A stretch of DNA of 23,827 nucleotides from the NCBI GenBank assembly GCA_029974275.1, contig JARKSN010000304.1, positions 1 through 23,827 on the forward strand, read 5' to 3'. This DNA is from Candidatus Hydrogenedentota bacterium (lineage in GTDB: Bacteria; Hydrogenedentota; Hydrogenedentia; Hydrogenedentales; SLHB01). Both the position numbers and the translations under genes were made by a program. Within the stretch, counting starts at the first letter, position 1; every line of letters starts with the position of its first letter. Shown piece after piece: positions 1 to 23,827 of the stretch. The notes under the pieces are model-generated. The model ran no database searches, had not been told where the DNA came from, and worked only from the letters and a program-made list of their open reading frames with translations.

Positions 1-142
1 CGATTCGAGCATAGGCGGCAAGTATTTTGCGGTATCGGCCGTCTGCTTTGCCCAGAGCGAGTTCGTCGAAGAGTCGGGGCGCGCGTAGGTAAAGAGCGCG
101 GAAACCTTCGCGGCAGGCCTTGTGGGCCAAAGAACAGGCGAT
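1..142 (-). pseudogene. istB: IS21-family helper ATPase IstB, 5'-truncated fragment (continues off window start)
   Basis: Manual translation of the minus strand from 142 gives IACSLAHKACREGFRALYLRAPRLFDELALGKADGRYRKILAAYARI, the typical IstB segment just after Walker A. The upstream GxGKS/T motif is absent and an in-frame TGA lies a few codons upstream. Not in the ORF track. Confidence 0.85.
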
Positions 143-177
143 GGCTATTGTGCGCTGACCTCAACTGGTTCAGCTAT

Positions 178-645
178 TCAAAGACACCTAACGACATGAC
201 GCTGACCTTTCGCAAGCTGCCCATAGAGAAATGCAACGATATGAGCTGTTTTGGGAGCGATACCGAGTTTCTTCAGTTCGCCCGCGATGCGGCGGTAGCC
301 CCATGCAATATTTTCTCGGGCTATGGAGCCGACCAGTCGCCGCAGTTCGTCCACAATGCGTGGCCACCCCGAGCGCTTGAAAGTGAATCCTCCGCGAGTC
401 AGGGACAACCACCGTCGGTAGGTCGCCGGTCTGACCTCGTCGACCAGACCGTCCACCTCATGGTCGAAGGCGGCTCCCCAGCGGAGGAGTTCGGCCTTCT
501 CTGCCGGAGTCGGGACAATTCGCTCGACTGGGATACGCGCGCGCAAAATGCGCAGTTGCGCCCGCATGAACTGGACGTGGGTGTTATGACGGGGCAGGAA
601 AAAGTGCAGGGCCAGACCCAAGACCACCTGAAAAACACGCTCCAA
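178..645 (-). mobile_element. Truncated integrase-core-type transposase (N-terminal/HTH part only)
   Basis: VRPATYRRW...GWPRI...IARENIAWGYRRIAGELKKLGI is the hallmark N-terminus of IS3/IS481-like integrase-core transposases. Similarity stops near 259 and no DDE domain follows. Probable TTG start at 645 with GAAGGA upstream. Confidence 0.75.
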
Positions 646-844
646 ACGGGACCGTCCTTCCCAAAAACGAAATACTCGCAACTCCTTGGTCGGCAACCGT
701 TTGCCAACATGCGTATATTTTGGAACGCTCAGGAAAGCGAATGCAAACGCCTCGCCGGGGCGGATAGGCAGGGAATGGCTACCTAAAACAACCGAGGTGA
801 CTTGAAACGGAGATTTTCCGACTCCAGAACGGTACGCTCCAGTG

Positions 845-2461
845 TTACGGTTTCTTGATTCCCCATTTGTTCATGCGGGAGAGCAGGGTGGTGGGGTTTA
901 CGCCCAATAGTTCTGCAGCGCCATCTGGTCCTTTGATCTTCCAATTGGTCTTTTCGAGAATGATCCGGAGGTTGTCGCGTTCGCGGCGTTGGAGTTCGGC
1001 TTCGGTAAGAAACTTCTGTTGAGCCTCGTCGCTGGCGGGGGGCGTAGATAGAGCCGGGGGCCCTGGCTGGTTTGCTGCCGGCAGGTCAAAGTCTAGCGTG
1101 CCGCCGCGCGCCAGAATGACGGCACGTTCGATGACGTTGCGCAATTCGCGAACGTTGCCGGGCCAATCGTAGCTCTGTAGTTTCGCGACTGCCACCCGAG
1201 TTGCGCGCGGCTTGGCGCATTTCAGGTCTCGCGTGGAGAGTTCGACAAAGTGTTTCGCCAGCGCTGGAATATCGTCCAGTCGGTCCCGTAGCGGGGGGAC
1301 TTGGATCGGGAAAACGTTCAGTCGGTAGTAGAGGTCTTCGCGAAACCGGCCGCTGGCGACCGCCTGTTTCAGGTCGCGGTTGGTGGCCGCGATAATCCGC
1401 ACATCGGCGCGACGCGTGCGATCATCGCCGACGCGTTCGTAGCGTTTCTCTTGAAGCACGCGCAGGAGTTTGTTTTGGATGTCAAGAGGGATCTCACCCA
1501 CTTCATCCAGGAAAAGTGTCCCGCCCTCCGCAGTCTCAAAACGCCCCGCCCGATCCTTCAAGGCTCCGGTAAATGCGCCTTTGACGTGGCCGAAGAATTC
1601 GCTCTCGAACAGCTCTCGTGGAATGGAAGCACAGTTAACTCGAACCAGAGGACCGTCTTTGCGTCCGCTACGCCGGTGAATTTCGTGGGCCACGAGTTCT
1701 TTGCCGGTGCCCGTCTCCCCGAGAATGAGCACCGAAGCTTCCGTGGGCGCAACCAGCTCAACCTGGCTGACGATGTGCCTGAGCGGGGCGCTTTGGCCGA
1801 TGAGGTCGCCAAATGCCTTTGCCTCGATGACCGCTTCTTCCAGATAGGAATTCTGAAGCTCGAGTTGCTCTTTGAGACGCTGAATCTCCTCGAAGGCCCG
1901 AGCATTGGCAATAGCCGCGCCCAATTGGTCGGCAAAAACCCGTCCCCACGACTCTAACCCCCCCGGCCAGTTCCCGCGCGTGAAGCCGGCGCATATGCCA
2001 AAAATATTGTCTTTGAACCGAATCGGGCCTACCAAGAACTCTCGGATGCCTTCCTCGACGACCCATTCCATACCCGCGAGCGACGCCGCTGGCTCATCCG
2101 AAATCGTCCCGAATTTCGGTTGACCGGACGCCGCAGATTCGCCGATTAGGCCTACGCCCAACGGCACGCGCTCATCGAGGTTTTCGTACGGTCGCGGCCC
2201 ATTGCCGGAGCCCAACATGGACTTTCCCTTCGCGGCAACCAAGTGCAGGCAACGAGACTGGTCGGGACATTGGGCTCGGCGCGGGCACGTTGTACACAGG
2301 TCGCCTATGTCAATCAGCCAGATTTGGACGATGTCCACTGTTTGCGCGGCGCGTTCGACGAATCTCCGAAACACACGATCCAACGAATGCTCGCTGCCAA
2401 CGTCGACGAGCAACCCGGCTGCGAACCAAGGGTCGAAACGACTATCGCTGTGAAATTCCAT
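845..2461 (-). CDS. Sigma-54-dependent enhancer-binding activator, FhlA-like (GAF + AAA+ + Fis-type HTH), with Cys-rich insert
   Basis: Walker A GETGTGKE, GAFTGA loop, Walker B LFLDEVGE, FREDLYYRLNV, WPGNVREL, C-terminal GAAELLGVNPTTLLSRM HTH; N-terminal GAF-like region. Confidence 0.95.
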   Translation of the reverse strand: MEFHSDSRFDPWFAAGLLVDVGSEHSLDRVFRRFVERAAQTVDIVQIWLIDIGDLCTTCPRRAQCPDQSRCLHLVAAKGKSMLGSGNGPRPYENLDERVPLGVGLIGESAASGQPKFGTISDEPAASLAGMEWVVEEGIREFLVGPIRFKDNIFGICAGFTRGNWPGGLESWGRVFADQLGAAIANARAFEEIQRLKEQLELQNSYLEEAVIEAKAFGDLIGQSAPLRHIVSQVELVAPTEASVLILGETGTGKELVAHEIHRRSGRKDGPLVRVNCASIPRELFESEFFGHVKGAFTGALKDRAGRFETAEGGTLFLDEVGEIPLDIQNKLLRVLQEKRYERVGDDRTRRADVRIIAATNRDLKQAVASGRFREDLYYRLNVFPIQVPPLRDRLDDIPALAKHFVELSTRDLKCAKPRATRVAVAKLQSYDWPGNVRELRNVIERAVILARGGTLDFDLPAANQPGPPALSTPPASDEAQQKFLTEAELQRRERDNLRIILEKTNWKIKGPDGAAELLGVNPTTLLSRMNKWGIKKP

Positions 2462-2467
2462 GCCTTA

Positions 2468-2496
2468 ATGCTAACAGGACTCGGTCAGAACGTCAA
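2468..2496 (-). promoter_or_regulatory. Sigma-70-type promoter for the activator (probably leaderless)
   Basis: Minus strand TTGACG-N17-TAGCAT, followed by 6 nt and then the ATG at 2461. Confidence 0.65.
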
Positions 2497-2504
2497 TCAT
2501 GATT

Positions 2505-2522
2505 CGCATGAATTTTCATACG
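2505..2522. promoter_or_regulatory. Candidate upstream activator site (imperfect palindrome)
   Basis: CGCATGAA-TT-TTCATACG (1 mismatch), about 85-100 bp upstream of the -24 element, followed by an AT-rich tract. Confidence 0.4.
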
Positions 2523-2579
2523 TTCAATATATCGTACCCGAATCCATTGTGCGTATTATTTTTTAAGTCACTATTTAAT

Positions 2580-2598
2580 AAATGGTTATGAACCATTT
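2580..2598. promoter_or_regulatory. Perfect 8-bp inverted repeat next to the sigma-54 promoter (candidate operator)
   Basis: AAATGGTT-atg-AACCATTT. Confidence 0.4.
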
Positions 2599-2605
2599 CG
2601 CGGAT

Positions 2606-2621
2606 TGGCATAGCACGTGCT
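2606..2621 (+). promoter_or_regulatory. Sigma-54 (-24/-12) promoter
   Basis: TGGCATAGCACGTGCT: GG(2607-8)-N10-GC(2619-20), divergent from a bEBP gene and about 35 bp upstream of the first ATG. Confidence 0.85.
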
Positions 2622-2654
2622 CTTATTGCATCGGAACCATGAGAGGTAAAAGGC

Positions 2655-3032
2655 ATGGACGAAAAACACGACAGATCGAAACCTTTTCAGGTTGATGCGG
2701 AGAATTTCGATTTGGAGGTGCTGCAATCCGAGCAGCCCGTCCTGGTTGGGTTTGTGACGCAGTGGAGTCACCCTTGCCAAATCCTTGTGTCAGTGCTGGA
2801 TGAGATTGCCTCTTCGTGCGCTGGCGAATTGAAGGTTGCCGTGGTCAACGCTGACGAGAATCCAGATCTGGCCCTGTGGTACGACATCCGAAGTGTCCCC
2901 ACACTTCTTTACTTCATGGCGGGAAACGTCCGAGGCAAAATTGTCGGGACCGCGACCCAAGGGGCCATTCTGTCCAAACTCGAGGCCATCTCAACCACCG
3001 ACGCAGTTCCGAGGAGATCCGACAATGCGTAA
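2655..3032 (+). CDS. Thioredoxin-like protein with atypical SxxC (WSHPC) site
   Basis: FDLEVLQSEQPVLVGFVTQWSHPC...VNADENPDLALWYDIRSVPTL shows the thioredoxin fold with the cis-Pro loop; GAGAGG RBS. Confidence 0.9.
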   Translation: MDEKHDRSKPFQVDAENFDLEVLQSEQPVLVGFVTQWSHPCQILVSVLDEIASSCAGELKVAVVNADENPDLALWYDIRSVPTLLYFMAGNVRGKIVGTATQGAILSKLEAISTTDAVPRRSDNA

Positions 3033-4245
3033 TCTTGCTTGCCCCAGTTTCAAACGACTTATAGGCCTCGTCGCCAAGCGAAAACGGGTGACATGGAGCG
3101 TTGTAACGGTCTTGGGTCTGGCCGCGCTGGCGGCGATCCTCGCCTTTTCGCCATTGAAGACGTTCCTGTCCGTACATGGAAATGGCACAGCGTCGGCCGC
3201 CGCCAAAGCCGGCGATGATAAGCAAACGGAAGGGGCGCGACCCGCTGAAGAGGAGTGTCTTGTTCGCGCTCAGGTTGTCGGCTCCGTCAAAGATTCGCGG
3301 GAGTATGTGTACTCAGGGGAAGTTCGCGGGCGGTACGAGAGCATGTTGGCGTTTCAGGCAGGGGGACGCATTATCAAACGAAACGTGCAACTGGGAGACG
3401 TCGTCCACGCCGGAGATATTCTTATGGAAATCGATCCAAAAGATATCAAGGAATCCGTCGCGTTGGCTTCCGCCCAGGTGCGCGCTGCGGAGTCCCAGGT
3501 ACGGTTGGCGGAGGTCAATCTGGGGCGTTTCCAGCGGCTGCATCGCGACGGCGCGATTCCAAAGCAGCAATTGGATCAGACCCAGACGGCCTACGATGCG
3601 GCGTCGGCCGCACGCGATCAAGCCGCCGCGTTGAGGGCCGTGAGCGCCAACCAGCTTGAATACACTCTCCTGCGCGCGGACCAGGATGGCGTTATCGCCG
3701 GTGTCATGGCTGAGATTGGCCAAGTTGTCGGGCCTGGTACGCCCGTCATTGTTCTCGTTCGCGAGGGTGACCGTGAAATCGAGATCTCCGTACCCGAAAA
3801 CAGAATCGACTCGTTGCACAAAGTCAAGGGCATTACGGTTTCTTTTTGGGCGTTGTCGGGAGTCGAACTGATTGGCGAGATCCGTGAGACGGCGCCCATG
3901 GCCGATCCCATCTTGCGGACGTACAAGACGCGGATTCGGCTCTTAAGCCCGCCAGCGGACGTCAAGCTCGGCATGACAGCATCCGTTCGCGTGGAAACGG
4001 ATGATAACGGGGCGCACATCCGCCTAGTCCCGCTATCGGCAATTTACCAGGAAAACGACAAACCAAATGTCTGGCTTGTAAAAGACGGGAAACTCGAATT
4101 GCAGCCCGTCGAATTGGATGGCTTCGGCACGGAAACCGTGCGGGTTGTGAGAGGTCTTGAGGACGGCGATGTCGTCGTGACGGCCGGCGTCCACAAACTG
4201 ACGCGCGGCCAAAAGGTCCGAATTTCAGAAGGCGCCAAGTCATGA
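3025..4245 (+). CDS. RND efflux periplasmic adaptor (membrane fusion protein)
   Basis: N-terminal TM, LAFQAGGRI...VQLGDVVHAGDIL, LRADQDGVI, GQVVGPG, GLEDGDVVVTAGVHKL. Start set to ATG 3025 (GAGGAG at 3011) rather than 2836; ATGA overlap with the permease. Confidence 0.93.
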   Translation: MRNLACPSFKRLIGLVAKRKRVTWSVVTVLGLAALAAILAFSPLKTFLSVHGNGTASAAAKAGDDKQTEGARPAEEECLVRAQVVGSVKDSREYVYSGEVRGRYESMLAFQAGGRIIKRNVQLGDVVHAGDILMEIDPKDIKESVALASAQVRAAESQVRLAEVNLGRFQRLHRDGAIPKQQLDQTQTAYDAASAARDQAAALRAVSANQLEYTLLRADQDGVIAGVMAEIGQVVGPGTPVIVLVREGDREIEISVPENRIDSLHKVKGITVSFWALSGVELIGEIRETAPMADPILRTYKTRIRLLSPPADVKLGMTASVRVETDDNGAHIRLVPLSAIYQENDKPNVWLVKDGKLELQPVELDGFGTETVRVVRGLEDGDVVVTAGVHKLTRGQKVRISEGAKS

Positions 4246-7200
4246 ACAGCTTCAACCTTACCGATTGGGCGCTGAAACATCGCCAAATCATCCTCTATTT
4301 TGTCGTAATGATCTTTGTGGGAGGCGCCATTTCCTATTTGCGACTCGGCCGGATGGAAGACCCGGATTTCACTATTCGCAAGATGGTCGTAGCCGCAGTT
4401 TGGCCGGGGGCGAGCGCGCACGATGTTGAAGAGCAGTTGACGGATAAGCTTGAGAAGAAGCTCCAGGACACGCCCGGCCTGGATTACCTGGACAGCTATT
4501 CCTATCCCGGAAAGTCCGTGATTTACGTGACTCTGAAGGATGACGCTGTGACTGGAGAGCAGACCCGCGCGATTTGGCAGGAAGTTCGCAACATGGTCAA
4601 CGACGTCCGGCACACCTTGCCGCAAGGCGTGATCGGCCCATTCTTCAACGACCGTTTTGACGATGTGTTCGGCTGTATCTACGCGCTTACGTCCGACGGG
4701 TTTTCCATGGAGGAAATGCGGGCCACGATGGAACGAATCCGCCGGATCGCGCTGGCGGTGCCGAGTGTGCGGAAGGCGGACCTCATTGGCGTTCAGCCCG
4801 AGAAGGTTTACATCGAAATCGACAACGCCAAACTGGCCGCATTCGGAGTTGATCCCGCGCTGGTGTTGCATACCATCCAGGCCCAAAATGCGATGACCCC
4901 ATCCGGAATGCTCGAAACCTCCACAGACAATGTATATCTGCGCGTGTCCGGCATGTTTGACAGCGTGGATAGCCTGCGCGACCTCCCGATTCGCGTCGCG
5001 GGAATGGCGTTTCGCCTGAGCGACGTCGCCAAGATTGAGCGCGCGTATGCGGAACCCGCCGAACCAAAATTTTTCTTCAATGGGCGTCCCGCCATCGGGC
5101 TCGCGATTTCCATGGAGAAAGGTGGAAACGTCATTACGTTGGGCAAGAACCTTGAAGCCATGGTGGCCGAGGTTAAGAGCCAGCTTCCCCAGGGGATGGA
5201 ACTTTCGACGGTTGCGAACCAGCCGGAGGTCGTGAAGGAATCCATCAACGAGTTTGTGAAATCACTGGCCGAAGCTGTCGGGATCGTCCTGATCGTGAGC
5301 TTTATCAGCCTCGGGTTGCGTTCGGGCGTGGTTGTCGCGCTCTGCATTCCGCTGGTGATCTCGGGCGTATTCGTCTGCATGAACATGCTCGGGATTGACT
5401 TGCACAAGATTTCGCTGGGCGCGCTGATCATCGCTTTGGGCCTTCTCGTGGACGACGCCATCATCGCCATTGAGATGATGATTGTGAAACTCGAGCAGGG
5501 ATGGGACCGCACAAAGGCGGCGTCCTTCGCGTATACAGCGACGGCCTATCCACGGCTAACCGGCGCATTGGTCACCTGCGCAGGTTTTATCCCAGTTGGC
5601 TTTTCAAAAGGGACTGCATCCGAGTTTGTCGGCAGCATTTTCTCCGTGGTTACGATTGCGCTCTTGCTTTCATGGGTGGTTGCCGGCGCGGTAACGCCAC
5701 TGTTGGGATACTACCTGGTGCGGATAAAATCCGCTGCGGGAGGCGGCGAACACCACGATATCTATGATACCCCCTTCTACCGCTTCTTCAGGCGTATGTT
5801 GGCATGGTGTCTGCGGCACAGGGGGCTGGTGCTTGTTGTCACCGTATTAAGTTTTGTGGGCGCGGTCTTCCTGATGGGCAAAGTCCAGCAGGAATTTTTC
5901 CCGGCCTCTGCCCGCCCCGAATTGATTGTCGATATGCGGTTGCCTCAAGGCGCCTCCATAAAAGCCACTGAGGAAAGGGCATTGGCTTTTGCCAAACGTT
6001 TTGAGGGCGACCCGACGATTGCGAACTACTCGCTGTATGTCGGCGCCGGTGTGCCGCGTTTCGTGCTGACTTCCGATCCCGCTGACCCGGACACCAATTT
6101 CGCCCAAGTCGTTTTTGTTGCGAAAGACCGTGAGTCCCGCATCGCGTTGACGAAAAAGGTTAACCAGACGCTACAGAACGAATTCCCCGAGATCCAAGGC
6201 AACATAAAACTGATCCAAACCGGGCCCCCTAACTCGTATCCCGTGATGCTCCGCGTGAGCGGTTACGAGCATGATAAGGTGCGCGATCTGGCGGAACAGG
6301 TGTGCAACGTCATGAGAGCTGACGCCAATTTGTGGAACGTCAACATGAATTGGCACGAGAAAAGCAAGATCATGCGCATTGCGGTCGACCAGGACAAGGC
6401 GCGGATACAGGGCGTTGACAGTCAGACGTTGGCGCTGACCCTGCAAACTCTCATTTCCGGTGCGGCCCTCAGCGAATACCGTGAAGCGGATAAGACGGTC
6501 GCCATTGTATTCCGTGTCGGCGAGCGGAACCGGACTGATTTAGCAAATATCAGGGACTTGGCTATTTCGATTGGAAACGGGAAATCGGTCGCACTGGATC
6601 AGATCGCGACCATCAAATTCGAAGCCGAAGACGGTCTTATTCGCCGAAGGGACCTTAAACCCGCCATTACTGTGCAGGCCAACACGATTGACGGGGTGCT
6701 GGGCAACGATGCCACGAAGGCACTCTACGCCCGCTTGAGTTCGCTTCGGGCTTCATTGCCGCCCGGCTACGCCATTACCATCGGCGGTCCGCTGGAAGAC
6801 AGCAACAAGGCCACCAACTGGTTAATGCAACCTGTTCCGGCGATGTTCGCGGTGATTTTTACGCTGTTGATGTTCCAGTTGAAAAGCATTCCCAAAATGG
6901 TCTTGACGCTGCTGACAGCGCCGCTCGGCATCATCGGTGTCAGCATCAGCCTGCTCGCAACGGGAAGACCAATGGGCTTTGTCGTGCAACTCGGGATTCT
7001 GGCGCTGGCAGGGATCATCATGCGCAACTCCGTGATCCTCATTGATCAAATTGACCAACAACTAGCGGCCGGTCAATCGCCGTGGGATGCAGTTTTGAAC
7101 GCGACCGTGCTCCGCTTTCGCCCTATCATGCTGACGGCCATCGCGGCCATCCTGGGGATGATTCCGCTGATCTCCAGCGTCTTTTGGGGGCCCATGGCCA

Positions 7201-7346
7201 TTGCCATCGCCGGAGGCCTCTTTGGGGCGACTCTGTTGACGCTCATCGTGTTGCCGACGATGTATGTGGCGATCTATCGAGTTCATCCGCCACGCCCTGC
7301 CGGCGCATGGTCAGACGGCTCCTTCGCAGAAGGAAGTTCTTCATGA
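4242..7346 (+). CDS. RND efflux permease, AcrB/AcrD/AcrF family (MexK/TriC-like N-terminus)
   Basis: 1034 aa; FNLTDWALKHR, GRMEDPDFT, TM4 GLLVDDAII, TM11 RFRPIMLT. Confidence 0.96.
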   Translation: MNSFNLTDWALKHRQIILYFVVMIFVGGAISYLRLGRMEDPDFTIRKMVVAAVWPGASAHDVEEQLTDKLEKKLQDTPGLDYLDSYSYPGKSVIYVTLKDDAVTGEQTRAIWQEVRNMVNDVRHTLPQGVIGPFFNDRFDDVFGCIYALTSDGFSMEEMRATMERIRRIALAVPSVRKADLIGVQPEKVYIEIDNAKLAAFGVDPALVLHTIQAQNAMTPSGMLETSTDNVYLRVSGMFDSVDSLRDLPIRVAGMAFRLSDVAKIERAYAEPAEPKFFFNGRPAIGLAISMEKGGNVITLGKNLEAMVAEVKSQLPQGMELSTVANQPEVVKESINEFVKSLAEAVGIVLIVSFISLGLRSGVVVALCIPLVISGVFVCMNMLGIDLHKISLGALIIALGLLVDDAIIAIEMMIVKLEQGWDRTKAASFAYTATAYPRLTGALVTCAGFIPVGFSKGTASEFVGSIFSVVTIALLLSWVVAGAVTPLLGYYLVRIKSAAGGGEHHDIYDTPFYRFFRRMLAWCLRHRGLVLVVTVLSFVGAVFLMGKVQQEFFPASARPELIVDMRLPQGASIKATEERALAFAKRFEGDPTIANYSLYVGAGVPRFVLTSDPADPDTNFAQVVFVAKDRESRIALTKKVNQTLQNEFPEIQGNIKLIQTGPPNSYPVMLRVSGYEHDKVRDLAEQVCNVMRADANLWNVNMNWHEKSKIMRIAVDQDKARIQGVDSQTLALTLQTLISGAALSEYREADKTVAIVFRVGERNRTDLANIRDLAISIGNGKSVALDQIATIKFEAEDGLIRRRDLKPAITVQANTIDGVLGNDATKALYARLSSLRASLPPGYAITIGGPLEDSNKATNWLMQPVPAMFAVIFTLLMFQLKSIPKMVLTLLTAPLGIIGVSISLLATGRPMGFVVQLGILALAGIIMRNSVILIDQIDQQLAAGQSPWDAVLNATVLRFRPIMLTAIAAILGMIPLISSVFWGPMAIAIAGGLFGATLLTLIVLPTMYVAIYRVHPPRPAGAWSDGSFAEGSSS

Positions 7347-7456
7347 ACATGAGTCTGGATCTGCTCCTCTCATGGCGGCCACCTCACCGCCTTCAACCCG
7401 GGCCCGTGCACCCGGCCCCCTATCCCGATCGCGGCTCCCTCACTGCCGCACTTCAC

Positions 7457-7489
7457 GCCGGGCGCGTGCCCTCCCCTCACGCGCCCGGC
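7457..7489. repeat. Perfect 12-bp GC-rich inverted repeat (hairpin) after the RND permease
   Basis: GCCGGGCGCGTG-ccctcccct-CACGCGCCCGGC; no clear U-tract. Confidence 0.6.
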
Positions 7490-7557
7490 CGCGCTTCGTC
7501 GGAGTTTGAGAACGGACTGGCCGGGAAGACGGCGAATGGAATGAAAGGAGAATTTCA

Positions 7558-7989
7558 ATGCAAACGAACCATCCCTCAGAACCACTGGTCGACGTGGCAG
7601 AGGCAGGGCCAATTACCGTGGTTTCCATCCGAGCGGCCTCGTTGACGGACACGAAGTTAATGACACAAATTGCCCAAGAGGTTCGCGCCATCTCCACGCG
7701 GAACCAGCCGCCAAATATCCTGCTCGATTTCCACTGCGTGACACGCATCTCAATCGACTTTCTTGACAAAATGAGAACGGTCGTGGAGGAAATCGAGAAG
7801 CGCGGCGGAACTATTCAGTGCTGTTCCTTGAGAGAGGAGATGCGGGCGATTCTGAAGATCCTGGGCGTTGATCCTCGCTATGTTGGCCACTCCGTTCAAC
7901 ACGCGGTGATGAGGTATGCGACATGGCTTGAGAAGCGGAAGCAAATCACGCCGAAAGCGGCTATTTCGAAATGGCACGCCCTTATGTAG
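7558..7989 (+). CDS. STAS-domain (anti-sigma-factor antagonist-like) protein
   Basis: NILLDFHCVTRISIDFLDKM...IEKRGGTIQCCSLREEMRAILKILG matches the STAS pattern; AAAGGAG RBS. Confidence 0.75.
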   Translation: MQTNHPSEPLVDVAEAGPITVVSIRAASLTDTKLMTQIAQEVRAISTRNQPPNILLDFHCVTRISIDFLDKMRTVVEEIEKRGGTIQCCSLREEMRAILKILGVDPRYVGHSVQHAVMRYATWLEKRKQITPKAAISKWHALM

Positions 7990-8149
7990 ACGCGGTTTTG
8001 CTGCCGAACTAGCGGACAAAGTCTCGCGATACCCTGTGGCGGAATTCGGTTTCCCGGTGTACGGGAGGATTCGACCATGTGCCGTCACGGAAGGCGGGAA
8101 GTCGTAGAATTGGGAAGTTGGGAAAATGACAAGGATCAAGGAGTTTGAA

Positions 8150-9574
8150 ATGAGCGGGAAGACCTTTCAGTCGGCGGAGGTTCATGCACCTATGTTGTTG
8201 GCGTTGCTGGCGCGGCATCGATCCCGTAGTCTCTCGCGGAGACGTATCCTTCACAGTCTTCCCTTTACCCTTGCCGCTGTGTTCGTCTTTTCCCCTGCCA
8301 TTGACACTTTCTGTTTTGCTGAGTCCATGTCGTTTGACGAAGCAGTGAAATCAATGAAGGCGAAGAATGAAACGCTCATGGCGTCGCAGGACGATATTAA
8401 CCAGCGGCAGGCAGAGCAGAAAGCGGCGAAAGGGCTGCGAGGGCCGAAGGCGGAGCTGGACTTCAAATATACCTTCCTTGATGACCCTGTAAAAGTGAGC
8501 TTGGGTCCTCTCGAACTTGAGGTACAGAAAAAGAGTTATGCCAAGGGAAAGGTCACGGTCACGCAGCCAATTTACGCAGGAGGCAGAATAAGGGCGGCGA
8601 ACCGCGCGGCCTCGGCAGGGACCGCGGAAGCCGTAGCGCAAAAGGCGGTTACAGAAAACCAACTAGTCGCCGAGTTGGCGCGGCGGTATTACGGATTGTG
8701 CTTGGCGCGGTGCAACGAGGAGGTTCAGGCGCAAAAACTGGACACGATGAAGAAGCACACCTCGCGGGCGAAGCGGTTGATGGACGAGGGGATTGTCGCG
8801 CGGGTGGAGTACCTGAATGCGGATGTTGCACAGGCAAACGCGGAAACCGATTTGGCAGCCGCGAAGCGTGATATTTCGATCATTTCCGAAGGATTGTCAA
8901 ACATCCTGGTGTCGCCGGAACCAGTGGATCCGACCTCGTCGCTGTTCATGGCGGCGGCATTGGAGCCCTGCGAGACTTTCCAGTCTTACGTAGACGCCAA
9001 CCATCCGATCTTGAAGGTGCTGGCAGCGAAACATGATATGGCCCATCAGGGCGTAAAGGTCGAGGAGGCAGATCGAAAACCTACCGTCTATGCCTTTGGA
9101 ATACACGAGCTTGTAACCTCTGACTTGACCATGATGGACCCGAAGTGGGCCGTAGGCGTGGGAGTTCAGTACACCCTGTTTGACGGATTCCGAGCAAAAA
9201 ACAAGGCGACAGCGGCGAGATCCGTCGAAACAAAGGTTCAGCACCTGACACAGAAGGCCGCACGAGACCTGAAGAGCCTTGTGCTGAAGCGATATCAGGA
9301 GATGGAGAAAGCCCGCGAGCAGTTCGAATCGTATGATCGAACGCTGGAGTTGGCCAAGGAAAACCTGCGCGTGCGGGCGCACGCATTTGAGGAAGGTATG
9401 GCGACCTCGCTTGAGGTAATCGATGCAACACTATCTCTGTCACGGGCACAGTTGGGGCGGTTGAAGGCTGCCTTTGATTTTGACGACGCAATGTTTCAAC
9501 TGCTGGAGGCAAGCGGACAGACAGGATCGTATGCCGAATATTTAGCGAATACTACCGGGGTAGGAGAAGGATGA
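8150..9574 (+). CDS. TolC-family outer-membrane efflux protein
   Basis: VTQPIYAGGRI, ELARRYY, VQYTLFDGF, AFEEGMATSLEVIDA repeats. Start 8150 has AAGGAG upstream (the ORF track uses 8126). Confidence 0.93.
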   Translation: MSGKTFQSAEVHAPMLLALLARHRSRSLSRRRILHSLPFTLAAVFVFSPAIDTFCFAESMSFDEAVKSMKAKNETLMASQDDINQRQAEQKAAKGLRGPKAELDFKYTFLDDPVKVSLGPLELEVQKKSYAKGKVTVTQPIYAGGRIRAANRAASAGTAEAVAQKAVTENQLVAELARRYYGLCLARCNEEVQAQKLDTMKKHTSRAKRLMDEGIVARVEYLNADVAQANAETDLAAAKRDISIISEGLSNILVSPEPVDPTSSLFMAAALEPCETFQSYVDANHPILKVLAAKHDMAHQGVKVEEADRKPTVYAFGIHELVTSDLTMMDPKWAVGVGVQYTLFDGFRAKNKATAARSVETKVQHLTQKAARDLKSLVLKRYQEMEKAREQFESYDRTLELAKENLRVRAHAFEEGMATSLEVIDATLSLSRAQLGRLKAAFDFDDAMFQLLEASGQTGSYAEYLANTTGVGEG

Positions 9575-9613
9575 ATAGCAATTCGATTCTTCGACCGGTC
9601 TCCAAGTACGACC

Positions 9614-9772
9614 TGCTGCTCGTTGCGGAAAGAAATGCGAGAGGTTTTGAAACTCCTGGGAGTGGATGTTTTGTATGCCGGCCACTCCGTCAAGCACGCG
9701 GTGACGAGATATAGGGCCTCTCTTGAGAAACAAAAGAAATCGCAACCAAGGATTGCAATATAGGAATGGCAT
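9614..9772 (+). pseudogene. Degenerate paralogous copy of the C-terminal part of the STAS gene
   Basis: Translates as CCSLRKEMREVLKLLGVDVLYAGHSVKHAVTRYRASLEKQKKSQPRIAI*EWH vs CCSLREEMRAILKILGVDPRYVGHSVQHAVMRYATWLEKRKQITPKAAISKWH (7819 onward), 33/53 identical by hand count. The 5' half is missing and TAG at 9761 aligns with TCG. Confidence 0.85.
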
Positions 9773-9933
9773 TCCGATCCGTATGAGGAGCACTGCGATG
9801 AGTGGGGAGGTTTTGAGACCTGTGATACCGCGAACGAGCACAAGAAGGCCAAGCGAATCTTTTGCGGACTGTTCGGCGCGTTTTCCAACAACACGGACTA
9901 CCAGCGTCGAAGGGCTAATCGGAGACGACGAAT

Positions 9934-10887
9934 ATGCAGAGCCATACCTGCTATATAACCTATGAGAAACGCCTGGCCGAGCGAATCCAGATGTCTCTCC
10001 GGCGCGCGATCAACCGCAGTCTCTGGAAGGGAATTCTCTGGCGAACTGGGTTGGCCATCCTCGGTTTCATAGTAGCTGCTTCCTTCCTTCTTGAGTTCAT
10101 CAGGTCCCTTTTCCCACAGGTCAACGAGATGCCTTTCGTCATCCTTGTGACGGTTACCTTCTTGCTGTGTCCCATTGTTGTGATATCCGTCCGGCACGCG
10201 GTCACCTTGCTGGTCGACCTCCAAATGGTCCACGTGGAATTGATGGTCATCCTTGGAAATGTCATCGCAAAACGGGACCAGGACACCGGCGAACACAATT
10301 TCAGGGTCGCCATTATGGCGGTTCGCCTTGCTGAAAGGGCAAAAGCGCCCCCTCCGTTGATTATAGGTTTGTTCATGGGCGCGTTCTTACACGATATAGG
10401 CAAGATTGGCGTTCCCGACAAGATTCTGCTTAAGCCGGGTCGCCTCTCAAGTGCTGAACGCATCGAAATGGAAAAGCATGTCGAACACGGGACCGACATT
10501 GTAACCGACTCGATGTGGCTCCAGGAAGCCGTGCGCGTGATCCGTTTTCATCACGAGAAGTTCGACGGCTCTGGATATCCTTATGGCAAGAAGGCGGTGG
10601 AGATTCCCGTCGAAGCCCGAATCTTCTCGATAGTGGACGTATTCGACGCATTGACATCTTCGCGCCCTTACAAGGATGCGTTGCCTCTAGAAGAGGCGAT
10701 AGGGGTTTTGGAGAAAGGAAGAGGCAAGTTCTTCGATCCCGTGTTTCTTGACGCGTTCCTGTCGATTGCCGGCGATCTTTACGACCAGGTAGTCCAGTCG
10801 GATTTGGAACAGCAAAAAGAAATGGGCGTGGCAATCATCGAAAGGTATTCCGCGGCGACCGCGGGGGGAGCTTGTCCCAGATACTGA
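9934..10887 (+). CDS. HD-GYP domain protein (c-di-GMP phosphodiesterase) with two N-terminal TM helices
   Basis: DQDTGEHNFRV, LHDIGKIGVPDKILLKPGRL, HHEKFDGSGYP, DVFDALTSSRPYK. Confidence 0.92.
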   Translation: MQSHTCYITYEKRLAERIQMSLRRAINRSLWKGILWRTGLAILGFIVAASFLLEFIRSLFPQVNEMPFVILVTVTFLLCPIVVISVRHAVTLLVDLQMVHVELMVILGNVIAKRDQDTGEHNFRVAIMAVRLAERAKAPPPLIIGLFMGAFLHDIGKIGVPDKILLKPGRLSSAERIEMEKHVEHGTDIVTDSMWLQEAVRVIRFHHEKFDGSGYPYGKKAVEIPVEARIFSIVDVFDALTSSRPYKDALPLEEAIGVLEKGRGKFFDPVFLDAFLSIAGDLYDQVVQSDLEQQKEMGVAIIERYSAATAGGACPRY

Positions 10888-11006
10888 ACACCACCACCAG
10901 CCTCGCCTCGGGCGTCAAGTTCTGGTTTGGCGCGATGAAGGACTTCCAGTGCGACAACGTCGTCTTCCCGGACAGCGTCACCACCGCTGCCCCGGGCGTT
11001 CTCTGA
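10881..11006 (+). pseudogene. Possible orphan 3' end of a truncated gene
   Basis: Frame ILNTTTSLASGVKFWFGAMKDFQCDNVVFPDSVTTAAPGVL*; 35 of 38 codons from 10890 end in G/C; no convincing start. Confidence 0.45.
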
Positions 11007-11157
11007 TCCGATCGTCGATTGATTTTCTTCTGCATGTCTCAATTCGGTATGATTCCCCGCTTGGATTCTGGAAACGCAATGTGCATGAGACCAAGGACAA
11101 TCGAGGCTTTGACACAACGCGTAGGCCCGGCATGGACCGAGGCCAAGAGGAGGAAAT

Positions 11158-12351
11158 GTGATGTTCGAGAAACTGGATATGGCCCCGCCGGATGTGATTC
11201 TTGGGTTGACGGAGGCGTTCAAGAAAGACCCGAATCCAAACAAGATCAATCTGGGCGTCGGTGTGTACAAGGATAGCAATGGCGCAACGCCCGTGTTCCA
11301 GGCGGTCAAGGAGGCCGAGCGGCGTCTGATCGATGTGGAGAAGACCAAGACGTATCTCAGCATCGAGGGATCGCCGGAATACGCCGCGGCGGTGCAGGAG
11401 ATGCTTTTTGGGGCGGGCAACAGTCTTGTGACATCCGGTCTTGCCGCGACGGCGCACACCGCGGGCGGCACGGCGGCGCTGCGCGTGGCGGCGGATTTCA
11501 TCAAGACGAAGTGTCCCGGCGCAACGGTGTGGTTGAGCGATCCGACCTGGCCGAACCACCCGGCTATTTTTCGGGCGTCGGGTCTGAACATGGCGACGTA
11601 TCCGTATTATGACGCCGATGCGAAGGTTCTTGCCTTCGACAGGATGATCGAGGCGCTCGCGAAAATTCCAGCGGGCGATGTCGTCTTGCTGCATGCCTGC
11701 TGCCACAATCCCACCGGCATCGACCCGGACGCGGCGCAGTGGAAACAGATCGCCGGCGTCGCGAAGACGGCGGGTTGGTTGCCGTTGTTCGATTTCGCGT
11801 ATCAGGGCTTGGGCGATGGCTTTCGCGAAGACGCGCGCGGACTCGATTGCTTCGTGAACCTTGACGGCGAGATGTTGATCGCGTCGTCGTTCTCGAAGAA
11901 TTTCGGGCTGTACAACGAGCGCGTCGGCGCCTTGACGGCCGTCGGCGCGAGCGTCGAGGCTGTCGAAAAGGCGATGAGTCATATCAAGGTCTGCGTGCGC
12001 ACGCTCTACTCGAATCCGCCCGCGCATGGCGGCGCGATCGTCACGACCGTCCTTGGCGATGCAGCGTTGCGCGCGATGTGGGAGGCGGAAGTCACCGAGA
12101 TGCGCGATCGCATCAATGGCATGCGCACGCTATTCGTGGATACGTTGAAAGCGAAGGGCGTCACGCGGGACTTTTCGTTTCTCACGCGGCAGCGCGGCAT
12201 GTTTTCGTTCTCGGGCTTGACCAAGGACCAAGTGCTCAAGCTCCGGAAAGACAGCGCAATCTACATCGTCGACTCCGGCCGCATCAACGTCGCCGGCATG
12301 ACGGAGAACAATATGGAACCGCTCTGCAAGGCCATTGCGGCGGCACTGTAA
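11158..12351 (+). CDS. aspC: Aspartate/aromatic amino-acid aminotransferase (AspC/TyrB type)
   Basis: KINLGVGVYKD, HACCHNPTGID, DFAYQG, PLP-lysine motif SFSKNFGLYNERVG, SGRINVAG; GAGGAGG RBS (start GTG 11158 or ATG 11161). Confidence 0.95.
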   Translation: MMFEKLDMAPPDVILGLTEAFKKDPNPNKINLGVGVYKDSNGATPVFQAVKEAERRLIDVEKTKTYLSIEGSPEYAAAVQEMLFGAGNSLVTSGLAATAHTAGGTAALRVAADFIKTKCPGATVWLSDPTWPNHPAIFRASGLNMATYPYYDADAKVLAFDRMIEALAKIPAGDVVLLHACCHNPTGIDPDAAQWKQIAGVAKTAGWLPLFDFAYQGLGDGFREDARGLDCFVNLDGEMLIASSFSKNFGLYNERVGALTAVGASVEAVEKAMSHIKVCVRTLYSNPPAHGGAIVTTVLGDAALRAMWEAEVTEMRDRINGMRTLFVDTLKAKGVTRDFSFLTRQRGMFSFSGLTKDQVLKLRKDSAIYIVDSGRINVAGMTENNMEPLCKAIAAAL

Positions 12352-12359
12352 AGACATTG

Positions 12360-12388
12360 GGGGAACCTCTTCGAGAAAGAGGTTCCCC
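12360..12388. terminator. 12-bp perfect hairpin between convergent aspC and topA (probable bidirectional terminator or REP-like element)
   Basis: GGGGAACCTCTT-cgaga-AAGAGGTTCCCC. Confidence 0.7.
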
Positions 12389-12401
12389 GGTTCTTACTCA
12401 T

Positions 12402-14861
12402 TCATTCCGCAGCTTGTTCGTGAACGGCCCCGTCGTCCTCGTTCTGAGGTTCCGGCATATTTTCTTCGAAAGCGCAGGCGGGCGCGGGGCACCGGCGGAC
12501 GGTGGGTTTGTTGCGGCCCTTGACGATGGCGGTCCAGGGGTTGCCGCATTTGGCGCAGGCGGTTGCTTTGTCGATTTGGCCGAAAAAAGTCAGATCGCAT
12601 TCCGGATACTTCGAGCATCCGTAGAACCGGCGGCCCCGCGCGATGCGGGTGACGATGTCGCCATCGCAGCCGGACTTCGGGCATTTCAGTCCCAGTTCCA
12701 TGGGCTTGGTGAACTTGCACTTCGGGTATTTGCCGCAACCGTAGAATTCCTCCCCCGTCCGGCTTTTGCGGATGACCAACATCGCGCCGCATTTCGGGCA
12801 GGGGTGATCGGTCACGCGCGGCGGCTCTTTCTTGGGCCGTTCGGTGGGTTCGCCGTTTACGCCGATGTCGGCGGTGTTCTTGCACTTCGGGTAGTTCGAA
12901 CACGCCAGGAACTTGCCGAACCGTCCCTCGCGGATGACCATCTTCGCGCCGCACGCGGTGCAGTCATGGTCCGTGGGCACGGGTTGGGCCTTCTTGGATA
13001 CGCGGACCGTGCCGTCGCATTCGGGGTAACGGGAACAACCCAAGAACACGCCAAACCACCCCTCGCGAATTTCCATTTCGGCGCCGCACTTCGGGCACTT
13101 GACGTCTGTTCCTGCGATCTCTCCGACCAGTGCGTGTTGCGCGGTCAGCAAGTCCTTCGAGAAACGATCGTAAAACTCGCGCAGCAACGCGTGCCACTCG
13201 CGATTGCCTTCCTCGACGTGATCAAGGTCCGCCTCCATGTTCGACGTGAAGCCGATATCCAGGATGTCCGGGAAATGCCGCACGAGCAGCGCGTTCACTT
13301 GCTCGCCCAGTTCGGTCGGACCGAGGCGGCCTTTGTCCCATTGAACATAGCCGCGTTCTTGGATGGTGTTGATCGTCGGCGCGTAGGTGCTCGGACGTCC
13401 GATGCCATTTTCTTCGAGCGCACGGATGAGGCTGGCCTCGGTGTAGCGCGCGGGCGGCTTCGTGAAATGCTGTTCCGGCTTCAACGCTTGCAACGCCACG
13501 CTCTCGCCCGGGTTGATCTGGGGCAACATGTTGGCGTCTTCCTGATCCGGCGCATCTTCCTGCGTTTCCTGATACAGGATTGTGAAACCTGCAAATTTCT
13601 GGATCGAGCCCGTCGCACGGAACTCGCATTCCCGCACGGCGATGTCCACCGTGGTTTGGTCGTAGAGCGCCGGGGCCATCTGGCATGCCACAAACCGCTG
13701 CCAAATCAACGCATACACCTTGAGTTGATCCTCGGTCAGATACGACTTGACCGATTCCGGCGTGTGGTCAACGACAGTCGGACGAATGGCCTCGTGGGCG
13801 TCCTGCGCGTCCTTTTTGCTGCGATACACATTCGGCTGTTCGGGCAGCATGCGCGGCTCGAAGGTCTTGGCAATGTACCCGCGCACGTCCTGAAGCGCCT
13901 CTTGCGACAGCCGCGTCGAATCGGTTCGCATGTAGGTGATCAAGCCGACGCTGCCTTCTTCGCCCAAGGAAATGCCTTCATACAATTGTTGCGCGATCGA
14001 CATCGTCTTGCGCGGGCTCATGCGCAGCTTGCGGGAGGCCTCTTGTTGCAGGCTGCTGGTGATGAATGGCGGAAACGGTCGACGCTGGACTTCCTTGCGA
14101 TCGACCGACGACACCTGCCACGGCGCGCCTTCGATCGCGGCCAACAGCGCGTCGACCTCGGGTTTGGCGCTCAGGTGACCCTTATCGCCCACCCGGACGC
14201 TCTCGCCGCGAACCCGGTTTAATCGGGCGACAAAAGCGTCGCCCCGCACGGTGCGCAGGTCCGCATCGAGGCTCCAATATTCGACCGGGGTAAAGCGCCG
14301 GATTTCGTCCTCACGCTCGCATACCATGCGCACGGCCACGGACTGCACCCGCCCCGCGCTCAAGCCGCGGCGCACGGCCCACCCCAACACCGGGCTCATT
14401 TTGTACCCCACCAGCCGATCGAGGATGCGGCGGGCCTGCTGGGCGTCGACGAGATGCATGTCCAACTCGCGCGGGCGCTTGACGGCGTCCTGCACGCTGC
14501 GCCGGGTGATTTCGTTGAAGACAATCCGGCCGATCGGCTTGTCAAAACCTTTCGTAGTCCGCAGTATCTCCGCCACGTGCCAGCCGATGGCCTCGCCCTC
14601 GCGGTCCGGATCGGAGGCCAGCAAAACAGCGTCGACCTTTGCGACGGCGGCCTTTATCTCGGTCACGGCTTTTCGGGTGCGATCGTCGCGCAGGACGACG
14701 TATTTCGGCTCGAAATTGTTCTCGATATCGACGCTGAGGCCGGTTTTGGCCAAGTCGCGCACATGGCCGAAACTGGCCCGGACGACGTAATTGGCCCCAA
14801 GAAATTTGTGGATGGTCTTGGCCTTCGCCGGCGATTCCACGATGACGAGATACTTGGGCAT
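12402..14861 (-). CDS. topA: DNA topoisomerase I (type IA) with C-terminal zinc ribbons
   Basis: LVIVESPAKAKTI, ASDPDREGEAI (TOPRIM), SAGRVQS, catalytic LITYMRTDS, GIGRPSTY; five Cys4 repeats at the C-terminus. Confidence 0.98.
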   Translation of the reverse strand: MPKYLVIVESPAKAKTIHKFLGANYVVRASFGHVRDLAKTGLSVDIENNFEPKYVVLRDDRTRKAVTEIKAAVAKVDAVLLASDPDREGEAIGWHVAEILRTTKGFDKPIGRIVFNEITRRSVQDAVKRPRELDMHLVDAQQARRILDRLVGYKMSPVLGWAVRRGLSAGRVQSVAVRMVCEREDEIRRFTPVEYWSLDADLRTVRGDAFVARLNRVRGESVRVGDKGHLSAKPEVDALLAAIEGAPWQVSSVDRKEVQRRPFPPFITSSLQQEASRKLRMSPRKTMSIAQQLYEGISLGEEGSVGLITYMRTDSTRLSQEALQDVRGYIAKTFEPRMLPEQPNVYRSKKDAQDAHEAIRPTVVDHTPESVKSYLTEDQLKVYALIWQRFVACQMAPALYDQTTVDIAVRECEFRATGSIQKFAGFTILYQETQEDAPDQEDANMLPQINPGESVALQALKPEQHFTKPPARYTEASLIRALEENGIGRPSTYAPTINTIQERGYVQWDKGRLGPTELGEQVNALLVRHFPDILDIGFTSNMEADLDHVEEGNREWHALLREFYDRFSKDLLTAQHALVGEIAGTDVKCPKCGAEMEIREGWFGVFLGCSRYPECDGTVRVSKKAQPVPTDHDCTACGAKMVIREGRFGKFLACSNYPKCKNTADIGVNGEPTERPKKEPPRVTDHPCPKCGAMLVIRKSRTGEEFYGCGKYPKCKFTKPMELGLKCPKSGCDGDIVTRIARGRRFYGCSKYPECDLTFFGQIDKATACAKCGNPWTAIVKGRNKPTVRRCPAPACAFEENMPEPQNEDDGAVHEQAAE

Positions 14862-15009
14862 TCACAGACTCCTGCGGCCTTGACGGCCCTTCGCATTCGC
14901 TTCGGCCACTCTTGGCCAAAGCGTCGAAAACCTTAACACAAAACGCCGGAAAAGAGAACCGGGCCGTTTTCCAGGCGCCGCAGGTCTGCCGGCAACCGGC
15001 GTTTCTCCG

Positions 15010-15055
15010 AAACAAGAACAAAACGACGCCTCATTCCTGGCGCGGAATGGGCGTC
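15010..15055 (-). terminator. Rho-independent terminator downstream of smg
   Basis: Minus strand GACGCCCATTCC-gcgcca-GGAATG(A)GGCGTC followed by GTTTTGTTCTTGTTT. Confidence 0.6.
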
Positions 15056-15097
15056 TTCCCGATCGTCGTCGCTGATAACCCGCTGCATCCCAACGAG

Positions 15098-15556
15098 TTA
15101 ATGAAAAGTCCCCGGCTGCCCTTCAAAAACGCCGTAGATGGTCTGCTGCGATTCGACGTCGCGCCCGCTCAGGACCAACCACGTCAGCAAATAGTCGAGA
15201 GCATCCAAATCCACTTCGCCTTCAAAAGTGCCCAAACGTTCGAGAATCATCTCGCGCTCATAGGGATCAATGAGGCCGTAATATTCCAAACGCTCGAGGG
15301 CCTGCCGCGCTTCCGGCGTGAGTTTTTGCGATTCCTGATGAGAAAGCACGCGCACGTTCATCGGGCGATGTTCGATCATCGTCACGTACGGCGTGAAGCG
15401 TGGCCGGACAAGTTTGAGCGCGGCCTCGATGTCCCGCTTGTTATATCCTTGCCGCTGCAGCCACGTCCGGACGCCGTGCTCGGTCTGGATCGATTCAGGA
15501 TGGTCATCCAAATGTTTCAGAATAACGCCGACCAACTTATTGAGGGTTTGTTTCAT
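15098..15556 (-). CDS. smg: Smg/DUF494 family protein
   Basis: LQRQGYNKRDIEAAL, RVLSHQESQKLTPEARQALERLEYYGLIDPYEREMILER; upstream of topA as is typical; start at MKQT (15556). Confidence 0.85.
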   Translation of the reverse strand: MKQTLNKLVGVILKHLDDHPESIQTEHGVRTWLQRQGYNKRDIEAALKLVRPRFTPYVTMIEHRPMNVRVLSHQESQKLTPEARQALERLEYYGLIDPYEREMILERLGTFEGEVDLDALDYLLTWLVLSGRDVESQQTIYGVFEGQPGTFH

Positions 15557-15604
15557 TGCAGCTCCACGCCCTTCCGCCGCGGAAGAGCCCATTCACCTGC
15601 CCTC

Positions 15605-15633
15605 ATTGTAGGGGCGGCGGGCGAAGTTGTCAA
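15605..15633 (-). promoter_or_regulatory. Sigma-70 promoter for smg
   Basis: TTGACA-N17-TACAAT. Confidence 0.8.
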
Positions 15634-15760
15634 ACCCATTGCGGGAATGCTCGCCCAGCGGAGGATTCTGCCTGGGCGACGGGGAGGTTGCAATCCTTGA
15701 CCCAAAATGCTTGAATTGCGCGTTGTTTCGGGCGCATTTTCTCACATAAGGAGCGGATCC

Positions 15761-16774
15761 ATGCGTTTACGCGTCGCTGTCGTGGGGCTGGGGGGCATTG
15801 GAAACCTGCACGCCCAGTGCTACACGAACCATCCGAACAGTCACGTCGTCGCGGTCTGCGACATCATTCCGGAACGTGCCGATCGCGCCGCGCAAGCGTA
15901 CGGGTGTCCGGCGTTCTACAGCGTGAAGGACCTGCTGAAGAGCGGCATCAAGATTGACTGCGCCAGCATGTGCACGGCGGGCAAAGAGAACGGCGGCGAC
16001 CATTACACGCCGACGATGGAGCTGTTGCGGGCGGGGATACCGGTGTTGGGCGAAAAGCCGATCTCGAACGAGGTCGCAAAAGCCAAGGAAATGGTCGCGC
16101 TTGCCAAGAGGAAGAAGCTGCGGTACGGCATCAACCTGAACCATCGGTTCACCCCGGCGGCCCGGAAAGCCAAAGACTGGATCGAACAGGGGCGCCTCGG
16201 GCGTCTGCACATGATCAACATGCGCATGTGGATCAACAACCCCAACGAAACCGCGCCGCATTTCCACATCCGCGCGTTGCACCCGCACTCGATCGACGTG
16301 ATGCGCTATTTCTGCGGCGACGTGACGCACGTGCATGCCTTCTTCTCGCACGGGCAGACCCCGGACGGCAAGGCGCGCAAGTGCTGGTCGAACCTCCAAG
16401 TCAACATGATGTTCAAGAACGGCGTCCTCGGGCACCTGTGCGGCAGCTACGACGCGGGCGGCGGGTTTGGCTTGGAATCGTGCGAGGTGACGGGGAGTCT
16501 CGGGCGTTTCGTGCTGCTCGACGCCTGCGAACATCTCACGTTCACCCGGCGCGATTCGCCGGAATCGGAATCCCATCACTTTCTCGGCGGCATGACGGGC
16601 TTCGGCGAAACGTTTCCCAGCCGCATCGGAGCATGGATCGATCAGAACCTCAAGAAGGCCGCGCCCGCGCAAATCGATGGATCCGGCGAAGAGGCCCTGC
16701 GCGCGCAAATGATCATCGAGGCCGCGATCGCGTCGTGGGAAACCAAGAGCGTCGTGGAAGTGAAATACAAATAA
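15761..16774 (+). CDS. Gfo/Idh/MocA family NAD(P)-dependent oxidoreductase
   Basis: VAVVGLGGIG Rossmann motif, VLGEKPI, NHRFTP, HPHSID; AGGAG RBS before ATG 15761. Confidence 0.93.
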   Translation: MRLRVAVVGLGGIGNLHAQCYTNHPNSHVVAVCDIIPERADRAAQAYGCPAFYSVKDLLKSGIKIDCASMCTAGKENGGDHYTPTMELLRAGIPVLGEKPISNEVAKAKEMVALAKRKKLRYGINLNHRFTPAARKAKDWIEQGRLGRLHMINMRMWINNPNETAPHFHIRALHPHSIDVMRYFCGDVTHVHAFFSHGQTPDGKARKCWSNLQVNMMFKNGVLGHLCGSYDAGGGFGLESCEVTGSLGRFVLLDACEHLTFTRRDSPESESHHFLGGMTGFGETFPSRIGAWIDQNLKKAAPAQIDGSGEEALRAQMIIEAAIASWETKSVVEVKYK

Positions 16775-16793
16775 CGGTCATCGAGGGGGAAAC

Positions 16794-17594
16794 ATGATTC
16801 AACTCGGCGTGAACACGGTTCTTTTCGGAAACCAGGACCTGCGCACGGCCCTGCAGCACATCAAGTGGTCCGGCTATGACGCGGCGGAAATCTCCGCGTT
16901 GCAGGGCATGTGCGAGCATCTCTGCCTCGATTCGTGGCGCAAGGACGCCGCCGATATCAAGGCCGTCTCGGAAGATCTGCAACTGCCGCTGACGGCGATG
17001 GAAGAGGCGGCGCTCGACGAGGACCGGTTGATGAAGGCCTTCGAGGCGGGCGCGGAGATCGGCATCCCGATCGTGAATATCGGACCCGGCGGAGCCAAGG
17101 ACAGCGCAGAGGACCTCGCCAAGTCTATCGACATGATGGCGAAGATGGCGCAAAAAGCCGAGCCTTTTGGCGTGATGTTGTGCGTGAAAGCGCACGTGGG
17201 CAGCGCGATTTGGGATACGCCGACGACGCTCAAGGCGATGGCGGAAATCGACTCCCCTGCATTCGGCATCGATATGGACCCGAGCCACATTCATCGCGCC
17301 GGGGAAGTTCCAAAAGAAGCGTTGAAGGCGGTGGCGTCGCGCGTGCGGCATGTCCACATCCGCGACTGCCAAGGGCCCGGGCCAAGCCCCGGCGCTCCCG
17401 AACTGCAAGCGTGCGGGCGCGGCGAAATCGACTTGATGGGATACTGCCGCGTATTGGCGGATGCGGGATACGACGGCCCGGTGAATCTCGAAGTCATCGG
17501 CGCGGGCGAGTATTCGCTGCCGCGTTGCGCGATGATCGCCGCAGAGTCGTACGGGTATTTGAATGCGTGCTTCAAGGCGTGCGGTGCGCGGTAG
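16794..17594 (+). CDS. Sugar-phosphate isomerase/epimerase (xylose-isomerase-like TIM barrel)
   Basis: GYDAAEI, GIDMDPSH, HVHIRD, GYDGPVNLE. Confidence 0.88.
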   Translation: MIQLGVNTVLFGNQDLRTALQHIKWSGYDAAEISALQGMCEHLCLDSWRKDAADIKAVSEDLQLPLTAMEEAALDEDRLMKAFEAGAEIGIPIVNIGPGGAKDSAEDLAKSIDMMAKMAQKAEPFGVMLCVKAHVGSAIWDTPTTLKAMAEIDSPAFGIDMDPSHIHRAGEVPKEALKAVASRVRHVHIRDCQGPGPSPGAPELQACGRGEIDLMGYCRVLADAGYDGPVNLEVIGAGEYSLPRCAMIAAESYGYLNACFKACGAR

Positions 17595-17632
17595 AAAGGC
17601 CCGGGCTGGCAACGCATAGGAGGAGGGACCGT

Positions 17633-18844
17633 ATGCGAACCGTGGCAATGTTTGGCGTGGTGGCAATGCTGCACACGATAGGAGGAATGGCCGTGGCGGA
17701 AACACACGTGGACCCGATGATAGTGGGAACAGTTGCCGGGCTGACGGTGATGCCCTCCGGCATCGAAACGCGCTGGGCCAGCGCGGAGAACTTCAAGGGC
17801 GAGAAAGGCCAAGCCGCCCAAGCCAACGGGGGGCGCAAGGGTAGCGCCTGTTTTCCGTTCAAGGCCGGCGAAAAAAGAGTGATCGCCGAGGCCGTCGGCG
17901 CGAGCGGCACGATCCGGCGCATCTGGGTCACGATCGACGACCGCAGCCCGCAGATGCTGCGCGGCATCAAGTTCGACATCTATTGGGACGGCGCGTCCAA
18001 GCCAGCGGTGTCCGCGCCGCTGGCGGATTTTTTCGGCCAGGGACTTGGGCGCATGGCGACCTTTCAGTCGGCCCTGTTCGCCAGCCCCGAGGGCCGCAGC
18101 TTCAATTGCTATATCCCGATGCCGTTCCGAAAAGGCATGCGGGTCGAGGTGACCAACGAGAGCGGCAAGGACCTCGCCATGTTTTTCTACGACGTCGATT
18201 ACACGATCGGCGACAAGCACCCGAAGAACACGCTGTACTTCCACGCGCACTACCGCCGCGAGAGCCCGACGACGCTGCAACGCGATTTTGAACTGCTGCC
18301 GAAGATCGAAGGCGCGGGGCGTTTTCTTGGAGTGAATGTGGGCGTGGTCGTGAACCATGAGGTCTATCATACGAGTTGGTGGGGCGAGGGCGAGGTGAAA
18401 ATGTTCATCGATGGCGACACGGACTTCCCAACCCTCAGCGGCACCGGCACGGAAGATTACATCGGCACCGGCTGGGGGCAAGGGGCCTACGCCAACCTCT
18501 ATCAGGGCTGCACCGTGGCGGACAGCGAAAAATGGCAGTACTGCTTCTACCGACTTCATGTGCCGGACCCTGTCTACTTTCACAAGGACATCCGGGTGAC
18601 GATGCAGCAGATCGGATGTTGGGGGCCTGACAATCGCAAGGCGATGCACGCCCTTGGGCACCCGGTTTATGCCGCCGGACCCGGGCTCGTGCCCATCGAC
18701 ATGGGATCGGATCAATGCCCCGAGTACGGACTGTTCGAACGCCGGGACGATTGGTCTTGTTGCGCGTATTTTTATCTCGACAAACCGGAAAATGGCCTGC
18801 CGCCCATCGACCCCGTCGAAAAACGCGTGGCAGGGCTCAAGTAA
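17633..18844 (+). CDS. DUF2961 / glycoside hydrolase family 172 protein, possibly secreted
   Basis: SAENFKGEKG, GTIRRIWVT, SFNCYIPMPF, WWGEGEVKMFIDGD, GTGTEDYIG; AGGAGG RBS before ATG 17633 (the ORF-track extension to 16910 overlaps the previous gene). Confidence 0.9.
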   Translation: MRTVAMFGVVAMLHTIGGMAVAETHVDPMIVGTVAGLTVMPSGIETRWASAENFKGEKGQAAQANGGRKGSACFPFKAGEKRVIAEAVGASGTIRRIWVTIDDRSPQMLRGIKFDIYWDGASKPAVSAPLADFFGQGLGRMATFQSALFASPEGRSFNCYIPMPFRKGMRVEVTNESGKDLAMFFYDVDYTIGDKHPKNTLYFHAHYRRESPTTLQRDFELLPKIEGAGRFLGVNVGVVVNHEVYHTSWWGEGEVKMFIDGDTDFPTLSGTGTEDYIGTGWGQGAYANLYQGCTVADSEKWQYCFYRLHVPDPVYFHKDIRVTMQQIGCWGPDNRKAMHALGHPVYAAGPGLVPIDMGSDQCPEYGLFERRDDWSCCAYFYLDKPENGLPPIDPVEKRVAGLK

Positions 18845-18913
18845 CGCTGGATCATGGAAAAACCGCGCCGCGCGGGGACGTTTCACAAGCGCAATCCATA
18901 GGAGAAAAGCATA

Positions 18914-20266
18914 ATGGCGAAGCGACTGCCGAATATTCTGATGTTTGCGATCGACAGCATCCGCCGCGATCATATGAGCTGTTACGGGTACCCGCGTTTG
19001 ACGACGCCGTATATGGATCGCGTCGCGGCGAAGGGCGTTTTGTTCGAGAATTCCTTCAGCGCGTATATTCCGACGACGCCCGCCTATGCGTCGATTCTGA
19101 CCGGAAGGGACGTCATAGGATCGCAGCAGGTCGGCCTTTCTCCCAAGGGGCCGTTGGACGAGAGCCATCCTACGCTGCCGGAAATCCTGCGTGCCGCCGG
19201 ATATCGCTCGACGTGCGTCGGCTTCGACGGCGGGTTCTATCGCGGGTTCGACGAATACCTAAACTTCGAGGGCTGGTTTTCATGGGAAGAACGTCCCGCG
19301 CGCAAGGCGGAGAACCTGAATGCCGTCGCCATTCCCGCGATGGAGAAGATGCACAAATCGGGCAAGCCATGGCTGTTGTTTTTGCGTCACATGGACCCGC
19401 ATTCGCCGTATATGCCGCCGCCGCCCTACGACACGATGTTTTATTCAAAAGACCCTTGCGACAAGAAGAACAAGTCGATGAAACCGGTGTTCGCGTTCAA
19501 GCCGTTTGCCGAGTTTCTCAAATCGTGGATGCCGCCGAACGTGACGGACAAGGATTACGTGATCGCGCAGTACGACGGCGAACTCGCGTACATGGACGCC
19601 TGCATCCAGCGCATCCTGACGCGCGTCGAGGAACTCGGCGCGGAAGAGGATACGCTGGTCGTCATCACCGGCGATCACGGCGAAACACTGTATGACCACG
19701 ATATTTATTTCGACCACCATGGCCTGTACGAGCCGACGCTCGTCGTGCCGCTCATTTTTTATTGGCCTGGCAAGACTCCGGTTGGCGTCCGCAGCAACGC
19801 CTACACGCTGCACGAAGACCTCTTGCCGACGGTCCTCGACCTGTGCGGACTCAAGAAGTTCGCGAAAGGTGCGCGCTTCGACGGCAAGTCGAACGCTCCG
19901 TTTTTCACCGGTACGCGAGGGACCCACCGCTCGGAGTTCTACATCACGGAATGCACGTGGATGCGCAAGCACGGTTGGCGCACGCCGATATGGAAGTTTT
20001 GGGATGCGCTTGAGCCCGATTTTCACGGCAAGCCGCCGGTCGAACTGTACAATTTGATCGAAGACCCGGAGGAAGCGAACAACCTCGCGGAAAAGGAGCC
20101 GCAAATCGTTGAGGCCCTCCGTGCGCGCATGCATGCGTGGATCAAGAAACGCGAACGGCAAGTGGGCAAAGCCAACCCGATCCATATGTACGAGATTGGA
20201 ACGGATAATAAGCTCGGCTCTATCGCTACGGCCAAGAAGTTGCAATCGCGCGAGGACAAGGATTGA
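18914..20266 (+). CDS. Sulfatase-like / alkaline-phosphatase-superfamily hydrolase lacking the CxPxR motif
   Basis: NILMFAIDSIRRDH, TTPAYASILTG at the nucleophile site, HMDPHSPY, YDGELAYMD, GDHGE, ELYNLIEDPEE. Confidence 0.88.
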   Translation: MAKRLPNILMFAIDSIRRDHMSCYGYPRLTTPYMDRVAAKGVLFENSFSAYIPTTPAYASILTGRDVIGSQQVGLSPKGPLDESHPTLPEILRAAGYRSTCVGFDGGFYRGFDEYLNFEGWFSWEERPARKAENLNAVAIPAMEKMHKSGKPWLLFLRHMDPHSPYMPPPPYDTMFYSKDPCDKKNKSMKPVFAFKPFAEFLKSWMPPNVTDKDYVIAQYDGELAYMDACIQRILTRVEELGAEEDTLVVITGDHGETLYDHDIYFDHHGLYEPTLVVPLIFYWPGKTPVGVRSNAYTLHEDLLPTVLDLCGLKKFAKGARFDGKSNAPFFTGTRGTHRSEFYITECTWMRKHGWRTPIWKFWDALEPDFHGKPPVELYNLIEDPEEANNLAEKEPQIVEALRARMHAWIKKRERQVGKANPIHMYEIGTDNKLGSIATAKKLQSREDKD

Positions 20267-20307
20267 CTGATCTGCGGTTGTCGACCAGGAAATGGAGTTT
20301 TCAAGGC

Positions 20308-21414
20308 ATGGATTTTATCGCCGAACGAATGAGCCATATTGACGCCAGCGGGATTCGCAAAATTTTTGCGTTGGCGGCGAATATGAAAGACCCGATCAAC
20401 TTGAGCATCGGGCAGCCGGATTTCGATGTCGCGGAGGACGTGAAGGAAGAAGCGATCGCGCAGATTCGCGCGGGCTTCAACCAATATACGCAGACGTGGG
20501 GCATCGATGAATTGCGGAAAGAAGCTTCGGTTTACTATCAACGTCGTTTCGGCGCGCCGCTCGAAAATGTGATGATCACCAGCGGCGTGTCGGGCGGACT
20601 TTTCCTCGCCTTGATGGCGACGATCAATCCGGGCGACGAGGTGTTGTTCGGCGATCCGTATTTCGTGATGTACAAGCACCTCGCAAATTTGCTGGGCGGC
20701 GTGGCAAAGCCTATTAGCACGTACCCCGACTTCAAACTGAAAGCCGCCGACGTCGAAGCGGCGATCACGCCCAAGAGCAAGGTCCTCATCGTGAATTCGC
20801 CGTGCAACCCCACGGGCGTCTCGTTGACGCGCGAGGAAATGCAGGAGATCGCCGAAGTCGCCAAGCGCCACCATCTCCTTGTGATCTCGGACGATATTTA
20901 CGAGCAGTTCAGCTACGACGCCGAACCCGCGACCTTGGCGGGGCTGCTGGACCATGTCATCGTCCTCAACGGGTTTTCGAAAATGGCCGCGATGACCGGG
21001 TGGCGCGTGGGATTCGCCGCAGGACCCGAGCGCATCATCCAGCAGATGAATACGCTGCAACAGTACACCTTCGTGTGCGCGCCGTCGTTTGCACAAAAGG
21101 CCGCCGTCGTTGCGTTGAACTCGCCCATCACGGGAAAGATCGACGCCTATCGCCGCAAACGCGACATCATCTTCAACGGCTTGTCGAAAAAGTTCGACGT
21201 GGTGAAACCCAACGGCGCGTTCTACATCTTTCCCGCCGCGCCCGGCGGCGACGGCGAGGCGTTCGTCAAGAAGGCCATCGAGAACAACACGCTGATCATC
21301 CCCGGCAACGTGTTCAGCGAACGCAACACGCATTTCCGCATCAGTTTCGCCGCAAGCGATGCGACGCTGGAGCGAGGCATTGAGGCGTTGAACAAGCTGG
21401 CGGAGAGCTTTTGA
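20308..21414 (+). CDS. PLP-dependent aminotransferase class I/II
   Basis: INLSIGQPDF, VNSPCNPTG, ISDDIYE, GFSKMAAMTGWRVG, GAFYIF, FRISFA; GGAG upstream of ATG 20308. Confidence 0.93.
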   Translation: MDFIAERMSHIDASGIRKIFALAANMKDPINLSIGQPDFDVAEDVKEEAIAQIRAGFNQYTQTWGIDELRKEASVYYQRRFGAPLENVMITSGVSGGLFLALMATINPGDEVLFGDPYFVMYKHLANLLGGVAKPISTYPDFKLKAADVEAAITPKSKVLIVNSPCNPTGVSLTREEMQEIAEVAKRHHLLVISDDIYEQFSYDAEPATLAGLLDHVIVLNGFSKMAAMTGWRVGFAAGPERIIQQMNTLQQYTFVCAPSFAQKAAVVALNSPITGKIDAYRRKRDIIFNGLSKKFDVVKPNGAFYIFPAAPGGDGEAFVKKAIENNTLIIPGNVFSERNTHFRISFAASDATLERGIEALNKLAESF

Positions 21415-21418
21415 GGGG

Positions 21419-21446
21419 TTGAGAAAAGCGGACACTGCGATATAAT
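21419..21446 (+). promoter_or_regulatory. Sigma-70 promoter for the structured leader/NYN gene
   Basis: TTGAGA-N16-TATAAT. Confidence 0.7.
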
Positions 21447-21451
21447 CATTG

Positions 21452-21521
21452 AAGATACGTGGCCCCCTGGTAGTACGCGCCCCCTTTCATTGCGGGGTAT
21501 GCCGAGCCCAGGGGGTATCTT
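21452..21521 (+). ncRNA. Putative structured RNA/5' leader (nested multi-stem hairpin) upstream of the NYN gene
   Basis: AAGATAC(21452-58)/GTATCTT(21515-21); CCCCTGG(21464-70)/CCAGGGG(21508-14); inner CCCC/GGGG around TTTCATTGC. Begins at the predicted TSS and ends just before the SD-like TAAGGTGG. Confidence 0.55.
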
Positions 21522-21535
21522 GTAAGGTGGAATGT

Positions 21536-22249
21536 ATGCCGACGGCTATTCTGATCGACGGTGATTTCTGTCTCCGAAGGTACCGGTACCTGTTTGGCGT
21601 ACAACCTCCCAGCAAGGCGGCACACGACATTCACCGAATGTGCTTGGCCCTCTCGAATCGGCCTCACGAACAAAACGGGCAACAAGTCTGCGGCTTCCAC
21701 TGAAAGAAAAGACCTTTATCGCATCTTTTTCTACGATTGCCCGCCTCTTTCGAAAAGAGCACACAATCCAGTTACTCAAAAGCCGATCGATTTCTCCACG
21801 ACTCGCACGGCCGTGTGGCGATTAGAGTTTCACGACGAGCTTCGAAAGCGTCGCAAGGTTGCCCTGCGATTGGGGTACTTGAATGAGCGCAGCGGCCATT
21901 GGACGATTCGTCCGAAGATACTGAAGAGCCTCCTGGCGGGTGACAAGAGCCTCGCCGATCTGCAGGAAGATGACGTCACGTACGATGTGCAACAAAAGGG
22001 GTCGACATGCGCATCGGGTTGGACATCGCTGCGATGGCCTTTAAGAAGCAAGTCGACCAAATTGTGCTCGTATCTGGCGACAGCGATTTTGTGCCCGCCG
22101 CAAAGTTGGCGCGCCGAGAAGGAATTGATTTTATCCTCGATCCTCTCTGGGCTTCTATCCGCTCAGACCTCATCGAGCATGTGGACGGCATACGAACCGT
22201 TTGGCCGCGTACGTCGTCCGACGACAGAAGAAATGTCTCCCGGCCTTGA
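21536..22249 (+). pseudogene. NYN/PIN (LabA/DUF88) domain nuclease, split by two frameshifts
   Basis: Three consecutive pieces: MPTAILIDGDF..; KDLYRIFFYDCPPL..VALRLG..QQKG; VDMRIGLDIA..IVLVSGDSDFVPAAKLARREGIDFILDP. Shifts at about 21645-21700 and at the G-run 21998-22001. Confidence 0.88.
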
Positions 22250-22257
22250 CTCAGGGT

Positions 22258-22286
22258 TTGACATGCCCAGCATGCCGGGGCATAAT
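22258..22286 (+). promoter_or_regulatory. Sigma-70 promoter for PMM/PGM
   Basis: TTGACA-N17-CATAAT. Confidence 0.75.
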
Positions 22287-22369
22287 GCGCGCAACATGCG
22301 CGGATGGATCGTTACGACGTCTAGACGCATGGTTTTTTGGTCGGAATGACGCGGCGGAGGGAATAGGCC

Positions 22370-23827
22370 ATGCGGTGGGACATCGAGACGCAAGTGCCCC
22401 ATAACTCGTACGAATATTTCGAAAAAACGCTCATCACCGAAAACGGTTTCCGCGAGTACGATGTGCGTTGGATCATCGGCAAGGAAATCAATCCGAATGG
22501 ATTTGTCGTGCTGGGCAAGGCGTACGGCACGATGATGCAGGAAGTTCTGAAAGAGTCCGCGATTGTGGTCGGGCATGACTTTCGCTCGTACAGTCAGGAC
22601 TTGAGTCGCTCGCTGATCGTGGGGTTGCTGTCGACGGGCGTGCGCGTGATCGATCTAGGCCTCACGCTGACGCCGATGGTCTATTACGGCCAGCACTATT
22701 TCAACTGCAAAGCGGGCATCCAGGTCACGGCAAGCCATAACGAAAACGGCTGGACGGGCCTCAAAATCGCGAACGGGCTTTCGTCCACGCTCGGGCCCGA
22801 GGGCATCCTGGCATTCAAGGAGTTCGTGAAGGGCGGCAAATTCATCTCGGGTCAAGGAACCTACGAGACGTTTGACGGCATCTATGGGTTTTACATGAAG
22901 GACGCCTTGCGCGGCGCGAAGCTGAGCAAGCCGGTTAAGGTGGTGTTGGCGGCGGGCAACGGCACGGCGGGACGCTATGCGCCGCAGGTGTTGCGTGAAT
23001 TGGGCTGCGACGTGGTCGAACTCGATTGCACGCCGGATTGGGAGTTCAAGCGGCACAATCCGAACCCAGAAGATTTGTCGTTCTTGCACGACATCAGCCG
23101 CGTGACCAAGGAAAACGGCGCGGACCTCGGCATTGGCATCGATGGCGATGGCGATCGCGTGGGCGTGGTGGACGGTCTCGGGCGCGAGGTCTTCTCGGAC
23201 AAGCTGGGGCTGCTCATTGCACGGTGGATTTGCCAGGATCATCCGGGGCGAAGCATCGTGATGGACGTCAAGAGCACGGGGTTGTTCCACGACGACGCGG
23301 TGTTGCGCGCGACGAACACGACGCCGGTGTTGTGGAAGACGGGGCACTCGTACATCAAGGCGAAGGTCGCGGAGTTGAACGCGCTCGCGGGCTTCGAGAA
23401 AAGCGGCCACTGGTTCTTCAACGAGCCGTACGGTCGCGGCTACGACGACGCGATGGTCTCGGCGGTGCATCTGCTGCGGATGCTGGACGCCGTCGGCAAG
23501 CCATTAGCCGCCCTGGTTGACGAATTGCCGAAGACATTCCAGTCACCGACCTTAGGGTGCTATTGCGCCGACGGCGTGAAGTACAAGGTGGTCGACGACG
23601 CAACGGCGATGTACCAAGCCGACAAGGACAAAGGCGTGAAGATCGCGGGCTTGGCGATCAAGGACATCGTCACCGTGAACGGCGTGCGTTTTATCCTGGA
23701 AGACGACAGCTGGGGCCTGGTTCGTGCGTCGTCGAACAAGCCGTCGTTGGTGATCGTCGCCGAATCGCGCGGCGACGAGGACGTCCTCTACGACATCGTC
23801 GAACACATCCAGGCGCGCCTCGCCGCG
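22370..23827 (+). CDS. Phosphomannomutase/phosphoglucomutase (3' end beyond window)
   Basis: Manual translation: MRWDIETQ...GFREYDVRW, VGHDFR, catalytic VTASHN, metal loop DGDGDR, GFEKSGH, LVRASSN; GGAGG RBS. Missing from the ORF track because it has no stop in the window. Confidence 0.95.
   Translation, partial: MRWDIETQVPHNSYEYFEKTLITENGFREYDVRWIIGKEINPNGFVVLGKAYGTMMQEVLKESAIVVGHDFRSYSQDLSRSLIVGLLSTGVRVIDLGLTLTPMVYYGQHYFNCKAGIQVTASHNENGWTGLKIANGLSSTLGPEGILAFKEFVKGGKFISGQGTYETFDGIYGFYMKDALRGAKLSKPVKVVLAAGNGTAGRYAPQVLRELGCDVVELDCTPDWEFKRHNPNPEDLSFLHDISRVTKENGADLGIGIDGDGDRVGVVDGLGREVFSDKLGLLIARWICQDHPGRSIVMDVKSTGLFHDDAVLRATNTTPVLWKTGHSYIKAKVAELNALAGFEKSGHWFFNEPYGRGYDDAMVSAVHLLRMLDAVGKPLAALVDELPKTFQSPTLGCYCADGVKYKVVDDATAMYQADKDKGVKIAGLAIKDIVTVNGVRFILEDDSWGLVRASSNKPSLVIVAESRGDEDVLYDIVEHIQARLAA

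What the first reader, a model, noticed from the sequence alone, without database searches (positions are those of the whole stretch)
21419..22249. Self-contained promoter + structured RNA + NYN/PIN nuclease islet: candidate RNA-controlled toxin or defence module
Seen: a near-consensus promoter (TTGAGA-N16-TATAAT), then a 70-nt segment starting at the predicted TSS that folds into three nested stems. It ends two bases before the SD of a lone NYN/LabA-DUF88 gene, sandwiched between two metabolic genes, with no protein antitoxin next to it. Known: NYN domains are PIN-fold nucleases, and type III TA and AbiF-type systems pair an RNase with an upstream cis-encoded structured RNA. Inference: this may be an uncharacterised RNase-RNA pair (RNA antitoxin, self-cleaved autoregulatory leader or abortive-infection unit).
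Basis: partly seen in the sequence, partly recalled or inferred. Interest (0 to 1): 0.8.

Follow-up and report, generated by a model that had tools for sequence, protein, structure and literature searches.

The report
Widespread RNA-paired NYN nuclease cassette
A conserved ~55-base RNA hairpin sits directly in front of one family of predicted RNA-cutting enzymes across many bacterial phyla, prophages and plasmids, and likely acts as the enzyme's RNA antidote in an apparently undescribed toxin-antitoxin pair, although the copy of the gene in this genome is broken.

Summary
Promoter, hairpin and NYN gene are present as described. However, the gene here carries two frameshifts, reproduced in other sequencing runs, so it is a pseudogene, and the outermost of the "three stems" is local. 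The core hairpin is a real RNA family. It lies within 200 nt upstream of 153 of 158 homologous NYN genes from many phyla and prophages, all 14 modelled pairs covary, and a U-tract follows in 128 of 134 copies. Searching from the RNA side, 25 of 32 hairpins have the gene or part of it downstream (0 of 62 chance matches). The Staphylococcus orphan sRNA Teg147 (Rfam RF03535) belongs to the family, and its internal loop is a sarcin-ricin-type motif. The protein keeps four invariant aspartates, is basic, has no conserved protein partner, and often sits beside prophage integrases. Best reading: a type III-like toxin-antitoxin unit with a PIN/NYN-fold toxin, working like AbiF/RCd22 but not homologous to it. 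Binding, toxicity and defence are untested. I found no description in print. The scan's earlier notes held no sequence match to this RNA; one note describes another NYN leader hairpin (not compared).

The parts
21419..21446 (+). sigma-70-type promoter (-35 TTGAGA, 16 nt, -10 TATAAT); start of transcription inferred near 21452-21453
   Evidence: 11/12; promoter-like sites enriched upstream of homologous hairpins, 84 of 132 vs 26 shuffled
21452..21524 (+). the RNA (candidate antitoxin / terminated leader), member of a family that includes Rfam TEG147
   Evidence: model R1 hit 62 bits (window was in the training set); family evidence
21462..21516 (+). P1 helix (21462-21470 with 21508-21516), which doubles as the terminator stem in homologues
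   Evidence: 8 of 8 modelled P1 pairs show double-sided changes, 95% of cells paired (set pre-selected for pairing), 96%
21471..21507 (+). asymmetric internal loop UAGUA(C) / (C)GAGC (21471-21476 and 21503-21507), sarcin-ricin/bulged-G-like, closed by two G-C pairs; then the P2 helix and an apical loop with a conserved AU (21489-21490)
   Evidence: AGUA in 80 of 134 and GA in 98 of 134 non-redundant copies; loop AU at a fixed distance in 124 of 134; JAR3D scores the TEG147 loop as a strong 7x6 sarcin-ricin match (PMC13085918)
21516..21523 (+). interrupted U-tract (TATCTTGT), a weak version of the terminator tail of the family
   Evidence: 128 of 134 copies have 5 or more T in the 9 nt after P1; not called as a terminator by the scanner
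21524..21530 (+). Shine-Dalgarno sequence
21536..22249 (+). NYN/LabA-DUF88 nuclease pseudogene (family phrog_5783): pieces 21536-21670, 21690-22004 and 21989-22249; first break near 21652-21690, second in the G-run near 21997-22001
   Evidence: breaks reproduced in other runs; GC3 0.60-0.67 vs 0.78-0.82 in flanking genes
22258..22286 (+). separate promoter-like site (TTGACA-17-CATAAT) for the downstream phosphomannomutase gene; marks the edge of the cassette

Best explanation
This is a decayed copy of a widespread, self-contained two-part cassette in which a conserved RNA hairpin precedes a predicted NYN (PIN-fold) ribonuclease gene, and it likely works as a type III-like toxin-antitoxin unit. 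Shown: the pairing of RNA and gene, the covarying structure, the U-tract, the invariant acidic active-site residues, the lack of a conserved protein partner, and the mobile, often prophage, location. Inferred: one promoter makes an abundant ~60-70-nt RNA that ends at the U-tract. Occasional read-through makes the nuclease mRNA, so RNA stays in excess. The RNA binds the basic nuclease through the bulged-G internal loop and the AU-containing single strands and keeps it off. When transcription of the RNA stops (phage infection, loss of the element), the nuclease would be freed to cut host RNA, giving abortive infection or addiction. In this genome the gene is frameshifted, so only the RNA can remain.
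For: Gene to RNA: model hit within 200 nt upstream in 76 of 79 genome loci and 77 of 79 viral loci; held-out 37 of 40 and 50 of 52. Four of the five misses are an IS-separated RNA (L054) or divergent hairpins (L071, L093, L095). RNA to gene: of 32 evaluable hairpins found by DNA pattern alone, 22 have a full gene and 3 a partial one; 0 of 62 non-hairpin matches do. Whole genomes: the same 4 of 41 relatives carry both, adjacent; in a second family all 5 full-length genes among 150 scored genomes have the RNA adjacent. Covariation: 14 of 14 pairs with double changes, score 0.47 vs 0.18 shuffled and at most 0.19 when slid. The internal loop and the loop AU are conserved far beyond what a terminator needs. 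Protein: D8, D146, D171, D173 in 156 of 156; median pI 9.3; median net +6 in residues 57-110; fold of MARF1 NYN (Z 16.4, rmsd 2.5, 144 aligned) and 2qip (Z 16.0). No recurring protein neighbour among 142 chromosomal neighbours. 18 of 49 distinct downstream phage neighbours are integrases or recombinases; in lambda-like ev099 the gene lies between the repressor and N. The gene is repeatedly lost while the RNA stays. Teg147 is listed as a 60-nt bona fide sRNA (PMC5826253). The same layout is demonstrated for AbiF/RCd22 (PMC12373285 sections 7 and 13).
Against: No experiment shows binding, toxicity or defence. L060 has an intact gene, between purK and purC, with no hairpin upstream and no model hit in its genome. 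The RNA is single-copy and its P1 is the terminator itself, whereas RCd22 has two motifs plus a separate terminator and ToxI-type antitoxins are repeats (abstract listing). All comparative evidence fits a purely cis-acting autoregulatory leader equally well. Many copies sit between housekeeping genes rather than in defence islands. PADLOC gives only motif-level hits. The one tested bacterial NYN candidate I found (HEC-09, a different subfamily) gave no phage protection (bioRxiv 2024.01.29.577857). The alignment used 68 homologues pre-selected for good pairing out of about 160, which inflates the paired fraction; the inner P2 helix is only 62% paired as aligned.
Confidence: 0.58

Rival explanations
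1. Cis-only autoregulation: the hairpin is a terminator/leader that the nuclease binds or cuts on its own nascent mRNA to limit its synthesis; the free RNA has no antitoxin role and the nuclease is a mild RNA-turnover or processing enzyme.
For: P1 is the terminator stem and ends a median 25 nt before the start codon; a single copy per gene; conserved AU dinucleotides in two single-stranded parts could be cut sites; an RNA-less intact gene exists; RNA and protein distances correlate only modestly (Mantel rho 0.27, 121 loci).
Against: Does not explain the prophage lysogeny-slot and conjugative-plasmid location or the repeated loss of the gene with the RNA kept. In the known analogue, cis termination and trans neutralisation coexist.
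Confidence: 0.24
2. [quoted passage not shown]
For: AGUA/GA loop in most copies; TEG147 loop is a strong 7x6 sarcin-ricin match; the PIN toxins VapC20 and VapC26 cut that rRNA loop (PMC5175351 passages).
Against: 54 of 134 copies lack AGUA, notably Bacteroidota copies, and the lambda ev099 and Thermus hairpins lack it too, while the protein residues are conserved. The motif is a common RNA building block, and the JAR3D authors warn against reading toxin links into it. The fold is NYN, not VapC.
Confidence: 0.15
3. The RNA is a cofactor or sensor rather than an inhibitor: RNA and protein form a complex whose activity or specificity depends on the RNA, triggered by a phage product.
For: Near-obligate pairing and a conserved three-dimensional motif; the two AU-led single strands at either end of the helix resemble each other more than expected (bases 3-4 identical in 26% vs 11% shuffled, 17% GC-stratified), as two equivalent protein sites might require.
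Against: No variable guide-like segment; the variable part is a short loop. The flank/loop resemblance weakens after GC stratification (third base p 0.15) and kinship was not removed. The terminator layout makes RNA in excess, as for an inhibitor.
Confidence: 0.1
4. An ordinary terminator or metabolite-sensing attenuator that merely travels with the gene.
For: Hairpin plus U-tract; Rfam types TEG147 as cis-regulatory; the window hairpin is not unusually stable.
Against: Unpaired loop bases are conserved across phyla; it lies between its own promoter and one specific gene family, never ahead of a recurring metabolic gene; no alternative antiterminator fold was seen in the consensus.
Confidence: 0.06

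Closest known systems
AbiF/AbiD-F type III TA (C. difficile AbiF-RCd22; abiF motif RF03085)
   Same: Promoter, short structured RNA, intrinsic terminator, then an RNase gene made by read-through; prophage location; no protein antitoxin (PMC12373285, sections 7 and 13 read).
   Different: AbiF is a HEPN protein; this is a PIN/NYN fold. RF03085 does not match the window or 17 loci scanned. Here one hairpin is both motif and terminator.
ToxIN / CptIN / TenpIN / AbiQ type III TA
   Same: RNA gene upstream of an endoribonuclease, separated by a terminator.
   Different: Those antitoxins are tandem repeats cut into units (abstract of PMC8860590; pseudoknot fold recalled) and the toxins are ToxN-fold. 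Here there is one non-repeated hairpin and a NYN fold.
Staphylococcus sRNA Teg147 (Rfam RF03535)
   Same: Same RNA family: TEG147 passes its gathering score directly upstream of NYN homologues (L128, L142 at 58.3 bits; L173 at 80.9 bits with an intact 223-aa gene), and model R1 finds all five TEG147 loci.
   Different: Rfam covers only the staphylococcal branch (window scores 17.5 vs cut-off 56.1). No function or link to a nuclease appears in the passages I read. Four of five TEG147 loci have only a decayed N-terminal trace of the gene.
VapC20/VapC26 (PIN-domain sarcin-ricin loop nucleases, type II TA)
   Same: PIN-superfamily RNase; a sarcin-ricin-type motif is in play.
   Different: Neutralised by a VapB protein, VapC-type fold; a target for this family is unknown.
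NYN.COG1432 LabA-like proteins (PF01936; 2qip; MARF1 NYN), HEC-09 and the CRISPR-associated NYN
   Same: Fold and acidic active site.
   Different: This subfamily (phrog_5783, Campylobacter Cpp15-like) has a large basic insertion; the structural match covers only 144-152 of 215 residues. It is standalone and RNA-paired. The 2017 classification lists the group as function unknown (PMC5499597).

Membership tests
Type III toxin-antitoxin (general) | Non-coding RNA gene upstream of, and co-transcribed with, an RNase gene, with an intrinsic terminator between them | tested here: met
   153 of 158 loci; U-tract in 128 of 134; promoter enrichment. Co-transcription is inferred from the layout.
Type III toxin-antitoxin (general) | No protein antitoxin | tested here: met
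   No recurring neighbour among 142 chromosomal and 49 phage neighbours scanned; simple ORF calling
Type III toxin-antitoxin (general) | Protein is toxic and is neutralised by direct RNA binding | not testable with these tools
   No experiment; indirect only (gene decay, basic surface); L060 is a counter-example
ToxIN/CptIN/TenpIN | Antitoxin made of tandem repeats | tested here: not met
   One hairpin per gene in the alignments and model searches
ToxIN/CptIN/TenpIN | ToxN-family toxin | tested here: not met
   Protein is PF01936 NYN by sequence and by fold
AbiF / AbiD-F | HEPN (Abi_2) toxin | tested here: not met
   NYN/PIN fold with aspartate active site
AbiF / AbiD-F | abiF RNA motif RF03085 | tested here: not met
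   No hit at gathering in the window or 17 loci, none at E<=10 around the hairpin
Rfam TEG147 (RF03535) | Score above gathering threshold 56.1 | tested here: not met
   Window 17.5 bits; but homologous loci L128, L142, L173 pass, so the window RNA is a distant relative through the wider model R1
NYN / LabA-DUF88 (PF01936) | PIN-like fold with conserved acidic tetrad | tested here: met
   all four aspartates are present in the window's pieces but in different frames
Sarcin-ricin (bulged-G) internal-loop motif | AGUA opposite GAx in a 7x6 loop with the non-canonical geometry | tested here: inconclusive
   Sequence signature present in the window and 80 of 134 copies; published JAR3D match for TEG147; most copies have an extra C-C or A-C pair at the inner closure; geometry not testable
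Anti-phage defence system | Protection against phage; match to a catalogued system | tested here: inconclusive
   Only motif-level PADLOC hits; prophage cargo-slot location; no assay

The most novel reading that the evidence does not exclude
A new, phylum-spanning class of RNA-antitoxin system with a PIN/NYN-fold ribonuclease, whose single-hairpin antitoxin imitates the ribosome's sarcin-ricin loop to decoy the toxin. It is carried by temperate phages and conjugative plasmids as an abortive-infection or addiction unit, and it explains the orphan Staphylococcus sRNA Teg147 as an antitoxin that outlived its toxin.
Probability: 0.2. Interest if true: 0.93.

Novelty: new variant of a known kind. 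Interest (0 to 1): 0.8.

Why it matters
The type III systems named in the papers I read use ToxN-type or HEPN toxins (AbiQ, AbiF, AbiV). A PIN/NYN-fold RNase held by an RNA would be an independent origin of RNA antitoxins in the superfamily that otherwise uses protein antitoxins (VapBC). It gives a testable function to a large 'function unknown' NYN subfamily: at least 914 relatives at E<=0.001, at least 476 genome and 515 viral matches, 65 phage and 168 plasmid records. It widens a Staphylococcus-only Rfam family into a cross-phylum motif and gives Teg147 an origin. The unit is under 1 kb and occurs in a lambda-like coliphage, so it can be tested directly in laboratory E. coli.

Tried and rejected
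Genome-wide repeat: rejected, single copy. Assembly error behind the frameshifts: rejected. Programmed frameshifting: the second break lies at an A-AAG-GGG run that fits a slippery pattern, but a second, unrelated shift would be needed upstream, the invariant His39 is absent at the first break, and homologues are continuous (156 of 162 open); rejected. Third (outer) stem as a family feature: rejected. Known Rfam family at gathering in the window: none. Solved structure by sequence: none at E<=1. Thermodynamic significance of the single sequence: none. Expression data: no RNA run could be laid, so expression of this copy is untested; small-share runs are not used as evidence. The C. jejuni 81-176 pTet sRNA and TSS tables (PMC3656092 supplements 5 and 12) list nothing next to cpp14-cpp16. 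Direct comparison with the host's own 23S sarcin-ricin loop failed because no such stretch was found in the assembly. Coupling of the 5' AU-motif with the loop AU-motif: suggestive only. Most subscription papers are outside the library; Zilberzwige-Tal 2025 was seen only as cited by others.

Full report
OBSERVATION. The window shows a -35/-10 pair at 21419-21446 (11 of 12), a GC-rich hairpin at 21462-21516, an SD at 21524 and an ATG at 21536. It lies between an aminotransferase and a phosphomannomutase gene; the latter has its own promoter-like site at 22258. Neither promoter nor fold is significant alone (2 sites vs 1.5 expected; z -0.45 to -1.7). No Rfam family reaches gathering; the best weak hit is TEG147 at 17.5 bits. 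The hairpin and gene are single-copy in the 4.4-Mb genome.

THE GENE IS BROKEN. The NYN coding sequence is spread over three pieces. Alignment with intact relatives shows a net two-base gap near 21652-21690 and a one-base gap in the G-run near 22000. Contigs from four runs (three studies; one may be the source) agree with the window with no difference or gap. X2 spans both breaks, X3 covers the first region and X4 spans the second. So this is a real pseudogene. Its GC3 is lower than its neighbours' (0.60-0.67 vs 0.78-0.82), and only 3 of 40 relatives carry the gene, so the cassette was likely acquired. A same-family genome encodes a protein whose start matches P0049, named from Candidatus Hydrogenedentota (by eye), which suggests the host lineage.

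THE PROTEIN FAMILY. The middle piece retrieves 914 proteins at E<=0.001, nearly all PF01936, about 205-265 aa (best 120 listed). They match phrog_5783 over their length and PADLOC only at the C-terminal motif. A model of one intact member (pLDDT 87) superposes on MARF1 NYN (Z 16.4, rmsd 2.5, 144 aligned) and 2qip (Z 16.0), well above the FEN nucleases and unrelated rows. Of 162 fetched loci, 156 read open for 200 aa or more; D8, D146, D171 and D173 are invariant in all 156; median pI is 9.3. Residues 57-110 carry a median net charge of +6. Inference: an active, nucleic-acid-binding RNase.

THE RNA FAMILY. Upstream of almost every gene lies the same element: an 8-9-bp helix P1, an internal loop YAGUAM opposite CGARC, two G-C pairs, a variable P2, a loop with AU, then a U-tract. 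An alignment of the window with 68 homologues (chosen for a clear anchor match, so biased towards pairing) gave a consensus fold with all 12 pairs compensated. My 14-pair structure scored 0.47 for covariation against 0.18 shuffled (0 of 500) and at most 0.19 when slid; the viral set gave 0.49 (fitted alignment). The model R1 finds the RNA within 200 nt upstream in 76 of 79 genome loci and 77 of 79 viral loci with enough flank. For loci outside the training set the figures are 37 of 40 and 50 of 52 (threshold E<=1; Bacteroidota copies score only 16-34 bits; viral loci are partly redundant). Of the five misses, L054 has the RNA cut off by an insertion sequence, L071, L093 and L095 have divergent hairpins, and L060 has none, nor any hit in its genome. 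Among 134 non-redundant copies, 128 have 5 or more T in the next 9 nt, 80 have AGUA, 98 the opposing GA and 124 the loop AU at a fixed distance. Promoter-like sites precede 84 of 132 (26 expected), and P1 ends a median 25 nt before the start codon. More distant genes (lambda ev099, Thermus and Campylobacter plasmids) keep a hairpin with internal loops, mostly of other sequence.

THE REVERSE TEST. A DNA pattern for the loop, used without the protein, returned 28 viral and 80 metagenome loci (the latter truncated). Thirty-six are true hairpins (40 bits or more). Four lack flank. Of the other 32, 22 have a full gene right behind, 3 a deleted or split gene and 7 no profile hit (one of these shows a short N-terminal trace by eye). 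None of 62 chance matches has the gene. In whole genomes the strong RNA hits are exactly the 4 of 41 that hold the gene, plus one weak 43-nt hit. In 150 scored genomes around a Cupriavidus locus all 5 full-length genes have the RNA adjacent (one was in training), and 4 further RNAs are orphans. So the gene almost never lacks the RNA, but the RNA often outlives the gene, as in the window.

TEG147. The Rfam model of the S. aureus sRNA Teg147 passes gathering directly upstream of NYN genes in L128 and L142. Five viral-collection loci with its core pattern score 81-90 bits. One is followed by an intact 223-aa member (E 4e-85); four are followed by a short decayed trace resembling the N-terminus (read by eye). 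Liu et al. list Teg147 as a 60-nt bona fide sRNA with no validation or comment (PMC5826253, passages). The JAR3D study names its loop as a strong 7x6 sarcin-ricin match (PMC13085918, passages) and cautions that such a motif need not involve toxins. I did not inspect the HG003 chromosome itself.

CONTEXT. The nearest chromosomal neighbours (142 ORFs, NCBIfam, E<=1e-20) are unrelated housekeeping or mobile genes with no recurring partner. In phages, 18 of 49 distinct downstream neighbours are integrases or recombinases at E<=1e-15. Javan85 has it between repressor and integrase, phiE202 beside a TA pair and the integrase, and ev099 between the repressor and N, the slot of lambda rexAB (recalled). 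It is also on 168 plasmid records, 129 of them conjugative and 136 from Campylobacter.

MECHANISM. Shown: linkage, structure, terminator tail, active-site residues, absence of a protein partner, mobility, frequent decay. From the literature: in C. difficile the same layout yields an abundant short RNA, rare read-through, and direct neutralisation of the AbiF RNase in cis and in trans (PMC12373285, sections 7 and 13); AbiF, AbiQ and AbiV are the lactococcal type III cases (PMC13064643, passages). Inferred: this RNA plays the same role for a NYN RNase (0.58). A cis-only autoregulatory leader fits the comparative data as well (0.24), and the two can coexist. The sarcin-ricin decoy idea (0.15, a sub-case) rests on the loop and on VapC20/26 (PMC5175351, passages) but is weakened by copies that lack AGUA. 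Against defence: the one tested NYN candidate, HEC-09, was inactive, many copies are not in islands, and L060 lives without RNA.

MEMBERSHIP AND NOVELTY. It works like AbiF/RCd22 but fails the defining tests of AbiF (HEPN, RF03085) and of ToxIN-type families (repeats, ToxN). The protein belongs to the LabA-like NYN group listed as function unknown (PMC5499597, section 22). Ten literature searches and term searches in four RNA-discovery papers found no description of this pairing (see Tried and rejected). Unseen supplements, above all those of the 2026 intergenic-clustering preprint and Weinberg 2017, and subscription papers could contain it. The scan's own notes had no match to the RNA sequence and none by words for this family.

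VERDICT. Real, widespread and apparently undescribed RNA-nuclease pair; probably a new type III-like TA family with a new toxin fold; this particular copy is a pseudogene. Interest 0.8.

Noticed in passing
L170-L172, L174 (TEG147 at about 2464-2556): Staphylococcal Teg147 copies are followed by a decayed start of the NYN gene; the RNA is kept almost unchanged while the gene is gone, so it may still act in trans against incoming copies.
   Followed up: partly
L060:4850-5640 (Aquaspirillum serpens, between purK and purC): Intact family member with no upstream RNA and none detected in the genome; a natural test case for whether the protein is toxic.
   Followed up: partly
L054:2549-5001: Insertion sequence(s) landed between the RNA and the start codon, with a short target duplication, separating the two by 2.4 kb.
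   Followed up: partly
L114:4922-4991 and 5934-6003; G043 (L035 and L328): A prophage with a second copy of the RNA directly ahead of the integrase gene, and a genome with two intact modules carrying different RNAs.
   Followed up: partly
L093:4870-4990, L095: Enlarged variant: the same outer helix and U-tract enclose a longer, branched interior.
   Followed up: no
L051, L056, L070, L031 (about 4860-4910): Many Bacillota copies have an extra small palindrome between promoter and P1, possibly a 5' stabilising hairpin or an operator.
   Followed up: no
134 non-redundant hairpins: An AU-led 4-mer just 5' of P1 and one in the apical loop tend to resemble each other within a lineage (ATCC/ATCC, ATAG/ATAG), suggesting two equivalent binding or cutting sites; kinship not controlled.
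   Followed up: partly
P0041: A 470-aa protein with a family member joined to a type I restriction specificity domain (PF01420); may be a fusion or a gene-calling artefact.
   Followed up: no
L192/L210 downstream: A prophage slot where the deleted NYN cassette faces a convergent 182-aa ORF that by eye resembles ToxN/AbiQ-type proteins (recalled, not scanned).
   Followed up: no
window 178-696 (-): Transposase-like ORF fragment at the window start (by eye).
   Followed up: no
window 7558-7989 and 9496-9894: The STAS-like ORF and a stretch after the outer-membrane efflux gene share near-identical peptide text on the opposite strand, suggesting a local duplication around the RND efflux cluster.
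   Followed up: no
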